Notes under the pieces: generated by a model
The model's database searches: none
Told to the model about the DNA's origin: nothing
The model's input: the letters and a program-made list of their open reading frames with translations, nothing else
Shown here: one piece after another, positions 1-64,000 of the stretch
Position numbering within the stretch: position 1 is the first letter of the stretch
How the letters are laid out: each line of letters starts with the position of its first letter
Source of the DNA: an uncultured Bifidobacterium sp.
Lineage (GTDB): Bacteria > Verrucomicrobiota > Verrucomicrobiia > Limisphaerales > JADJPG01
Reading direction: 5' to 3'
Assembly (NCBI GenBank): GCA_964491875.1
Contig: CAZBIC010000037.1
Coordinates: forward strand, 4,567 to 68,566
DNA: 64,000 nucleotides
Made by a program: the position numbers and the translations under genes

Positions 1-1740
1 TGGGATGGTCCGCTCGGCGCCGTGCGCGTTGGTCGCGTCAATGGCAAGTTCGTCGCTAACCCGACTCACGCCGAACAGGCGGAGAGCGATCTTGATCTCG
101 TCTATGTCGGTAACGACAAAGACGTGGTGATGTTCGAAGGTTCGGCCAAGGAAATCACTGAAGCCGACTTCAACGCGGCGCTCGCCTTCGGTCAGGAATG
201 CTGCCAGCCGATCATCGCCGCGCAGAAGCAGCTCGCCGCGAAAGCCGGCAAGCCGAAGCGCCAGATTACGCTCAATGTTGTTCCTGAAGAGATTCTCAAG
301 GAAGCCAAGGCTCTCGCCGGCGACCGCTTCGTCCCCGCGCTCCTGACGCCAGGCAAGCTCGCCCGCGAATCCGCCTGCAAAGCGATTCAAGACGAAGTCG
401 GCACCAAGCTCGTTGAGAAATTCGGCGCAGAAAAAGTGACGCCGTTCGTCGTGAAGGACGCGTTTTACTACATCCAGAAGGAAGCGGTCCGCAGCCTCAT
501 TCTGAACAACGGCAAGCGCCTCGACGGCCGTGGCTTTGACGCCATTCGCCCGATCTCCGGTGAAGTCGGCATGCTGCCCCGTGCGCATGGTTCGGCGATT
601 TTCGTTCGCGGTGAAACCCAGGCGGTGACCCTCGTCACGCTCGGCACCGGCGAAGACGCTCAGGAATTCGACAGCTATACGGGTGGCGAGAACGAGAAGA
701 AGTTCATTCTCCACTACAACTTCCCGAACTTCTCCGTCGGCGAAACCGGACGCATCAGCGGCCCCGGTCGTCGCGAGATCGGCCACGGCGCGCTCGCTGA
801 ACGTTCCATCGAGCCGATGCTTCCGCTCGACACGTATCCTTATGCAGTTCGCGTCACGAGCGAGATCATGGAATCGAACGGTTCCACATCCATGGCCTCT
901 GTTTGCGGCGGCACGCTCGCACTCATGGATGCCGGTGTCCCGATGATCCGCCCTGTGGCTGGCATCAGCGTCGGCATCTGCACCGAGAAGGACGACACCG
1001 CCATCGGTCGCTACCAACTCCTCACCGACATCATCGGCTGGGAAGACGCCTACTGCGACATGGATTGCAAAATCGCCGGTACCGACAAGGGCATCACTGG
1101 CTTCCAACTCGACCTCAAGCTGAAGGGCCTTCCGCACAAGCTCATGGCTGAAGCGGTCGAGAAAGCCCGCGTCGCGCGCCTGTCCATCCTCAACGACATG
1201 GCGAAAGTCATTGCCGAACCGCGCAAGGAACTCAGCAAGTATGCTCCGCGCATCGTGCAGATTCGGATCAACCCCGAGAAGATTGGCGCGTTGATCGGAC
1301 CTGGCGGCAAGAACATCAAGCGCATCGTCGAAGAGTCCGGTTGCGAGATCAACATTGAGGACGACGGCACGGTGAACGTTTACTCGGTCAGCGCCGAAGG
1401 CATGGAAGTGGCCCGCCGCGAAATCGAAGGCATGACGGCAGAAGCGGAGATCGGACGGATCTACCGTGGTCGCGTCGTGACCATCAAGGAATTCGGCTGC
1501 TTCGTGGAATTCCTCCCCGGCAAGGACGGCCTGTGCCACATCAGCGAGCTCGCAAACTTCCGCGTCAAGCAGACGGAAGACATCGTCAAGATGGGCGACG
1601 AAATCTGGGTCAAGTGCCTGGGTGTCGACGAAAAAGGCCGCGTGAAACTTTCCCGGAAGGCTGCGATGGCCGAGCGCGACAAGGAAGCCGGCGGCACGGA
1701 AGGCGCCGCGAAGGACGCTGAACCTGCTGGTAAAAACTAA
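1..1740 (+). CDS. pnp: Polyribonucleotide nucleotidyltransferase (PNPase), 5' end outside window
   Basis: The reading frame of ORF 22..1740 is open from the window start. It shows a second RNase PH-like core, then a KH domain ([10 protein letters not shown]) and an S1 domain ([28 protein letters not shown]) at the C-terminus. Confidence 0.95.
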
Positions 1741-1767
1741 GGCCGCACCCGTCCCTTAAACAATTCA

Positions 1768-1806
1768 AGCGGCCGTGCAGTTCACCCTGCCCGGCCGCTT
1801 TTTTCT
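1768..1806 (+). terminator. Rho-independent terminator after pnp
   Basis: GC stem agcggccg (1768-1775) pairs with cggccgct (1792-1799) around a 16-nt loop. A T-run (tttttct) follows. The stem starts 28 nt after the pnp stop. Confidence 0.7.
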
Positions 1807-1810
1807 GACC

Positions 1811-2068
1811 GTGAGAACCGCAACCCGCCTGACAGCCTTGTTCATCAGCCTCGTCACAGTGGCCTTATGGTTCTTCGGCGGTCCGAATCTCGGCACCACA
1901 AGAATCAACGAGGTCGTCCGCGCGGTGGACACCGCCACGGGGAACGAAACCGTCAGCCACGAGACTCGATTCCTTCCTGGAATAGATTTCCTCGCCATTG
2001 GCTTGATCCTCGCCGCCATCGTCTGGGCATCGGGACGATTGATGCGACCTTCTCCTTCGGCGTCATAA
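1811..2068 (+). CDS. Small hypothetical membrane protein (start uncertain; track ORF begins 1775)
   Basis: Two hydrophobic helices (LTALFISLVTVALWFF and IDFLAIGLILAAIVWA). The ORF ends 7 nt before apaG. The GTG at 1811 lies just past the pnp terminator. No family recognised. Confidence 0.35.
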   Translation: MRTATRLTALFISLVTVALWFFGGPNLGTTRINEVVRAVDTATGNETVSHETRFLPGIDFLAIGLILAAIVWASGRLMRPSPSAS

Positions 2069-2074
2069 TCTCTC

Positions 2075-2455
2075 ATGTCCGACCCAATTCAGGAACTGCC
2101 CGGGCTGACAGTCACCATTGATCAAGTCCTGCATCAGCCGGACGCGCAGACGCCACCCGACCGCCGGCATTGCTTCGCCTATTTCATCAGCATCCACAAT
2201 CACAGCGACGCGACCGTGACGATCAAGGGACGTAAATGGGTAGTGCGTGACGACGACGGAAACACCATCGCGCTCGAAGGAGACGGCGTGGTCGGCCAGT
2301 TCCCCAAACTTCATCCAGGGGAAAAGTTCAGCTACAACAGTTACCACGTCTTCAACACCGGCTCTGCCGTCGCCGAAGGAAGTTATCTGGGAATCACTGA
2401 CGACGGTCGGCGAGTATTTACACGCATTCCACGGTTTGAAATGCACGTTCCGTAA
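2075..2455 (+). CDS. apaG: ApaG (DUF525) protein
   Basis: 126 aa. Shows the ApaG pattern FAYFISIHNHSD..VTIKGRKWVV.D..G....LEGDGVVGQFPKLHPGEKFSYNS. Confidence 0.85.
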   Translation: MSDPIQELPGLTVTIDQVLHQPDAQTPPDRRHCFAYFISIHNHSDATVTIKGRKWVVRDDDGNTIALEGDGVVGQFPKLHPGEKFSYNSYHVFNTGSAVAEGSYLGITDDGRRVFTRIPRFEMHVP

Positions 2456-2470
2456 AGCCCAAGGAAGTCG

Positions 2471-2689
2471 CTACGCGTGACGGAAAGTGATGCGGGCCTT
2501 GTTCAAATCGTAGGGAGTAATCTCCACTTCCACTTTGTCGCCAGGACAAATGCGGATGAAATTCTTCCTCATTTTCCCCGAGATGTGGGCCAGCACCTCA
2601 TGCCCGTTGGCCAGCGCCACGCGAAACATCGTCCCCGGCAACACCTGGGTCACCGTGCCCTGTAATGCAATTGGTTCTTCTTTCGCCAC
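2471..2689 (-). CDS. infA: Translation initiation factor IF-1
   Basis: [70 protein letters not shown] is a canonical IF-1 S1-fold. The GTG start at 2689 gives the usual 72 aa. The track's longer 93-aa ORF adds a non-homologous extension. Confidence 0.93.
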
Positions 2690-2854
2690 GAGTTGAACAA
2701 TTTGGTGGACCAGCCGGAAGGGGATTTGCCAATGAGACCCATTCACAGGCAAGCCGACAACTTACAAGGCCTCGGACGATGCTGATTTCACACGCCCAAA
2801 TCAAGCGAGTTTTGGACGACGATTCGCCCACGCAACGCGCCCAGCCCCGCCAGA

Positions 2855-4018
2855 CTACGGCCCGCTGATTCCCATGAAGAGAATCACCAAATCGATGATG
2901 AAAAGCAGGACGATCGTAACCTCAAGGATCAACATCCAGCGGTTGTTCTGGTCGTGTTTAAGAATCTCATACAACTCGTCCAGCGTCTTGAGCTTCTCTT
3001 CCACCGCGTGATGCCAGTCCGAGAGATGGAAACGCGCCGCAATGTTTTCGTAGATGCGGGCGAGATGCCAGTCGCCGAAGAACTTCGTGATGTTCATCAA
3101 CTCATCGCTGACCCGCGCCATGTCGATTCGAATCTCCCGCAGATCGCGCAACACATGGGCGCGCGTGCGGATGTTGCGACGATTGAGATCGCGGTAGGAT
3201 CGTTCCAGCGAATCATCGAGCAACCGATCGTAGGCTTCGAGCTCTGCCAGTTGGAGATTCGCCAGTTCCATCACATAGAGCGTCTCATCGAAGTCCGCGC
3301 GGTCATCGATGATGAGCGCCGAGTCCCAATCGATCACCACCAAGTCGTTCTGATAGTAACTGAGGTAACGTCCGGTTGATTCCTCCGCTTCCTGCTTGGA
3401 GAGGAGATTCACATCGGATTCCTGCGTCAGCAACGCCGCCACCTGACGCCGATTCGCCTGCAACCACTGCTCGGCGCCCAGCGCCTGCCCCTCGGCATTC
3501 GTCATCGGCGCATCGAGACAGAAGACGGTATACGCTTCCTCGTCGACCAGGTGAGGATTCGGCCGCACCGAGTAGGGCATCAACTCGCGATGAACCGCCT
3601 CCGCCAGCAATCGCACGTCGAGATTCAAGGACCCGGTGTCGAAGTGCAAATCGTGAAACGCCACCAAATCCTCAAGCCGTTCGACCGCGAACGGAATGCG
3701 AACCGTGATACTCACCGCGCCTACCGGAAGCAGCTTCACGACGCGGTCCACGTTCACAGGACCAAAGGGCCCCACACGTTCCATCGCCGGCAGACGAATC
3801 ATCTGCGGCTTGTAAAAGAAATGATGGCGCGGATGCCGACGGCTGGAATCGAAGGCGAACGGCACCACCTTCTGGCCGAGCAACTCCGGCACCGGCTCCC
3901 GATTCAGGTCATACGCGACATCGTAGGCGTAGATGTAAACGACCTCACCCGTATAGCGACGGCGCGAAACCGTCTGACTAGCGGGCTTCGTCTGTGGCGG
4001 TTGGAGGTTGGTTTCCAT
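2855..4018 (-). CDS. DUF155/RMD1-like (COG1723) protein with C-terminal TM helix
   Basis: 387 aa. Overall layout fits the family: VVYIYAYDVAYDL near the N-terminus, a coiled-coil middle and a single C-terminal TM (WMLILEVTIVLLFIIDLVILFMGI). The family call is from memory of its architecture and has not been verified. Confidence 0.45.
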   Translation of the reverse strand: METNLQPPQTKPASQTVSRRRYTGEVVYIYAYDVAYDLNREPVPELLGQKVVPFAFDSSRRHPRHHFFYKPQMIRLPAMERVGPFGPVNVDRVVKLLPVGAVSITVRIPFAVERLEDLVAFHDLHFDTGSLNLDVRLLAEAVHRELMPYSVRPNPHLVDEEAYTVFCLDAPMTNAEGQALGAEQWLQANRRQVAALLTQESDVNLLSKQEAEESTGRYLSYYQNDLVVIDWDSALIIDDRADFDETLYVMELANLQLAELEAYDRLLDDSLERSYRDLNRRNIRTRAHVLRDLREIRIDMARVSDELMNITKFFGDWHLARIYENIAARFHLSDWHHAVEEKLKTLDELYEILKHDQNNRWMLILEVTIVLLFIIDLVILFMGISGP

Positions 4019-4160
4019 ATCGGTATCCCAAGTTTATCCCTCCGGCTGCGGACTGTCCATTCGGCCCCTCCTTGCCACCAGATCAAGCCCGTCGATTCTG
4101 CAACCCCCTGTTTGCCAACCACCTGAATCGTTCCGCTCCTAGTCTGTAATCTCAACTCGC

Positions 4161-5291
4161 TTAGTCACGTTTTGGCAACAAGACACCACCCCCACCCATT
4201 CGCGCACGGATTTCCGCCGGATCGCGAAAGATCCACCAGCGATTCGTTCCCACGCCACTGAACACCTTTTGGTAACGCGGAGCCGACGCTTCTTCACCCG
4301 TGACATCGCGGATGAATACCGCCCGAACTTGCTTGGGAAATCCGCGGGCCAGTTGCGCGTAGATCTCTGGATCTTTTTCGCCGGAATCCCCGACCAACAC
4401 GAACTGCCGCCGCGGAAACTGTCGCAGCAACGGTTCGATCACGCCCGGCTTGTATTTCTCCGGCGACGCAAACATCGCCGCCGCCGTGCGGTCCTTCAGC
4501 CGGAAATCCTTCATGTGAAATGTTCCCGCCGGAAATCCATTGCTCCGCACAAATTCCCTCAGGGGTAGATACAATTGCCACGGACTCGCTGAAACGTAGT
4601 GGAACGCCGCCCCGTGCTGCTCGGCCCAAAGTCGATACGTCTGTGACATTCCCGGAACCGCACCGAATGGACGGCAAAACGTATTCTTCAGCAACGCTTC
4701 GCGATTCAACACATCGCTAATCTTGATTGTGTCATCGATATCCGAAACGACAGACAATCCGTCTTCTTCGATGACGTGAACCTCCGCGTTTACAATGCGC
4801 CCGCCGCTGTCCTCCACGACGAGCGGGAAGTTGATTCGTTCCGGACCGGCGAACCACGCCGTCTGGACAAGATTGGAACTGAGGAATTGGCGCTTGCCGA
4901 ACCGGCCATTCGCACCGGAACGCCCCATCGTCCAAGAGTCATTACCCAATCGAACACGAATGGATTTGCGCCGCTCGTTGTCCACCATGAATAACCGGCT
5001 TCGTTCAGCAAACACCGCTGCTTCGTCCGTCGACATCTCGAACCCGCTCAAACCGAACAATTGCCGCGTCAGGAAACTCGTAGCCGCGCGCTTCTCCTGC
5101 TCGTAGATAATCCCACTCCATTGAACCTCCCAGCCGCCGGGCGCGCTGCGGGCCAGCGCCGGATAAAGCAAAACGGTTTCATCCGCGGAAACCGCCGCGC
5201 GAAGCCCGGGACACCCGACCAACAGAGCCATCACCACGAGACGCACGAGCGATCTCCTGAAGCTCACCGCGGTTTTCAAGGCGCGTCTCAT
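4161..5291 (-). CDS. App1-family phosphatidate phosphatase (DUF2183), secreted or membrane-anchored
   Basis: HAD-like DxDxT motif (VVSDIDDTIKISD) and a second Asp block (LVGDSGEKDPEIY). N-terminal signal/anchor LVRLVVMALLVGCPGLRA. The start at M16 (5291) avoids overlap with the upstream gene; the track start is 5336. Confidence 0.7.
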   Translation of the reverse strand: MRRALKTAVSFRRSLVRLVVMALLVGCPGLRAAVSADETVLLYPALARSAPGGWEVQWSGIIYEQEKRAATSFLTRQLFGLSGFEMSTDEAAVFAERSRLFMVDNERRKSIRVRLGNDSWTMGRSGANGRFGKRQFLSSNLVQTAWFAGPERINFPLVVEDSGGRIVNAEVHVIEEDGLSVVSDIDDTIKISDVLNREALLKNTFCRPFGAVPGMSQTYRLWAEQHGAAFHYVSASPWQLYLPLREFVRSNGFPAGTFHMKDFRLKDRTAAAMFASPEKYKPGVIEPLLRQFPRRQFVLVGDSGEKDPEIYAQLARGFPKQVRAVFIRDVTGEEASAPRYQKVFSGVGTNRWWIFRDPAEIRARMGGGGVLLPKRD

Positions 5292-5299
5292 GCGGAATC

Positions 5300-6424
5300 T
5301 CACCTGTTTCCCAGTCGCTGAATAACTTCCCGGCAAACCGACTGCGCGGCCTGCGGTCGGCCGAGACGGCGGGATTCATCTCCCATTGCGATCAGCTTCT
5401 TGGAGCCAATCAGTTTCTCGATCCGAAACGGCAAATCCTCCACGCGGTTCACCTTCGCCGCCGCGCCGTGTTCCAATAGAAAATCACTATTTGCCGCCTC
5501 CTGGCCGGGAATCGGATCGATCACAAACATCGGTCGCCCCATCGCCAGCGCTTCCGAACTCGTCAAGCCGCCGGGTTTGCTGACGACCAAATCCGAAACC
5601 GCCATCAGCTCATGCATGTTCGACGCGAACCCAAGAACGTGCGTCGGATGTTTGCGGTCCATCACTGCCAGCTCCCGGCGCAGCTCCTCATTCCGGCCAC
5701 AGACCACCACGAGTTGAACCGGCGTGGTTACCTTGTTCAATTCCCCGAGAATCTTCGCCACCGGGCCCATTCCGAATCCACCACTCAACACCAGCAACAC
5801 CGGAAGATCGTCCCGCAATCCGATCCGCTTGCGAACATCAGCGCGATCAATGGACGCGGAAAACTTCGAGGCGATCGGAATGCCGGTCGCCGCCACCGCA
5901 TCCGCCGTTGCGCCCCGCGCGACCAATCGCGCCTTCGTCTCCTCCGCCGCCACGCAATAGAGATTCACTGACGGTTCCATCCACAACGCGTGCGCCTCGA
6001 AATCCGTCACGATGCTCACCACCATGGGACTGAACCGCAGCTTCGGCTCGTCCTTCAACTGCCCCAAAATCTCCAACGGCATGTAATGCGTACACAACAC
6101 AACATCCGGTTTGAACTGCTTGAGGTGGGCAATGAACTTTTGCGTACGATACTTGGAAACTGATCGGCGAAATTTCGTCAGTTTGCGCGCCAGGGCCGGA
6201 TTATCCGTCTTCTTGAACACCATCGCCCACAGCTCCGGCGCATGCGCAATCAGCTTCACGTAGCCCTCGACGTACAGCTTTCGATACAGCTTCGGCATGA
6301 AGTCGAGCACGTCGACGCACTCGACGGTGTCGCGGGGACGCAACCCGCGCCACGCCTCTTCGAGCGCTGCGGCGGCCTGAAGATGCCCTGCTCCGGCGGT
6401 GACCGTGGCAATAAGGATTCGCAT
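5300..6424 (-). CDS. Monoglycosyl/diglycosyl-diacylglycerol synthase-like glycosyltransferase (GT28, MGDG-synthase/UgtP type)
   Basis: N-terminus MRILIATVTAGAGHLQAA is a G-loop typical of the MGDG_synth N-domain. The C-terminal GT-B half carries LVLSGGFGMG and KPGGLTSSEALA. Confidence 0.8.
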   Translation of the reverse strand: MRILIATVTAGAGHLQAAAALEEAWRGLRPRDTVECVDVLDFMPKLYRKLYVEGYVKLIAHAPELWAMVFKKTDNPALARKLTKFRRSVSKYRTQKFIAHLKQFKPDVVLCTHYMPLEILGQLKDEPKLRFSPMVVSIVTDFEAHALWMEPSVNLYCVAAEETKARLVARGATADAVAATGIPIASKFSASIDRADVRKRIGLRDDLPVLLVLSGGFGMGPVAKILGELNKVTTPVQLVVVCGRNEELRRELAVMDRKHPTHVLGFASNMHELMAVSDLVVSKPGGLTSSEALAMGRPMFVIDPIPGQEAANSDFLLEHGAAAKVNRVEDLPFRIEKLIGSKKLIAMGDESRRLGRPQAAQSVCREVIQRLGNR

Positions 6425-6537
6425 GGGATTAGTTAAAGACCTGTCTTGAACACGGGCGCAGCAAAGCGGATCTCCTCTCGCCGTTCAAGCGTCCTTCGCA
6501 CGATGCAGTCCGTCACCGCTGCTTCACTGGAGCAAAG

Positions 6538-8349
6538 TTATTTCCCCGCCGCCGCCGGCGATTCAATCAGCTTGGGCGCCTCGTACCATTCGCCTCGCAG
6601 CCAGTCCGCGATCAGCTGGATGGAATGCGCATCGAGAATCTGCTCCTTCGCGAAACCCGGCATGCGATCGTTGCGTTTGCCATAGAAGCGGTCGTGCGTC
6701 GGATCGTTGATGATGCCAATCAGCCATTCGCGGGAACCGTAACCGGTCAGGTCCGGCGCCGAGGCGTCTTCATCCGTCTTGCGGAACTGATGACACTCGG
6801 TGCAGCGCATCGTGTCGCCAGCCGCCAGGGTTCGGCCCTCGGCAATGATCGCCGCATCCGCCTGATCCAATGCGCGTTGTGCTTTTAGACCCGCTTCCGC
6901 GGAGACGGCGGCAATCACCTTCCGCAGCTGTTCCTTTTCATCTGCGCTGTAAGCCGCAACATCTTTCTTCACAAAGCGGACCATTTTGCCGTCCCGGAAC
7001 TTCGTCCCACCAAAGTAATTCGTGCTCGCGACCTTCGCTGGATCGAGCATCCCAGCCAGCCACTCGCGCGACGCGAAGCCTTTCAAGTCCGGTCCGGATT
7101 GAGGATCCTGCGGCACAATCCCCAGACCATCATGGCCATCAAACCGATGACAGCTCGCGCAGTTCTTGGAGAAGAGTTTCGGTCCCTGAGTGAGCGGATC
7201 GTTGCGCAGCAGTTCCACAGCGCCCAATGCCGAAATGCCGGACGGCGATTGCGCGAGTTCCTTCACGCGTTGAGCTTCGAAGCGAGCGGCTTTGACGCCC
7301 GCCAGGTATTCCGGATTGCTCCGATCTTCTGCGATTGCCAGCCAGGTCAGCAACGCCGCTCCACCCAGCATCGCCCAAAGAAAACCCAGATTGAACCGGT
7401 GACCCAGCTTCCAGTTCCCGATAAACGGCATCGCAAAGATGACCAGCAGCAGGACCGTGGGAATGATGATGGCACCCCAGATCTCAGTGCCGCCCGGGAA
7501 GTATTTCAGGAATTGAAACAGGAACAGAAAATACCATTCAGGTCGCGCCGCCGAGTAAGGCTCGGACGGATCCGCAGGTGCCGTGAGTTCCGCTCCACGG
7601 GTCTGGATCACGAGGAACAACACCGTCGCCAGAACCGCCAGACATGCCACCGCGTCCTTGAGAACCTGATCGGGCCAGAACGCCGCGTCCGGACGCATCT
7701 TCGGTTCCTTCGCCTTCAAGCCGTGCCGGCGGAAGAGATAAATATGCACCACGAGCAGTGCGATAATCGAAGCCGGCAACACCCCAGCGTGCAGCGCGAA
7801 GAACCGGGTGAGGGTGTGATGTCCGTAGTCAGCTCCGCCGATGATGAGCTTCTGAAGCTCAGGCCCGATGAACGGCGTGATCGCTGCGATGCTAGTCGCC
7901 ACCTTCGTCGCCCAGTAACCCTTCTGGTCCCACGGCAGCAGGTAGCCGGTGAGTGACAGCCCCATGACCAGTAGCAGCAGGCCTAGGCCGAACCAGAAAT
8001 TCATCTCGCGCGGCGCCTTATAAGCACCGTCGATCACCACTTGCATCAAGTGCAGCACCAGCAGGATGTTCATGGCCTGCGCCGTGTAATGATGCAGCCC
8101 GCGGAGGAACCAGCCGCCTGCCATTTCGTACTGGATGTAGTAAACGCTCTCCCACGCCGTTTGGGAACTGGGGCTGTAGGCCATCCACAGGAAAGTTCCC
8201 GTGATGAATTGAATCACGAGACAGAACGTGAGCGTGCTGCCCCACACGTAACGCCAGCGCGCGCCGCCCGGAACGTTCTCATACAAGGCATGCTTGACGA
8301 TCGCCTTGTAGCCCGTGCGTTGGTCGAGCCAATTGAAGAGCGAATTCAT
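6538..8349 (-). CDS. Cytochrome b fused to a C-terminal dihaem cytochrome c domain (bc-complex subunit)
   Basis: Polytopic N-terminal cytochrome b core with conserved His pairs (GLHHYTAQAMN and FALHAGVLP). The C-terminal soluble part has two CxxCH motifs (CASCH and CTECH). It overlaps the Rieske gene by 4 nt. Confidence 0.85.
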   Translation of the reverse strand: MNSLFNWLDQRTGYKAIVKHALYENVPGGARWRYVWGSTLTFCLVIQFITGTFLWMAYSPSSQTAWESVYYIQYEMAGGWFLRGLHHYTAQAMNILLVLHLMQVVIDGAYKAPREMNFWFGLGLLLLVMGLSLTGYLLPWDQKGYWATKVATSIAAITPFIGPELQKLIIGGADYGHHTLTRFFALHAGVLPASIIALLVVHIYLFRRHGLKAKEPKMRPDAAFWPDQVLKDAVACLAVLATVLFLVIQTRGAELTAPADPSEPYSAARPEWYFLFLFQFLKYFPGGTEIWGAIIIPTVLLLVIFAMPFIGNWKLGHRFNLGFLWAMLGGAALLTWLAIAEDRSNPEYLAGVKAARFEAQRVKELAQSPSGISALGAVELLRNDPLTQGPKLFSKNCASCHRFDGHDGLGIVPQDPQSGPDLKGFASREWLAGMLDPAKVASTNYFGGTKFRDGKMVRFVKKDVAAYSADEKEQLRKVIAAVSAEAGLKAQRALDQADAAIIAEGRTLAAGDTMRCTECHQFRKTDEDASAPDLTGYGSREWLIGIINDPTHDRFYGKRNDRMPGFAKEQILDAHSIQLIADWLRGEWYEAPKLIESPAAAGK

Positions 8350-8894
8350 GACGCGACAATCTTCTCGTGAATGCCGGCGCGGTAGTTCTCGAACTTGACC
8401 AACACCGCACCGTCGTCTTCAACCTTCACCTCCATGGTGTCCAGCGGCCGCGGGCTAGGGCTGCTCGCGTCCTTGATGGCGCCGTCCAGGGCGAAGCGGC
8501 TGTTGTGACAGGGGCACAGGTAATTCCTCTGGTCAGGCTGGTAATTCACGAAGCAACCGGCGTGCGGACAGACGACGTTGATGGCCTGAACTTCCTTCGG
8601 TCCCGTCTTCCGCAGATACACAGCGCCGACACGGACCTCGGGATACTTGTTCCAGGCGTCCTGACGCTCTGACACGACAGGGAACTGCCGCGGCGTTCCG
8701 TCTTCCGGGAGGGAGCTGAGAGTCGCGACGCGCAAGAAGCGCCCGGCTTTGGCCTTGTGCCGAAGCGGATCCAGCAAGGTGACCAGTCCAGCGCCTGCCG
8801 GCACCAGCGTCGTCACTGCTCCAATGCCGACTGCTGCCGCTTTGACTAAAAAGTCTCGACGACCTGATTGGGACGAATCGTTTGGTTCGCTCAT
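8346..8894 (-). CDS. Rieske [2Fe-2S] iron-sulfur protein with Tat signal
   Basis: Twin-arginine signal SGRRDFLVKAAAVG. Rieske boxes CPHAGC and CPCHNSRF. Confidence 0.9.
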   Translation of the reverse strand: MSEPNDSSQSGRRDFLVKAAAVGIGAVTTLVPAGAGLVTLLDPLRHKAKAGRFLRVATLSSLPEDGTPRQFPVVSERQDAWNKYPEVRVGAVYLRKTGPKEVQAINVVCPHAGCFVNYQPDQRNYLCPCHNSRFALDGAIKDASSPSPRPLDTMEVKVEDDGAVLVKFENYRAGIHEKIVAS

Positions 8895-9096
8895 GCTGCG
8901 GAATAAATAACAGACTTGCCCTCACCAAATTTTGGCGAAGAGACAGGCGGATAATGGTTGAGATCACTTCAAAAAGGCAAAACGTATTTCCCCGTGGAGA
9001 GTCCAGCGGCGCATCATCAGGACAAATCGCACGCGCTTCATCCAAACGGGTGAAAAATTTTTGCAATTTGGAAATCGCTGTCCCACTCTTGCGGCG

Positions 9097-9471
9097 ATGA
9101 AGCAACCGCTTGCGCTGCTGCTCTACGAGAAACTCCTGCCCGGTGGCCAGTTGGTCAACCGGTTGCAGGATCTCGGCTATCGCGTCCAGCCAGTGCCCGG
9201 CCCGGCGGATCTGCTGTCCACGGCGGAACGAGAGAGGCCCATGTTGGCATTCATCGACCTCGAACCCCGATTCGAGGCCTTCTGCGAGGCCATCGCGAAA
9301 CTCCGCGCGAACAACACGACCAATCACATTCCGGTGATCGCGTTCGCAAGTCAGCAGAACATCCAAGCTCACGAAAAGGCCCGTCAATCCGGTGCCACAT
9401 TGGTGGTCAACGACACCGCCCTCCTGCTTCACCTTAATCAATTTCTGGATCAGGCGCTGCACGTTGATTGA
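9097..9471 (+). CDS. CheY-like receiver-domain protein (atypical acidic pocket)
   Basis: (beta-alpha)5 receiver layout: LALLLYE is strand 1 with YE in place of the usual DD, MLAFIDLE carries the phospho-acceptor-position Asp, then IPVIAFAS and K in HEKARQSGAT. The start is taken at MKQPLALLL. Confidence 0.55.
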   Translation: MKQPLALLLYEKLLPGGQLVNRLQDLGYRVQPVPGPADLLSTAERERPMLAFIDLEPRFEAFCEAIAKLRANNTTNHIPVIAFASQQNIQAHEKARQSGATLVVNDTALLLHLNQFLDQALHVD

Positions 9472-9509
9472 CCACCAGCGCCCACGCTGTCCCGACGCAC
9501 CTCCCCTTT

Positions 9510-10328
9510 ATGACCACCCTTCCGACTGTAAAACTCGACCGCGGCATCCACGTGATGCATCTCTTCTACCGCATTGACCGCGCCCGTTGGTCCCAGTTGC
9601 CCGCCGGCGAATCCGGCAAGGCGTTAAAGAATCTCGAAACCCTTTGCGCTGCGAACGTGGCTGAATCCCATCCGCGCATCGTTTCCTTCGCCAATGTCGG
9701 CGGCAAGGCGGACTTCGCCTTCATCCTTTACGCGGCGGAGCTTGGCCACGTCGGCCAGATGCACCGCGATCTGGAAGCCTGCTTCCCGCCCGGAATTCTC
9801 CAACCTGTTTACACCTATCTGAGCGTCACGGAACTGAGCGAATACACGTCGACGGAAGAAGACAACCGCCGGATGCTCACCGAACAGGAGAAGCTGCAGC
9901 CGGGAACGGAAGCCTTCGAAAAGCGTTTCGCCGAAATCAGCGCGCGCATGAAGGAATACGAACATTACCGTCTGTATCCCGAGCTGCCCGACTGGGAAGT
10001 GATGTGCTTCTACCCGATGAACAAGCGCCGCATCGGAAACGACAATTGGTACTCGCTCGACCTGCCCACCCGCAAAAAGCTGATGGGCGGCCACGCACGC
10101 GTCGGACGCAAATACGCCGGCCGCGTCTCGCAGCTGATCACCGGTTCAACCGGCTTGGACGACTGGGAATGGGGCGTGACGCTGATGGCGCATCAAGTCG
10201 ATGCCATCAAAGAGATCGTTTACGAAATGCGTTTCGACGAAGTCAGCGCGCGGTACGGCGAGTTCGGTGAATTCTACATCAATCTCCGCCTCCAACCCGC
10301 CGCGCTCTGGGCGCACTTGAAACTATAG
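9510..10328 (+). CDS. hemQ: Chlorite dismutase-family haem-binding protein (coproheme decarboxylase HemQ/ChdC-like)
   Basis: Family pattern: HVMHLFYRID, FAFILYAAELGHV, MCFYPMNKRR...NWYSL, GGHARVGRKYAG and DDWEWGVTL. ATG at 9510 is preferred over the TTG at 9468. Confidence 0.8.
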   Translation: MTTLPTVKLDRGIHVMHLFYRIDRARWSQLPAGESGKALKNLETLCAANVAESHPRIVSFANVGGKADFAFILYAAELGHVGQMHRDLEACFPPGILQPVYTYLSVTELSEYTSTEEDNRRMLTEQEKLQPGTEAFEKRFAEISARMKEYEHYRLYPELPDWEVMCFYPMNKRRIGNDNWYSLDLPTRKKLMGGHARVGRKYAGRVSQLITGSTGLDDWEWGVTLMAHQVDAIKEIVYEMRFDEVSARYGEFGEFYINLRLQPAALWAHLKL

Positions 10329-10333
10329 TCGCT

Positions 10334-11062
10334 CTAAAACAGATTCGGGATCGACTGCAGCACCTGCTCCACGTTTGCGGCTGTCACGAGCTGGAAACGG
10401 CGTTCGAACTCTTCTTTCCAATCGCCGCTCACCGGAACGTTGTTGTCCGGCGCGCCCGGCTTGGGCAGGACGAACGTCACCAGCTTCCCGCTCTTCACCG
10501 CCTGCAAAATCGTCGCGCTGGCGGTAACACTTCGAAAGTCCGGAAGCAAGAGCGCGAACTTCACCGGCGACGCCGGCTTCCACGCTTCACACGCCTCCAG
10601 CTCGGCAGGCAATCCGATCAAGCTCACTACGACGGGACAATTAGCGTGTTGTTTGATCACCTTGTCGAAAGCGTCCGGCGCAACGAGAAAACTTACCGGC
10701 GTCGTAGTCTCAATCCCCGTCAACAACGCGGCGGGATTCTGCTGAGCCTCCGCCTTCAATTCAGGAAACGCCACCGCTCCCACCGGGAGCTGCGTTCCCA
10801 ATCCCTCGCGGAGTCCGGCCAGCCCGGCCTGCTCCATTTCGGCGATCGCATTGGCGACATCGGCTCTCTGCGTGAATGGATTCGAGATTACCAGCACGCG
10901 AGTTCCAGATGGCTGCGAACGCACCAATTCCTCAGCCAGCCCGCGCGCCGCGATTTCGCGAATTCGCAACGTGGTCCCGACGGGATTTGGCTTGGTGAAG
11001 AACCAGATGCCACCACCTGTCAGCAGCAGGAGCAGAAGAATGAGGGCCGGCTTTTGTTGCAT
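10334..11062 (-). CDS. Hypothetical membrane-anchored/periplasmic protein
   Basis: 242 aa with balanced composition and an N-terminal anchor (ALILLLLLLTGGGIWFF). No motif recognised. Confidence 0.55.
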   Translation of the reverse strand: MQQKPALILLLLLLTGGGIWFFTKPNPVGTTLRIREIAARGLAEELVRSQPSGTRVLVISNPFTQRADVANAIAEMEQAGLAGLREGLGTQLPVGAVAFPELKAEAQQNPAALLTGIETTTPVSFLVAPDAFDKVIKQHANCPVVVSLIGLPAELEACEAWKPASPVKFALLLPDFRSVTASATILQAVKSGKLVTFVLPKPGAPDNNVPVSGDWKEEFERRFQLVTAANVEQVLQSIPNLF

Positions 11063-11076
11063 GACGCGGAAGGAAT

Positions 11077-11769
11077 TCAGAAGTAACCCGGCGCGGTGTC
11101 CGTGCCGTACTCAGCCGTAATCCCGAGTTCCTCCAGCCGACGGCGGTTCAGTCCTTCCGCGTGACCATCGAGGAACAATCCGTTCGCCCGACCGGAGTGC
11201 CGGGCATGGACGTTCTTCACCGGACCGGCGGCGTTGAACTTGTAGTACTGACGGGCGGTCCAGCCATCCTGGGCCTGACTGGTCGTATCCACCACGTGAA
11301 GGTAGTCCGAAGGATTCTCCACTTTGTCCAGCACGAGCTCGGGCCGAGTGAGCCAGTTCAACATGGTTCCACTGAGATACGTGGTCGGTGGATCGCGGCG
11401 GATGCCATAAACAAGACGCCAGTCCTGAAACACCACCGGCTTGTAGCTGGGACAGACAAACACCTCGCGGGCGGTGAGCGTCGAGTTCGTGCTGAGCACC
11501 GTGGCCCAGCTCTCGAACTGCGGCGTGACATGCGGAAAATCCAACAACTGGCGGCCTTCGCTGTCGTCGGCATACATCAGCGTCGCGATGCCAATCTGTT
11601 TAAGGTTGTTCAGATCCTGCGCGCTCTTCGCCTTCTCCTTCGCCTTGCTCAGTGCCGGAAGCAGAAGCCCCGCGAGAATCGCGATGATGGCGATCACCAC
11701 CAACAGTTCGATCAGCGTGAACGCCGCCGGCTGCCGAGAGTGCCCTGAAGTAAATCCACTCGCTTCCAT
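11077..11769 (-). CDS. Prepilin-type N-terminal cleavage/methylation domain protein, H-X9-DG family
   Basis: [25 protein letters not shown] pilin-like N-terminus. C-terminal [13 protein letters not shown] gives H-X9-DG. Confidence 0.9.
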
Positions 11770-11889
11770 GAGTTTCGTGCCGTTAGACTACCAGAAATTG
11801 AAATTGGGTCAAACAACGCCAATTCCACGGCGTTCCCCGGTCAAACATAACCGGGGATCCACTCTGCCGTCTGCGCCCGTCCGCTGACC

Positions 11890-13338
11890 ATGCTTTTCAA
11901 CTCGGGCATCTTCCTCCAGTTCTTCGCCGCGTTCCTGCTCCTCTACTGGCTAGTCCGTGGCAGCATGGCGCAGCGGAACTGGCTCATCCTCGCCGCCAGC
12001 TACCTTTTTTACGGTTGGTGGGCTCCGACGACGAACGCAGCGGCCGAGGACTCCACCAACGCAATCGTCTCCGCGATCTGGCACTGCCGTTTCCTTGCAC
12101 TACTCGTCGCCACCAGCCTTTTTGATTTCTTCATCGCCAAGAAAATCGACGCCTCCGATTCGCCACGCCACCGCAAACTCCTGATCGCCGCCAGTATGAC
12201 GGCAAACCTCAGCGTCCTTGCCTTCTTCAAGTACGCGGACTTCTTTCTGCAATCCGCCACCGACGCCCTGAATGCGCTCGGCCTCAGCATCGCGCCACGC
12301 ACGCTCGGGCTAGTGCTGCCCGTCGGCATCTCGTTCTACACTTTTCAGTCGATGAGCTACACCATCGACGTCTACCGTCGCGAACTGCGCGCCACGCACA
12401 GCCCGAAAAACTTTCTCGCGTTCGTCTCCTTCTTCCCGCAGCTCGTCGCCGGCCCAATCGAGCGCGCAAAACATCTCCTGCCCCAGTTCGAATGCACTCG
12501 CACCATCACACTCCCCATGGTGCAGGAAGGCATCTGGCTGATGATCTGGGGCATGTTCAAGAAGGTCGTGCTGGCGGACAACTTCGCGCCGCTCGCCGAC
12601 ATGGTCTTCGGCGACAAATCCTTCTCCGCCGCCACGGTGCTGCTCGGCACGCTCGCCTTTGGCCTGCAAATCTACTGTGACTTCTCGGGCTACTCGGACA
12701 TCGCCCGCGGCACCGCGCGCGTCCTCGGCTTCGACATCATGTGGAACTTCCACCTGCCCTACTCCGCCACCAGCCTGCGCGAATTCTGGCAACGCTGGCA
12801 CATCAGTCTTTCCAGCTGGCTGCGCGATTACCTCTACGTTCCCCTCGGTGGCAATCGCCACGGCACGACGCGCACCTACATCAATCTCACGCTCACCATG
12901 CTTCTCGGCGGACTCTGGCACGGGGCCGCTTGGAACTTCGTTCTGTGGGGACTCTGGCACGGACTCGGACTCGCCGTCACCCGCTCGGCTCTCGCGAACT
13001 TCCGCCTGCCGCGACCGCTCGCGTGGCTCGCCACCATGGCGTTCGTCTTCTACGGCTGGCTGATGTTCCGCGCGATTTCGTTCTCGCAAATCGCCGCCAT
13101 GACCCGCGCTCTCAGCGATTTCTCGGCACCCGTCTGGATCGGCAGCTTCGTGATCAACCTCGTCGTCTTCAGCCTTCCATTGATCGCGATGGAGCTCTGG
13201 CAACTTCGGAAGAACAATCTCCTCGCGCCGCTCCAACTTCCTGCATGGGCGCAATACACCCTGCAAGGCACGCTCCTCACCGCCGTCGTGTTATTTTGGG
13301 ACAAGAAAGGCGCCACCTTCATCTACTTCCAGTTCTGA
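11890..13338 (+). CDS. MBOAT-family membrane O-acyltransferase (AlgI/DltB-like)
   Basis: 482-aa polytopic protein with FYTFQSMSYTIDVYR, FFPQLVAGPIER and the conserved His region LGGLWHGAAWNF. Confidence 0.9.
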   Translation: MLFNSGIFLQFFAAFLLLYWLVRGSMAQRNWLILAASYLFYGWWAPTTNAAAEDSTNAIVSAIWHCRFLALLVATSLFDFFIAKKIDASDSPRHRKLLIAASMTANLSVLAFFKYADFFLQSATDALNALGLSIAPRTLGLVLPVGISFYTFQSMSYTIDVYRRELRATHSPKNFLAFVSFFPQLVAGPIERAKHLLPQFECTRTITLPMVQEGIWLMIWGMFKKVVLADNFAPLADMVFGDKSFSAATVLLGTLAFGLQIYCDFSGYSDIARGTARVLGFDIMWNFHLPYSATSLREFWQRWHISLSSWLRDYLYVPLGGNRHGTTRTYINLTLTMLLGGLWHGAAWNFVLWGLWHGLGLAVTRSALANFRLPRPLAWLATMAFVFYGWLMFRAISFSQIAAMTRALSDFSAPVWIGSFVINLVVFSLPLIAMELWQLRKNNLLAPLQLPAWAQYTLQGTLLTAVVLFWDKKGATFIYFQF

Positions 13339-13433
13339 GGCGAATACTTGGGTCCGGAGTTTCGCGCTCCGATTCGGCGCACGCTTCGCCGCTCGCCATT
13401 ACATCGTTGCCCATGATCGGTCCAACTCGGTGC

Positions 13434-14714
13434 TCACGCGTTCTTCGGCTGCTCCGCCACCCCGGTCACCCGCAGGCAAAACTTCACTGCCTCGATGAAC
13501 TTCAGCCACGTATCAACCTTCGGATTGGCAACCGCTGATCGGACGCAATGGCTGAATTGATTTGCGTTCACCAGTGTGTTCCCGTCCGGTGCGGCGGACA
13601 GCAAGCCGGTGGACACGAACTCAGCCAGCCTGGCTGCGAACAGGCCACCGGACCGGCAGGATTCGACGAGCACATAGACCTTCTCCGGATGATTCCGGAC
13701 CACCGCACTGTTTTGGCGCAGCCTTTGCCAGAAGGCCGGATGAGTGATCCACTCCTTCGTCCGTTGACTCGCTGTTTCCCATTCCATGGCGATCTGGTTC
13801 GTCGGGTTATGCTGGCCGCCGTATCCGTGGGCCGCCACGTAGATCACCATTTGATCGTTCGGCGAATTGCAGAACGTCTGCGGCACATCCCGGTCCAGCG
13901 ACTGCACCATCATGTCGAAAGTGTCGACACCCAGCCTGAAATCAAATCCCGGCCCGCCTGCGTAGCTGGACCGCGTCCGGTAACCGCGCTGCGCGAACCC
14001 GACCGCGACCCGCAACGTCTCGTCCCACAACGGATCCATCCGCTGATGCGTCAGCGGATCGACCGCGGAATATCCTTGGAAACACATCCCATAGAACAGA
14101 AACGTCGGTGGCGGTTCATTTGGGCCAGGGGCCGGCGGTGCCGTGGGCACATAACCGCCGCCAGTTGGATTACTGGTGGGCACTGGAAGATCCGTCCCCG
14201 GCCAGGGCCCGTGCAATGGCGGACCCAGTAATTCCTGCGGCGTAGGACTGAGCCAGATCTCACTGGTGAACGATGTTTTCCACAATTGCGCATACAACTG
14301 CCGGTTATGGATCGCGCAAGCCTCCAGCATCCCGGCATTGAAAAGCGGAAACGTCCGTCCGTTGGTCACGAGATTCCCCGTCCACACACTGGAAAACGCC
14401 TTGTTCGCGCCGAAACCGTTTAAAACCACCAACGCCAGCGGACGGTCAAACAGCGCCATCGGCTGAGCATCGACCAAATACACGCGGCAGCCAAAGCCCA
14501 GCCCCTCCAGCCAGGAACGCACAAACGAATACGACTGCCCAGTCTCCTCCAAGCCGACACGGACCTCCACGTCACACGGCAGCGGAACCCTGTACACCGC
14601 CGATTTCTCGAAAGAAAACTTCTCCCTCAATTCACCATCACGCATCAGCGACCGGATGGTTACCAGCGCGCGACAGTTGACCCAGTGCTCCAACCGAACG
14701 TTCATCGTGCTCAT
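13434..14714 (-). CDS. Hypothetical cytosolic protein with C-terminal clan-CD (caspase/legumain-like) peptidase signature
   Basis: 426 aa, no signal peptide. A hydrophobic strand + His-Gly (MVIYVAAHG) is followed 57 residues later by a hydrophobic strand + Cys (VYVLVESCRSGG). This is the clan CD catalytic dyad pattern. The N-terminal ~200 aa and the Pro-rich linker are unrecognised. Confidence 0.4.
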   Translation of the reverse strand: MSTMNVRLEHWVNCRALVTIRSLMRDGELREKFSFEKSAVYRVPLPCDVEVRVGLEETGQSYSFVRSWLEGLGFGCRVYLVDAQPMALFDRPLALVVLNGFGANKAFSSVWTGNLVTNGRTFPLFNAGMLEACAIHNRQLYAQLWKTSFTSEIWLSPTPQELLGPPLHGPWPGTDLPVPTSNPTGGGYVPTAPPAPGPNEPPPTFLFYGMCFQGYSAVDPLTHQRMDPLWDETLRVAVGFAQRGYRTRSSYAGGPGFDFRLGVDTFDMMVQSLDRDVPQTFCNSPNDQMVIYVAAHGYGGQHNPTNQIAMEWETASQRTKEWITHPAFWQRLRQNSAVVRNHPEKVYVLVESCRSGGLFAARLAEFVSTGLLSAAPDGNTLVNANQFSHCVRSAVANPKVDTWLKFIEAVKFCLRVTGVAEQPKNA

Positions 14715-14987
14715 TTGATTCCTTTCAATGGATCAGACGCACCACGTGCCTTCCTTTACACAACGGCCTGCTTGCCCACCTGCACCATCGCCTCGTCCGC
14801 GGTGGAGACACCGGCTCGAACGGAAACCAGTTGGAAAAACACGCGTATGCCGATCAGCTTGGCCTACATGCGAATCATCATTCACACCCCACGAACGCGG
14901 GAAAGGGCAATTCCAGGCAAACTTCAGCCCCTGCTCGTTACATCCGCACTTCAACCCGTGGCCGGATTAGGCGGACCACATGCGCCG

Positions 14988-15314
14988 CTACACCGTAGTT
15001 CCAATCTGCCGCCGCAATCGCGCGTTCAATCGCGACTTCCATTTCCGCGTCAGCTCATGCTCCCAGAGACGCAAGACCCGCCAGCCGTTACGCCGCAACG
15101 TGCGCGTCACCAGTTCCGCCGTGGAGAAGCCGAGAGCCCTCGCAAGTCGCGCGACGTTCTTGATGCCGGGATTGCGCAGGCCGCGTTCGATGCCGGAGAT
15201 GTAGTTGGGATCGATCTCGGCTTTCTCAGCCAGCTATTCCTGCGTCAGCTCGCGCACCTCGCGGCGGCGGACGTTCTGCCCGAGGGCGGCAAGGACGGCG
15301 TCACGTTTCTACAT
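14988..15314 (-). pseudogene. Relic XRE-HTH::Vsr C-terminus fusion (collapsed paralogue of the 51.5-57.8 kb operon) with two in-frame TAG stops
   Basis: The minus-strand frame reads M*KRDAVLAALGQNVRRREVRELTQE*LAEKAEIDPNYISGIERGLRNPGIKNVARLARALGFSTAEL|VTRTLRRNGWRVLRLWEHEL... Codons 1-68 match HTH1 (51520..) and codons 69-88 match the Vsr C-terminus (VTRTLRRDGWRVLRIWEHEL, 57.7 kb). The stops are at 15309-15311 and 15234-15236. Confidence 0.8.
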
Positions 15315-15316
15315 GA

Positions 15317-15360
15317 CTGATAGTCCATAAGCCGGAAGCGAAAGGTCTATGGACGATCAG
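15317..15360. promoter_or_regulatory. Relic copy of the controller-protein operator (inverted repeat)
   Basis: Arms ctgatagtccata (15317-15329) and tatggacgatcag (15348-15360) are separated by 18 nt. The arms are identical to those at 51474-51517 (in reverse orientation), while the spacer differs. Confidence 0.6.
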
Positions 15361-15825
15361 CCAGGTAGTGAATACCGAGATCGCCGGGAGGAGTTGCGGA
15401 GCACGTCGCCGCCCGGCGTCTTGCTCCGCTCATTTTCCACGATGAATACGAGTCATGGCTCCGACTCGAAGCCCACCAAGTTGCGATGGTTCAGATCCTC
15501 CGCTCGTGACGGAATCTCCGGGACAGACTCGTGTGACACGTCCTGATCTTGGACACCACGGCGCAGGCCGTTGGGCAGGCGACATCGATGCCGGCCAATT
15601 GAACCACGCAGAGCGCTGATTTGGCCTGTGCGGTTCCGGAGCTTCGGCAGCAGAACAATTCCCTGGGAGATTCTCGCCCTCCTTTCAGTCGCTGGCACGC
15701 GGGCTGCAAGCCGCGATGAGTGATTCAAAGCAATCGCCACAGTGAAGTGAAACGTCCGTTGGTCATGGAGTCATCCGGAAGCCACGAGTCCGAAGCACAA
15801 CGATAGGAAATCGCAAAGGTCATTT

Positions 15826-18800
15826 ATGGATAACCAAACTGATTCGCAGAACGCTCCCGAGACGGCGCCGAAGTCGCGCTTCGCCAAGTTCGACTGGTCG
15901 GGATTCAAGGGCAAACGGATCTCTGTCCTCACCGTGCCGCTCCTGGTGATGGCGACCATCACCGAGTTCGTCATTCTCGCCACCGGCTGGAAATATCAAC
16001 AGACGGTCTGCGTGCCGCAGGGGATGGGCGTGACGTTCTTCGGCATCGGACCGATCGGCGCGACGATTCTCGCCGTCGAGTTGCTGAAGCTGCCGCTCGC
16101 GATCTGGACCGCGTCACGTTGCGGGTGGCAAAAGTGGTTCATGCTGACCGCCGGGTTGCCGCTAATCTGCCTCCTCACTTTCCAGCTTGTGAAGGACATG
16201 GCGGTCTACGAAATGGGCGCCGCGATGAAACCCGCCAGCGAGTTGCTCGAACAAGCCGCGACCGAGGAAGGAAAGATCGCGCGTCTTAATGCCGAGCTCG
16301 GCAACCAGCTTAAGGACGAGACCGCAGTGAAAGCTTCAATCGCAGAAAAGAAAGCTGAGCGAGATCGCAAGGTGGCGGAACTCACCGCAAAGCAGACGAA
16401 AGCCAAGGCGGAGATCGAGGAGTCCATCAAACGCAACGACGCCTCCCGCCAGGACGCAGTCACGTTGACCGACTTCCAGAAGAAGGAACTCGCCGAGGTC
16501 GAAATCCGTCAGGCGAATCTCATCCGTCAGTTCGACGCCGACGCGGCACAGCTGACGAAGGCGATCGCCGATCTGCGTGCGCAACGCGAAACCGAGATGA
16601 GCCGCGCGGCTTCATGGAACGTGGAGGAGGCGCGAATCGAAAACGCCTTCAAGGCGCGGATGGCGGAATACACGAACAAGAAGACGGCTTACGAAAAGGA
16701 AAAGGCTGAATACGACAGCGCGAATGTTCTGCGCCGCCAGTTGATGAAGGAACCAGTCGACCCAGGTGTGCCCCCGGCCCGCGAGGTGAACAAGATTCTC
16801 AAGCCGACGCTGGTCGCAGAACTGGAAGCGCAGATCAAGGCGAAGGAATCCGAGCTCGCCGTCGTAAACAACAAACGCCGTGACGGCGTCGCCCAGGTCG
16901 GATCCGATGCGCGCAAAATGCGCGAGGAATTCTCCCGCCGCTCAGGAACTAAACGCGAAGAGACCGACCGCAAGCGCGAAGAATTCCTCACCGCACTTGC
17001 CGCGTTGACCAAGGAAGGCGCTGCGGAGTTGAAGCAAATCGACAAGGACTACGAAGCCGCCGTGCAGAAGGAGCAGGATTCTCTCAAGAGCCGTCGTCCG
17101 CTGGAGATTGTCCGTGCGGAGCTCGACGCCAGTCGAAAGAAGGCCGACGCGCTCTACGAAGCCCGCGAAGCCGCCATCAAGAACACGCAGGTTCATCGTA
17201 TCGCCACCACGGTCGAGATTGTCCGGGGACTTTTTGCAGGTGAACCGCCGGCCTCCATCAAATCGACCGCCAAGGAACGCGGTGACATCTACACCGACCA
17301 AATCAGCATGGTCCGCATCTGGGTGTATCCGGTGCTCGCATTCATCGTCGCGTTCCTGCCGACGTTGATGGTGGAGATTGGTTTCTCCACGATCTTCCAG
17401 CCGGACAATCAGCAGAAGAGTCGTCCGCATCGCCTCGGCTTCTTCGGCCGCCGCCTCCACTGGCTCTACACCCGCGCTGGCCGGATCAAGATTCTCCGTG
17501 CCGAACGCATTGCGCGTGAAGCCTCATCCCAGATCGCCTCCCGTGATGAAGCCATCGCCGCTGAGAAAGCCAATGCGGCCAACGCCCTCAGCGCGAAAGA
17601 CGCCGAACTGCAAGCCGCCCAGAAAGCGCTTGCCGACGCCGCAACTTCTCGCGAAGAGGAACTTCAAAAGAAGGAGGAAGAATGGGTGGCGAAGTTCTCC
17701 AGCATGGCGGACTCGCTCAATCGCACGGTTCTCGAGAAGGATGCGCTGCGTGACCTGCAGAAGTCTGAAATCGAACGCCAGATTCAGATGCGTCAAAACG
17801 CCTGGTCCGAGCGCGTGACTCAGCTGCGTCAGGAACTCGACGACCAACGTGCAGCCGCAGAGGCCGAGCGCACCACGCTCATGCAGGAGCATCACAAGAA
17901 GCTCCTGGAAGTGACCGAGGACTGCAAAACGCAGGTCATCCAAGCCCGCCGCCAGTTGGCCGATGCCGAAATCGAGAAGGTAGAAGCGCTCGCCAAACTT
18001 TCGAATGATCTCAAGGAAGCGCTCTACGAACGCGACCGGGCGGAATCCGAACTCAAGCATGCGACAGAATCCAACGCTCGCCAGTTGACCCTTGCCCAGG
18101 AGGAAGCGAGTCGCGAACTCGAGAAGGCGATTCGCGCCGAGAAGCAGCGCACCGAGAAGTTGCAAGCCGACTTCGAGCGCACGTTGCGCCAGCGCGAGGA
18201 AGAACAGGAACGGCGCCTCAAGCAACAGCAGCAGGAACTCGAACTGGGATTTGAGACGCGTCTGCTCGAGGAGAAGAACCGAGCTGAACAGGACACCCGC
18301 CGCCGCCAGGTCGACTTCGAACGCGAACTCGACGAGCGCACACGCGAGGTCGAGGCCCGTTGGACCCGCGAAGTTCAGCAACGCGATGACGCCGCGCAAA
18401 TCAAACTCAAGCAGCGCGAGCAACAGTTGCAGGCTCAGGCCGAGGCTCGCGTGGCCGAAGTTCAGGCGCAGGCCGAACAAGAGCTTCGCCGCCGCGAACA
18501 GGAATTCGAACGTCAGTCCGACGCTCAGATGCGCGATGCGGATGGACGTTTGCGCGAGGAACTGCAGCAGAAGGAACTCGCCTTCCACGCCAAACTCAAG
18601 CAGCGCGAACAGGATCTCACCACCCGCGCCGCCGATCGCGAGACGGAGCTGCAGAACAAGTGGGCCGCCGACTTGCGCGGCCGCGAAGTCGAATGGGAAA
18701 AGCAGACCGAATCACGCGTTCGCGCCGCCGAGCAACGTCACAGCCAGGAAACCCAGCAGAAGGAAGAGCTCTTCCAAGTGCGACTCAACCAGCGCGAGCA

Positions 18801-19173
18801 ACAGCTGCAGGCGCAGTTCGATGCGCGCCAGGCCGAGTCCCGCCGTCGCCAGCAGGAACTGCTCGCTCAAATCACCACCCAGTCTGAAGCCCACCGCGTG
18901 GCGCAGAAGGAATGGGAAACGGAGCTGGAACTGGTTCGTAACAACGTCGAATCGTTGAAGGCCAACGTGGCCCGGGTGGAACAGGAACGCGACGATGCCC
19001 GTCGCTCCGCTTCCGAGAGCGTCCGTCACACGCGCGACTTGGAAAAGAAGCTGATGGAGGCCTCCTCCTTCCTGACGGGCTGGAAGAACGGAAAGGAAGT
19101 CATCGGCTCGCGCGTCGAACGCGACGCGAATCCAGTTGTCCGCGACGACGCGGAAGAAGGCCGCCATCCATAA
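15826..19173 (+). CDS. Membrane-anchored giant coiled-coil protein (1115 aa)
   Basis: Three N-terminal TM helices (residues ~33-125), a ~370-aa heptad-rich E/K/A/Q region, a fourth TM (VRIWVYPVLAFIVAFLPTLMVEIGFSTIF) and then ~580 aa of coiled coil. The last part contains ~63-aa tandem repeats (KLKQREQ..LQ...). No enzymatic motif seen. Confidence 0.75.
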   Translation: MDNQTDSQNAPETAPKSRFAKFDWSGFKGKRISVLTVPLLVMATITEFVILATGWKYQQTVCVPQGMGVTFFGIGPIGATILAVELLKLPLAIWTASRCGWQKWFMLTAGLPLICLLTFQLVKDMAVYEMGAAMKPASELLEQAATEEGKIARLNAELGNQLKDETAVKASIAEKKAERDRKVAELTAKQTKAKAEIEESIKRNDASRQDAVTLTDFQKKELAEVEIRQANLIRQFDADAAQLTKAIADLRAQRETEMSRAASWNVEEARIENAFKARMAEYTNKKTAYEKEKAEYDSANVLRRQLMKEPVDPGVPPAREVNKILKPTLVAELEAQIKAKESELAVVNNKRRDGVAQVGSDARKMREEFSRRSGTKREETDRKREEFLTALAALTKEGAAELKQIDKDYEAAVQKEQDSLKSRRPLEIVRAELDASRKKADALYEAREAAIKNTQVHRIATTVEIVRGLFAGEPPASIKSTAKERGDIYTDQISMVRIWVYPVLAFIVAFLPTLMVEIGFSTIFQPDNQQKSRPHRLGFFGRRLHWLYTRAGRIKILRAERIAREASSQIASRDEAIAAEKANAANALSAKDAELQAAQKALADAATSREEELQKKEEEWVAKFSSMADSLNRTVLEKDALRDLQKSEIERQIQMRQNAWSERVTQLRQELDDQRAAAEAERTTLMQEHHKKLLEVTEDCKTQVIQARRQLADAEIEKVEALAKLSNDLKEALYERDRAESELKHATESNARQLTLAQEEASRELEKAIRAEKQRTEKLQADFERTLRQREEEQERRLKQQQQELELGFETRLLEEKNRAEQDTRRRQVDFERELDERTREVEARWTREVQQRDDAAQIKLKQREQQLQAQAEARVAEVQAQAEQELRRREQEFERQSDAQMRDADGRLREELQQKELAFHAKLKQREQDLTTRAADRETELQNKWAADLRGREVEWEKQTESRVRAAEQRHSQETQQKEELFQVRLNQREQQLQAQFDARQAESRRRQQELLAQITTQSEAHRVAQKEWETELELVRNNVESLKANVARVEQERDDARRSASESVRHTRDLEKKLMEASSFLTGWKNGKEVIGSRVERDANPVVRDDAEEGRHP

Positions 19174-19280
19174 GGGGAAGCGAATCCCTCGCAATAATCA
19201 CCAAGCCGGCGCCCAGTGCGCCGGCATTTTTGTTTCGACTACGAGCCGCGCCCGCGACAAGTTCGAGCCAGCCGAATAGC

Positions 19281-20261
19281 ATGAAGAGTCATACCTGCGA
19301 CTTCTCACCACGGGCCCTGCTCCCGCTTGTGCTGGGACCGCTCTTGCCGCTTCTGGTCTTTGCCGTGGCGATGCAGGTTGGCGCACGGACCAATCTGCTT
19401 CCTGCGCCGCGTCCGACGCTCGATACCGAGCGCACGGTCTTGATTCATCAGGCAGAGGCGGCGCGTTCCCCGCAGGACGCAGAAGTGATTCTCTTGGGAG
19501 ATTCCTCGTGCTTGATGAATGTCTCCGCGCGCCAACTCAGCGAGTCATGGGGCCGACCGGTCCTTAATCTCGGAACCTTCAGTTTCCTCGACGTGAATTC
19601 ACATGCCGCCATGGTGCGGGAGTATTCCCGGGCCAATCCAAGCCGCCTGCGCGCCGTGGTGCTCCTGATGCACTCGGAGACATTGCGGCGACTTGGTGCC
19701 GAAGAGTTCTATGCGAACGCGTTGGCGAACTTCTGGGCTGGGCGCGATCACGCGGCGAGTGGATCATGGGATGGCCAACTAAACAAAGCGCTTGGCGTCG
19801 ACATCTTCAAAGGCCGCCTGCTGGCCCGTGCCCTGCCCTTGCCGCTGGGCGGCCCTTACGGGCGACGCTACGGATTCACCACGGATCTTGAGCGCTACCT
19901 GTCGGCTCATCGCGGGAGCGCGGTGGATCCCGCGCCTCAGCCGTTGACGGGCAGCCCGGAGTATCGATTGGCGAGGACGCTTGAAAAGGCATCCAAGAAC
20001 TTTCGCGCCGCGGTTCCTGACGGCGTAAAGCTTTTCGTCGGCATCACGCCCGCGCCCGAGCGCTTTGCCGGCGTGAAATATCCGGCGCTCCGCGACGCGA
20101 TGCTGGCGGAATGGTCCGGCTGGATTGACGGCGTGGCGCTCACCAATCTTCGAGCCACCATGCCCGACACGAACTTCGTCCGGACCACTCACCTGACTGA
20201 GCCCGCGATTTCGAACTACACGGCGGCATTGTCCGCAGCGTTGAGGTCTCTGCGACGGTAA
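19281..20261 (+). CDS. Membrane-anchored SGNH/GDSL-like hydrolase-fold protein (hypothetical)
   Basis: N-terminal TM (ALLPLVLGPLLPLLVFAVAM), block I-like VILLGDSSCL and block V-like RTTHLTEPAISNY. The start is taken at MKSHT (19281). Confidence 0.45.
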   Translation: MKSHTCDFSPRALLPLVLGPLLPLLVFAVAMQVGARTNLLPAPRPTLDTERTVLIHQAEAARSPQDAEVILLGDSSCLMNVSARQLSESWGRPVLNLGTFSFLDVNSHAAMVREYSRANPSRLRAVVLLMHSETLRRLGAEEFYANALANFWAGRDHAASGSWDGQLNKALGVDIFKGRLLARALPLPLGGPYGRRYGFTTDLERYLSAHRGSAVDPAPQPLTGSPEYRLARTLEKASKNFRAAVPDGVKLFVGITPAPERFAGVKYPALRDAMLAEWSGWIDGVALTNLRATMPDTNFVRTTHLTEPAISNYTAALSAALRSLRR

Positions 20262-20334
20262 CTTTTGGCGGGGTTGAGAATTTCCGCCTCGCGTCGGCCT
20301 TGAAACTTCTGCGGCGACTTGTCATCAAGGCGCC

Positions 20335-21357
20335 ATGCAAACTCCCGACTCCCACCTCTCACGTCGTGACGCCCTGAAATCCACGCTCATCGCCGCGTCC
20401 GCCTTCACCGCGGGCGCGCTCGCCCCAGGCAGCGTCGGTGCCGCGGAAGCCGCCCGTCCACCGGATGCTCGACGTGCTTCGCTCAAGCGTTACGAAATGA
20501 AGAAGTCGATCAATCTCTGGGCGTTCCCCTACCCTGACCGCATGAACCTGCGCGAGTGTCTGCAACTCGCGAAGGATGCGGGCTTCGATGGCATCGAGCT
20601 GAACTACGACCTCGACAATGATCTTTCGCCGAAGTTCGGCACGAAGGACTACGAGAAGATTCGCAAGATGGCAGACGAGATCGGCATTGCGATCAGCGGA
20701 CTCTGCTCGTTCCTCTTCTGGCCGTATCCACTCTCCAGCAACGACGCAACGAAACGCGAACGCGGGATCGAACTGGCCGGGAAGATCGCCCAGTGCGCGC
20801 ATGATCTCGGCGTGCAGAATGTCCTCGTCGTTCCCGGCGCAGTGCATATTCCGTGGCGCACGGACCACGAGCCGGTACCGAACGATGTTTGCGACAAGCG
20901 CGCCCGCGAAGCAGTCGCCCGGCTCCTGCCGCAAGCCGAAAAGCTGAACGTCTTCCTCAACATCGAGAACATCTTCTTCAACGGCTACCTGATGACGCCA
21001 ATGGAGATGAACAGTTTCGTCGACAGCTTCAACAGCCCTCACATCCGCGTTCACTTCGACACGGGCAACATCTCCATGTTCCAGCACGCGGAGCATTGGG
21101 TGCCGATTCTCGGCAATCGGATCCAGAACATCCACTTCAAGGAATACACGAAGAAGGGCACGGACTATTCGCTGGAGACGTTCCGTCCGCTGCTCGACGG
21201 CACCACAAACTGGCCGGCGGTGATGGACGCGCTCGACGCGACAGGCTACCGCGGTTATCTGACGTTCGAGTATTTCCATCCCTACCTGCACTACCCCGAA
21301 GCGCTCGTCTACCAGACGTCCGATTCGCTGAACCGCATGCTGGGGCGGAAGGTTTAA
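20335..21357 (+). CDS. Sugar phosphate isomerase/epimerase (xylose isomerase-like TIM barrel) with Tat signal
   Basis: Tat-type leader SRRDALKSTLIAASAFTAGALA. AP_endonuc_2-like pattern: GFDGIELNY, VLVVPG, NIENIFFNGYL, HFDTGN and FEYF. Confidence 0.75.
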   Translation: MQTPDSHLSRRDALKSTLIAASAFTAGALAPGSVGAAEAARPPDARRASLKRYEMKKSINLWAFPYPDRMNLRECLQLAKDAGFDGIELNYDLDNDLSPKFGTKDYEKIRKMADEIGIAISGLCSFLFWPYPLSSNDATKRERGIELAGKIAQCAHDLGVQNVLVVPGAVHIPWRTDHEPVPNDVCDKRAREAVARLLPQAEKLNVFLNIENIFFNGYLMTPMEMNSFVDSFNSPHIRVHFDTGNISMFQHAEHWVPILGNRIQNIHFKEYTKKGTDYSLETFRPLLDGTTNWPAVMDALDATGYRGYLTFEYFHPYLHYPEALVYQTSDSLNRMLGRKV

Positions 21358-21381
21358 TGTAGATTCACCGACCGCACCATT

Positions 21382-23928
21382 TCATGGCATAACCACACGG
21401 TAGAAACGCGCGGGAAACAGCGGGTTGCCAGCCTCACCCAGCGCATCCACGAATTCGTAGATCCCACTCCCATTCGCAGCGTTGGTCGCAATCGGTGTCC
21501 AGGGGATTGGCGCGGCGAGAGTAGTTGTGGCTTCGAGGATGTAGGTAACGAACGGAATGCCTTGACCGGTGATCTGCAACTTCTCGGGTGTCACAGCGGA
21601 GATGCCGGTAATGTTTGATGCCGCTGCACCGGCGCGCGTCAGGACGACGTCGTTGCCGTTGCCACCGACGTAGGTGATCTGGAACGGGACGCCGTCGGCG
21701 AGGAATGTTGCGCCTTCCGGCAGACCATTGAACGTTCCGCCGATGCCTCCAGGGCCGGTCTTGTTGAGGATGGTGAAAGTGTTTCCAACGGTGGACGCGA
21801 ATCCCAGCGACACTTGCAGGTTGCCACCGAGACTCACTGCGCCGGCGCAAGTGAGTTGGTCGTAGTCCAAGCCTGGCGTTGTTCCGTTGAGCTCCACTGA
21901 AAGCGTGCCCAAGGGCATCAGCACCGAACTCGCCTTAAGATTTCCCGGACTGGCGCCCGGACTCACGGTGCCGTTGACGAACACGCTGACGGCTTGCACC
22001 TGCCCGGTGCCACCAAGGACGCTGCCCGGCCGCACTTGCACCGCAGAACTCGAGCTAAGCACTCCGTGAACGAGGAGCGTGCCGTTGAGGTTCGAAGTGA
22101 CGCCCGAGTAGGTGTTGGTTCCCGTCAGCGTCAGTGTTCCTGTTCCTGATTTCGTGAAGGTTCCGCTTCCGCTAATGACGCCCGCGAAGAGCGTCGAAGA
22201 ATCGTTGCCGCCGGCCTGAAGCGCGCCGCTACCCAACACGACTTTCCCTGTGCCTTCGAGCGAGCCAATCGTGTCGCTGAATCCATTGAGCGCGAGTTCG
22301 CCAGTTTCACGGACAGTCACCGCCACGCTGTCGCCGATTTGGTGCTGCTTGATGTACGACACCGCCTGGCTGCCTACCGGATGGGACGCACCAATGATCA
22401 GCGGCCCCGAGGGAATCACCGGCTGATTCAACACGCCGTCGAGAATCATGTCGCCCTCCAGCACGAGCGTACTGCCAGAGTAGGTGTTGGTGTAGGGAGT
22501 CTTGAGGGTCAGTGTGCCGGGACCATACTTGCGGAAACCAGCCGGGCCGGAGATCTGCCCGACGATGGTGAGCGATTTGTTCGTAGCGATCTGGATATCG
22601 AGATCATCGTTCAACAGCACGGGACCGAGCCAAGAGACCGAACCGTTGCGCGCCTGCAAGAGACCAGCCGGCCCAGGCACGATGAGGTGCTCAGGGACGC
22701 CAATCGCGCCCGGCTCGTCCGTCGCCAAAAACCCGCTGAGCAATCGCGTCTGTCCGTTGGTATTTCCAAGTGCCGAGCCGTGGAGGATCGACAACGTGCC
22801 ACCTTTGATTTCCACGTCGCCGCTGAAGGTGTTCGAAGCCACGAGGACAAGTTCGCCGCGGTTGGTTTTGATCAATGTCGCGGGGGCGGGACCGCTAATC
22901 TGGGCAGTGATGTTGAGCTGAACGCCTTGCGCTACGTCGAAAAGCTGCGGGCCATCGCCTCGGGAGCCGAGCGAAAGACGGCCGGCAATGACTGAATCTT
23001 TGCTGACGTTGATCGGGAGCGACGCGTAGATGCCGCCGTCCACCGCCAACAAGCCCGACCCAGTCGTCACTGTGCCGCCGCGCAACCGGAGTTCGCCGAC
23101 AATTTCGTTCTCGTCGCTCAGTTCCAGACTGCCGGTCGGATATACCGACACCGTAGAGGAGTTGGCAATTTGATTATCCCGATCCAGCACCACGATGTCG
23201 CCGATGAGCGTGCTGACGAAGTCGCCGATCGCGAGATCGCCTGCGATGGCAGTCGCGCTGGTGAACACCAAACCTCCGCCGCCCGCTCCGAGATTGTAGC
23301 GATTCAGCCGCAGGACGCCGCCGCTGACGACGGTCAAGCCTGAGTATGTGTTCGCACCCAGTCCCGTGTAGGAAAGCGTGCCTGAGCCAAGCTTGTAGAC
23401 CCCGCCCGTCCCACTGATGACTCCGGCGATGGTGATATCTCCTGCGCCATCGAATAAGAGCGTGTGTGTAACTAGATGCACGTCGCCGTTGATTGTGAGG
23501 CTCGAAGCCCCAGCAAAGACGTCAATGGACGGACTACCTTCGATCGGCGCGAACCTGACGTCGAAATCGACGATGTGGCTGCCCGCCGGATTGCCGACGT
23601 TCAAGGAATTGGTGATCGTGACTGGATTGCCGCGGAGCCGATAGCTGCCAGCCCCGAAGCAATTAATCACGGAGAACGACGTTCCGGCTGGGAAATTGTT
23701 CGTGTTACTCGTCTTGCGCGCCCCGGTGTCAACGAACTGCAACACATCGCCCGCCACCGGCACGACGTTGCCCTGCCAGTTCGCCGCGGTGGTCCAGTTG
23801 CCGCTCGTGGCTGAAGCGCCGGTCCAGACGCGGATTGCAGGCGATGCTGTCAGCGAAATCAAAGTTAGGACACCGGCGAGGACTGGCCACCGGAGCAATA
23901 ATACGGATTGAGCAGAAAAGCGGTTCAT
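21382..23928 (-). CDS. Autotransporter-associated beta-strand repeat (PATR) surface protein
   Basis: 848 aa with a signal peptide. Many G-T-L-(T/S)-L..(T/S)N-T-Y-S-G repeats (GTGTLTLTGTNTYSGVT, GPGTLTLKTPYTNTYSGST). Confidence 0.8.
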   Translation of the reverse strand: MNRFSAQSVLLLRWPVLAGVLTLISLTASPAIRVWTGASATSGNWTTAANWQGNVVPVAGDVLQFVDTGARKTSNTNNFPAGTSFSVINCFGAGSYRLRGNPVTITNSLNVGNPAGSHIVDFDVRFAPIEGSPSIDVFAGASSLTINGDVHLVTHTLLFDGAGDITIAGVISGTGGVYKLGSGTLSYTGLGANTYSGLTVVSGGVLRLNRYNLGAGGGGLVFTSATAIAGDLAIGDFVSTLIGDIVVLDRDNQIANSSTVSVYPTGSLELSDENEIVGELRLRGGTVTTGSGLLAVDGGIYASLPINVSKDSVIAGRLSLGSRGDGPQLFDVAQGVQLNITAQISGPAPATLIKTNRGELVLVASNTFSGDVEIKGGTLSILHGSALGNTNGQTRLLSGFLATDEPGAIGVPEHLIVPGPAGLLQARNGSVSWLGPVLLNDDLDIQIATNKSLTIVGQISGPAGFRKYGPGTLTLKTPYTNTYSGSTLVLEGDMILDGVLNQPVIPSGPLIIGASHPVGSQAVSYIKQHQIGDSVAVTVRETGELALNGFSDTIGSLEGTGKVVLGSGALQAGGNDSSTLFAGVISGSGTFTKSGTGTLTLTGTNTYSGVTSNLNGTLLVHGVLSSSSAVQVRPGSVLGGTGQVQAVSVFVNGTVSPGASPGNLKASSVLMPLGTLSVELNGTTPGLDYDQLTCAGAVSLGGNLQVSLGFASTVGNTFTILNKTGPGGIGGTFNGLPEGATFLADGVPFQITYVGGNGNDVVLTRAGAAASNITGISAVTPEKLQITGQGIPFVTYILEATTTLAAPIPWTPIATNAANGSGIYEFVDALGEAGNPLFPARFYRVVMP

Positions 23929-24407
23929 ACGAATGAGCGAACAGGTTTCAAGTTCGGTTTCTATAGCTTCACAGAAGAATTTGGCCGCCCGGGATTACAG
24001 GTTTTCACACGCAGCTCCCAGGCCAGCGTATCCAGCGGTCCTTGCGAAGAGCCCACGAAACGCCTCCGTGCGTCTCGAATCACTCAGGCATGCCACTCGT
24101 TTGAGTTCCGTTAAAAAGACGGTGCACCGGAATGAATCGCTTGGAGCAGTAACAAAGACGTCTCGGACCCTCAATCCCATTATCATAATGAAAACTCCCC
24201 AGTTCAGCACCGCCAGCTGCGATGCACTAGCATTCCCACGCTGCGAGTTTGCAATTACGCCTTATCCGGCGTGAAAGGTTGCCGAGAACACTGGGGATGA
24301 CTATGTTCCGCGCGAACGATTCCTCCCTCGGGCCCGCTGGGTTCCCTCGGGCTGAATACCATGGTCGCGAGCCCGTCAGATTCGCCACCGGATTGTTGCC
24401 GTAATCT

Positions 24408-25397
24408 ATGTCGAACATTAAAGACGCAGTGAAAAAGCAGGTTGCCGAAGCCGCCGAGCATCTCGGCGCCGTGCGCAAGGAAGTGCAGAAACAGATCGTG
24501 GGCCAGCAATCGCTCATCGATCGTCTGCTCATCTGCCTCGTCGCCCGCGGCCACGTGCTGCTTGAAGGCCTGCCCGGTCTCGCGAAGACGTCCACCATCA
24601 ATGCCCTCGCTCGCAGCTCGCACTGTTCGTTCGCCCGCATTCAGTTCACGCCCGATCTCCTTCCCGCGGACATCACCGGCACACTGATCTACGATCCGGT
24701 CAAAGGAGTTTACTCGACGCGCACCGGGCCCATCTTCGCGAACCTCGTGCTCGCCGATGAAATCAACCGTGCGCCGAGCAAGGTCCAGAGCGCGCTGCTG
24801 GAAGCGATGCAGGAACATCAGGTCACAATTGGCGACCAGACGTTTCGCCTGCCGGAACCGTTCCTCGTCCTCGCCACGCAGAATCCCATCGAACAGGAAG
24901 GCACGTATCCGTTGCCCGAAGCGCAGATGGACCGCTTCATGTTGAAGGTCGTCGTCGGCTATCCGAGCGAGAGCGAAGAGCGCGTCATTCTCGACCGCAT
25001 GTCCACCACGAAGCCGAACTTCACGCTGAACTCCGTCGTGACGCCCGAGGAAATCCTCCGCATGCAGGAGCTGGTGAACCAAGTTTACGTCGATGACCAG
25101 ATCAAGGACTACGTCATCAAGCTCGTGCTCGCCACCCGGCGCGGCGAGAAGCTGCTGCCCGAACTGCAACGCATGGTTCGCTGTGGCGCGAGCCCGCGCG
25201 CCACGATCAATCTCACGCTCGCCGCCCGCGCGCATGCGCTCCTGCAGGGGCAGGCGTTCGTCTCGCCGGATGATGTGAAAGCCATCGCCTTCGATGTGCT
25301 GCGCCACCGCATCCTGCTCACCTACGAAGCCGAGGCTGAGGAAGTCACCACCGATTCGCTGGTGCAGACCATCCTCAGCAAAGTCCCGGTGCCGTAA
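24408..25397 (+). CDS. moxR: MoxR-family AAA+ ATPase
   Basis: AAA_3 pattern: GHVLLEGLPGLAKT (Walker A), VLADEINRA (Walker B) and ATQNPIEQEGTYPLPEAQMDRF. Confidence 0.92.
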   Translation: MSNIKDAVKKQVAEAAEHLGAVRKEVQKQIVGQQSLIDRLLICLVARGHVLLEGLPGLAKTSTINALARSSHCSFARIQFTPDLLPADITGTLIYDPVKGVYSTRTGPIFANLVLADEINRAPSKVQSALLEAMQEHQVTIGDQTFRLPEPFLVLATQNPIEQEGTYPLPEAQMDRFMLKVVVGYPSESEERVILDRMSTTKPNFTLNSVVTPEEILRMQELVNQVYVDDQIKDYVIKLVLATRRGEKLLPELQRMVRCGASPRATINLTLAARAHALLQGQAFVSPDDVKAIAFDVLRHRILLTYEAEAEEVTTDSLVQTILSKVPVP

Positions 25398-25419
25398 GTT
25401 TCCTCCGCCCACGCCGCAT

Positions 25420-26301
25420 ATGGTCCCACTGGATTTCCTGAAGCGCCTGCGCCGTGTGGAGGTGCGCTCGCGGCTGGTTTCGCAGGAACTCATGGCCGGC
25501 CAGTGCGATTCCATCTTCAAGGGCCGCGGCATGGATTTCGTGGACGTGCGCGAGTATTGCCCCGGCGACGACGTGCGCCGCATCGACTGGAACGTCAGCG
25601 CCCGCCTGCGCAAGACCTACATCAAGCGCCTCGTCGAGGAACGCGAACTCACCGTCCTGCTCATCGTGGATCTGAGCGCCAGCGGACACTTCGGCACGAG
25701 TGGAATCACCAAACGCGAACTCGCGGCAGAACTCGCCGGCACACTCGCCATGAGCGCAATTCGCAACAACGATCGTGTCGGGCTCATTCTCTTCACGGGC
25801 GAAGTTGAGCACTACCTCCCGCCGCGCAAGACGCGTCAGCATGTCCAGCGTCTGCTTCGCGATCTACTCACCCACACGCCGCGCTCTGAGGGAACGAATC
25901 TCAGTCACGCGCTGGATTTTGCCGGGCGCGTAACGCACCGCCCCGCGCTAATCTTTCTACTCACCGACCTGCACGATGAAGGCTACGAAGCGGCGCTGAA
26001 GTCCGCCAATCAACGCCACGATCTGCTCGTTCTGCAACTCACCGACCCGCGTGAGCAGGCGCTGCCGGACGTCGGACTCGCGCTGGTGCAGGACGCCGAG
26101 ACCGGCGACGTGCTCGAAGTCGACACCGGCGATCCAGCCGTCCGCGCCGCCTACGAACAAGCCGCCGCGCAGCGCCAGGAAGCCGCACAGGAATTTTTCC
26201 GCCGCTCGCGCATCGGCCATCTCGAACTGCGCACCGACAAGCCGTGGAACAACTCCCTGCGCACCTTCCTCACGCTCCAGGCGCGCCGCCGCGTCGCCTG
26301 A
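25420..26301 (+). CDS. DUF58 (vWA-like) protein of the MoxR/Bat operon
   Basis: FKGRGMDFVDVREYCPGDDVRRIDWNVSAR is the DUF58 signature. The start is taken at MVPLDF. Confidence 0.85.
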   Translation: MVPLDFLKRLRRVEVRSRLVSQELMAGQCDSIFKGRGMDFVDVREYCPGDDVRRIDWNVSARLRKTYIKRLVEERELTVLLIVDLSASGHFGTSGITKRELAAELAGTLAMSAIRNNDRVGLILFTGEVEHYLPPRKTRQHVQRLLRDLLTHTPRSEGTNLSHALDFAGRVTHRPALIFLLTDLHDEGYEAALKSANQRHDLLVLQLTDPREQALPDVGLALVQDAETGDVLEVDTGDPAVRAAYEQAAAQRQEAAQEFFRRSRIGHLELRTDKPWNNSLRTFLTLQARRRVA

Positions 26302-26307
26302 CCTTCG

Positions 26308-26847
26308 ATGACAAATTCCACCACCATCATCGAGGACCTGACTCTCGTCCCCGTCCCGGCGTGGTGGGAGAATCCCTGGGTATGGGCGCTGGCGTTGTTC
26401 ACGTTTGCTCTCATCACCTACCTCGTCTTCCGCTGGCTGAAGTCACGGCCCGCACCGGTCGTCACCGCTCCACCGCTTCCACCCGGACCGCCGCCGCATC
26501 TCGAAGCATTACGTCGTCTCACTGAATTGCGCGCGCGCCAGGAGAAGCTCACGCCCTACGACGTCGCATTGGAATGCTCTGACATCCTCCGCGCCTACAT
26601 CGAAGGTCGATTCGCGCTGCCGATTCGCTACCAGACCACGCGCGAATTCCTCGGCGCCGCTCAGGCCCATCCAGAACTGGGGACTGAACCGCGACGCGAG
26701 CTCGGCGAGTTCCTCGCGTTCTTCGATGGAATCAAGTTCGCCGCCGGTTCGGCGGAACCGCAGCAGATGCGCGAAACGATCGATGGCGCGGAACGTTTCG
26801 TCCGTCGGTGCATTCCGACCGAGCAACAAGGTGGTTCCACACCATGA
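26308..26847 (+). CDS. DUF4381-like single-TM protein of the Bat operon
   Basis: TM WVWALALFTFALITYLVFRWL, then the helical segment LTPYDVALECSDILRAYIEGRF...TTREFL. Sits between DUF58 and BatA and makes an ATGA overlap with the next gene. Confidence 0.6.
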   Translation: MTNSTTIIEDLTLVPVPAWWENPWVWALALFTFALITYLVFRWLKSRPAPVVTAPPLPPGPPPHLEALRRLTELRARQEKLTPYDVALECSDILRAYIEGRFALPIRYQTTREFLGAAQAHPELGTEPRRELGEFLAFFDGIKFAAGSAEPQQMRETIDGAERFVRRCIPTEQQGGSTP

Positions 26848-27809
26848 CCTTCCTCCCCGAGTCATGGCAGGGATTTGAATTCGCCTACCCGTGGCTCCTG
26901 CTTTTGTTGCTGCTCGTCCCGTTCATCGCGTGGTGGCTGGGCCGGACCGGCCCCCTGCCCTCGGTCGTCGTTCCAACCCTGCGGCCACTCCGCGCGCTGG
27001 GCACCGCACCGAAACGACACCGCGGCCGCTGGCGTTGGACGCTGATCCTCACCGCGCTCACGCTGCTCATTATCGCGCTTGCGCGTCCGCGGGTGCAACG
27101 CGGTGATTTGCCGGACCCGACCAAGGGCATCGATATCATGCTCGCGCTCGATTACAGCCGATCGATGGCGGAGCAGGACTTCCACTTGAACGGCCAGCGC
27201 ACTTCGCGGCGCGCGGCTTTGCTGCACGTCGTGGACGACTTCGTGAAGAAGCGCCCGAACGATCGCGTGGGAATTGTTTGTTTCGCGCGCAGCCCGTTTC
27301 TCGTCAGCCCGCTCACGCTCGATCATGAATGGGCCATGAACTCGTTGCGCGAAACCGATTACTCCACCGGCACCGCCATCGGTGAAGGCCTCGCCGCCGC
27401 CTGGCAGTTCATCAAGAAGAACAGTGAACGCAGCAAGGTCATCATTCTCGTCACGGACGGCCAGAACATGCAGGGCCGCCCGCCGCTGCAGATTGCGCCG
27501 TTCATTCTCCGGGACCAGATTCGTCTCTACAGCATCATCATCGGACCCGAGATCGTCACGCCCACCGCCGCCGCGAATCATGAACTCCACAAGTCCAGCC
27601 GCATGACCGGTGGCCAGTTCTTTCAGGCGCGCGACACGGAGACGTTGCAGAAGATTTATGAGCTGATTGATCAGCTGGAGAAGAAGGCTCTTCTCCAAAA
27701 ACGATTCGTCACCTGGCGCGAACTCTTTCCGTGGTTCGCTGGAACAGCCCTGCTCCTCCTGCTCGGCGAGTTTGCGTGGAACGGAATTATCCGGAGGCGC
27801 ATCCCATGA
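26844..27809 (+). CDS. batA: BatA-like vWA-domain membrane protein
   Basis: N-terminal TM, vWA MIDAS motif (DIMLALDYSRSM) and a C-terminal TM. Coupled to its neighbours by ATGA overlaps. Confidence 0.8.
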   Translation: MTFLPESWQGFEFAYPWLLLLLLLVPFIAWWLGRTGPLPSVVVPTLRPLRALGTAPKRHRGRWRWTLILTALTLLIIALARPRVQRGDLPDPTKGIDIMLALDYSRSMAEQDFHLNGQRTSRRAALLHVVDDFVKKRPNDRVGIVCFARSPFLVSPLTLDHEWAMNSLRETDYSTGTAIGEGLAAAWQFIKKNSERSKVIILVTDGQNMQGRPPLQIAPFILRDQIRLYSIIIGPEIVTPTAAANHELHKSSRMTGGQFFQARDTETLQKIYELIDQLEKKALLQKRFVTWRELFPWFAGTALLLLLGEFAWNGIIRRRIP

Positions 27810-28834
27810 GATTCGCCGCCCCGGAGTTCCTCTACGCGCTGCCAGTCATCTGGGCTTTGCTCGGTTTCGGCATGTGGTTCAGCCGAAAGCGTCGGCGCGA
27901 GTTGCTCCAGCGTTTCGTTGGGAAGGACGCAGTCGGTACCGAGACAGGCCATTCGCCTGCTCGAAAGCGTTGGGACGCCGTCCTCGTCTTTGTCGCGTTC
28001 ACTGGACTGATGCTCGCCCTGGCGCGTCCGCTCTATTTCCAGTTCGATGAGCGGAACGAACTCAACGGCGCTCTGTATCTCATCGCGCTCGACGCCTCGC
28101 GTTCCATGCTTGCCGCGGACGTCCGCCCCACTCGCTACAGCGCTACGACCAACGCGCTGGATCGCTTCTTCGCCGAAACGAAAGGCGACCGCATCGGCAT
28201 CGTAACCTTTGCCGGCGTTGGTTATCTCAACGCGCCGCTCACCTTCGACACCACGGCGCTTCGGACGATCCTCAGCTACATCAATCCCTACACGTTGATC
28301 GATCCCGGCAGTTCCATCTCCTCCGCACTCGACCGCGCGGCGCGTTACTTCACGAGCAACAATCTTCCGCAACGCACGCTGATCGTGATTTCCGACGGCG
28401 AGGATCTGGACGGCAAAGCGCTCGGTCTCGCCCGGAAACTGCATCACGAACATGAGATTACAATTCACACGATTGGCGTGGGCACCGCCACGGGCGCCCG
28501 CATCCCGTCGCAACGCGGCGGTGCGATCACGAATGCGACCGGTTTCGCCGTAACGACCAAACTGGACGAGAACAACCTCCGCCGCATCGCCAACGCCGGC
28601 GGAGGACGCTATTACCGCCTTGGAGCCGATGGCGAGGGGCTGAGGGAACTACGCGCGGAAGTGCTCCGCCCACTGGCTGAAAAGGCAGCACGAAACGACA
28701 TGGAGAACTATCGGGAAGGATTCTTTGTCCCGCTGGCCCTTGCAATCGCCGCAATGCTGGCGAGATTAGTCCTCTGTGCCGACCGCGTGGTGCGGCGAAA
28801 GCCGTTGCCGGGCATTCTTCAAGCAAGCAAATGA
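27806..28834 (+). CDS. batB: BatB-like vWA-domain membrane protein
   Basis: vWA MIDAS motif (LYLIALDASRSM), TMs at both N- and C-termini and an ATGA overlap at each end. Confidence 0.8.
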   Translation: MRFAAPEFLYALPVIWALLGFGMWFSRKRRRELLQRFVGKDAVGTETGHSPARKRWDAVLVFVAFTGLMLALARPLYFQFDERNELNGALYLIALDASRSMLAADVRPTRYSATTNALDRFFAETKGDRIGIVTFAGVGYLNAPLTFDTTALRTILSYINPYTLIDPGSSISSALDRAARYFTSNNLPQRTLIVISDGEDLDGKALGLARKLHHEHEITIHTIGVGTATGARIPSQRGGAITNATGFAVTTKLDENNLRRIANAGGGRYYRLGADGEGLRELRAEVLRPLAEKAARNDMENYREGFFVPLALAIAAMLARLVLCADRVVRRKPLPGILQASK

Positions 28835-30399
28835 ATCTGGGTGCAGACATGAAATTGAAAGTGGTCACGGCCCTGTTTGTTTTGGTCGCTGCTACCTGCC
28901 GCGCCGGCCTCGACATCGCTCCGCTGCAGCAGCGGTTGAATCAAGGTCAGGCGCTGGAGGTTCGTGCAGAGTTCGAGCGTGCATTGACCAATGCCCCTAC
29001 GAACCCCCACCTGCTCTACAATCGCGCGATCGCCTCGTACGCCGCGGGGCTTTACGAAGAAGCGTTGCTCGATCTCGATTTGGTGGAAAGCGCGCGGCCG
29101 CGTTCGCTGGCAAACAAAGCGCGCTTTCAGAAAGGCAATGCGGAGTTTCGCCTCGGACTGAACACAAGCACCAACGATATCGAGGCGACCATTTCGCGGT
29201 GGAAACAGTCCGTCTCCAGCTACGACTCCGTCCTGAAAGTGCAGCCTGACCACGCGGACGCGAAGAAGAACCACGACACCGTTCGCAAACTCCTGATCGA
29301 TCTCGAGAAGAAGACCGCGCAGCAAAATCTCGAACGCGGCCAGCAGAGGAATCAGCCTGCCGAGAAACGCATCCAGCAACTCCGGAGCGCGATGGAACAG
29401 TTCCACGACGTGACGGAGATGGCTCCTTCCGATCAGGAAGCCAAGGATGGCGAGCAGAAGGCGAAGGATTTGCTCGCTCAGGTGCTGGACGAAGAAGGCA
29501 CGCGCAAGACCATGGCAAACCAGATGGTGATGCCGGCGCCGAACGAGCCCATGATCATGCGTCCCGACGTGAAGCAGGTGCAGGAAGGCGTGAACATGCT
29601 GGAGGACGCGCACGCGTTGAAGCCCGAGGACAAGCAGATCGAACAGCATCTGGATCAAGGACGTGAACGCCTCGCCAACGCACTCACCATGCAGGCGCAG
29701 ATGTACATGGCCATCGAGCCGCGCATTCCCCGCGTGGATGACAAGCTCGGCATCCTCCGCATGGCGATGGAACAAGTGGAGAAGGCGCTCGAACAGAAAC
29801 CGAATCACCAGCAGGCCCAGCAGACGCTCGAACAAATCAAACAACGGCTGGCGCAGCTTCATGAACAACAGGGCGACCAACTCGCGCAGCAGTCCGAGAA
29901 CGCGCCGCTCGAACAGCAAGCGCAGAATCTCAGCACGGCGCTCGATCATTTTCAACAGGCCAGCGCTCTCCAGCCACAGCAGCAGCAACTGCCGCAGAAG
30001 GCTCAGCAGACGCAGGAGAAGTTGGAACAGGCGCTCGAGCAACTCGGCGACAAATTGATGAAGAGCCCGAAGGACGGCGAATCGCTGGACGAACAAGCGA
30101 TGCGCTTGCAGGGCGCGGAACAGGCGCTCAACGAACTTCAGTCACTGAAGCCCTCACAAAAGACGGCGAAGAAGGCGCAGCAAGTCGGCGAAGAACTGGC
30201 CGAAGTCCGGCGTCAACTGGGCGAGAAGGGTCAGCCAGAGATGCCGCAACCCGGCGGTCCCGGGCAGCCGCCGATACCGACGCAGCCGCAGAACGATCCG
30301 CAGGCCATGCCGATGGATTCTCCGCCGAAGCTCGACACGCCGGGCGTCAAGGGCCCGTACCAATCGCCCGCGATGAATCGCAATCTGCGCGATTACTAA
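28831..30399 (+). CDS. BatC-like TPR protein with long Q/E-rich helical tail
   Basis: Signal peptide (VVTALFVLVAATCRA), TPR-like helices (LLYNRAIASYAAGLYEEALLDLD) and then ~350 aa of a Q/E/K-rich low-complexity helix. Confidence 0.65.
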   Translation: MNLGADMKLKVVTALFVLVAATCRAGLDIAPLQQRLNQGQALEVRAEFERALTNAPTNPHLLYNRAIASYAAGLYEEALLDLDLVESARPRSLANKARFQKGNAEFRLGLNTSTNDIEATISRWKQSVSSYDSVLKVQPDHADAKKNHDTVRKLLIDLEKKTAQQNLERGQQRNQPAEKRIQQLRSAMEQFHDVTEMAPSDQEAKDGEQKAKDLLAQVLDEEGTRKTMANQMVMPAPNEPMIMRPDVKQVQEGVNMLEDAHALKPEDKQIEQHLDQGRERLANALTMQAQMYMAIEPRIPRVDDKLGILRMAMEQVEKALEQKPNHQQAQQTLEQIKQRLAQLHEQQGDQLAQQSENAPLEQQAQNLSTALDHFQQASALQPQQQQLPQKAQQTQEKLEQALEQLGDKLMKSPKDGESLDEQAMRLQGAEQALNELQSLKPSQKTAKKAQQVGEELAEVRRQLGEKGQPEMPQPGGPGQPPIPTQPQNDPQAMPMDSPPKLDTPGVKGPYQSPAMNRNLRDY

Positions 30400-30448
30400 A
30401 TCCGCAGCGGGCTTTACCGCGGACGAAACAGACCGCACTCTGTTCTCC

Positions 30449-31504
30449 ATGTCCGACGCACCTTCCGAGAAGCCCAAACGTCGTCCGCGCTACCGCGGCA
30501 CGCACCCGCGGCAGTTCCACGAGAAATACAAGGAGCTTAACCCGCAGCGCTACTCCGACGACGTCGCGAAGATTCTGGCATCAGGAAAAACCCCGGCCGG
30601 AATGCATCGCTCAATCATGGTGCAGGAGATCTTGGAAGTGCTCGCGCCCAAGCCCGGAGAGATCGCCGTCGACGCGACGCTTGGCTACGGGGGGCATTCC
30701 GCGGAATTGCTCAAGGCGGTCCTGCCCGGTGGAAAACTCATCGCGCTCGACATCGATCCGATCGAACTGCCGAAGACGGAAGCGCGCCTGCGCGGGATGA
30801 ACTTTCCGCCGGAGTCCCTGCTGATTCGCCGGAGCAACTTCGCCGGACTCGCGAAAGTTCTCACCGCCGAAGGCGTCCCGGGCGCGGATGTTATTCTTGC
30901 CGATCTGGGTCTGTCCTCGATGCAGATCGACGATCCGACGCGGGGATTCACCTTCAAACGACCTGGGCCGCTGGACCTCCGCATGAACCCGCAACGCGGA
31001 CAGCCGGCATCAACTTTTCTGCGATCGCTCAAAGCCCCCGAGCTGGCGCAATTACTCGAAGCCAACGCGGATGAGCCTTACGCGCAGACGATCGCGCGAG
31101 CAATTGTGGAGCATCAGCAACGCACGCCCATCGCCACCACGACGCAGCTGGCCGATCTCGTGACGAACACTCTGCGCGCGCAGCCGAATGCTCACGGTAA
31201 ACAGGATTTTGACTTGTCCGTCCGGCGCGTCTTCCAAGCCCTTCGTATCGCTGTGAACGACGAGTTCGGTGCGCTCGATACATTCCTGCGTCTGCTGCCC
31301 AACTGCCTGAAGCCCGGCGGACGCGTGGCGATCCTCACCTTTCATTCCGGCGAAGATCGTCGCGTGAAACAGGCGTTCAAGGACGGCGCGCGCGCTGGCA
31401 GCTATTCCAGCATCGCCGACGAAGTGATCCGCCCTAGCTCCTCCGAGCTCCGGGATAACCCTCGTTCCGGCCCCGCCAAGCTCCGTTGGGCTGTCCGAAG
31501 TTGA
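30449..31504 (+). CDS. rsmH: 16S rRNA (cytosine1402-N4)-methyltransferase RsmH
   Basis: HRSIMVQEILEVL, VDATLGYGGHS and DLGLSSMQIDDPTRGFTF are canonical MraW/RsmH motifs. Confidence 0.9.
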   Translation: MSDAPSEKPKRRPRYRGTHPRQFHEKYKELNPQRYSDDVAKILASGKTPAGMHRSIMVQEILEVLAPKPGEIAVDATLGYGGHSAELLKAVLPGGKLIALDIDPIELPKTEARLRGMNFPPESLLIRRSNFAGLAKVLTAEGVPGADVILADLGLSSMQIDDPTRGFTFKRPGPLDLRMNPQRGQPASTFLRSLKAPELAQLLEANADEPYAQTIARAIVEHQQRTPIATTTQLADLVTNTLRAQPNAHGKQDFDLSVRRVFQALRIAVNDEFGALDTFLRLLPNCLKPGGRVAILTFHSGEDRRVKQAFKDGARAGSYSSIADEVIRPSSSELRDNPRSGPAKLRWAVRS

Positions 31505-31552
31505 GTTTTGTTTGCAATTAAAACGATTCCCGGCAATCTCTGCCGCCAGAAC

Positions 31553-32542
31553 ATGATGTCTGATCCAGATTCAACCCCTTCTGGCGCACCCTCCCAAGGT
31601 CCGTCCTCCGCTCGTCGTCGTCGGTCCCGCGGCGGACGTGGTCGTGGACGCGGTGCTCGCCGAGGGCCACGCCCAAACCCCACCGGTGAAGCGCCTGCCA
31701 ACGCGGCTGCTCCCGACAACGAAAACGAAGATCTTTCTCCCGAATCCGCTGTTGACGCTCCCGAAAACGGGTCTCCGTCCAACGAAGCTGATTCGGATAA
31801 TGATTCTGATACCGTGCAGCAGCCGGACGAGGAACGTTACTTCTCCGACTCGCCTGATTCCGGAGAGCAGCCTGCCGAACCAGCCGACGCCGCTTCCCGC
31901 GAGCCAGAGCAACGGCCTGAGCCGCCGCGCGAAGAACGTCATGCGCCGCCTCCGCCGCAACGCCCGTTTCACCCCGCCCAACCCGCGACCATCCGCAAGG
32001 CCGTCGATGAGGTGATGGATATCATCCGTTCACTGCGCGAATCGCTCGATCAACTCGACGAATTGCTCGAACTGCTCGAAGAAGCTGAACGCCAGAAGAC
32101 GGCAGACGAACGCGAAATCGAGGCCCTCCATCAGCAGTTGCGCCGGTTTCAGCGTCCCGTGGATGAAATCCCCCGCCAGCGTCCGCCTCAGCAGCCGCTG
32201 CAGCCCCAGCATGGCGGTCAACGCGACCAGCGCCGGGACCAGCGGGACAACAGGGATAACCGCGACAATCGTGACCAACGCAATCCGCAGCGCGACCGCG
32301 GTCCGCGGGATCAACGTGATCAACGAGGCCCTCGCGACCGCCGCGACCAGCGCGATCAACGCGGCCCGCGTCCTGACGCGCCGCAAGGCCAGGTTCCAGC
32401 GGCGGCTTCGAATCCCGCTCCCGCTCCGGACATTGAACCTCGGGCCGAATCTACCGCTTCGGCGCCACCGGCACCGACTTCTCCTTCTGCGGAACCCTTG
32501 CCACCCACGGCTCATGGAAGCGACATCGGGGGTCCGAGCTGA
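31553..32542 (+). CDS. Intrinsically disordered R/D/Q/P-rich protein with a central coiled-coil (hypothetical; start uncertain)
   Basis: Continuous ORF. It has an acidic/Pro-rich N-half, one clean amphipathic helix (VMDIIRSLRESLDQLDELLELLEEAERQ), then RDQ/RDN-type repeats. No family recognised. Confidence 0.45.
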   Translation: MMSDPDSTPSGAPSQGPSSARRRRSRGGRGRGRGARRGPRPNPTGEAPANAAAPDNENEDLSPESAVDAPENGSPSNEADSDNDSDTVQQPDEERYFSDSPDSGEQPAEPADAASREPEQRPEPPREERHAPPPPQRPFHPAQPATIRKAVDEVMDIIRSLRESLDQLDELLELLEEAERQKTADEREIEALHQQLRRFQRPVDEIPRQRPPQQPLQPQHGGQRDQRRDQRDNRDNRDNRDQRNPQRDRGPRDQRDQRGPRDRRDQRDQRGPRPDAPQGQVPAAASNPAPAPDIEPRAESTASAPPAPTSPSAEPLPPTAHGSDIGGPS

Positions 32543-32903
32543 TCGCTGGCTCTGGGCGGTCCGACTCTACAAAACCCGCAGCCTGGCAGGAGCTGCCTGC
32601 GATGCGGGCCACGTGAAGATCAACGGTCACCCTTGCAAACCGGCGCGGACTGTCCGCGTCGGCGATGTCCTTACGGCATTGACGGGCGACATCCACCGGA
32701 CCGTCAAGGTCACTGGCGTGCTCGAGAACCGGATTGGCGCGAAGCTCGTCGCCAAATACCTCGAGGACCTCACCCCGGCTTCGGAATACGAAAAGCCGCG
32801 GGAGAAACAGTTCGCTCCTATCGGGCTTCGCGCAAAAGGCGCCGGCCGGCCGACCAAGAAAGATCGAAGAATGCTCGGCAGCTTCTTCGGCCTTGAAGAA
32901 TAG
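32514..32903 (+). CDS. S4-domain RNA-binding protein (heat-shock protein 15 / HslR-like)
   Basis: RADRWLWAVRLYKTRSLAGAACDAGHVKINGHPCKPARTVRVGD is an S4 fold. The start is at MEATSG, overlapping the preceding ORF by 29 nt. Confidence 0.75.
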   Translation: MEATSGVRADRWLWAVRLYKTRSLAGAACDAGHVKINGHPCKPARTVRVGDVLTALTGDIHRTVKVTGVLENRIGAKLVAKYLEDLTPASEYEKPREKQFAPIGLRAKGAGRPTKKDRRMLGSFFGLEE

Positions 32904-32920
32904 CGCGGTCCAGAATTCCA

Positions 32921-33661
32921 GTGTCCAGACCCAACCACATTGAACTCGGAGACGGGACCATCATCCCGATTCTCCACGAAGACCGATCCGTCATCGCGAT
33001 CGACAAGCCGCCCGGCTGGATGCTCGTTCCGCATTCGTGGCAGAAGACGAACCGAAATCTTCAGGCCGCCATCGTTTCCTCCATTGGCGCCGGGAATTTC
33101 TGGGCGCGTTCGCGGAGCCTGAAATTCCTCCGCTACGTTCACCGGCTGGATGCGGAAACCAGCGGCGTGTTGCTCTTCGCCCGCAGCTACGGCGCGGTCG
33201 AGACCTTCAGCCGCCTGTTCGAATCCCGCCAGATGGCCAAGGCCTACCTCGTCGTCGCCCACGGCGTTCCGCGCGAGGACGAATGGATTTGCGAGGAGCC
33301 GATCGGCCAGGACACGCGGCGGATTGGGCGGATGAAAATCGACCGACTCGAAGGCAAGCCCGCTGAAACTCGTTTTCGTGTGCTCGAACGCGGCACCAAA
33401 ACCTGCCTGCTCGAAGCACAGCCCATCACTGGTCGCACCCACCAGATTCGCGTTCACCTGCTCGCCACCGGTCACCCGGTCGTCGGCGACGATCTCTACG
33501 GTCCGGGCGCCAGGGCCGCCGCGCGCGACCGGGCCAGTCTCGGCCTGCGCTCCATCTTTCTCGGCTACAAAGATCCCTTCACGCAAAAGACGGTGCGCAT
33601 TGAGGCACCTGCTGGAGATTTCGTGAAGGAGTTCGGCTTCTCGCCACCACCGGCGAACTAG
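32921..33661 (+). CDS. RluA-family pseudouridine synthase
   Basis: Catalytic motif HRLDAETSGVLLFARS and the downstream TGRTHQIRVHL. Confidence 0.88.
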   Translation: MSRPNHIELGDGTIIPILHEDRSVIAIDKPPGWMLVPHSWQKTNRNLQAAIVSSIGAGNFWARSRSLKFLRYVHRLDAETSGVLLFARSYGAVETFSRLFESRQMAKAYLVVAHGVPREDEWICEEPIGQDTRRIGRMKIDRLEGKPAETRFRVLERGTKTCLLEAQPITGRTHQIRVHLLATGHPVVGDDLYGPGARAAARDRASLGLRSIFLGYKDPFTQKTVRIEAPAGDFVKEFGFSPPPAN

Positions 33662-33702
33662 CCGCGTTTGCATTCCGTAGTGCGCGTCTCCACACTCTCC
33701 GC

Positions 33703-34755
33703 GTGTCGTCCCTGCCGTTCGCCTACGTCCGCGGCGCGATTCATCTTCCCGAACTCGCGCTCTGGCTGGATGCCCACGAAGCCCGTCCTCACGGCGAACG
33801 CGTCTTCGTCAGCCACGCCCATTCCGATCACACCGCCTCGCACCGCGAAATCATCGCCACCGAAGCCACGCGGCGCCTGATGCAAACCCGCCTCGGCGGC
33901 AAACGCGTCGAACACATCCTGCCGTTCGGTGAAACGCGCGCCTTCGACGAACCAAGATCGCGTTACGAGATTACCCTGCTGCCCGCCGGTCACATTCTTG
34001 GCAGCGCCATGTCCCTCGTGAAATGGCACGCCGGTTCCCTGCTCTACACCGGAGACTTCAAACTCCGGCCCGGACTGTCCGCGGAAGTCTGTGATCCCAC
34101 GCTCGCGCACGACTGCGACTGGTTGATCATGGAAACCACCTTCGGCCGGCCGCAGTATTCGTTTCCGCCGTCCACCGAAACGCGGCGCGACATCGTGCAA
34201 TTCTGCCGCGAGACGCTCGCCGCGGGTGACACCGCGGTGTTGCTCGGTTATTCCCTCGGACGCGCGCAGGAGCTGCTTCGAACGTTGAGCGATGCGAATC
34301 TGCCCATCGTCGTCCACCGCACCGTCCAGCAAATGACACGAACCTACCAGGAACTGGGCTGGGAATTTCCCGCCCACGAACTGCTGACGGACGACGCCAT
34401 CGAACGAAAGGTTGTCATCTGTCCCTCGAACGGACTCAAGACCGTGCGCCCACGAATCGTGGGCAACGCCCGCATCGCCGTCATCACCGGCTGGGCCATG
34501 GATCGCAACTGTCGCTTCCGGTACCAGGCCGAAGCTGCGTTCCCACTGAGCGACCACGCGGATCATCCTGAGCTGATCGAATTCGTCCGCCGCGTGAATC
34601 CCAAGCAGGTGTTCACCGTGCACGGATTCGCTTCGGAGTTTGCGCAAACCCTCCGCGACCTTGGCTACGATGCGCGCGCGTTAAGCGAGAACGATCAGCT
34701 CCAGTTTGCTCTCGGCGATCGCAGCCACCAGCTAGGACTGGACGACCGGCGCTGA
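33703..34755 (+). CDS. MBL-fold / beta-CASP-type exonuclease (ligase-associated DNA-damage-response exonuclease-like)
   Basis: HxHxDH (VSHAHSDHT) and a C-terminal beta-CASP-like motif (PLSDHADHPELIEFVRRVNPKQVFTVHG). About 350 aa. Confidence 0.65.
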   Translation: MSSLPFAYVRGAIHLPELALWLDAHEARPHGERVFVSHAHSDHTASHREIIATEATRRLMQTRLGGKRVEHILPFGETRAFDEPRSRYEITLLPAGHILGSAMSLVKWHAGSLLYTGDFKLRPGLSAEVCDPTLAHDCDWLIMETTFGRPQYSFPPSTETRRDIVQFCRETLAAGDTAVLLGYSLGRAQELLRTLSDANLPIVVHRTVQQMTRTYQELGWEFPAHELLTDDAIERKVVICPSNGLKTVRPRIVGNARIAVITGWAMDRNCRFRYQAEAAFPLSDHADHPELIEFVRRVNPKQVFTVHGFASEFAQTLRDLGYDARALSENDQLQFALGDRSHQLGLDDRR

Positions 34756-34791
34756 AGTGGAGTTTGATTCGCCCATCAATCCATTCATCGC

Positions 34792-35787
34792 ATGAACCGC
34801 CTTTTAATCTTCAGTCTCCTGCGCCACCTCGCGTGTCTCTTCGCAGTCACTACTTCCATCCATGCCGCGGAGGAAAACCCCACCTTTGCGGAACGCCTCG
34901 GCTGGAAGGCAGGTCAAGTCGTCGTCATTCTTCACGTGGACGACGTCGGCATGTCGCGTCCGTCGAATCTCGGCGCCATCGAATCCGTGGAGCAAGGCGT
35001 CGCCACCTCGTGGGCCGTCATGATGCCCTGCCCTTGGGTGCCAGATATCGGGCACTACCTGAAGAAACATCCGGAGATCGACAGCGGCCTGCATCTCACG
35101 CTGACCTCGGAATGGGCGCCCTATCGCTGGGGGCCAGTCGCCGGCAAGTCGCGCGTGCCCGGACTAGTCGACCCGGAAGGCTGCCTCTGGCGCAATGTCG
35201 CTGGCGTCATCGCCAAAGGCACTGCGGACGAAATTGAAATCGAGATTCGCGCGCAGATCGATCGAGCGCAAACCATGGGCCTTCCGATCACACATCTCGA
35301 TTCCCACATGGGAACGTTGTTCGCGCGGGCCGACTACTTCGAACGCTTCGCGAAGGTCGGAATCGAGTTCAAGATTCCCATTCTCGCCATCGGCGGCCAC
35401 GCCACGTATGCCAAACAGGAGAACGGTGACGGCCTGAAAAAGCTGGGCGCCTGGATTCCGAAGATTTGGAACTCCGGCCTCCCGGTGCTGGACGATCTGC
35501 ACACTGGTTCCTACGGCTGGAAGGCCGACGAAAAGCCAGAACGGTTGCTGGCGCTGCTCAAGGATTTGAAACCGGGCGTCACCGAGATCCTGTTCCATGC
35601 GTCGCGGCCCACTGAAGACTTCCCCATCATCACCGGCTCCAGCGAATCGCGGTTCGGCGATCTGAAAGCCCTGACCGATCCCCGGGTGAAGACTTTGATT
35701 CAGCAAAAAGGAATCGTTCTCACAACGTGGAAGGAATTGATGGCACGCCGTCAGAAAGCCGCTCCGATGGCTGACACCGCCCGCTGA
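34792..35787 (+). CDS. YdjC/ChbG-family carbohydrate deacetylase, secreted
   Basis: Signal peptide, then LHVDDVGMSRPSNLGAIE, GLHLTLTSEW and THLDSHMG (YdjC metal and His motifs). Confidence 0.7.
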   Translation: MNRLLIFSLLRHLACLFAVTTSIHAAEENPTFAERLGWKAGQVVVILHVDDVGMSRPSNLGAIESVEQGVATSWAVMMPCPWVPDIGHYLKKHPEIDSGLHLTLTSEWAPYRWGPVAGKSRVPGLVDPEGCLWRNVAGVIAKGTADEIEIEIRAQIDRAQTMGLPITHLDSHMGTLFARADYFERFAKVGIEFKIPILAIGGHATYAKQENGDGLKKLGAWIPKIWNSGLPVLDDLHTGSYGWKADEKPERLLALLKDLKPGVTEILFHASRPTEDFPIITGSSESRFGDLKALTDPRVKTLIQQKGIVLTTWKELMARRQKAAPMADTAR

Positions 35788-35957
35788 GCGCAAAACAAAA
35801 CGGCCCGCGAATGTGCCGAGCGCTGTGAGGTTGATTGCCAGTTCAGGCAGTCTGCATGTCGACTGCCTGCGGTGATCGTTGCGTTCTTCCGCCGCCGTTC
35901 AACTTCCAAAAAGAAATTGTCGTTAAAGCTGATTGTCGGCAATCTACGCGCTCATTT

Positions 35958-37262
35958 ATGCGGCAAGTGAACTTGGGAATCATCGGTGGCGGCACGGTCG
36001 GCGGCGGCGTTTATCAAGCCGTCGGTCGCAATGGCGCCCTGATGGCCTCACGCCTGGGCATCGGCCTGCGCGTGGTGGGCATGGCGGTGCGCGATCTGAA
36101 GAAAAAACGCGCCGTCGCAATTCCCCGCAGCATCCTCACCACTGATTGGGCCGCCGTCGTCAATAATCCCAAGGTCGACCTCGTCGTCGAATTGATGGGC
36201 GGCACCACCATCGCGCGGCAAGTGGTGCTCGCGGCGCTTCGGCTTGGCAAGCCGGTGGTCACCGCCAACAAAGCCCTGCTCTCCGCGCACGGCGAGGAAC
36301 TCTTCGAGGCCGCGCAACGTCATGGCACGAATCTTTACTACGAGGCGAGCGTCGCCGGTGGTATTCCGATCATCAAAGTCCTGCGTGAAGGCTTGATCGG
36401 TAACCGCATCACCCGCCTGTACGGAATCGTCAACGGCACCTGCAATTATATCCTCACGCGCATGAAGCAGGAAGGCGCGGACTTTGCGGATGTGCTCGCG
36501 GACGCCCAGCGACTTGGTTATGCCGAGACGCCGCCGGACCTCGACATCGACGGCCATGACGCCGCTCACAAAATCGGGATTCTCGCGTCGCTCGCGCACG
36601 GGTTTTGGGTGAATCCGAAGAAGATTTACGTCGAAGGCATCCGCGGTGTCAGCGCGCAGGACATCGCCATCGCCTCGCATCTCGGTTACACGATCAAACT
36701 CCTCGGCATCGTGAAACGCGCAGGCTCCGCACCGAGCATTCAGGTCTCCGTTTATCCTTCACTCGTCCCGAACTCGCACGTTCTCGCCAGCGTCAACGGA
36801 GTCTTCAATGCCGTCTACGTCCGCGGCGACGTTGTCGGCGACACGCTTTACTACGGACGCGGCGCCGGCCAGGACGCCACCGCCAGCGCCGTGCTCAGCG
36901 ATCTCGCGGACGCCGCGCTCGACTTGAAGTGCGGCACTCGCAGTCGCATTCCTCCTTTCGTCCCACACGAACGCGATGGCGATGTATCGCCGATTGCAGA
37001 AGTGTGCTGCCGCTATTATCTGCGCCTGAGTGTTGTTGACCGCCCTGGCACCCTCGCCAAGATCGCGGCGATTCTGGCCGAGGCGAAGATTGGTATTTCG
37101 TCCGTCGTCCAACCAGAGAATCGCGATGGCGACAGCGTGCCGCTGATTCTCATGACCCATGACGCGACCAACGCCGCGATGTCGAAGGCGCTGGCCAAGA
37201 TTGCGAAACTCAACGTCGTCAAAGCGGCGCCGGTGATGGTTCGCGTGGAAAATTTCGAATGA
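35958..37262 (+). CDS. hom: Homoserine dehydrogenase
   Basis: NAD-binding N-terminus (LGIIGGGTVGGGV), catalytic region (GIVNGTCNYILTRM...GYAETPPDLDIDGHDAAHK) and a C-terminal ACT domain. Confidence 0.9.
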   Translation: MRQVNLGIIGGGTVGGGVYQAVGRNGALMASRLGIGLRVVGMAVRDLKKKRAVAIPRSILTTDWAAVVNNPKVDLVVELMGGTTIARQVVLAALRLGKPVVTANKALLSAHGEELFEAAQRHGTNLYYEASVAGGIPIIKVLREGLIGNRITRLYGIVNGTCNYILTRMKQEGADFADVLADAQRLGYAETPPDLDIDGHDAAHKIGILASLAHGFWVNPKKIYVEGIRGVSAQDIAIASHLGYTIKLLGIVKRAGSAPSIQVSVYPSLVPNSHVLASVNGVFNAVYVRGDVVGDTLYYGRGAGQDATASAVLSDLADAALDLKCGTRSRIPPFVPHERDGDVSPIAEVCCRYYLRLSVVDRPGTLAKIAAILAEAKIGISSVVQPENRDGDSVPLILMTHDATNAAMSKALAKIAKLNVVKAAPVMVRVENFE

Positions 37263-38332
37263 ACGCAACAAGCTCCCCCTGGCCCGGCGTGATTCGCCGC
37301 TACGCCGAATATCTTCCTGTCACCGCGGAGACGCCCATCGTCACGCTGCTCGAAGGCAACACGCCGCTGATTCCCGCGCCGAACTTCGTTGAAGCCATCG
37401 GCGGCAAGTTCCAGCTCTTCCTCAAATACGAGGCGCTGAATCCGACGTGCTCGTTCAAGGATCGCGGCATGACCATGGCCGTTTCGAAGGCCAAGGAACG
37501 CGGCGCCGAAGTCGTCATCTGCGCCAGCACCGGCAACACCTCCGCCAGCGCCGCCGCCTACGCCGCGCGCGCGAAGATGAAATGCGTGGTGCTGCTCCCG
37601 CATGGCAAAATTGCCCAGGGCAAGCTCGCGCAGGCGCTCATGTACGGCGCGACCACCATTTCCATCGAGGGCAACTTCGACGAAGCGCTGCGCATCGTTC
37701 GCGAGCTCGGCGAAACCGGCAAAGTGGAAGTCGTCAACAGCGTGAACCCGGTGCGCATTGAAGGGCAGAAGACGGCGGCGTTCGAGATTTGCGACGCGCT
37801 TGGCGACGCGCCGGACTTTCATTTCCTCCCCGTCGGAAACGCCGGCAACATCACGGCCTACTGGCGCGGCTACAAGGAGTATCACGCTGCCGAGAAGTCC
37901 GACACGCTGCCGAAGATGTTCGGCTTCCAAGCCGCCGGCGCCGCGCCGATCGTCGATGGACATCCCATCGAGAATCCACAGACCGTCGCCACCGCGATTC
38001 GCATCGGCAACCCGGCCAGCTGGCAGGGCGCGACCGACGCCGTGAAGGAATCGGAAGGCCACATCGGCAAGGTGACTGACGAGGAGATCCTCGCCGCTTA
38101 CAAGATGATCGCCCGCACTGAGGGCGTCTTCGTGGAACCCGCGTGCGCGGCGCCGCTCGCCGGATTGATCAAGGCCGTCCAGGCCGGTCTAATTCCTGAA
38201 GGCAGCTTGATCACTGCGACAATGACCGGGCACGGCTTGAAGGATCCCGACACGGCCATCAGCGCCGCCGGCTTTTCGCCGACCGTCGTTCCCGCGACCA
38301 AGGAAGCGGTGATGAAGGTTATCGGGCTGTGA
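37259..38332 (+). CDS. thrC: Threonine synthase
   Basis: PLP-lysine motif SFKDRGM, ASTGNTSASAAAYA and GNAGNITAY. ATGA overlap with hom. Confidence 0.92.
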   Translation: MNATSSPWPGVIRRYAEYLPVTAETPIVTLLEGNTPLIPAPNFVEAIGGKFQLFLKYEALNPTCSFKDRGMTMAVSKAKERGAEVVICASTGNTSASAAAYAARAKMKCVVLLPHGKIAQGKLAQALMYGATTISIEGNFDEALRIVRELGETGKVEVVNSVNPVRIEGQKTAAFEICDALGDAPDFHFLPVGNAGNITAYWRGYKEYHAAEKSDTLPKMFGFQAAGAAPIVDGHPIENPQTVATAIRIGNPASWQGATDAVKESEGHIGKVTDEEILAAYKMIARTEGVFVEPACAAPLAGLIKAVQAGLIPEGSLITATMTGHGLKDPDTAISAAGFSPTVVPATKEAVMKVIGL

Positions 38333-39549
38333 ACCCACAGGCGTCACCCAACGCCTCCCAGGATTTCTGGCGCGCGTTGCTGCGCTCCGTCCGAACACAA
38401 GCCACGCCGTTCTACCTGTTCTCGGTCGTCCCGATTCAGGAAGCACTCGCGAAACTTGAGCAATATTTCGGCAACCTGCCCGTCCGTCACTGGCTTTCAT
38501 TCAAAACCCAGCCGTTGCGTCCGCTCATCCAGTGGTGGCGCAATCAGGACCGCGACATCGAGGTCGTCAGTGAGTTTGAGTTCCTCGCCGCGCGCGCCGA
38601 GGGCTTCGCGCCGGAGCGCATCCTGATCAACGGTCCTGCAAAGCATCGCTGGCTGCCCAAGCACGCCGTCGCCGGGCTGAATGTGAATTTCGATTCCGTC
38701 AACGAAGCTCGCGCCCTCGCGCCGCTGGCGAAGGAACTCAACTGGCGTTGCGGCATTCGCTTCCTCACCAGCGAAGAGTTTGATCCCGAGAAGCCGGAAT
38801 TCGCCACGCAGTTCGGACTCACGCCGGCTGAAGCCTTGACGGTCATTCGCCTGCTCCGCCGCGCGAAAGTCCGGCTCGAGACCGCGCATTTCCATCTCCG
38901 CACGAATGTGGCTTCGGCCCACATCTACGAGCGCGCCGTCAGCGAAGTGGTCGCCACTTGCCGTGAGGCAGACTTCAGTCCGCGCTTCGTGGATTTCGGC
39001 GGAGGCTTTCCGCCGGAGAATGTCCGCACGCGCGGCAACAAGCCCGTCAACGGACAGTTCAAGCTCGCGGACATGGTCGGCGTTTACGAACGCACCCTGA
39101 AACTGTTCCCGGGCGCCGAGGAAATCTGGCTCGAGAACGGCCGCTGGATGAGCGCGCGTTCGGGCGTGCTTGTCATCTCGATCCTCGACATCAAGGAACG
39201 CGGCAACGTCCGGACGTTGATCTGCGACAGCGGCCGCACGATGAACGCGCTGATCTCGAACTGGGAACTGCACGACATCTTCACGCTCCCCGACCGTCGC
39301 GGACCCACCGCGCTCACCGCGATTCACGGCCCGACTTGCATGGCCTTCGATCAACTCGTCCGCCTTCCCCTGCCCGGCAGCCTGCGTGTCGGCGACCGGA
39401 TCGTCTGGATGGAAGCCGGCGCGTATCACCTCCCGTGGGAAACACGCTTCTCGCACGGCCTCGCCGCCGTTCTCTGGCACGACGGCAAGAGCGTGACTGA
39501 AGTTCGCCCTCGGGAATCGTTCGAAACGTGGTGGAACCAGTGGCGCTGA
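38329..39549 (+). CDS. Type III PLP-dependent decarboxylase (Orn/DAP/Arg decarboxylase family; divergent, lysA-like)
   Basis: Fold-type III landmarks: Lys in LSFKTQP, FGGGFP, ENGRWMSARSG (EPGR-like), CDSGRT (CESGD-like) and GAYH. GTGA overlap with thrC. Confidence 0.6.
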   Translation: MNPQASPNASQDFWRALLRSVRTQATPFYLFSVVPIQEALAKLEQYFGNLPVRHWLSFKTQPLRPLIQWWRNQDRDIEVVSEFEFLAARAEGFAPERILINGPAKHRWLPKHAVAGLNVNFDSVNEARALAPLAKELNWRCGIRFLTSEEFDPEKPEFATQFGLTPAEALTVIRLLRRAKVRLETAHFHLRTNVASAHIYERAVSEVVATCREADFSPRFVDFGGGFPPENVRTRGNKPVNGQFKLADMVGVYERTLKLFPGAEEIWLENGRWMSARSGVLVISILDIKERGNVRTLICDSGRTMNALISNWELHDIFTLPDRRGPTALTAIHGPTCMAFDQLVRLPLPGSLRVGDRIVWMEAGAYHLPWETRFSHGLAAVLWHDGKSVTEVRPRESFETWWNQWR

Positions 39550-39604
39550 GCGGCCGCAAAGGCGCTTGCCCGTTTTGAACCCCATGCAGTAGCTTCGGCG
39601 CGTT

Positions 39605-40789
39605 ATGGAAAACGATGTTCCCCCGCCGAATCCGCCCGCCTCACCCGCGACGCCGCCGCCACCTCCACCGCTGCCACCGCGTCCAGCGGTCAACCCGGCG
39701 CCGATCATTCTTGAGCGCAAACCGGCCGGGCGCGGCTGGATCATCGCGACCATCGTGCTGGCGATCATTCTCGCGTTCACGCTGATCAGCAAGATGGTGG
39801 GCACCGTGATGGAGTCGATTGCCAGCGCGGAAGGCATGGGCGGCTCGCCGCATCTACTTGAAGTCTCACTCGAAAACAACGCGTCGAGCGACAAGATCGC
39901 CGTGATCCCGATTGAAGGCATCATTAGCAGCGCGAGTTTCGATGGCAACGGATACAGCATGGCGGAGTTGGTCGAGGATCAGCTGAAACTTGCTGGCGAG
40001 GACGACCAGGTGAAGGCCGTGCTCTTGAAGGTAAATTCCCCGGGCGGCGAAGTCCTCGCATCGGACGACATTTACAACGCCATCATGAAATTCCAGAACG
40101 AGCACAACAAGCCGGTGATCGCGAGCATGGGGAACCTTGCCGCATCCGGCGGTTACTATGTCTCCGCGCCCTGTCGCTGGATTATCGCCAACGAACTGAC
40201 CATCACCGGGAGCATTGGCGTGATCATGCACACCTACAATTACCGCGGCTTGATGAACAAGGTGGGCATGAAACCGATGGTCTACAAGAGCGGCAAGTTT
40301 AAGGACATGCTCAGCGGCGAGAAAGATATCGAGAACGCGTCTCCGTCGGAGAAGGAGGAGATCCTCGAAGAAACCGCGATGGTGAACAAGATGGTGAACG
40401 AGACGTTCGAGAAGTTTAAGACGGTGATCGCGGATGGCCGCAAGTTTTCCAGCAACCGCAACCAGCTCAATGCGGAGGGCGAGACCGGACGCGCGCTCGC
40501 CACGAACTGGACTGCACTGGCCGATGGGCGGATTCTCTCCGGCAAGGAGGCGCTCGAACACGGCTTCGTGGATGAACTCGGGAACTGGCGGGCTGCGATC
40601 CGTCGCACTGAAAAGCTGGCGGGAATCGAGGACGCCGATTTGATCACCTACCAGGTGCCGTTCAATCTCGGCAGCTTGTTCAGCCTCTTCGGCAAGTCGC
40701 AAACCAAGAGCATCAAGGTGGACTTGGGCTTCGACCTTCCGAAACTCAGCTCCGGCCTTTACTTCCTCGCCCCTTCCTTCGCCCGCTAA
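39605..40789 (+). CDS. sppA: Signal peptide peptidase SppA (S49, 36K type)
   Basis: Pro-rich N-terminus plus a TM. Then LLKVNSPGGEVLASD, AASGGYYVSAPC and ITGSIGV. Confidence 0.85.
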   Translation: MENDVPPPNPPASPATPPPPPPLPPRPAVNPAPIILERKPAGRGWIIATIVLAIILAFTLISKMVGTVMESIASAEGMGGSPHLLEVSLENNASSDKIAVIPIEGIISSASFDGNGYSMAELVEDQLKLAGEDDQVKAVLLKVNSPGGEVLASDDIYNAIMKFQNEHNKPVIASMGNLAASGGYYVSAPCRWIIANELTITGSIGVIMHTYNYRGLMNKVGMKPMVYKSGKFKDMLSGEKDIENASPSEKEEILEETAMVNKMVNETFEKFKTVIADGRKFSSNRNQLNAEGETGRALATNWTALADGRILSGKEALEHGFVDELGNWRAAIRRTEKLAGIEDADLITYQVPFNLGSLFSLFGKSQTKSIKVDLGFDLPKLSSGLYFLAPSFAR

Positions 40790-40790
40790 C

Positions 40791-41414
40791 GTGAACTGCG
40801 TCACCGTCATTGCGCACCCGTTGGTGCAGCACAACCTCACCAAACTTCGCGACGCCCGAACTGAGCCGGAAGCGTTTCGTCGCGGCCTAGCCGAGGTCGC
40901 CAGCCTGATGGTCTACGAAGCCACGCGATCGTTTCAGACCAAGTCGGTGTCCGTGAAGACGCCGCTGACCAAAACCCGCGGTGCGCAATTGAAGCGCGAA
41001 GTGATCCTGGTGCCCGTTCTCCGTGCCGGGCTGGGAATGTTGCCTTCCATCCTCCAGCTGATTCCCCACGCGCGCGTAGGCTTCGTGGGGTTGAAGCGTC
41101 ACGAGGAAACGCTCGAAGCCAGCGTGTATCATAAAAGCTTGCCAGCGGATTTGAGCTCGTTTGAAATCATCCTCATCGATCCCATGCTGGCCACTGGGGG
41201 CAGCGCTGTGGCCGCGTTGAAATTGCTGGATGAACGCGGTGCGCAGCGGGTGCGGCTGGTCAGCCTGGTGGCGGCGCCGGAAGGCATCGCTCACGTCCAC
41301 GAACATTCCCCGCAGTTGCCGATATTCACGGCCGCGATCGACGAGAAGCTCAACGCCAAAGGCTACATCGTGCCGGGTCTGGGTGACGCCGGCGACCGGC
41401 TGTTTGGCGTGTAG
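40791..41414 (+). CDS. upp: Uracil phosphoribosyltransferase
   Basis: HPLVQHNLTKLRD, VPVLRAGLGM, the PRPP loop ILIDPMLATGGSA and YIVPGLGDAGDR. Confidence 0.92.
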   Translation: MNCVTVIAHPLVQHNLTKLRDARTEPEAFRRGLAEVASLMVYEATRSFQTKSVSVKTPLTKTRGAQLKREVILVPVLRAGLGMLPSILQLIPHARVGFVGLKRHEETLEASVYHKSLPADLSSFEIILIDPMLATGGSAVAALKLLDERGAQRVRLVSLVAAPEGIAHVHEHSPQLPIFTAAIDEKLNAKGYIVPGLGDAGDRLFGV

Positions 41415-41451
41415 GGATGTTTTGCAGTGGTTCCAGACAACTCTTCTTCTG

Positions 41452-42585
41452 ATGAAGCGCGAGAATCTATTGATGGTGGCGGACAGTGAACACTGCGCCG
41501 ACATGCTCTATGCCGTGGGCATGTTCGTGCCGGACCCGTTCATCTACCTTCGCATCAAAGGACAGCCGCACATTGTAGTCAGCGATCTGGAGATCGACCG
41601 CGCCCGCCGGGAAGCCCCTCATTGCCGGGTCATTGCCCTGAGCCAGTTGCAGCGCAAGCTTCGGGAAACCGGCACGAAGAAAGTCAATCTCGCGCAGGTC
41701 ATCAAGCTTTTGTTCCGAACCAAAGGCATTACCAAGGCTCTCGTTCCACCTTCGTTTCCCTTTGGACTGGCCTGTGCGCTGAAGGATCTCGGAGTCAAAG
41801 TGAAGTCCGTCGAGGAACGCTGCTTCCCCGAGCGCGCGATCAAATCCGCCGCCGAAGTGAAGAAGATCAGCGCGGCCTTGATGATGGCTGAGGTCGGCCT
41901 GGCCGAAGGCATTCAGGCGTTGAAGTCGTCGAAGATCGATCGCAAGCGCCGCCTCATCTACCGGAACAATCCTCTCACCGCTGAAAAGCTTCGGGCCATC
42001 ATCGATACGGCGATCGTGCAGTCCGGAGGATTGCCGGCCAACACCATCGTGGCGGGCGGTCGCCAGGGTTGTGATCCACACGAGCGCGGATTTGGTCCGC
42101 TGCGCGCCAACGAGCCGATCATTCTCGACGTCTTCCCGCGCTCGCAAAAGACCGGTTACTTCGGAGACATCACCCGAACCGTGGTGCGCGGCCGCGCCAC
42201 CGAGGCCATCCGCAAGCTCTACCACACGATTGAACGCGCGCAGGAGATTGGGTTCGAGAACATCCGACACGGCGCATCGGGACGCGATGTCCACCTGAAG
42301 ATTCGCGAGTTCTTCGATCGCGAAGGTTACAAGACGGGGAAGATCAACGGTCGCATGCAGGGTTTCTTCCACGGCACCGGACATGGCGTGGGACTGGAGA
42401 TCCATGAATCCCCGGGCATGGGACCCAACTCCACGGACACGCTGAAAACCAATCAGGTCGTCACCATGGAACCCGGATTGTATTACTGGGATCTTGGCGG
42501 GGGTGTACGACTCGAGGACATGGCGCAGATCAACCGGAACGGCATCCGGAACATCACGAAGTTCGAGAAGGTGCTGGAAGTATAG
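41452..42585 (+). CDS. M24-family Xaa-Pro aminopeptidase
   Basis: Pita-bread motifs: ILDVFPR..GYFGDITRT, FHGTGHGVGLEIHE and VVTMEPGLY..GGVRLED. The start is at MKRENL, clear of upp. Confidence 0.85.
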   Translation: MKRENLLMVADSEHCADMLYAVGMFVPDPFIYLRIKGQPHIVVSDLEIDRARREAPHCRVIALSQLQRKLRETGTKKVNLAQVIKLLFRTKGITKALVPPSFPFGLACALKDLGVKVKSVEERCFPERAIKSAAEVKKISAALMMAEVGLAEGIQALKSSKIDRKRRLIYRNNPLTAEKLRAIIDTAIVQSGGLPANTIVAGGRQGCDPHERGFGPLRANEPIILDVFPRSQKTGYFGDITRTVVRGRATEAIRKLYHTIERAQEIGFENIRHGASGRDVHLKIREFFDREGYKTGKINGRMQGFFHGTGHGVGLEIHESPGMGPNSTDTLKTNQVVTMEPGLYYWDLGGGVRLEDMAQINRNGIRNITKFEKVLEV

Positions 42586-42789
42586 GAGTAGCAGCGAGTC
42601 ACCCGAGTCTTTCTCTTCGTAGATCGAATTGGGAAGACTACCCGTTGTTCGCCATCCATTCTCACGAGGTCGCTTCCGCAAATGACCGCTTGGGCGCATG
42701 ACCAAATGTTCATGGTCAACACGAAGGTATCCTCTGGCCAGCCCATCCGCAGATTGATAACCTGATCGCCAATCAGTCAGAAAATTCCT

Positions 42790-43224
42790 ATGAACACTCT
42801 CTCGATCTCAGCCGAACAGTTGGCGTCTGTTAAGTGCCTTGCCCGTCTTCAACCAGCGGAAAAATTGACTCTGCTGGAACTGTTGGAGCCCGTCGAATGC
42901 GCTCAAGGCTCTGTCCTCTTCGAGGAAGGCGATACCGGGGACTGCATGTATCTCATCGTCGAGGGAAAGGTGCGCGTCTTCACGCGGAAACGCGGCGAAT
43001 CGGTCACCCTGAAAGTCTTGGACACCGGCGAAGCCTTCGGCGACATCGCTTTGTTCCATCATACCCCGCGCCTCGCGAGCGTTGAGGCGCTGGCCGACAC
43101 TCAGCTATTGAAATTGTCCGCGACCAGCCTGGAACGCCTGACCGCGAACCACCCGTCCATCTCGGCGAAGTTTCTCCATTCCCTCGCGGTGTCGCTAAGT
43201 CAGATGTATCGCGATTTCCGCTGA
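42790..43224 (+). CDS. Cyclic-nucleotide-binding domain protein (stand-alone)
   Basis: 144 aa. cNMP pattern: LFEEGDTGDCMYLIVEGKVRV......LDTGEAFGDIAL....PRLASVEA. Confidence 0.8.
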   Translation: MNTLSISAEQLASVKCLARLQPAEKLTLLELLEPVECAQGSVLFEEGDTGDCMYLIVEGKVRVFTRKRGESVTLKVLDTGEAFGDIALFHHTPRLASVEALADTQLLKLSATSLERLTANHPSISAKFLHSLAVSLSQMYRDFR

Positions 43225-43631
43225 CAATTCCTTCACTCCAGCAACGGCGATTCACACACTCTAGCCGCGGAGAAGCTGCATACCGAATGGTCAACAGCTA
43301 TCCAGCAGCTCCGGCAACTCCCGTCCCCGGTAGTTTGCCGGCGCAGGGAGAAATCGTAAGCAGGAGCACGCGTCGCTCGGACGAATATGCTCCTGCGTGG
43401 CGTTTCCGCCAGTTACCCCACCTCCATTTGCGTTGGGTAAATTCCTCCAGCGCTGACTACCGGGCATCTGCCATTCTCACCGCCACCCACGCAACCGAAT
43501 CAACGAGCTGCACTCAACCATCCACGTTCATATCGATCATCTACAATTCCACGGCCGGTTTATACGACTCCGCAAAATCGCCAGCGCCGCCGCCTTTACA
43601 CTCTGAGGATGCCCACCTAATCTCTGGCACA

Positions 43632-44717
43632 ATGTCGGAAACACGAAAGACGCGCGTGGTCGTGGGAATGAGCGGAGGAGTCGATTCCTCGGCGGCGGCA
43701 GCCTTGCTGGTGGAACAGGGCTACGACGTCATTGGCATTACGCTCAAGCTGTGGCCGCAGGACTGTGTCAATCGTGCCGAGGACAAGTGCTGCGGCCCGC
43801 AGGCTGTGACCGATGCCCGATCGGTCTCCCACAAACTGAACATCCCCTACTACCTCGTGGACGAGGCCGAGGAGTTTCAGAAACACGTCATCAACTACTT
43901 CGCTGAAGAATACCGCGCCGGCCGCACGCCGAATCCCTGCGTGATGTGCAACGACCGCTTGAAGTTCGGCACGCTGATCAGTCGAGCGCACAAACTCGGC
44001 GCGGAAAAAATCGCCACCGGCCATTTCGCCCGCGTGGAACCGAGCGCGGACGGAACCCGCTACCTGCTCAAACGCGGACGCGATCCGCGCAAGGACCAAA
44101 GCTACTTTCTCTTCACGCTGAAGCAGGACCAGCTCGCGCGCACAATCTTCCCGCTGGGCGAACTGACCAAAAGCGACACCCGCGAGATCGCCCGCGAATG
44201 CGAGCTCAAGACCGCGGACAAGGAAGAGAGCATGGAAATCTGTTTCGTGCCGGACAAGGACTACGGGAAGTTTCTCCAGCAATCGAATCTCGTTCACAAA
44301 CACCAGGGCGACGTGGTGGACGTTCACGGACGCGTCCTCGGCAAGCACGACGGCATCGAGTTCTACACCATCGGCCAGCGCAAGGGACTCGGCATCTCCT
44401 CGCCGAAGCCCATCTACGTCATCGAACTCGATGCGAAGAACAACCGCGTCGTGGTAGGCGATGATTCCGCGCTCGATCGCGACACCTTCACCGTGCAGCG
44501 CTGCAACTGGATTCCGTGGGAAACACCGCCATCGAGCATCGAGGCTACGGCGAAGATCCGCTACAACCATCCCGGCACACCCGCGACAATCTCTCCATTG
44601 CCCAACGGCGAGGCAACAGTGAAGTTGCACACACCACAACGCGCCATCACTCCGGGACAAGCCTGCGTCTTCTATCAAGACGACCTCGTTCTCGGCGGCG
44701 GTTGGATCGCCCGTTAA
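43632..44717 (+). CDS. mnmA: tRNA 2-thiouridine(34) synthase MnmA
   Basis: PP-loop VVVGMSGGVDSS, NPCVMCN and KDQSYFL. The start is at MSETRK; the track ORF carries a 115-codon non-homologous extension. Confidence 0.93.
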   Translation: MSETRKTRVVVGMSGGVDSSAAAALLVEQGYDVIGITLKLWPQDCVNRAEDKCCGPQAVTDARSVSHKLNIPYYLVDEAEEFQKHVINYFAEEYRAGRTPNPCVMCNDRLKFGTLISRAHKLGAEKIATGHFARVEPSADGTRYLLKRGRDPRKDQSYFLFTLKQDQLARTIFPLGELTKSDTREIARECELKTADKEESMEICFVPDKDYGKFLQQSNLVHKHQGDVVDVHGRVLGKHDGIEFYTIGQRKGLGISSPKPIYVIELDAKNNRVVVGDDSALDRDTFTVQRCNWIPWETPPSSIEATAKIRYNHPGTPATISPLPNGEATVKLHTPQRAITPGQACVFYQDDLVLGGGWIAR

Positions 44718-44904
44718 CAAGCTACCGGCTTCCTCCATTCGCCTTCAGTGCGAACGTCCAGGCGGTGAAAGATCGTTTCAGCATTGTGGACCATGCCGAG
44801 CAAACCTTCCGTGATCGCGCCCGCGTTCACTCCAACCGAAATCCCCGTCAACTCCAGACTGGCGACGGACCACTGGCTACATCATCATTCCTTGGTCACC
44901 GCAA

Positions 44905-47424
44905 ATGAATGCCGCCGTTGCAATCCTGGTCCTTGCGTTCACCGCCGCCAATTCGGCTCGCGGCGCCGCCAACGACTATTTGCGGCAGGTGAAGCCCGTG
45001 CTTGCCGAGCATTGTTACCGTTGCCACGGCGCGTCGCAGCAGAAGGGCGGACTTCGGCTCGACACCGTCCCGGCAGCGCTGAAAGGTGGCGAACACGGTC
45101 CCGCCTTTAAACCCGGCGCGAGCGCGCAGAGCCTCCTGATGCAAGCCGTGCGCGGGGATCACGACAGCATCTCCCGGATGCCTTACAAGAAGGCGCCGCT
45201 ATCTGAACCAGCCATCGCTGCTCTTGCTCGTTGGATCGATGCGGGCGCGGAAGCACCCGCCGATGAAGAGTCGGATCGAAATGTTCACTGGTCTTTCAAG
45301 GCTCCGGTCCGACCGAACGTTCCGGCGGCCAGCTCCTCCAAGCCCAAGCTTCATCCCATCGACGCTTTCATTCGCGAGCGTCTCGCGCACGAGAAGATTC
45401 GTCCTTCGCCGGAGGCCGATCGCGCCACGCTTCTCCGCCGGGTCAGCCTCGACCTCACCGGACTTCCGCCGACTCCCGAAGAGGTGGATCGCTTCGTGAA
45501 GGATCGCGCACCCGACGCCTACGAGCGGATCGTCGAGAAGCTCCTCGCCTCACCTCATCACGGGGAGCGCTGGGCTCGCTGGTGGCTGGATGCCGCGCGC
45601 TACGCGGACTCCAACGGCTACAGCATCGATGCCCCGCGATCGATTTGGAAGTATCGCGACTGGGTGATTCAGGCGCTGAACCGCGACATGCCGTTCGATC
45701 AATTCACGGTCTGGCAGCTCGCCGGCGACCTCATCGCCACCAACTCGCTTCCGCCCAACGTTTCGAAACTCGACCCACTCATCGCCACCGGCTTTCATCG
45801 CAACACGCAGATCAATCAGGAGGGCGGCATTGATCCGGAACAGTTCCGTGTGGAATCGGTGATGGACCGCGTGAACACCACCGCCACGGTCTGGCTCGGC
45901 GTCACCTTCGCCTGCGCGCAATGTCACGATCACAAGTTCGATCCGTTCACGCAGCGCGAGTACTACCAGTTCTACGCCTTCTTCAACTCAACGATCGAGG
46001 ACGGTCACGGCAAAGGCGCGCCCGACGGAATGCTTGAAGTGCCCGGCGAATTGGAACCTACCGCCAGCACTCCGGCTGAACTCGCCGAAGCGGAAGCTGA
46101 ATTGGAGCGCTATCTGAACACCAAGGGCAGCGAACTCGCGCGCTGGGAACAATCCTTGAACGCCGAAGCGCGGTCGAAACTGAAAGGCGATGTTCGCAAG
46201 GCGATCGACAAACCCTTTGCCGAACGAACCGTCCGCCAGAAGCGCGCGACGTACGCCGCGTTCAAGCCCGAAGATCCGAACTTCAAGCAACGCGCCGCGA
46301 AGCTCACCCAACTGGAGAAGAACCAGCCCAAGCCCGTCACCACGCTCGTCATGCGCGAGTTGCCCCAGCCGCGCGAAACGCGAATCTTCACCAAAGGCGA
46401 CTTCACCCGGCCCGCGGCGAAAGTTCTTCCGGACGTTCCCGCCATTCTCCATCCGTTCAACGGCGGCACCAACGCCACCCGGGCCGACCTCGCGCGATGG
46501 CTGGTTGATCAACGCAATCCACTCCTGGCCCGCGTCATCGTGAATCGCGTCTGGCAACAATACTTTGGCCGCGGCCTCGTCGAAACTGAGAACGACTTCG
46601 GCACTCAAGGTTCCCAGCCCTCGCACCCCGAACTGCTGGACTGGCTGGCGTGCGAGTTCATGCAACCAACCAGCACCAGCTCTCCTCCCTCTCCTGGGGG
46701 AGAGGGCCGGGGTGAGGGCGGACAAGAGAATTCGCGAAGCGCCAATTCACCTCTCGCCTGGTCGTTGAAGCATCTCCATCGGCTCATCGTCACCTCGGCG
46801 ACCTACCGTCAGTCTTCCAAAGTTCGGTCCGATCTCGCCCAATTGGATCCCAACAACAAGCTGCTCGCCCGCCAAAGCCGACTTCGCCTCGATGCCGAGA
46901 TCGTTCGCGATGTCGCCCTCTCCGCCAGCGGCTTGCTGAATCCGAAGGTGGGCGGCCCAGGCGTCTTTCCGCCGCAGCCCGATGGCGTCATGAACCTCGG
47001 CCAGTCCCGACGCGAATGGAAGGCTAGCACCGGTCCCGATCGCCATCGCCGCGGGATGTACACGTTCTTCTGGCGCGCCACGCCGCATCCCACGCTCACC
47101 GTCTTCGACAGCGCCGATGGCTTCAGCGCCTGCACCCGGCGCATCCGCTCAAACACTCCCCTGCAAGCGCTCACGCTTCTCAACGACGAGGCGTTCTTCG
47201 AGTTCGCTCAGGCACTCGGCCGCCGGATTGAAGGCTCTGCCCTGCACACGGACGCAGCGCGCATCGACCACGCTTTTCAACTGTGCGTCGCGCGCAAGCC
47301 TTCGGCGGCGGAACGTCGGAGCCTTCTCGCCCTGCTGGAATCCGAACGCGCCAACGCCGCAGACGCCTGGACTACGGTCGCCCGCGTGTTATTGAACCTC
47401 GACGAAACCATCACTCGCGAATGA
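44905..47424 (+). CDS. PSCyt1 / DUF1549 / DUF1553 (planctomycete-type cytochrome c domain) protein
   Basis: CYRCHG haem motif with GGLRLD, then RVSLDLTGLPPTPEEVDRFV (DUF1549) and CAQCHDHKFDPFTQREYYQFYAFFN (DUF1553). Carries an in-frame insertion at about 46668-46760. Confidence 0.9.
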   Translation: MNAAVAILVLAFTAANSARGAANDYLRQVKPVLAEHCYRCHGASQQKGGLRLDTVPAALKGGEHGPAFKPGASAQSLLMQAVRGDHDSISRMPYKKAPLSEPAIAALARWIDAGAEAPADEESDRNVHWSFKAPVRPNVPAASSSKPKLHPIDAFIRERLAHEKIRPSPEADRATLLRRVSLDLTGLPPTPEEVDRFVKDRAPDAYERIVEKLLASPHHGERWARWWLDAARYADSNGYSIDAPRSIWKYRDWVIQALNRDMPFDQFTVWQLAGDLIATNSLPPNVSKLDPLIATGFHRNTQINQEGGIDPEQFRVESVMDRVNTTATVWLGVTFACAQCHDHKFDPFTQREYYQFYAFFNSTIEDGHGKGAPDGMLEVPGELEPTASTPAELAEAEAELERYLNTKGSELARWEQSLNAEARSKLKGDVRKAIDKPFAERTVRQKRATYAAFKPEDPNFKQRAAKLTQLEKNQPKPVTTLVMRELPQPRETRIFTKGDFTRPAAKVLPDVPAILHPFNGGTNATRADLARWLVDQRNPLLARVIVNRVWQQYFGRGLVETENDFGTQGSQPSHPELLDWLACEFMQPTSTSSPPSPGGEGRGEGGQENSRSANSPLAWSLKHLHRLIVTSATYRQSSKVRSDLAQLDPNNKLLARQSRLRLDAEIVRDVALSASGLLNPKVGGPGVFPPQPDGVMNLGQSRREWKASTGPDRHRRGMYTFFWRATPHPTLTVFDSADGFSACTRRIRSNTPLQALTLLNDEAFFEFAQALGRRIEGSALHTDAARIDHAFQLCVARKPSAAERRSLLALLESERANAADAWTTVARVLLNLDETITRE

Positions 47425-48875
47425 ATCCCCACGACGAGGCGCCCATTCTTCAGCACCTGACGCGAAGACACTTCTTCAGCCGCTGCGCGCTCGGCCTTGG
47501 GTCCGTCGCGCTGGGCTCGCTCCTGAATCCTTCCCGCAACATGGCCGCGCCCACGTTGCACTCGGACAATCCGATGGCGCCCCGCCAGCCCATGTTCACG
47601 CCGCGCGCGAAGAGCATCATCTACCTCTTCATGGCCGGCGGCCCCTCGCAACTGGAGTTGTTCGACTACAAACCGCGGCTCGTCGAACTCAACGGCCAGC
47701 CCATTCCGCAGTCGTACATCGAGGGAAAACGTTTCGCGTTCATGGACAGCAGCCACGGCACCAAACTGCTCGGCACGCGACGTCAGTTCAAACAACACGG
47801 GCAATCTGGCCGGTGGGTTTCGAATCTCTTCCCGCACACGGCAGGCATCGTCGATGACGCCACGTTCGTCACCACCTGCGCTGCCAGTTTGTTCAACCAC
47901 GCTCCCGCGAAGCTGTTCATGAACACTGGCTCCGGCCAGTTCGGACGTCCGAGCATGGGCTCATGGGTAACCTACGGTCTGGGCAGTGAATCGTCGGATC
48001 TTCCCGGCTTCGTCGTCCTCCAGAGCGGTCCGCGCGGTCCACGCGGCGGCGCCGTGAATTGGGCCAGCGGCTTTCTGCCCACCTCGTTTCAAGGCGTGCC
48101 TCTTCGCAGCACCGGGGATCCGATCCTGAACATTTCCAGTCCAAAAGGAATCTCCGCCGCACGCCAGCGCCAGTGCATCGACACCGTACGCGATTTGAAT
48201 CTCAAACGTCTCGTCGAAACCGGCGACCAGGAAATCTCCACGCGCATCTCCGCCTACGAGATGGCGTATCGCATGCAATCGAGCGCGCCAGAGCTCATCG
48301 ATTTATCCGGCGAATCCGAGGCGACGCTGAAGCTCTACGGCGTGGACAAGGATAAGCCGTCCTTCGCCCGCAACTGTCTGCTCGCGCGGCGCCTGATCGA
48401 GCGCGGCACGCGTTTCGTCCAGCTCTATCACACGAACTGGGACAGCCACGGCGGTCCCGGCGAGAATCTGGAGAACGATTTCGAGAAGGTCTGTCGCGAC
48501 GTGGATCAAGGCCAGGCCGCACTCGTTCACGATCTGAAAGCACGCGGACTTCTCGATGACACGCTGGTCATCTGGGGCGGAGAATTCGGACGCACTCCCA
48601 TGGGCGAGAACCGCGACACCACCGGTCGCAACCATCACATCGACGCCTTCACCATGTGGTTCGCCGGCGGCGGCGTGAAACGCGGCGGCATCATTGGGCA
48701 GACGGATGAACTGGGCTTCAATCCCGTCGAGGATCGCTGTCACGTTCACGACATCCACGCGACGATCCTTCACCTGCTGGGCATCCACCACGAGAAGCTC
48801 ACCTTCAAGTTCCAAGGCCGCGACTTCCGCCTCACCGATGTCCACGGCGACATCATCCACAAGTTGTTGGCGTAG
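47421..48875 (+). CDS. DUF1501 (sulfatase-fold) protein with Tat signal
   Basis: TRRHFFSRCALGLGSVALG leader, YLFMAGGPSQLELFDYKP and GGEFGRTP. ATGA overlap with the DUF1553 gene, the classic pairing. Confidence 0.9.
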   Translation: MNPHDEAPILQHLTRRHFFSRCALGLGSVALGSLLNPSRNMAAPTLHSDNPMAPRQPMFTPRAKSIIYLFMAGGPSQLELFDYKPRLVELNGQPIPQSYIEGKRFAFMDSSHGTKLLGTRRQFKQHGQSGRWVSNLFPHTAGIVDDATFVTTCAASLFNHAPAKLFMNTGSGQFGRPSMGSWVTYGLGSESSDLPGFVVLQSGPRGPRGGAVNWASGFLPTSFQGVPLRSTGDPILNISSPKGISAARQRQCIDTVRDLNLKRLVETGDQEISTRISAYEMAYRMQSSAPELIDLSGESEATLKLYGVDKDKPSFARNCLLARRLIERGTRFVQLYHTNWDSHGGPGENLENDFEKVCRDVDQGQAALVHDLKARGLLDDTLVIWGGEFGRTPMGENRDTTGRNHHIDAFTMWFAGGGVKRGGIIGQTDELGFNPVEDRCHVHDIHATILHLLGIHHEKLTFKFQGRDFRLTDVHGDIIHKLLA

Positions 48876-48930
48876 TTTCCCCCCGTCACTGCCGACGCGC
48901 GAAGGCTTTGTTCCCTCCCTGCAGCGGAAA

Positions 48931-48969
48931 TAAAAAGCGGCAGGCATCACTGCCTGCCGCTCTTTCGTC
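48931..48969. terminator. Bidirectional rho-independent terminator between convergent genes
   Basis: Perfect 10-bp stem gcggcaggca (48937-48946) / tgcctgccgc (48951-48960) with a 4-nt loop. An A-run lies upstream (a T-run on the minus strand) and tctttcgtc lies downstream. Confidence 0.75.
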
Positions 48970-48982
48970 AAAACTCGATCTG

Positions 48983-49678
48983 CTACGCCGCCTTCGGCAC
49001 TGCGATCACCGGCTCTGCCGTGGAGCTGGTCGCGGTCGCTCCGCTGACGACTGAGCGCGCCACCTGGTAACGCTGGTAGAAATCCGCATCCGACGCGCGG
49101 AACTGCCAGATCAATTTGTCCACACGCTGGCTCAGCAGCCGTTCCACTTTCGGGAACGTTTCCTCCAGCTGACGCGTCGCCGCGGCGGACGCCGCTCGCG
49201 TCTGGCGCGGCAGCCCACGCACCGTGTCATACGCCTTCAACTTTTGTTTCGCTGCCGTCAGCTTCGCCTGGGTCACGCCATGCTCCGCGAGCGAGGCGAG
49301 ATTCTCCGTTGCCGTGTCGATGACGTCCTGACACCGCGCCACGATCGCATTGCTGCTCCCGGCGACCACGCCGCTGCGCGAGAACCGCACGCGCCCGGCC
49401 AGCGTGAAGTCCGCGCCCGCCTCGGCGAAGGACACCACCGCACCGGCGAGTTCATACACCGCGTCGCCGAGGTCCGTGAGCGCGCTGGCCTTCGCCTCCG
49501 CCGCGCCGTTGGCGGAGGATTGCACCTGCGCGAGTGCGTTGATGTCGGTGATGAATTCCGTAAGGGCATCCGCCGCCTCATCGAGCGCGGGCAAGGTGCC
49601 CACCTTCTCCTCGTTCGCTGTGAGCAACGTCTGCACCGCCAGATACGCATTCAACTTCGCTGACTGCTGTTTGTTCAT
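48983..49678 (-). CDS. Hypothetical all-helical protein (231 aa)
   Basis: Balanced A/L/E/T-rich helical composition starting at MNKQQSAKLNAY. The region upstream of that Met in the track ORF is R/G/C-rich and looks non-coding. No family recognised. Confidence 0.5.
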   Translation of the reverse strand: MNKQQSAKLNAYLAVQTLLTANEEKVGTLPALDEAADALTEFITDINALAQVQSSANGAAEAKASALTDLGDAVYELAGAVVSFAEAGADFTLAGRVRFSRSGVVAGSSNAIVARCQDVIDTATENLASLAEHGVTQAKLTAAKQKLKAYDTVRGLPRQTRAASAAATRQLEETFPKVERLLSQRVDKLIWQFRASDADFYQRYQVARSVVSGATATSSTAEPVIAVPKAA

Positions 49679-49883
49679 AATGATCCTGTGCTGTTCTTGA
49701 TGATTGATCTGTCGTTCGTGTGAACCCACCTCCTGGGGACATTTGCGCCAACCTTGGCTGCGGACGGTGATGCAACCACCATGCCAGCGCCTGCAGTGTT
49801 GATTTCGCGAACCTTCGCGAGCCGCAGCGTCGCGGGAATAGGCAGATCCCGTCCAATCCCGTTCCCGCCTGTCTCGAACTGTG

Positions 49884-49985
49884 ACAACTTCCCTGCGCCC
49901 GAAGCCCAACCATCGATGGGGCGAAACTCCGTTGAGCCCAGATCAACCCGGAACGCCGAACTCCGTTTCCGCGCGTTCCGTTAAC
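49884..49985 (+). repeat. Direct repeat copy A (left flank of accessory segment)
   Basis: About 79% identical by eye over ~84 nt to 58530-58612. Exact cores are ccgaagcccaaccat, cgaaactccgtt and cgccgaac. Confidence 0.6.
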
Positions 49986-50221
49986 CATCGGCAGAGGTCC
50001 AAACCACCAATGGTCACGAATCGACACGAATTTGGAAACCGGCCACCGAATGGCGAACGCCCTCCGCCCCTACGGTGTGTTTCCCAGATGGGGCACTCCG
50101 CGAGGTAGCGCAGGCGTCCCCGCCTGCGAGTTCCGGCGACGTCTCGTCGCGAGGCCAACGGGGCGGGACGCCCCGCGCGCCCGCAGCCGGGACGGCCGCG
50201 CTACGCTCCCGCCACTGTTCC

Positions 50222-50299
50222 ATCGATCACCACCAGCCGCCCGCCTTCGTGCTGGAAAACGTGAAATACCTCGTCCGCCACGACCAAGGCCGCGTGTAG
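50222..50299 (+). pseudogene. Fragment of a C5 cytosine DNA methyltransferase (ENV motif region only)
   Basis: Translates to IDHHQPPAFVLENVKYLVRHDQGRV*, which matches the motif V-VI region of C5-MTases (P..fvlENVkgL..hd.G). There is no upstream motif I/IV. It abuts the RAYT-associated repeat. Confidence 0.45.
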
Positions 50300-50925
50300 T
50301 ACCGTAGGTGCGCCATCTTTGTAGAACCAACAGGATAGAGATTTTCAAGCTCCGTCAGGAGCGGCATCCTCTGCGCATGGCCAACACCTACTCCCAAATC
50401 TACATCCAGGTCGTGTTTGCCGTCGAAGGCAGGCAGAATCTCATCAAACCGGAATACAACGACGAGCTGCAGAAATACATCACCGGCATTGTATCCGCTC
50501 AGAGGCACAAACTGATCGCCATAAACAACATGCCGGATCATCTGCACTTGCTTGTTGGCCTGCGACCCGATGCGGCGCTCTCCGAACTTGTGCGAGACAT
50601 CAAGGCGAACTCGTCCCGTTTCATCAGCGAAAAGCGCTGGGTGCCGGGCCGGTTTTCGTGGCAGGAAGGTTTCAGTGCGTTCTCCTATTCGCGTTCGCAA
50701 CTCAGCACGGTGATTCGCTACATCGAGAACCAGCAGAAGCATCATGCCAGGAAATCGTTTCTCGAAGAATACACCGCGCTGCTCGACAAGTTTGAGGTGG
50801 AATACGACCAACGCTACATCTTCAAACCCATCGAGCGGTGAAAGCGTCGGCAGCGCCGTAGGTGCGCCATCTTTGTAGAACCAACGGGATATAAATTCTC
50901 AAGCTCCGTCAGGAGCGACATCTTC
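50299..50925 (+). mobile_element. IS200/IS605-like RAYT unit: Y1 transposase gene flanked by ~70-bp direct copies of its REP-like sequence
   Basis: ccgtaggtgcgccatctttgtagaaccaac.ggata.a.att.tcaagctccgtcaggagcg.catc occurs at 50299-50368 and again at 50856-50925, on either side of the transposase CDS. Confidence 0.65.
50377..50841 (+). CDS. REP-associated tyrosine transposase (RAYT; IS200-type Y1/HUH transposase)
   Basis: MANTYSQIYIQVVFAVEGRQNLI..., the HUH motif in MPDHLHLLVGL, and C-terminal SRSQLSTVIRYIENQQKHH. 154 aa, the typical size. Confidence 0.85.
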   Translation: MANTYSQIYIQVVFAVEGRQNLIKPEYNDELQKYITGIVSAQRHKLIAINNMPDHLHLLVGLRPDAALSELVRDIKANSSRFISEKRWVPGRFSWQEGFSAFSYSRSQLSTVIRYIENQQKHHARKSFLEEYTALLDKFEVEYDQRYIFKPIER

Positions 50926-51450
50926 CGGTGTGATACGGAAGGTGCCGCCCCTACGGGGCTGGGGATTTATTTGGGACGGTTTTTCTACAACGATGCCGCG
51001 CCTACGGCGCTCTCGATGAATCCCCCCTTCTAGCGCCGTAGGTGCGCCATCTCTGTAGAACCAACAGGATAGAGATTCTAAAGCTCCGTCAGGAGCGACA
51101 TCTTCCGGTGTGATACGGAAGGTGCCGCCCCTACGGGGCTGGGGATTTATTTGGGACGGTTTTTCTACAAAGATGCCGCGCCTACGGCGCTCTCGATGAA
51201 TCCCCCCTTGTAGCGCCGTAGGTGCGCCATCTTTGTAGAACCAACGGGATATAAATTCTCAAGTTCCGTCAGGAGCGACATCTTCCGGTGTGCTGCGGAA
51301 GGTACCACCCCTACGGGGCTGGGGATCCATTTTGGACGGTTTTTCTACAAAGATGCCGCGCCTACGGCGCTCTCGATGAATCCCCCTTGTAGCACCGTAG
51401 GTGCGCCATCTTTGTAGAACCAACAGGATATAGATTCTCAAGCTCCGAAA
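50853..51450 (+). repeat. Tandem array (3.3 copies, 180-bp period) of hairpin-rich REP/MITE-like units
   Basis: Unit starts are at 50853, 51033, 51213 and 51392 (partial). Each unit has ~25-bp terminal inverted repeats (gtaggtgcgccatctttgtagaacc / ggtttttctacaaagatgccgcgcctac). Internal hairpins are cttccg..cggaag, gctccgtcaggagc and cccctacgggg. Confidence 0.85.
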
Positions 51451-51473
51451 GGGCGACCCAACCTTCAACCTGG

Positions 51474-51517
51474 CTGATCGTCCATAGACCTTTCCCGCCC
51501 GGCGTATGGACTATCAG
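51474..51517 (+). promoter_or_regulatory. Candidate controller-protein operator (C-box-like inverted repeat) abutting the HTH1 start
   Basis: Arms ctgatcgtccata (51474-51486) and tatggactatcag (51505-51517) match at 12/13 positions and are separated by an 18-nt spacer. The right arm ends 2 nt before the ATG at 51520. The arms are conserved exactly in the relic locus at 15317-15360. Confidence 0.6.
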
Positions 51518-51519
51518 TC

Positions 51520-51759
51520 ATGCCGAAACGTGACACCGTCCTTGCCGCCCTCGGGCAAAACGTCCGCCGCCGCCGTGAGGCGCGCGACCTGACGCAGGAG
51601 AAGCTGGCTGAGAAAGCCGGGCTCGATCCCACCTACATCTCCGGCATCGAACGCGGGTTGCGGAATCCCGGCATCAAGAACGTTGCGAAACTCGCCAAGG
51701 CTCTCGGCTTCAGCACCGCGGAACTTTGCAAAAGGGGGGTCTCGGCTCGAACATTGTAG
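51520..51759 (+). CDS. XRE-family HTH protein 1 (controller/C-protein-like)
   Basis: 79 aa. HTH_3 pattern: LGQNVRRRREARDLTQEKLAEKAGLDPTYISGIERGLRNPGIKNVAKLAKALG. Confidence 0.85.
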   Translation: MPKRDTVLAALGQNVRRRREARDLTQEKLAEKAGLDPTYISGIERGLRNPGIKNVAKLAKALGFSTAELCKRGVSARTL

Positions 51760-51798
51760 CCGATAGTCCACAGACGAAATGGCATCGTCCTGCACATC

Positions 51799-52035
51799 AT
51801 GCAGAAAATGCCAACAAAGGATCGGATCCTCGTTTCTTTCGGCCAAAATGTCGCTCGAATACGCGACCAGCGGGGGCTTTCCCAAGACAAACTTGCTGAG
51901 AAGGCCGACCTTGATCGCACCTACATCAGTGGCATCGAGCGCGGCGTCCGTAATCCCGGCGTTAAGACGGTCATTCGCATCGCGAAGGCGCTGCATGTCA
52001 CCGTGGGCGAATTGTGCAAGGGGGTGGAAGCGTGA
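51799..52035 (+). CDS. XRE-family HTH protein 2 (tandem paralogue of HTH1)
   Basis: About 60% identical by eye to HTH1 (FGQNVARIRDQRGLSQDKLAEKADLDRTYISGIERGVRNPGVKTVIRIAKAL). By homology the start may be the second Met at 51808. Confidence 0.85.
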   Translation: MQKMPTKDRILVSFGQNVARIRDQRGLSQDKLAEKADLDRTYISGIERGVRNPGVKTVIRIAKALHVTVGELCKGVEA

Positions 52036-53861
52036 ACCGGAGGCAAAAGATCTCCGATGGAGTCATCCGCGAGGAATCCACTTCATATCGGGTTTCATCC
52101 GCTAATTCTCCTTCTTCGCTGCAGTGTAATGTGCCGTCACTCACGTGCATCGATCTGTTCTGCGGCTGTGGCGGGTTCAGCCTCGGAATGCAGCGCGCCG
52201 GGTTCAAGGTTCTCGCCGCCATCGACTTCAACGAAGAAGCGGTGGCAACGTTCAAAGCGAATTTTCCGAAGGAGACGCTGGCGCTCAGCAAGGATCTAAC
52301 GACTTTCACGCCCGACAAGTTGATCGCCAAGCTCCACACGAACCAGGTGGACGTGATTGTCGGAGGACCGCCCTGTCAGGGCTTTAGTACGGTGCGTCAA
52401 GTGGACGCCGCGAATCACGGCTCGCGTGTGAAGCGCGACAAGCGCCGATACCTGTTCCGTTCCTTTTTGGATTATGTAAACGCGTTTCGCCCGCGCGTGT
52501 TTGTCATGGAGAACGTCCTCGGCATCCAGAGTGCCGCCAAGGGCAAGTTCTTTACCCTCGTGCAGTCCGAGGCGCGCAAACTTGGCTATCGGGTTCATTC
52601 CCAAGTCGAGGAATCTTGGAAGCTGGGCGTGCCGCAGAAACGCCGCCGTCAGCTCGTCATCGGCGTCCGAAATGATGTGCCGGGATATTTCCCCGGCGAA
52701 CTGGGTCCGGCAAAGCGCGCCTTCAGAGCGCCGGTCTCCGACCCGGCGCGTTCGTGTTCTGACTCGACCTCCGGCACTACTCCAGCCGCTCCGACTCTCT
52801 GGGATGCCATCGGAGATTTGCCGCCGCTCGTCGCAGGAGCGGGCGAAGAAGAACGCGATTACGATTTGAAACTTCGCGCGGAGCATCTTACAAGGCGCGA
52901 CCAAAGAGCCACACACTACCTCGAACAGGTGCTCGAAGTCCATCACACTACCAAGCTCACCGCGCACCGCGCCCGCCCCCACAGCGAGCGTGACCTGCGC
53001 GACTTCGCCCGGATGCTGGAGGGTGAAACCGGCGACCAAACCATCGCTCGCGGTGAAGAGATGGAGTTTCCCTATAAACGAAGCGTGTTTCTCGACCGCT
53101 ACACCCGCCAGCACCGCGAACGGCTCTGCTCGACGATTGTGGCGCATCTCGCGAAGGACGGCCTGATGTTCATCCATCCTACGCAAAACCGTTCGCTCAC
53201 GCCGCGCGAGGCCGCGCGCGTGCAAAGTTTCCCGGACTGGTTTCAGTTTCCCGTGGCCCGGACGCATCAGTTCCGCATCATCGGCAACGCCGTGCCACCG
53301 CTGGTGGCCGAGGCTGTGGGCGAGGAGTTGACGCGATTTCTCGCAGCACCGCTCCAGGACATGGCGAATCGTCGTGGACACGGTATTGATTCGGAACACA
53401 CCGGGTCGGAGACCGGCGCTCCGTTGCCCGCCACCCGTTCCGCAGCCGCGCATCAGTTGGAATCCCTCGCCCGCCTCGACCGGCGGCAGCTCCGCGCCCT
53501 GTCCACCAGGGAATTTCTCTGCGGCTGGCGCGCTCTCCTGTTTCTCTTTCCCGACCTTCATCCCGACAGCGCACAGGATCACGGGGGTGACTCGGAAATC
53601 ATCAGTGCCGACCAGCTTGCCTTGCCCGGTTACGAGGAACTGCTTGCAAAGAGATTTGTCCGCAGCGGCTGGCCCGTCGCTCTGGAAGCCATCGGCGTCG
53701 AAGCCTGGCGGCGGGTTGATGCCCGAGAGCTCACGGACAAGGAATTTTACTGCGCGGAGGCGCAGCGAGCAGGGTTGGCGACATCAAAGTCAGCGGTTTC
53801 GACAGGGGGGACAAATCATGGCAGCAGAATGGATATTCAGGGAACTCCGTCCGGGAGATAA
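52032..53861 (+). CDS. C5 cytosine-specific DNA methyltransferase with ~190-aa C-terminal extension
   Basis: Motif I DLFCGCGGFSLG, motif IV GGPPCQGFS, VMENV, QKRRR, RSLTPREAARVQSFPD and motif X GNAVPPLVAEAVG. The GTG at 52032 makes a GTGA overlap with the HTH2 stop (alternative GTG at 52014). Confidence 0.92.
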   Translation: MNRRQKISDGVIREESTSYRVSSANSPSSLQCNVPSLTCIDLFCGCGGFSLGMQRAGFKVLAAIDFNEEAVATFKANFPKETLALSKDLTTFTPDKLIAKLHTNQVDVIVGGPPCQGFSTVRQVDAANHGSRVKRDKRRYLFRSFLDYVNAFRPRVFVMENVLGIQSAAKGKFFTLVQSEARKLGYRVHSQVEESWKLGVPQKRRRQLVIGVRNDVPGYFPGELGPAKRAFRAPVSDPARSCSDSTSGTTPAAPTLWDAIGDLPPLVAGAGEEERDYDLKLRAEHLTRRDQRATHYLEQVLEVHHTTKLTAHRARPHSERDLRDFARMLEGETGDQTIARGEEMEFPYKRSVFLDRYTRQHRERLCSTIVAHLAKDGLMFIHPTQNRSLTPREAARVQSFPDWFQFPVARTHQFRIIGNAVPPLVAEAVGEELTRFLAAPLQDMANRRGHGIDSEHTGSETGAPLPATRSAAAHQLESLARLDRRQLRALSTREFLCGWRALLFLFPDLHPDSAQDHGGDSEIISADQLALPGYEELLAKRFVRSGWPVALEAIGVEAWRRVDARELTDKEFYCAEAQRAGLATSKSAVSTGGTNHGSRMDIQGTPSGR

Positions 53862-55722
53862 AGACCGACAACCAACACAGGGAGAGTTCTTCGCAACGGA
53901 CGCAATCAAGTCCGTTGCAGAGGCGTTGGTCCGCGAAAGTGTTCAAAACACTCTTGATGCCGGACTCAAAATTAATGGCCATCCGGTTCGTGTGCGTTTT
54001 CATCTAGCGAAGGGGAATCACGCGCTCGCAGCCACGGACGTTCAACGTTACTTCAAAACTGGCTGGCCGCATTTTGAAGCAAAGGGGAACGGCTTGGATA
54101 ACATTCCGTCAGCCCATGATGCTTGTCCATTCTTGGTGGTCGAAGACTTTGGAACAACTGGTCTCATCGGTGACATCAAGCAATGGCGGCATATTCCGGG
54201 AGACAAAAACCCGTTCTATTTCTTCTTCCGCACCGAAGGCCGTTCGGGAAAGGGCGAGGAAGACCGTGGGCGCTGGGGTGTAGGCAAGTATGTGTTCCCG
54301 CGTTCGAGTGAGATCAACTCTTTTCTGGCTTTGACGGTCCGCAACGACGACAAGAAACGCTTTCTCATGGGGCAGGCAGTATTGAAATCGCACACAGTCG
54401 GAACGAAATACTTCACACCAGACGGAGACTTTGGAAACGATGATGGAGAGGGGTTTGTTCTGCCGGAGGACGACAAAAGCGTACTTGACCGCTTTTCAAA
54501 AGATTTCGGCCTGAAACGAAAGAACGAGCCGGGATTGTCGGTTGTTGTGCCTTGGGTGGATGACACAATCAACCTTGATGGGCTTCTGCAAGCAGTGATT
54601 GAAGACTACTTTCACCCCATTCTTGCGGGCGAATTGGTTGTAGATGTCTCAAATGGAACGAAGGAGTTGGAAGTCTCAGCCGATTCGCTTGGCGAGATCT
54701 GCAAACAGCTTGGCGCCGAGTTCGAAGCCAAGATGCTTCCAGTATTGAAGCTCTCCAAATGGGCACGAGGGCTATCGGATGATGCATTCGTAACTCTCAA
54801 GCCCGCGAATCCCGACCGGCCCAAGTGGGAGGCGGCGCTTGTTCCGGTTGAATTGATACCGAGTCTCCGTGAGAAATTCCGAGCCGGCGAAGCACTGGCT
54901 GTAAAAGTTCCTTTGACTGTCCGCGAAAAGAGAGGTGACGCACGTGAATCGTTCTTCAAAATCTTCCTCATGCACGACGGGAGTGAAGAGGGAAATCCGC
55001 TTTTCGTTCGTGATGGGATCATCATCTCAGACGTTCGCGGAAACTGGGTCGCGGGTGTTCGATCTATTGTCGTCATTGATCACGGGCCGCTCGCCAAACT
55101 TCTAGGTGATTCGGAGAACCCTGCTCACACGCAGTGGCAAAAAGACCGCGAGCACTTTCGACACAAATACACCTACGGAAAATCCTACATCGATTTCGTA
55201 ACTCAAAGCGTCTCGATGTTTGTTCGCTGCTTGAACGAATCAGATGAGCAGCCTGACAAGGATTTGTTACGGGAGATTTTTTCGATTCCCAAGAAGCCTG
55301 AATCGAACGACCCAAAGGAAAAATCCAAGAGGCGTAAGCGTAATAAGGGTGAGGTTATCAATCCCGAACCAGCGGTTGAACCCAAGAAACGACGTTTCAC
55401 GCTCTCAAAGGTCGCTGGAGGGTTCACCGTAACACGCGGACAACCGGATGCCTTAACACCAGCCGCCTTGGACATCTCGGTGGCCTACGACCGGCGCCGC
55501 GGTAATCCGCTTAAGAAGTACATCACTGCTGATTTCAGAATTAACGAATCTCCAATTAAGATCGAATGTGTTGGCGCAAAACCAGCAGAACGGCAGAAGA
55601 ACCGACTGGTAGTGAATATCACTCAGCCAGATTTCAGCGTCACTGTGTCTGGTTTCGACGAGAACCGGGATCTGTTCGTCGATGTGAAAGCGAAGGAGGA
55701 GATCAATGATCCGAAGACTTAA
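53818..55722 (+). CDS. GHKL-superfamily ATPase (MORC/sacsin/MutL-like N-terminal Bergerat fold), 634 aa
   Basis: N-box ESVQNTLDA (53935-53961), G1 box EDFGTTG (54142-54162) and G2 box GRWGVGK (54268-54288). The ATG at 53818 is preceded by agggggg and overlaps the MTase 3' end by 44 nt. The C-terminal ~400 aa are unrecognised and include a K/R-rich patch (KEKSKRRKRNKG). Confidence 0.8.
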   Translation: MAAEWIFRELRPGDKDRQPTQGEFFATDAIKSVAEALVRESVQNTLDAGLKINGHPVRVRFHLAKGNHALAATDVQRYFKTGWPHFEAKGNGLDNIPSAHDACPFLVVEDFGTTGLIGDIKQWRHIPGDKNPFYFFFRTEGRSGKGEEDRGRWGVGKYVFPRSSEINSFLALTVRNDDKKRFLMGQAVLKSHTVGTKYFTPDGDFGNDDGEGFVLPEDDKSVLDRFSKDFGLKRKNEPGLSVVVPWVDDTINLDGLLQAVIEDYFHPILAGELVVDVSNGTKELEVSADSLGEICKQLGAEFEAKMLPVLKLSKWARGLSDDAFVTLKPANPDRPKWEAALVPVELIPSLREKFRAGEALAVKVPLTVREKRGDARESFFKIFLMHDGSEEGNPLFVRDGIIISDVRGNWVAGVRSIVVIDHGPLAKLLGDSENPAHTQWQKDREHFRHKYTYGKSYIDFVTQSVSMFVRCLNESDEQPDKDLLREIFSIPKKPESNDPKEKSKRRKRNKGEVINPEPAVEPKKRRFTLSKVAGGFTVTRGQPDALTPAALDISVAYDRRRGNPLKKYITADFRINESPIKIECVGAKPAERQKNRLVVNITQPDFSVTVSGFDENRDLFVDVKAKEEINDPKT

Positions 55723-56470
55723 CTATACTGGGCGAATAAAGATTCATCGTTCGGACATAAAGCTCGCAACGCGGGAAGCGAACGGCGCGTTCAGCTTTGA
55801 CGCCAGCCTGAAGCTTATTGACTACGAGTTACCCGCAGAAGCGCTCGTGTTTGTTGAGGCGTATCGTCAGACAACGTGGATGCGATTTCCGTTCGGCACG
55901 GTAGCAAACCTTCAACCGCCAGCGAACCGCGAGTTGAACGAGTTTGAATCCGTTGAACACATCAAGTTTCGGGTCAAGGTCACCCAGGCGCTTGATGAGC
56001 ACATTCTGCTCGCCGTCGCTGATCGCATTCCGCTGGCGCTGCCGAGCGAGGACGCGGACTGTGAAAGCATTCTGCCAGTTCATCCGAGGGAACTGGGCGA
56101 TGAATTGTGGCAGGTAGAGATGGTCGATGAGCCATGTCTTCTGGTTAACAAGTCTGCGACGCCAGACTGGCGACAGCTCACGCAATCGCCATTGTTCGTT
56201 TCGCTCGTTTATCCCGCCGTTTTGCGCCAGATACTCACGCATGTTCTCTCCGAGGGTCACCGGGACACCGATGATGAGAATGAATGGCGTTCCAAATGGC
56301 TCCGCTTCGCCACGCTCATGCCCGGAGTCGATCCGGATATTCCAGGGAAGGACGACGGCGAGGACGCGGCCATGCGCTGGATGGAAGATGCCGTGGCGGG
56401 GTTCGCGAGGAAGCTGGCGTTGAAGGAGAAATTTTCCGCCGTGTGGCAGCAACCAAAAGGGGTCCAATGA
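55706..56470 (+). CDS. Hypothetical protein (254 aa), operon partner of the GHKL ATPase
   Basis: Strong SD aaggagga lies 5 nt upstream of the ATG. The gene overlaps the ATPase gene by 17 nt. Composition is balanced and no motif is recognised. Confidence 0.7.
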   Translation: MIRRLNYTGRIKIHRSDIKLATREANGAFSFDASLKLIDYELPAEALVFVEAYRQTTWMRFPFGTVANLQPPANRELNEFESVEHIKFRVKVTQALDEHILLAVADRIPLALPSEDADCESILPVHPRELGDELWQVEMVDEPCLLVNKSATPDWRQLTQSPLFVSLVYPAVLRQILTHVLSEGHRDTDDENEWRSKWLRFATLMPGVDPDIPGKDDGEDAAMRWMEDAVAGFARKLALKEKFSAVWQQPKGVQ

Positions 56471-57183
56471 AAGTTGCGCGCTTGAACGAGGGCGGCATTT
56501 CCACCTTTGCCGGCTGGCTGGAAACTCTGAAACAGGGTGGTTCGGTGCAGGCTCCCGTTTCGCTGCTGACCAGCCCTGAAGCCATCGAGGCTCTGCCTGT
56601 AACAGCGGATGTTGAACTGAGAGCTTTTACGAATCGCTTCGAGGCGGCGGAATATCTATTCCATCGCTTCACCGAAGCCGGACTGACTGACGTGGACCGA
56701 GATCGTGGGTTGTGGGCGTGGCTTTCGCTCTTTTACTTTGATTCCGTCTGCCCGGCGGGAAAAGGCGGCGTTCGCAAGCCCGGCGCACTAGCGCGTCATG
56801 TTCCTGAACCTGGAAATTTCCAACGGTATTACCGGCACCTGCTCGGCGGGCCGTATCGCATCTACCGCGCGCATCGGGATGATCCGAAGCGGGCGATGGC
56901 ATTGTTGTGCCAGCCATTGAACACCCCCGGAGAAGTGGTCGAGCAGATTGCATCTCGCCAGGAACTCGTGACGAATCGCGGGATCATGGAACTGGCCACT
57001 CGCCTGTACTTCAATCCTGACACAAAGCTGAAGAAGCATGGTGTCGAAGGCAAAGGCGGCGGCACTCCTCGCCGACTTTCTGATGTTTTAGATCAATTTG
57101 ATCTGACATGGGACTTGTATGCTTCCACCGGAGAGGAACTCGCGACAGTAATGCCCAAGGAGTTCGCCAGATTTCTTTCGTAG
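56467..57183 (+). CDS. Hypothetical protein (238 aa), operon partner of the GHKL ATPase
   Basis: ATGA start/stop overlap with the preceding gene and an SD-like aagggg upstream. Begins MKVARLNEGG. No motif recognised. The track's longer ORF (56284) overlaps the previous gene out of frame. Confidence 0.65.
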   Translation: MKVARLNEGGISTFAGWLETLKQGGSVQAPVSLLTSPEAIEALPVTADVELRAFTNRFEAAEYLFHRFTEAGLTDVDRDRGLWAWLSLFYFDSVCPAGKGGVRKPGALARHVPEPGNFQRYYRHLLGGPYRIYRAHRDDPKRAMALLCQPLNTPGEVVEQIASRQELVTNRGIMELATRLYFNPDTKLKKHGVEGKGGGTPRRLSDVLDQFDLTWDLYASTGEELATVMPKEFARFLS

Positions 57184-57322
57184 CCAAGCTCGTGAGATTC
57201 CTGTCTGCGAGTGATTCCCACACGCCGGGTCGGAGACCGGAGCTCCGTCGGAATCCGTGTGCATTCCGCCTTCACACGTTTCGGCGTGGCGGGCGGTCTG
57301 CATCCGTGGTTAAAACACTCCC

Positions 57323-57811
57323 ATGCCTGACGTGTTCACCAAGACCAAGCGCAGCGATGTGATGTCGCGCATCCGCTCGCGTGGGAACAAGGACACGGAG
57401 CTGGCGCTGGCGAAGGTGTTCCGCGCGGAGGGAATTACGGGGTGGAGAAGACATGTGAAGTTGAGAGCCGGGGAGTTGAGTGTTGAGAGATCGAATGCGC
57501 GATCCTCTCAACACTCAACTCAAACACTCTCTCAACTGATCGTCCGTCCGGATTTCGTCTTTCCAAAACTGCGCCTGGCGGTGTTCGTGGACGGGTGTTT
57601 CTGGCACGCGTGTCCGCTGCACGCGACCAAGCCGAAGGGGAATGCGGCGTTCTGGCGGAGGAAATTCGCCACGAACAAGGCGCGGGATCGACTGGTGACG
57701 CGCACGTTGCGGCGCGACGGATGGCGCGTGCTCCGCATCTGGGAACACGAGTTAAAGAAACCTGCCCGCGTGATCGCGAAGATGCGCAAGGCTTTGGCTC
57801 CTGCGCAGTGA
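57323..57811 (+). CDS. vsr: Very-short-patch repair endonuclease (Vsr) carrying an in-frame palindromic insertion
   Basis: TKRSDVMSRIRSRGNKDTEL, RPDFVFPKLRLAVFVDGCFWHACPLH and DGWRVLRIWEHEL. An extra ~25 aa (AGELSVERSNARSSQHSTQTLSQL) lies between the N-terminal helix region and the PDF motif. Confidence 0.88.
   Translation: MPDVFTKTKRSDVMSRIRSRGNKDTELALAKVFRAEGITGWRRHVKLRAGELSVERSNARSSQHSTQTLSQLIVRPDFVFPKLRLAVFVDGCFWHACPLHATKPKGNAAFWRRKFATNKARDRLVTRTLRRDGWRVLRIWEHELKKPARVIAKMRKALAPAQ
57473..57521. repeat. Perfect 17-bp-stem palindrome inside vsr
   Basis: gagttgagtgttgagag (57473-57489) is the exact reverse complement of ctctcaacactcaactc (57505-57521), with a 15-nt loop. Imperfect outer arms are agttgagag (57459-57467) and ctctcaact (57529-57537). 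Confidence 0.9.
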
Positions 57812-57848
57812 CCCACCCGGCAGCCGACTCACGCGGCCCTTCAAGCTT

Positions 57849-58091
57849 TCAGGTCACGACCACCAGATCGTCCGCGATAATCTGCCCGTTCTTTCTCGCG
57901 GGCCGGACATGGGCATTCACCAGCACATCGGGTCCGGGTACTGTTCGAGTGGGGCCAATCTTGGCAACCAGTTCCATCACCTCGCCGTCTGACTTGCGGA
58001 CGAACTCAAAGTGCCGTCCGTAGTCCGACGACACGAGCTCGCGTTTGATAAATCCATTCATAGTATCATCCATACCATGATGCCAGCCCAC
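57849..58091 (-). CDS. Small hypothetical protein (<=80 aa)
   Basis: Its non-biased composition (FIKRELVSSDYGRHFEFVRKSDGEVMELVAKIG) contrasts with the R/P/G-rich shadow ORFs around it. No family recognised and the start is uncertain. Confidence 0.3.
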   Translation of the reverse strand: MGWHHGMDDTMNGFIKRELVSSDYGRHFEFVRKSDGEVMELVAKIGPTRTVPGPDVLVNAHVRPARKNGQIIADDLVVVT

Positions 58092-58513
58092 GGCCCATGG
58101 GGTGTAACCCGACCTTGCCGGAGCGGCTTCGGACTCAGACGTGATGTCCCGGAGCTCGGCGGGTTACTTCCGGCCGGACTTGTGGCTGCGCGACTGGTTG
58201 CCCCGCTCAGGTGCGTTGCCCGTGGCGCGTGGTGCGGCACGGCGCGGTTCTTCGCGGCGGATTTGCGCGCGGCCAGGCTTGGCCTGGGCGACGGGGCTGG
58301 AGTTTCTGCTGGCGGCTGGTTTTTTGGATTTCACGACCCGACCGTACGTCTCCTTCATGCAAGGCACAACACTCCATTGGAAAATCGCCGGCCGGAACTT
58401 GTCCAACGCATTGCGGCGCTCCCGTCCGAATCCGTGTGCCTCTGCATCGATCGCACGGCGTTGCCCCGGGCTGATGTGGTGTGCCCCACTTCGGGCTAAG
58501 CGCAAAGGTAGGG

Positions 58514-58612
58514 ACGACTTCCACGTCGTCCGAAGCCCAACCATGGTGAGTCGAAACTCCGTTCAACCGTGACAAACCCAGACCGCCGAACACCATTTCA
58601 GCGCGGACCGTT
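58514..58612 (+). repeat. Direct repeat copy B (right flank of accessory segment)
   Basis: Matches 49884-49985 (see copy A). Preceded by the small hairpin ggacgac-ttccac-gtcgtcc. Confidence 0.6.
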
Positions 58613-58830
58613 GCGCGGTCTTTCGTATTATGCCGATGCCAGAATCGGAAACGCGGCGGCCAAGTCAGCATTTGCGACGTGAATGGTGCACGAGGAACCA
58701 ACCCTTGGACAGCTACTCGCAAGAAAGGTCAGCTTGGTTCGACGCGTGCCATCGCCAAAACAACCAATGGCGGAGCTTTCTGGTTGAATTATGGGCATTT
58801 CTTCCGATAAGCTTCCCCGAAGTACACACC

Positions 58831-61800
58831 ATGAGTTCAAGGAGTTTGAGATCATCTTCTGAGCCACAGTCGGAGACATCGACACTAGGAGTAAACTCCA
58901 TTTCTTTAAGCTGGCTGAACGCCATTGGGGTCTTCCTCAGCTTTCTCCTCCTCTACTCCAAGCCCGCCCACGCAGGAGTTTCGACCGTGCTGGCATGGGG
59001 CGCGAATTATGATGGTCAAACGAATGTGCCCGTCGGGCTAACGAACGTCGTTGCGATCTCGGCTGGCAACAACTTTGCCGTAGCTCTCAGAATAGATGGC
59101 ACGATCACGGCCTGGGGCGACAGCAGTGCCGCGAACGATACGAATTACCTAGCGAATGTCGTGGCAATTTCTGCCGGGCTGGGTAGCGCTTTGAATTTGA
59201 GAGCCGATGGATCCATCGTAGCATCATTCAGCCAAGCAACAACGAATCAATTATTGTATCCGAGCTCGAATAAAATCATTGGCATCGCCGAAGGTTTATT
59301 CCTACTCAATGATCAAACGTTAACCGGCTCCTACGGCAATTCCTTCGAAAACTTCAATGTCATTACATTGCCAAATGGTCCTCTTTTCGGAACTTCAATA
59401 GCTGGAAAGATTGAGGCAGGCGCCGCCGTATCTCCGAACGGCACTATTTCTCTCTGGACCACAATAGTCACCGGCCAAACCATCCCCGACTACAGCGTGC
59501 CGCTCGATTTGACGAATGCAGTCGAAGTAGATCTCGGCAGAGAGTATGGGATTGTCCGAACTGCGGACCAGCGGGTTCGCGTTTGGCGATTTGGCGGGGG
59601 CAACTCGGAGATTACAACCAACCTTCCGACCGGCTTAACCAATATCATTCAGATATCAGCGGGCGACTATCACGCGCTGGCACTAAAATCCGACGGCAGG
59701 GTAATGACTTGGGGCTCGACTTGGGATGGAGTTGGGAACGTTCCGACCACAGCAACCAATGTGCTCGCCGTAGCTGCCGGAGGCGGTTTCAGCGTCGCGC
59801 TCACCGGGAGCGGACCACCCGAGGTCAATATTCTCAATGCAACGACGAACGAAGTAAGCGCAGGCATAACCAGCATTCTCCGGGGCGGGTTTCTGGGGGA
59901 ACCACCCTTGAGCATTCAATGGCGAAAAAATGGAGCCGACATCGTAGGAGCGACCAATGCAACGCTTTGGCTGACCAACTCCCAGATGAAAGATACGGGT
60001 TCATATTCTCTCTTCGCCAGCAACCGCCTTGGAACAGCGACCAGCCGAGAAGTTGCTGTGGTCGTTACACCAGCTCCGCCAGCGTTCGTTAGCGAGCCCA
60101 TCTCGCAACTCGCCACGCTGATGAATCGACACGAACTTTCAGCAACTGTGGCGGGATCTGAGCCAATGCATTATCAATGGCATTTCAACGGCAAGTCGAT
60201 TCCGGGAGCAACAAACGCGGTCCTCCGGCTTGATCCCCTCTATTACTCTGATTCAGGAGATTATTCGGTCGTGGTGACCAACGCGCTGGGCACCGCAACA
60301 AGCAGTAACGCGGCACTCACCTTAACTTCAGTCGTGCTCGCGAACAATGGGCAAACCGATGTCCTGCCAATGCAAATCGGATTAACGAATGCAGTTTCAC
60401 TCGTGGCAAACTCCCTGCGAGGCAATGTGCTAGCTCTCGATGGGACGGCTCAGGACTGGGACCTTTATTCCCGAGGTTACCCATATGTGGCATCACTCAC
60501 CGTCTCGAATCTCTTGGAGTTAGGAGACGGTTGGACCGGATCGGCAATCAGTCTTGAAAACCATGTCGTGTCTCTCTATACGTCCGACGTAACAAAGTAC
60601 GAGATTCCATATGGGCTCACCAACGCGATTTGGATCACGGCAGGCCTAAACACGCGTTTCGCATTGTTAAGCGACGGACGATTGACGGGCTGGTTCGTCA
60701 CCCAATTCGGAACGGCAGTGCCACTTACGATTCCGACTGAAGTTTCCAACGTAGTCGATTTCTCATTTGGATTTGACCATGGCATCGCCATTCGCGCAGA
60801 CCGATCCGTTGTAACGTGGGGTGATCTGGATTTTGGCAACTTGAATGTCCCTGCCAGTGTGTCGAACGTGGTTGCCGTTGCGGCCGGAGATAATTTCAGC
60901 GTGGCTGTGCGAGAGGATGGATCGGTCGTATCGTGGGGACGCGGTACAATGACGCTATTCGGCGGAGGAGAAACCAATGTACCGGCCGGCCTCTCCAACG
61001 TGGTCTCTGTCAAAGCCGGTCGCGTCCACACAGCGGCCCTTAAGCGGGATGGCACTGTGGCTGTTTGGGGATTCGGCGTGGAGCGAACATCTAACGCGTT
61101 CTCCAAAGTTAAGAATGTTGCGAAAATCGCCGCTGGAGAATTGCAGACCGCGGCTCTGTTCTGGGAAAACCCACCTCTCATTCGTCAATTGACTCCTCGC
61201 GAAAGCACCATCTTCTCTGGTGGTCCGGCGGTGCTGCGCGTTGATGTTTTAGGGCCGGCCGATCTCAGATTCCAATGGCAGTTGCACGGCACAAACATTC
61301 CCGGAGCCATCTACAAATTCTTGTTCGTTGAGAACATCCGCGCGGAAGACTCCGATGGCTATAGCTTTATTGCCAGCAGTCCAAGTGGAGCCTCGGTCGG
61401 CGAATCTCTCCGCATTCGCGTTGAGAATGCGCCTCCATTCGTTGTGACACAGCCAGTAGACGCTGGAACCAACGTGACCCGGTCGGCAACATTTACCGTC
61501 GCCGCTGACGGCGCGAAGCCTCTCCATTATCAGTGGATGTACGAAGGTGTAGACATCCCTGGCGCAACGATGTCGTCACTAACGGTAGGACCGCTGACCC
61601 ATCTGAACGCAGGCCACTACTCGGTCCGCGTTACGAACCCATTCGGAAGTACGATTAGCTCCAACGCAGCCCTAAAGGTATGGTCGGTTGTGGGATGGGG
61701 AAGAACGTTTCCCTATGATTATGGACAGAGTAACGCTGGCCCGGCCAGTTCTGATGCATTCGCTATTTCTGCCGGCGAGTTTCACAGTGCGGCGATCAAA

Positions 61801-64000
61801 TTGGACGGCACGGTCACCGCTTGGGGGAATATGACAAATGTTCCTGCCGGTTTGAGCAATGTTGTGGAATTGCATGCATGTGGGACGTTCGGTCAGCCCG
61901 GCAGTTACAATCTTGCCTTACTGTCGGACGGGACAATCGGTGGTTGGAATAACGACACCATCCGTGATTTCCGGATCCTCTCGTTTGTCAGCAATGCAGT
62001 CGGTTTGGTAAGCCGAGATGGATATAATGTTGCGATTCAGGCTGACGGTCGCGTAAAGGCATGGGCGGGATTCACGGGCCCTGTGGCCACCAATCTACCA
62101 AATTCGGCAACCAACATCACGAGAATCGCGTTCAACGTGGGCTCGCACTATCTTGCGCTGCGCCGTGACGGCACGGTTGTGACATGGGGTTCAACTTCGC
62201 CGATTTTGACTAATCTGCCGGCCGGTCTAACCAACATCGTCGCCGTCGCAGCGGGACCGTCCTACAGCTGTGCATTACGAGACGACGGTACTGTCATCAG
62301 CTGGGGAAGCCCTATGCCCAATGCGTCGGCAATCCTGCCAACACTCACAAATGTCCTGTCGATCGCCGGTGGCGAATGGCACGTCGTCGCCCTTAGAAAT
62401 AACGGGACGGTTGTTTCGTGGGGTGAAAGCCCCCACGGACAAACCAATGTTCCTCCAGGATTGAACAACATCGTACAGGTTGGTGCGGGGCGAGACTATA
62501 GCTGGGCACTCAATGGGAGTGGAAAGCTCTTCGTGTGGGGGGACAATTCAGGTGGTCAGAACAATGTTCCTCCGGGACTCACCAACGTGATCTCGGTGTC
62601 CCACGGAGTTGACCATTGCCTTGCGTTGACCGGGCCCAGTGAGCCTCGTATTCGGTCCGTGACCAGCAGTAGATCACAGCCGTACAGTGGCGAGATTACT
62701 TTCCTGCGAGCTGATGCAATCGGAATGCCGCCGTTGAGCTACCAATGGCATCTCAACGGAATACCCATCCACGGGGAAAACAATCCATCACTTCTGCTAC
62801 CCAATCCCGACTCCCAACACTCCGGAAGTTACTCTGTAACGGTGACTAATCTCCATGGAACGGCTTCTGCAACTATCGATTTGGCCGTATTGGAAAATCC
62901 GCCGATCATTACCATCCCACCCGCCCCAGTGTGGACATTCTTCACAAGTAACGCCGTATTCTCAACCAAAAGCAAAGGTTCTCAGCCCATTCTCTATCAG
63001 TGGTTCTATGGAGATAAGCCCATCGAAACAGCCACGAACTCTACGCTGATTATTACCAATATCCACCATCACATGACAAACCTTGTGAAAGTGATGTTAA
63101 GCAACGCCTTTGGGGTTGTCTTCAGCGAGGAAGTCGGCATCAAGGTGTCACCGATCATTGCATGGGGCGCAAACAATTACGGCCAGACCCTTCCACCTCC
63201 CGCCACTGCGAGCAACGTTGTCGGATTGGCTGCAGGTTTATATCATGGAGTTGCCCTGAAGGATGACGGTAGTTTGGTTTCGTGGGGTTTAACAACGAAT
63301 TACTTTCCACTCGGCGTTTCAAATGTTGCGCAGATATCCGTGAGTGACTCACACACGGCTGTTCTTCAGCGCGATGGGGCTGTGAAGATCTGGGTGACTC
63401 CTAGTGATTCCCTCGGCCATCAGATCTCGACTGTGCCACCGACCGCTACCAATCTAGTTGAAGTCGTTGCGGGATACTCATTCACAATGGCGCTGCGCAG
63501 GGACGGAACTGTAGTTGCATGGGGACGCACATCAGGTGGCACAAATGTTCCACCGGGCATCTCGAATGTTGTAGCCATCGCCGCGCCACGTTCCCAAGGC
63601 ACCTATGGCCTCGCATTGCAACAGGACGGCACAGTGGTGGCTTGGGGCTATCCTTCAGACCCAACAAACGTGCCCACAAATCTCAGGGACGTTACTGCCA
63701 TAGCTTCGACCAGGCTCACGGCATTCGCGGTGAAAAGCGATGGCACAGTCGTCGGATGGCGGTCAACCGGTCTAGTTCCAATCCCCCAGGCATGCACGAA
63801 TGTTCATGCCATAGCAGCCGGCGATCAGCTAATTCTGGCGCTGCGCCGTGACGGCACACTCATCTCATTTTCTGATTCGTTTGGAACCCTGTATCCGTTC
63901 ATCCCAAACGGAATTTCGAACATAGTTGATATCGCCGTTGGTGGCTCGTTCAGCATGGCTCACATGTCGGAGGCCCCTCCATTCATCCGCCGCCTAACTA
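58831..64000 (+). CDS. Giant secreted RCC1-repeat / immunoglobulin-domain modular protein, 3' end outside window
   Basis: This frame is open from the ATG at 58831 to the window end. It is missing from the supplied ORF track because it has no stop in the window. Signal peptide WLNAIGVFLSFLLLYSKPAHA. Blocks of RCC1-type blades (VLAWGANYDGQTNVP.GLTNVVAISAG..FAVAL..DGT) alternate with pairs of I-set-like Ig domains (Y.W..NG..I.GATN..L.......D.G.YS..V.N..G...S). GC content is visibly lower than the backbone. Confidence 0.85.
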   Translation, partial: MSSRSLRSSSEPQSETSTLGVNSISLSWLNAIGVFLSFLLLYSKPAHAGVSTVLAWGANYDGQTNVPVGLTNVVAISAGNNFAVALRIDGTITAWGDSSAANDTNYLANVVAISAGLGSALNLRADGSIVASFSQATTNQLLYPSSNKIIGIAEGLFLLNDQTLTGSYGNSFENFNVITLPNGPLFGTSIAGKIEAGAAVSPNGTISLWTTIVTGQTIPDYSVPLDLTNAVEVDLGREYGIVRTADQRVRVWRFGGGNSEITTNLPTGLTNIIQISAGDYHALALKSDGRVMTWGSTWDGVGNVPTTATNVLAVAAGGGFSVALTGSGPPEVNILNATTNEVSAGITSILRGGFLGEPPLSIQWRKNGADIVGATNATLWLTNSQMKDTGSYSLFASNRLGTATSREVAVVVTPAPPAFVSEPISQLATLMNRHELSATVAGSEPMHYQWHFNGKSIPGATNAVLRLDPLYYSDSGDYSVVVTNALGTATSSNAALTLTSVVLANNGQTDVLPMQIGLTNAVSLVANSLRGNVLALDGTAQDWDLYSRGYPYVASLTVSNLLELGDGWTGSAISLENHVVSLYTSDVTKYEIPYGLTNAIWITAGLNTRFALLSDGRLTGWFVTQFGTAVPLTIPTEVSNVVDFSFGFDHGIAIRADRSVVTWGDLDFGNLNVPASVSNVVAVAAGDNFSVAVREDGSVVSWGRGTMTLFGGGETNVPAGLSNVVSVKAGRVHTAALKRDGTVAVWGFGVERTSNAFSKVKNVAKIAAGELQTAALFWENPPLIRQLTPRESTIFSGGPAVLRVDVLGPADLRFQWQLHGTNIPGAIYKFLFVENIRAEDSDGYSFIASSPSGASVGESLRIRVENAPPFVVTQPVDAGTNVTRSATFTVAADGAKPLHYQWMYEGVDIPGATMSSLTVGPLTHLNAGHYSVRVTNPFGSTISSNAALKVWSVVGWGRTFPYDYGQSNAGPASSDAFAISAGEFHSAAIKLDGTVTAWGNMTNVPAGLSNVVELHACGTFGQPGSYNLALLSDGTIGGWNNDTIRDFRILSFVSNAVGLVSRDGYNVAIQADGRVKAWAGFTGPVATNLPNSATNITRIAFNVGSHYLALRRDGTVVTWGSTSPILTNLPAGLTNIVAVAAGPSYSCALRDDGTVISWGSPMPNASAILPTLTNVLSIAGGEWHVVALRNNGTVVSWGESPHGQTNVPPGLNNIVQVGAGRDYSWALNGSGKLFVWGDNSGGQNNVPPGLTNVISVSHGVDHCLALTGPSEPRIRSVTSSRSQPYSGEITFLRADAIGMPPLSYQWHLNGIPIHGENNPSLLLPNPDSQHSGSYSVTVTNLHGTASATIDLAVLENPPIITIPPAPVWTFFTSNAVFSTKSKGSQPILYQWFYGDKPIETATNSTLIITNIHHHMTNLVKVMLSNAFGVVFSEEVGIKVSPIIAWGANNYGQTLPPPATASNVVGLAAGLYHGVALKDDGSLVSWGLTTNYFPLGVSNVAQISVSDSHTAVLQRDGAVKIWVTPSDSLGHQISTVPPTATNLVEVVAGYSFTMALRRDGTVVAWGRTSGGTNVPPGISNVVAIAAPRSQGTYGLALQQDGTVVAWGYPSDPTNVPTNLRDVTAIASTRLTAFAVKSDGTVVGWRSTGLVPIPQACTNVHAIAAGDQLILALRRDGTLISFSDSFGTLYPFIPNGISNIVDIAVGGSFSMAHMSEAPPFIRRLT

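Follow-up and report, generated by a model that had tools for sequence, protein, structure and literature searches.

The window, by which we mean the whole 64,000-nucleotide stretch of DNA that was analysed, carries two consecutive genes for small controller (C) proteins, here called HTH1 and HTH2, and the next gene after HTH2 encodes a C5 cytosine methylase. Controller proteins time the entry of a restriction-type system into a new cell such that the cell is not killed. Both products are of the small (about 70-100 aa) Xre/lambda-cI-type HTH kind by which C proteins are recognised, and the best relatives of both among solved structures (PDB) are C.AhdI, C.BclI and C.Esp1396I, while for these HTH proteins NCBIfam returned generic Xre-type names only, all under the cut-off. 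HTH1 and HTH2 share 62-63% identity, and their recognition helices are nearly identical (DPTYISGIERG and DRTYISGIERG, respectively). The operon order is C-M, as in most of the related loci, in which Vsr is often present; a recognisable nuclease was not seen downstream in the operon of the window. In classical restriction-modification operons the controller genes stand in the order C-R. Here the C gene precedes a methylase and not a nuclease, and so the classical logic of delaying the nuclease is not directly transferable. The elements of the locus, all on the forward strand, are the following:

51466 to 51471: left operator flank of HTH1, cAACCTG in the family consensus, where conservation across loci sets in
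51472 to 51482: distal C-box of HTH1, GGCT-GAT-CGTC, centre at -43 from the ATG
51483 to 51489: inter-box spacer CATA and half-box 2A (GAC), conserved at 1.1-1.5 bits
51490 to 51504: variable spacer, 0.2-0.6 bits, half-box 2B not conserved
51505 to 51519: proximal inverted box TATG-GACT-ATC-AGTC, abutting the ATG at 51520
51520 to 51759: HTH1, controller protein of 79 aa (Pfam HTH_3, E=9e-19; C.AhdI, E=1.6e-11)
51749 to 51754: GAACAT, the surviving right half of a palindrome, marking the junction of the cassettes
51755 to 51775: distal operator of the HTH2 family, TGT-AGCC-GAT-AGTC-CACA-GAC, box centre at -45 from the ATG at 51808
51780 to 51813: inverted repeat or hairpin, in which TGGCAT (51780-51785) pairs with ATGCCA (51808-51813) and which includes the HTH2 start codon
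51808 to 52035: HTH2, controller protein of 75 aa from the ATG at 51808 or 78 aa from the ATG at 51799 (Pfam HTH_3, E=1.6e-17; C.AhdI, E=8e-12)

The predicted operator of HTH1 and its family

Upstream of HTH1 lies an inverted repeat composed of CTGATCGTCCATA (51474-51486), an 18-nt spacer and TATGGACTATCAG (51505-51517). Its arms are complementary at 12 of 13 positions and the right arm ends 2 nt 5' of the ATG at 51520. The distal box is a weakened GACT-N3-AGTC, for which the family consensus is G[G/A]CT-SAT-[C/A]GTC, and the core of the proximal box, GACTATCAGTC at 51509-51519, is a perfect GACT-N3-AGTC centred at -6 and covering -11 to -1. Within the window, GACTNNNAGTC is found only at 51509 and 15315, and GATMGTCCA occurs 6 times against an expectation of 1.0.

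In a scan limited to one genome for each species, about 40 loci of the HTH1 family came up, mostly labelled Verrucomicrobiota, with proteins 70-91% identical to HTH1. In most of these loci the C gene is the only one, and the methylase after it is 23-39% identical to that of the window. For the footprint, 34 sequences (the window and 33 loci with proteins 72-91% identical) were anchored on the ATG, and their information content was distributed as follows:

before -54: far upstream, about 0.2 bit
-54 to -31: left element caaCCTGGCTGATcGTCCATaGAC, about 1.0-1.5 bits (element score 1.2)
-30 to -21: spacer, 0.2-0.6 bit
-14 to -1: right element ATGGACTAT.AGTC, mean 1.7 bits and close to 2.0 bits at most positions, the central S being variable
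coding sequence, for comparison: third codon positions, 0.62 bit

The step from about 0.2 to about 1.0 bit at -54 coincides with the left flank, and homology to a relic copy of the cassette, described below, begins at 51468. Conservation of the spacer stays at the level of third codon positions, and that of the right element exceeds codon positions 1 and 2. The two 16-nt units are separated by 17 nt in 30/34 sequences and by 16 nt in the other four, the window among them. That a C-box-like operator lies upstream of HTH1, as the initial annotation had proposed, is borne out by the GACT-N3-AGTC boxes in the arms, the C-protein relatives and the footprint; the region of the inverted repeat, 51474-51517, is thus a well-supported candidate for a C-box-type operator conserved in about 34 related loci.

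A degenerate distal box is seen in 19-22 of the 34 loci, and the proximal box is almost invariant across the family; in addition, the proximal box is the better conserved of the two and the closer to the consensus. In L013, L033 and L041 the distal box reads GACT-CAT-AGTC, identical to OL of PvuII. Four loci (L020, L024, L026 and L030) combine the helix ISDIERG, in place of ISGIERG, with GCCGAT in the left arm, in place of GTCCAT; they probably form one clade, so that this co-change of protein and DNA would count as one event. The family consensus consists of box 1, a 4-nt spacer CAT(A/G) and then GAC. The consensus motif opens with AAC at -54 and closes with the complementary GTT at -20, such that 19 nt are left to the ATG. 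Within these 19 nt box 1 recurs in perfect inverted form, as GACT-ATS-AGTC, with ATG or TATG in front of it. A more distant relative, L046 (55% identity), has instead a full adjacent double box, CTTATAGTC-CGTA-GACTTATAGTC (also given as GGCTTATAGTC-CGTA-GACTTATAGTC), and no proximal box. As L046 keeps the classical double box without the proximal one, the layout of the HTH1 type is a derived variant within the family.

In the PvuII group the C-box follows the pattern GACT-N3-AGTC-N4-GACT-N3-AGTC, with GACT-CAT-AGTC as OL; the segment formed by half-box 1B, the spacer and half-box 2A overlaps the -35 of the C-dependent promoter, the mRNA is leaderless, half-box 2B is needed for repression, and a central GT is present in the spacer of 28/30 known C-box regions (PMC2175313). 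The HTH1 locus resembles C.PvuII and pvuIICR (Mruk, Rajesh and Blumenthal, 2007; PMC2175313) in the small Xre-type HTH controller that heads the operon, in the distal box GACT-SAT-AGTC of several family members, and in the 4-nt spacing between that box and half-box 2A (GAC), the latter overlapping a poor -35. By analogy with PvuII, 51483-51489 is likely the -35 region of a putative C-dependent HTH1 promoter. Neither the putative -35 (TAGACC) nor the putative -10 (GACTAT) is a good match, and the two are 18-19 bp apart; a simple promoter scan of 51300-52100 found no sigma-70-like promoter. C-dependent promoters without a recognisable -10 and without a sigma-70-like match are described by Sorokin et al. 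(PMC2632904). The same work gives a 35-bp motif with complementary terminal trinucleotides, typically placed 18 nt before a leaderless C start codon; in the HTH1 family the start codon lies about 18-19 nt past the 35-bp motif, a likeness to leaderless C genes that concerns geometry only.

The differences from PvuII are also clear. The spacer is CATA for HTH1 and CACA for HTH2, rather than TGTA or CGTG, and the central GT is missing on this strand. Unlike in PvuII, half-box 2B is not conserved in the HTH1 family, such that at HTH1 the full double box GACT-N3-AGTC-N4(xGTx)-GACT-N3-AGTC is represented by box 1, the 4-nt spacer and GAC only; in the family -11 to -1 is occupied instead by an additional perfect box in inverted orientation, and the gene that follows codes for a C5 methylase rather than a nuclease. 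For this proximal box, which abuts the start of the C-M operon, the best functional analogue is OM, the lone high-affinity site that C.Esp1396I uses to repress the M promoter (Bogdanova et al., 2009; PMC2691842). However, the M gene of Esp1396I is separate, convergent and equipped with its own promoter (PMC2691842), whereas here a repressor-type and an activator-type box share one promoter, 37-38 bp from centre to centre. Sorokin et al. (PMC2632904) also recorded PvuII-like motifs with a single box, their motif classes 5/6, as well as weaker copies further downstream.

We consider it likely, from these comparisons, that 51466-51519 is the promoter-operator of a C.PvuII-like controller and that HTH2 is a separate cassette joined to it by recombination. 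HTH1 dimers would bind both the distal and the proximal boxes. The distal dimer (-43) would help RNA polymerase to use a weak promoter, with a -35 that overlaps CATAGAC, and the dimer at the proximal box (-6), which is probably an autorepression site overlapping the -10/start region, would block that region. The C-M operon would then be autoregulated, with activation followed by shut-off once C accumulates, and its transcript would probably be leaderless.

A purely repressive circuit is the main internal rival of this model of activation and repression. Here both boxes would repress a constitutive promoter, the proximal high-affinity box would be dominant and there would be no activation step. 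In classical C systems the distal box is the stronger one; in the present locus it is the proximal box, and for this reason the circuit may be mainly or purely repressive. The perfection and near invariance of the proximal box, beside the frequent degeneracy of the distal one, argue in the same sense, and in a C-M operon early expression followed by shut-off is what such a circuit would be expected to produce, with the single site of C.Esp1396I as a precedent (PMC2691842). However, the distal box and CATA-GAC occupy the canonical activator position, about -44, with the canonical geometry, and no good constitutive promoter was detectable, such that pure autorepression appears to us a doubtful, if still serious, possibility.

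The predicted operator of HTH2 and the repeat over its start codon

Two further half-sites had been noted at the outset in the 39-nt gap between the genes (51760-51798), GATAGTCCA at 51762-51770 and ATCGTCC at 51784-51790. Both strings are present in the gap. The first is a real site, but as the core of the full distal operator of the HTH2 family; the second is a chance match, rejected as a half-site because it is not conserved and the HTH2 family reads CATnnTT at that place.

The family was gathered by a metagenome scan, which gave about 30 loci at 59-79% identity, whereas the phylum sample searched with HTH2 contained no relative closer than HTH1 itself. A 21-bp element, TGTAGCCGATAGTCCACAGAC, which in the window contains both GATAGTCCA and the stop codon of HTH1, heads about 30 stand-alone genes of the HTH2 type. 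Over about 30 metagenomic loci it is invariant but for three degenerate positions, and its general form, TGTAGCCGAT[A/C]G[T/G/C]CCACAGAC, is found in all loci of the family and corresponds to 51755-51775 of the window. The architecture is the same as that of the left element of HTH1, with the same CAYAGAC after the box as in the spacer and half-box 2A segment of HTH1. The 14-mer GATMGTCCAYAGAC has exactly three sites in the 7.49-Mb genome, namely the relic, the left arm of HTH1 and the gap before HTH2, and the control pattern has none. A genome-wide count of GACTNNNAGTCCAT with one mismatch equalled that of its control and was uninformative. We also considered GATAGT in the HTH2 box as the -10 of a weak promoter; this candidate was discarded, since its last base varies between T, G and C across the family.

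The members of the HTH2 family are 75 aa long from the ATG equivalent to 51808. Each of the 31 fetched loci has a single C gene, none with an HTH1 upstream, and in about half of them a methylase 53-79% identical to that of the window comes directly after the C gene. A gene for a GHKL ATPase is next after the methylase in L107 and L121, and in L117 the C gene stands directly before GHKL-X-Y. Since genes of the HTH2 type stand alone directly before a methylase of the window type, HTH2, and not HTH1, is by gene order the predicted native regulator of the downstream module of methylase and GHKL ATPase. HTH2 would act at its own distal box in the same manner as proposed for HTH1.

The inverted repeat at 51780-51813 has an inner stem formed by TGCA at 51791-51794 and TGCA at 51800-51803, and ATCGTCC falls in its 5' half. 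In the window the hairpin has an MFE of -13.2 kcal/mol (z=-3.3), and almost every locus of the HTH2 family has an equivalent one. A manual pair count finds pairing in 78.6% of the cells, a share that drops to 23-46% once the partners are slid; covariation is modest, with a clear compensatory change at one pair. RNAalifold did not recover the hairpin on the HTH2 leader because the inner stem occupies two registers. This element may act in RNA, as a hairpin masking the start codon, or in DNA, as a palindrome that surrounds the -10 region.

Stacking of the two cassettes

Proteins of the HTH1 family normally have 75 aa and end in CKGVDA followed by TGA, which often overlaps the ATG of the methylase as ATGA. 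The HTH1 of the window has the tail …CKRGVSARTL. A CGA codon (51748-51750) stands where the family has its stop, and the frame stays open up to the TAG at 51757-51759, inside the HTH2 element. Many cassettes of the HTH2 type are preceded by the palindrome ATGTTCC-N5-GGAACAT, of which GAACAT at 51749-51754 is the surviving right half. The CGA at the family stop together with this remnant places the junction exactly at the stop codon of HTH1.

Two other loci show the same kind of stacking. In L045 a frameshifted HTH1 and a 5' fragment of a methylase gene precede a cassette of the HTH2 type whose methylase is 58% identical, and in L038 an HTH1 that has lost its start codon and a methylase 5' fragment stand before a cassette of the same kind as in L045. 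The junctions differ between the window, L038 and L045. The HTH1 of the window is intact, unlike those of L038 and L045, and this is compatible with a function retained in a joint circuit. The simplest reading of the three arrangements is that the HTH1 and HTH2 pair consists of cassettes stacked by recombination, the upstream controller being redundant thereafter, and we propose that the HTH1 cassette is the leftover head of another C-M-Vsr system. Sorokin et al. (2009; PMC2632904) count eight instances of C genes paired within 3 kb, six of them with the same motif class, and attribute such pairs to duplications or multiple insertions. The present locus holds such a pair as well. It differs from those pairs in the fusion of the cassettes at a stop codon, which leaves a gap of no more than 39 nt, in that the two cassettes are traceable to separate families, and in that stacking as the origin is seen in three loci.

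No terminator was found in the 39-nt gap before HTH2, and because of this the HTH1 promoter would be expected to read through into HTH2 and the methylase. The core GAT(A/C)GTCCA(Y)AGAC, shared by the two operators, and the near-identical helices make it plausible that HTH1 and HTH2 recognise each other's sites, although this looks incidental rather than designed; functional cross-talk between them may also occur. Overlapping operator specificities of this kind would be expected to cross-activate or cross-repress, as in the concept of C-protein incompatibility, or apoptotic mutual exclusion (Nakayama and Kobayashi, 1998, as summarised in PMC3874152). However, in the cases so summarised a resident and an incoming system are located on different replicons, whereas here both controllers belong to one transcription unit.

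The initial annotation had seen in the two paralogs a more elaborate switch. In such a designed circuit, for instance, a first pulse from the HTH1 promoter would prime HTH2, each protein would bind the operator of the other, perhaps also as heterodimers, and the system would be established in two stages. The HTH1 gene and its operator are both intact, the 14-nt core common to the two operators occurs in the genome only there and in the relic, and the recognition helices are nearly the same. Half of the upstream palindrome was lost in the fusion, such that HTH2 may depend on read-through from the HTH1 promoter across the gap devoid of a terminator, and joint circuits of paired C genes have been put forward as possible (PMC2632904). 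But an upstream HTH1 is present in 0/31 fetched loci of the HTH2 family, most HTH1-family loci have one C gene as well, and HTH1 is frameshifted or start-less in both of the other stacked loci. Also, the junction has the appearance of an accident of recombination, with the stop codon lost and the tail altered. For these reasons we regard the elaborate switch as unlikely and do not favour it over stacking.

It is also conceivable, though we would give it even less weight, that the fusion made a working two-level control system with the cassette as a landing pad. The HTH1 promoter, with a tight repressor box over its start, would give a brief read-through pulse, either independent of C or self-limited, and this read-through would replace the lost upstream part of the HTH2 cassette. 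The hairpin at 51780-51813 in the long transcript would hide the HTH2 start codon, such that HTH2 would be efficiently translated only from its own C-activated, near-leaderless transcript, and HTH1 and HTH2 would read each other's core. If true, a resident controller cassette may be a landing pad for incoming modules, as the three loci with three different junctions would suggest.

Returning to the stacked cassettes with a PvuII-like operator, the analysis provides a base-resolved operator model, predicted by sequence comparison, for two sister controller families that head many cytosine-methylase modules, the HTH1 family mostly in Verrucomicrobiota-labelled genomes and the HTH2 family in metagenomes. 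In this variant design for a C-M operon, the putative repressing site is no longer the adjacent half-box of the classical layout; a perfect box at the start codon would have taken its place. PvuII-like C-boxes, paired C genes and an explanation of the stacking type were already known; the variant of the operator layout is new here. Paired controller genes can arise by cassette stacking followed by decay, and this bears on the reading of such pairs elsewhere.

The relic locus and other readings of the arms

The arms of the HTH1 repeat could also be read as forming a hairpin in RNA or DNA, with the role of an attenuator, of a terminator of upstream transcription or of a processing site, and they could indeed pair at 12/13 positions around an 18-nt loop. 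We rejected this reading as very improbable: among the 34 sequences the arms do not covary at the variable positions 2, 5 and 8, they are conserved by sequence without compensatory change, and they differ systematically at two positions (GGCT…CGTC on the left, GACT…AGTC on the right); moreover, each arm is itself a C-box palindrome, and no T-run comes after the repeat. The fixed spacing of the arms and the lack of arm-to-arm covariation point to sequence-specific protein sites, not to an RNA stem.

A second copy of the cassette is found on the reverse strand of the window:

15112 to 15366, reverse strand: relic HTH1 cassette, a pseudogene with both operator boxes intact
14988 to 15111, reverse strand: last ~35 codons of a vsr gene, matching the C-terminus of the window's own Vsr

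The pseudogene carries two TAGs, one at codon 2 (15311-15309) and the other at 15236-15234, and has lost 3 nt. Both arms of the repeat are identical in the relic (15317-15360, minus strand) and in the intact locus, in agreement with what had been noted initially. The spacer has diverged as well, although by four differences (51495, 51497, 51498 and 51504) and not five; all four window/relic differences upstream of the ATG sit in the variable spacer. The annotation had taken conserved arms with a diverged spacer as the signature of an operator and had asked whether the arms lie within a longer region of identity. By BLAST and local alignment they do, in a homologous stretch of 258 bp (51468-51725 against 15366-15112) with 88% identity and 30 differences, including the 3-nt deletion. 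Within this alignment 61/246 of the 13-nt windows are perfect; the probability of zero differences across the 26 arm positions is 0.034, and that of all four upstream differences landing in the spacer is 0.011-0.023. The comparison of the two copies is therefore by itself weakly informative, and the operator signature is carried instead by the conserved arms and variable spacer of the 34 sequences. That the arms have no function, and owe their identity in the two copies to a recent duplication only, would fit their position within the 258-bp stretch, where a quarter of the 13-nt windows are perfect, but it is the least probable reading of all, as the boxes are kept in 33 other loci (proteins 72-91% identical) in which the spacer and the upstream DNA are randomised.

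In the coding part, the differences between the relic and HTH1 are evenly spread over the codon positions (7, 7 and 9), and this spread indicates neutral drift. The vsr tail is fused in frame to the relic HTH1 at about codon 69 (…STAEL|VTRTLRRNGWRVLRLWEHEL…), and this fusion accounts for the end of the homology to the relic at 51725. The relic locus is a collapsed C-M-…-Vsr operon.

Collapsed operon and repeats in the window

The relic, a decayed second cassette of the controller (C) gene HTH1, carries an HTH pseudogene joined in frame, at about codon 69, to the 3' end of vsr (window 14988-15366, reverse strand). The vsr part comprises the last ~35 codons, and the fusion reads …AEL followed directly by VTRTLRRNGWRVLRLWEHEL…. 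The relic is not just a dead HTH gene; it is a whole C-M-…-Vsr operon that collapsed when internal DNA was deleted. The relic's operator, which remains intact, is directed towards a 426-aa ORF at window 13434-14714.

A tandem array (window 50852-51457) of 3.4 internally palindromic copies, with a period of ~180 bp and 91-93% identity, ends ~10 bp short of the conserved left edge of the HTH1 operator, and related copies of ~70 bp lie at window 50295-50371. An isolated GATCGTCCA match at window 35489-35497 (reverse strand), far from any HTH gene, is probably fortuitous, given that a single match is the expectation for the window.

Operator variants and cargo of the HTH1 family

In four HTH1-family loci (L020, L024, L026, and L030), which probably form a single clade, the recognition helix reads ISDIERG for ISGIERG. 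In the same loci, GCCGAT replaces GTCCAT in the distal C-box of the operator; the proximal box, which abuts the ATG, is unchanged. This pairing is a possible co-change of protein and operator. L046, a relative with 55% identity, has no proximal box and carries at 1340-1415 a classical adjacent double C-box, GGCTTATAGTC-CGTA-GACTTATAGTC, ~22 nt 5' of the ATG, which makes it a useful contrast for the evolution of the HTH1-type layout.

At the gene ends of the HTH1-family loci L010-L040, the stop codon commonly overlaps the start of the next gene in an ATGA (GCATGAGCGGGAAA…), and therefore the C gene is translationally coupled to a methylase, not to a nuclease. The methylases found behind these genes mostly have only 23-39% identity to the window methylase, such that varied cargo follows one controller head.

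Start and left end of HTH2-type modules

The start codon of the HTH2-family genes is enclosed by a conserved inverted repeat or hairpin (window 51780-51813; metagenomic loci L105-L135). Its outer arms read GGCAT…ATGCC, and a GC-rich inner stem lies around CATGATG. In one subgroup, the place of this type is taken by a stem of 8 bp, GGCATAAC/GTTATGCC. On leadered transcripts, the start codon may be masked by this repeat; alternatively, the repeat may represent a DNA palindrome that covers the -10.

Directly 5' of many HTH2-type operators lies the palindrome ATGTTCC-N5-GGAACAT, of which the window holds only the right half (51749-51754).

L105, L107, L108, L112-L115, L119, L124, L132, L133, L038, L045: loci with the palindrome
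L038:3900-4660: stacked cassettes
L045:3930-4620: stacked cassettes

Where an HTH2-type module has landed inside the methylase gene of another system, the palindrome marks the left boundary of the module. In both stacked loci, the order is HTH1-type operator, broken HTH1 gene, truncated C5-methylase 5' end extending through motif I, HTH2-type cassette, and a methylase with 58% identity to that of the window. The junctions differ between L038 and L045, and the stackings were therefore independent events.

Follow-up and report, generated by a model that had tools for sequence, protein, structure and literature searches.

We find that a Bifidobacterium operon, Dcm-A-X-Y, joins a C5 DNA cytosine methyltransferase to a GHKL ATPase (A) and two partner proteins (X and Y), and we consider it, with a probability of roughly 0.55, to be an ATP-dependent restriction-modification-like defense module in which A-X-Y is the restriction arm. 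The operon lies in the 64,000-nucleotide stretch of DNA that was analyzed, hereafter the window. This reading is favored by the structure of the operon, its linkage to a methylase, the modular placement of Dcm and the deep conservation of the genes, as well as by their defense context, the fold of A with its invariant catalytic residues and the precedent of paraMORC and VcSduA proteins. Against it counts that no nuclease or DNA-damaging domain is recognized in A or Y, which makes the effector step purely conjectural.

The genes of the locus are arranged on the plus strand in the order HTH-HTH-Dcm-A-X-Y-Vsr, with the methylase first and the frames overlapping or near-abutting. Positions 53818-57183 hold three overlapping ORFs, A, X and Y; the methylase gene overlaps A by 44 nt, A overlaps X by 17 nt and X overlaps Y by 4 nt (ATGA). 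The upstream end of the locus carries two tandem genes of small HTH_3 proteins. The first, of XRE/Cro type, is a candidate controller of 79 aa (51520..51759; Pfam HTH_3 9.3e-19), and its start codon is covered by an inverted repeat (51464-51486/51505-51527). The second is its 78-aa paralogue (51799..52035; Pfam HTH_3 1.6e-17), 62% identical to it by tblastn. A lone HTH gene stands ahead of Dcm in L005, L008, L016 and L083. The Dcm-type methyltransferase (52014..53861; Pfam DNA_methylase 2.5e-63, TIGR00675 2.8e-56, PADLOC MTase_II 1e-91) also matches the DrmMII models of PADLOC at 7e-80; its true start may lie 18 nt downstream of 52014, and it measures 609 aa in public gene calls. Its methyltransferase core (residues ~44-440) is followed by a C-terminal extension of ~170 aa that is common to eight related loci, is free-standing in L010 and L012, and finds no credible PDB match in a sequence-profile search. 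The Vsr very-short-patch repair endonuclease (162 aa; 57323..57811; Pfam Vsr 1.6e-16, TIGR00632 1.9e-27) is the partner of Dcm and not of A-X-Y. A cognate-type methyltransferase with two upstream HTH_3 genes is a trait of type II restriction-modification loci, and in our leading reading this context of Dcm, Vsr and HTH genes, all of it outside 53818-57183, is the decisive evidence for a restriction-modification-like role.

Protein A (634 aa from an ATG start; 53818..55722, plus strand) has more than 1657 homologues. An earlier note on this DNA had named it a GHKL ATPase with three ATP-binding motifs, and all the strings quoted there are found exactly. The motifs are the N-box ESVQNTLDA (motif I, residues 40-48; 53935..53961), invariant in 120 homologues, the G1 box EDFGTTG (motif II, residues 109-115; 54142..54162), with invariant E109, D110, T113 and G115, and the G2 box GRWGVGK (motif III, residues 151-157; 54268..54288), with invariant G151, G154, G156 and K157, each on the plus strand. 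E40, N44, D47 and G118 are likewise invariant in the 120 homologues. Given that the ATP-binding residues are also kept in relatives at just 26% identity, the motif matches are not due to chance. The N-box aligns to those of MutL, GyrB and HtpG, and within it E40 is expected to serve as the general base and N44 as the Mg ligand. The G1 box reads DxGxxG (D110-F-G-T-T-G), with one residue more than the canonical DxGxG, and D110 sits where beta-strand 105-111 of the AF2 model ends; the G2 box is canonical and aligns to GQFGVGFY of HtpG.

The AF2 model of A (pLDDT 85.8) comprises a GHKL domain (~1-250), a transducer domain (~251-488) made of a beta-sheet plus helices at residues 253-487, a disordered basic linker (489-526) and a C-terminal beta-sandwich (527-626). 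Foldseek searches of the PDB with this model return Topo VI-B (9o0g_B, 1.4e-11; 1mx0, 1.9e-11) and the GyrB/ParE 43K fragment (~1e-8 to 1e-6), with Hsp90 and SMCHD1 ranked lower; among the matches listed, 50 of 50 entries of these four groups have a probability of 1.00. The alignments span ~480-760 columns, those to the two-domain GyrB/ParE 43K and Topo VI-B ~480-560 or more. Judged by its modeled structure, A is confirmed as a GHKL ATPase with a Bergerat fold plus transducer domain.

Sequence comparisons place A less precisely. It has no match in Pfam, NCBIfam or PHROG, its profile finds no credible relative among PDB sequences, and hhalign against E. coli MutL, GyrB and HtpG aligns the correct motifs at probabilities of just 2-3%, too weak to assign a GHKL clade. 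The sacsin/MORC-type subgroup proposed in the earlier note is not specifically supported: neither A nor its homologue P0120 has a Pfam match at E 0.1, HATPase_c_3 (PF13589) included, in structure A is closest to Topo VI-B and GyrB/ParE, and it is just the N-box that looks MutL/MORC-like, with 50% identity to E. coli MutL over 16 residues. The same note had named two outcomes that would speak against its proposal: A as a sensor kinase or chaperone amid unrelated neighbors, or X and Y as spurious ORFs. Neither is what we find, and we regard this explanation as refuted. Histidine-kinase ATP-binding domains do appear among the weak PDB sequence matches of the A profile (E ~2), but the Foldseek matches are GHKL-plus-transducer enzymes and no kinases, Pfam detects no DHp or HisKA domain in A, and the homologues of X and Y number in the hundreds to thousands, keep the gene order and share invariant residues.

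Two further segments of A deserve attention. In the transducer loop that follows helix 423-432 lies LLGDSENPAHTQWQ (55099..55140, plus strand), an ExxxHxxW family signature (E433, H437, W440) as conserved as the ATP motifs; its E433-N-P-A-H437 core is invariant in the 120 homologues and is kept in Rhizobium, haloarchaeal and Synechococcus relatives. The basic patch KEKSKRRKRNKGEV...KKRRF (residues 500-527), also pointed out earlier, is present and coincides with the lysine/arginine-rich linker (residues 489-526; 55282..55395, plus strand), which has a net charge of +8, is modeled as disordered (pLDDT <50 over residues 489-522) and is basic in most of the 120 homologues (median net charge +4, range -5 to +10). 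The invariant D431/E433/H437 motif and an acidic cluster in the C-terminal domain (D558, D572, D614, D618) could bind metal. One sequence that resembled an A-X fusion, P0473, is an internally deleted form in which the first ~115 residues of A run straight into X, and does not represent a real architecture.

X (254 aa; 55706..56470, plus strand) and Y (238 aa; 56467..57183, plus strand) are genuine, co-inherited partners of A, with 499 and 810 homologues, conserved order and invariant residues, and a profile search extends the X family to 2088 cluster representatives. The proposal that the three proteins carry no visible effector domain also holds, as none of A, X and Y matches a family in Pfam, NCBIfam or PHROG or has a credible relative among PDB sequences; for X the PDB searches used profiles of 28 and 150 sequences, and for X and Y PADLOC was negative as well (to E 0.1). 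In all complete triads X lies directly 3' of A. By its sequence pattern X is strand-rich in its N-terminal half and helical in its C-terminal half; it is acidic overall (pI 5.2), and its homologues keep an acidic segment at residues 181-225 (median net charge -8). Its homologues have many invariant residues, and across the wider family there are few conserved catalytic-type residues. X is more likely an adaptor or regulator.

Y is predicted to be an all-alpha protein with high confidence (AF2 pLDDT 92.0, pTM 0.90), and its model finds no structural relative by Foldseek in the PDB (best E 6) or BFVD. Its core is basic (pI 9.3), and its invariant residues include W83, W85, C95, Y122, R123, H124, N170 and R203, with invariant Cys, His, Tyr, Arg, Asn and Asp crowded onto a long structured loop. 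All three proteins were aligned in 41 loci, and Y is the most conserved of them in 29; in L011, for instance, identities to the window proteins are 47% for A, 43% for X and 53% for Y. About ten Y homologues, and not the window Y, have weak precomputed matches to PF19866 (DUF6339). When the Y family is compared by hhalign with four true DUF6339 proteins, the probability is 57% (E 1.1e-4) and a D-x-GLWxWL motif is common to both sides, and on this sequence comparison Y is probably a divergent DUF6339 protein. A profile match to the acetolactate synthase small subunit (2pc6, E 9e-5) was rejected, as the pLDDT-92 model has helices where the match lies and 2pc6 is not among the Foldseek matches. 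We likewise rejected X or Y as a split Spo11/Topo VI-A subunit, Y having no PDB match and neither protein a Toprim or Topo VI-A family match. Of the three proteins Y is the most likely candidate for the effector, because it is the most conserved subunit, its core is basic and its loss coincides with loss of the methylase.

The linkage to the methylase is seen in a survey of 79 genome loci, which comprise 46 full A-X-Y triads, 37 of them informative for methylase, and 33 loci without Y. A C5 methyltransferase accompanies 34 of these 37 triads within 4.2 kb, the gap being ~30 nt in the median and typically 0-40 nt, and Dcm occurs in none of the 33 loci without Y (Fisher p ~1e-12, for loci that are not phylogenetically independent). 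The downstream third ORFs of planctomycete A+X loci, tried as divergent Y, are not Y. Dcm stands upstream or downstream of the triad or convergent to it, which indicates a modular arrangement like that of R and M modules. The linkage spans at least 10 phyla and reaches archaea, and the architecture of GHKL gene, middle gene, DUF6339 gene and Dcm also occurs, in distant versions that match the PADLOC candidate PDC-M33, on Synechococcus, Deinococcus, Halomicrobium and Halobaculum plasmids. In 185,579 species genomes there are 269 matches to the triad, and metagenomes contain thousands. Its neighbors include defense genes (type I-C CRISPR-Cas, Mrr, an Abi protein, PLD plus DUF1998 genes) and mobile elements (IS elements, a serine recombinase); no conserved SF-II helicase, RE-fold or HNH nuclease gene is found beside it in the surveyed loci. 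No A-X-Y copies were found on viral contigs, which we take as neutral evidence.

Three informative full triads, L057, L079 and L026, have no detected adjacent C5 methylase; L026 has kept a Vsr gene, and its triad stands between IS elements. A Rhizobium plasmid triad has no methylase among the neighbors scanned. Such triads count against the restriction reading, because an unprotected restriction arm should be toxic, and they are tolerable if the methylase is unlinked or the locus inactive. Full triads with no neighboring methylase (L057, L079, L085), together with the heterogeneity of the methylase families paired with triads, would also suit an independent defense, abortive-infection or modification-dependent type IV-like system that is just carried along with Dcm-Vsr in defense islands and does not rely on the methylase for self-protection. 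We judge this improbable, as gaps of 0-40 nt and overlapping frames across at least 10 phyla plus archaea are tighter than residence in a common island, the loss of Y and of Dcm coincide, and a system that attacks 5-methylcytosine would be incompatible with its own Dcm.

Could the triad instead serve the repair of mismatches? A-X-Y would then recruit or stimulate Vsr at T:G mismatches, A acting as MutL does for E. coli Vsr, or would control Dcm there, and would make very-short-patch repair better instead of attacking foreign DNA. MutL, too, belongs to the GHKL-plus-transducer ATPases, the N-box of A is most like that of MutL, and MutL interacts functionally with Vsr according to work cited in PMC2292703. 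Vsr is moreover part of the window operon and accompanies 27 of the 46 triads. It follows Dcm and not the triad, however, being close to Dcm wherever both occur, while seven triads have Dcm and no Vsr. To our knowledge, most natural Dcm-Vsr pairs occur without A-X-Y. Full triads with neither Dcm nor Vsr occur beside CRISPR-Cas or Mrr, the sister family PDC-M33 was found by PADLOC through its defense context, and HTH controllers with a methylase-first order are typical of restriction-modification systems. A role as a repair accessory is thus unlikely.

We propose that in the restriction-modification-like module the C5 methylase would mark host DNA, Vsr would mend the T:G mismatches left by deamination of 5-methylcytosine, and the HTH proteins would set the timing of expression. 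A, X and Y would be co-produced and assemble into one complex, in which A would dimerize upon ATP binding and clamp or gate DNA in the manner of Topo VI-B, GyrB, MutL and MORC, its basic linker helping to grip the DNA. Where the methyl mark is absent, the ATPase cycle of A would license an effector, presumably Y, that damages or blocks the DNA. Closely related triads pair with unrelated methylase families with no subunit diverging extra: L005 is 64% (A), 70% (X) and 72% (Y) identical to the window proteins, and just 29% in Dcm. Such swaps count against the restriction reading, being a misfit with sequence-specific recognition that co-evolves with the methylase. Generic reading of 5-methylcytosine would explain them, and we tentatively entertain a restriction machine with no classical nuclease, in which a Topo VI-B-like gate reads the mark generically and unmarked DNA is passed to Y or simply entrapped. 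In this version Y might be an enzyme of a fold not seen before, whose invariant Cys/His/Tyr/Arg loop damages or blocks DNA by a new chemistry.

The swaps also fit a generic reader that does not cut. A-X-Y might be a methylation-sensitive clamp or compaction machine that traps, loops or silences unmethylated DNA uncut, as a MORC/SMCHD1-like or BREX/DISARM-like replication block in which X and Y serve to load, read or latch. Neither A nor Y shows a nuclease fold, A resembles ATP-gated clamps, SMCHD1 among them, and carries a basic tether, and X is acidic with few catalytic-type residues conserved in the wider family. On the other hand, the dense invariant residues on the Y loop look more like an active site than a scaffold, and the possible metal ligands of A speak in the same direction. 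We hold uncut trapping to be doubtful.

The restriction reading has precedents among known systems. GHKL ATPases of the paraMORC type were described in Dcm/Vsr restriction-modification neighborhoods in 2008 (Iyer, Abhiman & Aravind, PMC2292703). Like A, paraMORC2 proteins have an N-terminal GHKL plus S5/transducer region, are linked to a C5 methylase and Vsr, and move laterally with a sporadic distribution; the ExxxH motif described for them, in the C-terminal part of the S5 domain, fits E433...H437 of A, and a cyanobacterial relative of A fits their reported distribution, a likeness judged by the published description of paraMORC2 (PMC2292703). A differs in having no Pfam HATPase_c_3 match and no SF-II helicase or RE-fold endonuclease partner, its partners being X and the DUF6339-like Y. 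The HEF_HK / Response_reg_2 genes beside C5 methylase and Vsr, interpreted as paraMORC-derived (Bellieny-Rabelo 2021, PMC8011034), are 'two-component-like' sets that resemble the triad as a GHKL protein plus small partner amid Dcm/Vsr, whereas A, X and Y match none of their Pfam domains (HATPase_c_3, HEF_HK, HATPase_c, Response_reg_2). VcSduA (paraMORC3, Shedu type I-D) is a validated anti-phage protein whose GHKL ATPase is proposed to gate its effector (PMC12137116). In VcSduA one polypeptide carries the ATPase fused to a PD-(D/E)xK (DUF4263) nuclease, and there is no methylase; A-X-Y has no recognized nuclease domain, two separate partners and a methylase.

Topo VI-B and GyrB/ParE 43K, the closest structural matches of A, have in common with it an ATP-operated GHKL-plus-transducer gate, at ~10% sequence identity and with nothing to suggest strand passage. 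Topo VI has an A subunit with 5Y-CAP plus Toprim domains, and no such partner was found beside A, by sequence for X and by sequence and fold for Y. Nor is a known nuclease fold (PD-(D/E)xK, HNH, PLD, GIY-YIG, half-pipe) found in A or Y by sequence and fold, or in X by sequence. BREX and DISARM are like the proposed system in that a methylase marks self and a multi-protein ATPase complex blocks unmarked DNA with no classical restriction endonuclease, and DISARM class 2 also has a C5 methylase; the three-gene A-X-Y is much smaller than either and has no PglZ, BrxC, DrmA or DrmB homologues.

GHKL ATPases in restriction-modification systems were predicted in 2008, and just the nuclease-fused VcSduA has been tested so far; our literature searches found no experimental evidence on any A-X-Y family member. 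The triad is small, common and almost always joined to a cytosine methylase, yet it has no recognizable nuclease, and Y is confidently folded with no structural relative. Solving A-X-Y would reveal the coupling between an ATP-gated clamp and the telling of self from non-self by methylation, a question common to BREX, DISARM and eukaryotic MORC/SMCHD1 silencing, and would give DUF6339 and the X family a function. Should Y or X turn out to be a new enzyme that acts on DNA, the known restriction enzymes would gain a catalytic fold not seen among them before.

Among the closest known systems is also PDC-M33 of PADLOC, a candidate phage-defense system of three genes (GHKL protein A, protein B and DUF6339 protein C) whose order and sizes are like those of A-X-Y; literature searches on PDC-M33 and DUF6339 found no paper. 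A matches PDC-M33A (PDLC04582) at 4.7e-20 over its GHKL part (profile positions 24-289 of 627), and X and Y have no match to PDC-M33B or PDC-M33C at E 0.1. Given that the match of A is limited to the GHKL part and that X and Y have none, the window triad belongs to a separate, larger sister family. A haloarchaeal triad matches both PDC-M33A and PDC-M33C, its DUF6339 protein matching the latter at 5.9e-14, and true PDC-M33 loci adjoin Dcm, as the window triad does. The window locus also shows a local dip in GC content.

Three overlapping open reading frames (ORFs) on the forward strand, A (53818-55722, 634 aa), X (55706-56470, 254 aa) and Y (56467-57183, 238 aa), make up the triad. A begins 44 nt within the upstream gene, X shares its first 17 nt with A and Y its first 4 nt (ATGA) with X, and G-rich Shine-Dalgarno-like stretches precede the starts of A and Y. 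This overlapping packing suggests that the three proteins are made together. The operon runs on a single strand in the order HTH_3, HTH_3, C5 cytosine methyltransferase (Dcm), A, X, Y and Vsr, the very-short-patch repair endonuclease. GC content over A and X (54001-56000) is 0.515 vs about 0.60 elsewhere in the window, which is consistent with horizontal acquisition. The earlier note had described, at 53818-57183, an ATPase and two partner genes, and we find the three ORFs and their motifs as it reported them: ESVQNTLDA at residues 40-48, EDFGTTG at 109-115, GRWGVGK at 151-157 and the basic patch at 500-527 all occur in the order and spacing given. Its interpretation fared less uniformly; the GHKL assignment, the reality of the partners and the lack of a visible effector stand, whereas the sacsin/MORC-type placement is not supported.

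A has zero matches in Pfam, NCBIfam and PHROG, and neither its single sequence nor its family profile finds a relative in the PDB. Its sole family match, restricted to the N-terminal part, is PDC-M33A (4.7e-20), a model from the PADLOC set of phage-defence candidates. An AlphaFold2 model built on an alignment of 120 homologues (mean pLDDT 85.8) gave 83 Foldseek matches in the PDB at E <= 0.001. The best are to topoisomerase VI-B (9o0g_B, 1.4e-11; 1mx0, 1.9e-11), followed by the two-domain 43K ATPase fragments of GyrB/ParE (about 1e-8 to 1e-6), Hsp90 (1.3e-7) and the ATPase module of SMCHD1 (1.5e-6). Because these alignments span about 480-760 columns, A as modelled is a Bergerat (GHKL) domain with a subsequent transducer domain; that topoisomerase VI-B and GyrB/ParE rank above SMCHD1 leaves the sacsin/MORC-type placement unsupported. 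Residues E40, N44, D47, E109, D110, G115, G118, G151, G154, G156 and K157 are invariant in the 120 homologues, the catalytic residues are kept even in relatives at 26% identity, and the G1 box exceeds the canonical DxGxG by one residue. A is therefore an active-looking GHKL-plus-transducer ATPase. A transducer loop carries a further motif, LLGDSENPAHTQW (E433, H437, W440), which is as conserved as the ATP-binding boxes and is kept in Rhizobium, haloarchaeal and Synechococcus relatives; the invariant D431/E433/H437 site could be where the transducer senses the gamma-phosphate or where a metal binds. The transducer is followed in the model by a disordered basic linker (residues 489-522, pLDDT <50; net charge +8 here, family median +4) and by a C-terminal domain of eight strands with invariant polar residues of its own (residues 527-626).

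X and Y are genuine genes, with 499 and 810 detected homologues, respectively, and many invariant positions in each. Neither matches Pfam, NCBIfam, PADLOC, PHROGs or a PDB sequence, and the family and PDB-sequence searches agree with the earlier note that no effector domain is visible in A, X or Y. Searched against 1.84 billion proteins, a profile of X retrieves 2088 cluster representatives, of which 930 reach E <= 1e-30. By eye from the alignment, the N-terminal half of X looks strand-rich and the C-terminal half helical. X is acidic (pI 5.2), most consistently in segment 181-225 (median net charge -8 in 150 homologues), and few polar residues are conserved across the wider family (N6, T8, R10, E51, R60, R89, R174), which makes X a poor fit to a metal-dependent nuclease. 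A 389-aa protein from the X representative search, P0473, was considered as an A-X fusion and rejected; in it the initial ~115 residues of an A homologue, from N-box to G1 box, run straight into full X, and it is a natural in-frame deletion product in a decayed locus.

Helices predominate in the model of Y (pLDDT 92.0, pTM 0.90), and one long ordered loop, at about residues 95-126, holds most of the invariant residues (C95, P96, R103, R110, Y121, Y122, R123, H124). Foldseek finds no match to it in the PDB (best E 6) or BFVD. About ten Y homologues match PF19866 (DUF6339) weakly, and when the Y family is compared, profile to profile, with four true DUF6339 proteins, the probability is 57% (E 1.1e-4, 151 columns), on which basis Y is probably a divergent DUF6339 protein; a D-x-GLWxWL motif is common to both. 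No paper mentioning DUF6339 was found in the literature searched. X and Y have similar, highly conserved N-termini, M-I-R-R-L-N-Y-T-G-R (55706-55735) and M-K-x-x-R-L-N-x-x-G-I (56467-56496), the latter forming a short beta-strand at residues 4-6 of the Y model; the likeness could be coincidental or could reflect a common docking element.

One genome from each of 185,579 species was scanned, which yielded 269 relatives of A. For the best 79 loci, every ORF was typed by HMM searches. They come from Verrucomicrobiota, Planctomycetota, Acidobacteriota, Chloroflexota, Bacteroidota, Gammaproteobacteria, Nitrospirota, Desulfobacterota, Gemmatimonadota, Actinomycetota and others. A, X and Y occur together in 46 loci (two pairs look like duplicates), 34 of which hold a C5 methylase; none is found in the 10 loci with A and X only or the 23 with A only. 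Fisher's test on 34/46 vs 0/33 gives p about 1e-12, a value inflated because the loci without Y are mostly from related planctomycetes, and 15 of these 33 have full flanks. Among the triads that have either a methylase or flanks of 3 kb or more on each side, 34 of 37 are linked to a methylase, at a distance of 0 to 4216 nt (median about 30 nt). Taken as a whole, the evidence shows X and Y as co-inherited and apparently co-translated partners of A, the C5 methylase as a near-obligate neighbour of the triad, and a defence-island setting. Placement varies: the methylase lies upstream or downstream on the same strand, or convergent with Vsr, and is the first gene of the set in the window operon and in 10 of the 34 linked loci. 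Vsr accompanies 27 of the 46 triads, and seven triads have Dcm without Vsr; Vsr tracks the methylase, not the triad. That the triad is a MutL-like helper of Vsr repair would suit the former loci and not the latter, and we consider it quite improbable.

We propose instead that A, X and Y would form the restriction arm of a restriction-modification-like system in which the Dcm mark shields host DNA. Upon ATP binding, A would dimerise and clamp DNA with the assistance of its basic linker, and on unmarked DNA the ATPase cycle would license an effector. Our favoured candidate is Y, because among 41 loci with all three proteins aligned it shows the highest conservation in 29, because its core is basic (pI 9.3) with a dense invariant Cys/His/Tyr/Arg loop, and because it is lost together with the methylase, as expected of a toxic part. 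Being acidic and variable, X looks more like an adaptor or regulator than an effector; that it pairs with the basic linker of A is speculation. Sequence searches of all three proteins, and the folds of A and Y, identify no DNA-damaging domain. A nuclease-free clamp or silencer would accommodate that result, and sits less well with the dense invariant loop of Y; it appears unlikely.

How would the restriction arm read the mark? The methylases beside triads belong to different Dcm subfamilies, and close triads exchange them freely while A, X and Y show no added divergence. The L005 locus matches the window at 64/70/72% identity in A/X/Y and at only 29% in Dcm, whereas L003 and L004, equally close in A/X/Y, have Dcm proteins at 64-65% identity. 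Such exchange speaks against a co-evolving sequence-specific recognition domain, and argues for a mark read generically or for target information borrowed from the methylase.

The minority of triads without a linked methylase is a weak point of the restriction-modification reading. Triads with no adjacent methylase detected occupy defence or mobile contexts: they adjoin Mrr (L057), an MrfA-type helicase (L079), type I-C CRISPR-Cas (L080, upstream flank 0.9 kb only) or a serine recombinase (L024, downstream flank incomplete), or lie between IS elements with a leftover Vsr (L026). A defence system merely co-resident with the methylase would be at home in these loci, and far less so in the 34 linked ones, and we give it little credence. 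Loci with A only (among them L029, L036, L038-L048, L050, L051, L060, L063, L067 and L070-L072) or A and X (among them L032, L052, L054-L056, L058, L059, L062 and L068) are nearly all planctomycete, in MAGs mostly labelled Planctomycetota, and have housekeeping genes for neighbours, for example hisG, dapF, an SDR gene and one for a xylose-isomerase-like TIM barrel; HMM search finds neither methylase nor Y there. Their A homologues are 38-41% identical, and in the one copy aligned, from L048, the ATPase and ExxxH motifs are all intact, so that these copies may be domesticated or repurposed.

More distant relatives were found by protein searches of annotated plasmids. Halomicrobium urmianum encodes Dcm, a 632-aa GHKL protein, a 345-aa protein and a 'DUF6339 family protein' adjoining PLD and DUF1998 genes; Synechococcus elongatus has 643-aa, 342-aa and DUF6339 proteins, Dcm and then an Abi gene; and Halobaculum has 620-aa, 336-aa and DUF6339 proteins with Dcm about 2.5 kb off on the opposite strand. 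In Deinococcus a Dcm-Vsr pair lies about 2.4 kb upstream of 452-aa, 235-aa and 276-aa ORFs, the last of which, the sole one tested, matches DUF6339 partially (35% identity, 41% of the query). The haloarchaeal proteins match PDC-M33A (2.1e-22), PDC-M33C (5.9e-14) and Pfam DUF6339 (1.2e-20). Homology to A is evident for the Synechococcus GHKL protein (hhalign 96.6%), in which the ExxxHxxW motif is preserved. On a Rhizobium megaplasmid, an A protein at 25% identity precedes clear homologues of X and Y (hhalign 98.2% and 98.8%); the three neighbouring ORFs scanned include no methylase. Given the like architecture of these sets, the window triad is, as judged from sequence, a large sister branch of PADLOC's candidate 'GHKL / B / DUF6339' system.

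In 2008, Iyer, Abhiman and Aravind described GHKL-plus-S5 ATPases, MORC and 'paraMORC1-5', from restriction-modification neighbourhoods in which cytosine methylases and Vsr abound, and proposed that they loop DNA from recognition site to cleavage site (PMC2292703). By description alone, A fits their account of paraMORC2. The paraMORC3 type, GHKL fused to a PD-(D/E)xK nuclease, has been validated as the anti-phage protein VcSduA (PMC12137116). HEF_HK with Response_reg_2, a GHKL and small-partner pair adjoining Dcm/Vsr, was described in 2021 (PMC8011034); it has no Pfam family in common with A, X or Y. Searches on PDC-M33, DUF6339 and GHKL-with-methylase defence found no paper on a GHKL/DUF6339 triad. 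Hence GHKL ATPases in Dcm/Vsr restriction-modification contexts have been known computationally since 2008, and PADLOC already lists a sister family among its candidates; what this analysis describes is the widespread triad itself, with a DUF6339-like subunit whose predicted fold is new.

Several further features flank the triad. Dcm has a C-terminal extension of ~170 aa (53350-53861, residues ~445-615; motif LxPGLHPD..DHG..SGWPV..EAWRR..EFYC.EAQ.AG) with no Pfam or PDB match. It is common to eight loci with Dcm upstream of A and recurs as a free-standing ~120-aa ORF in the Dcm-Vsr interval of L010 (8277-8840) and L012 (9838-10350); it may be a further module of the system. HTH regulators precede the methylase in the window and in L005, L008, L016 and L083. 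The window pair (51520-52035) are tandem paralogues (62% protein identity; 129-nt direct repeat, 71%) vs a single HTH_3 gene in related loci. Across the start codon of the first lies a 23-nt imperfect inverted repeat (51464-51527, 78% complementary), which could be an operator, as for restriction-modification controller proteins. Upstream of the operon, ~180-nt tandem units containing 29-nt inverted repeats (TTCTACAAAGATGCCGCGCCTACGGCGCT) and recurring small hairpins come after an IS200-type Y1 transposase ORF (50308-50841, Pfam Y1_Tnp 2.3e-24); the whole (50308-51460) looks like a REP/BIME-type array beside a RAYT-like gene. Further upstream (44905-48875), two large ORFs (839 aa and 530 aa) look like the PSD/DUF1553 and DUF1501 pair that is typical of Planctomycetota-Verrucomicrobiota, in agreement with the verrucomicrobial MAGs that hold the closest homologues of A.
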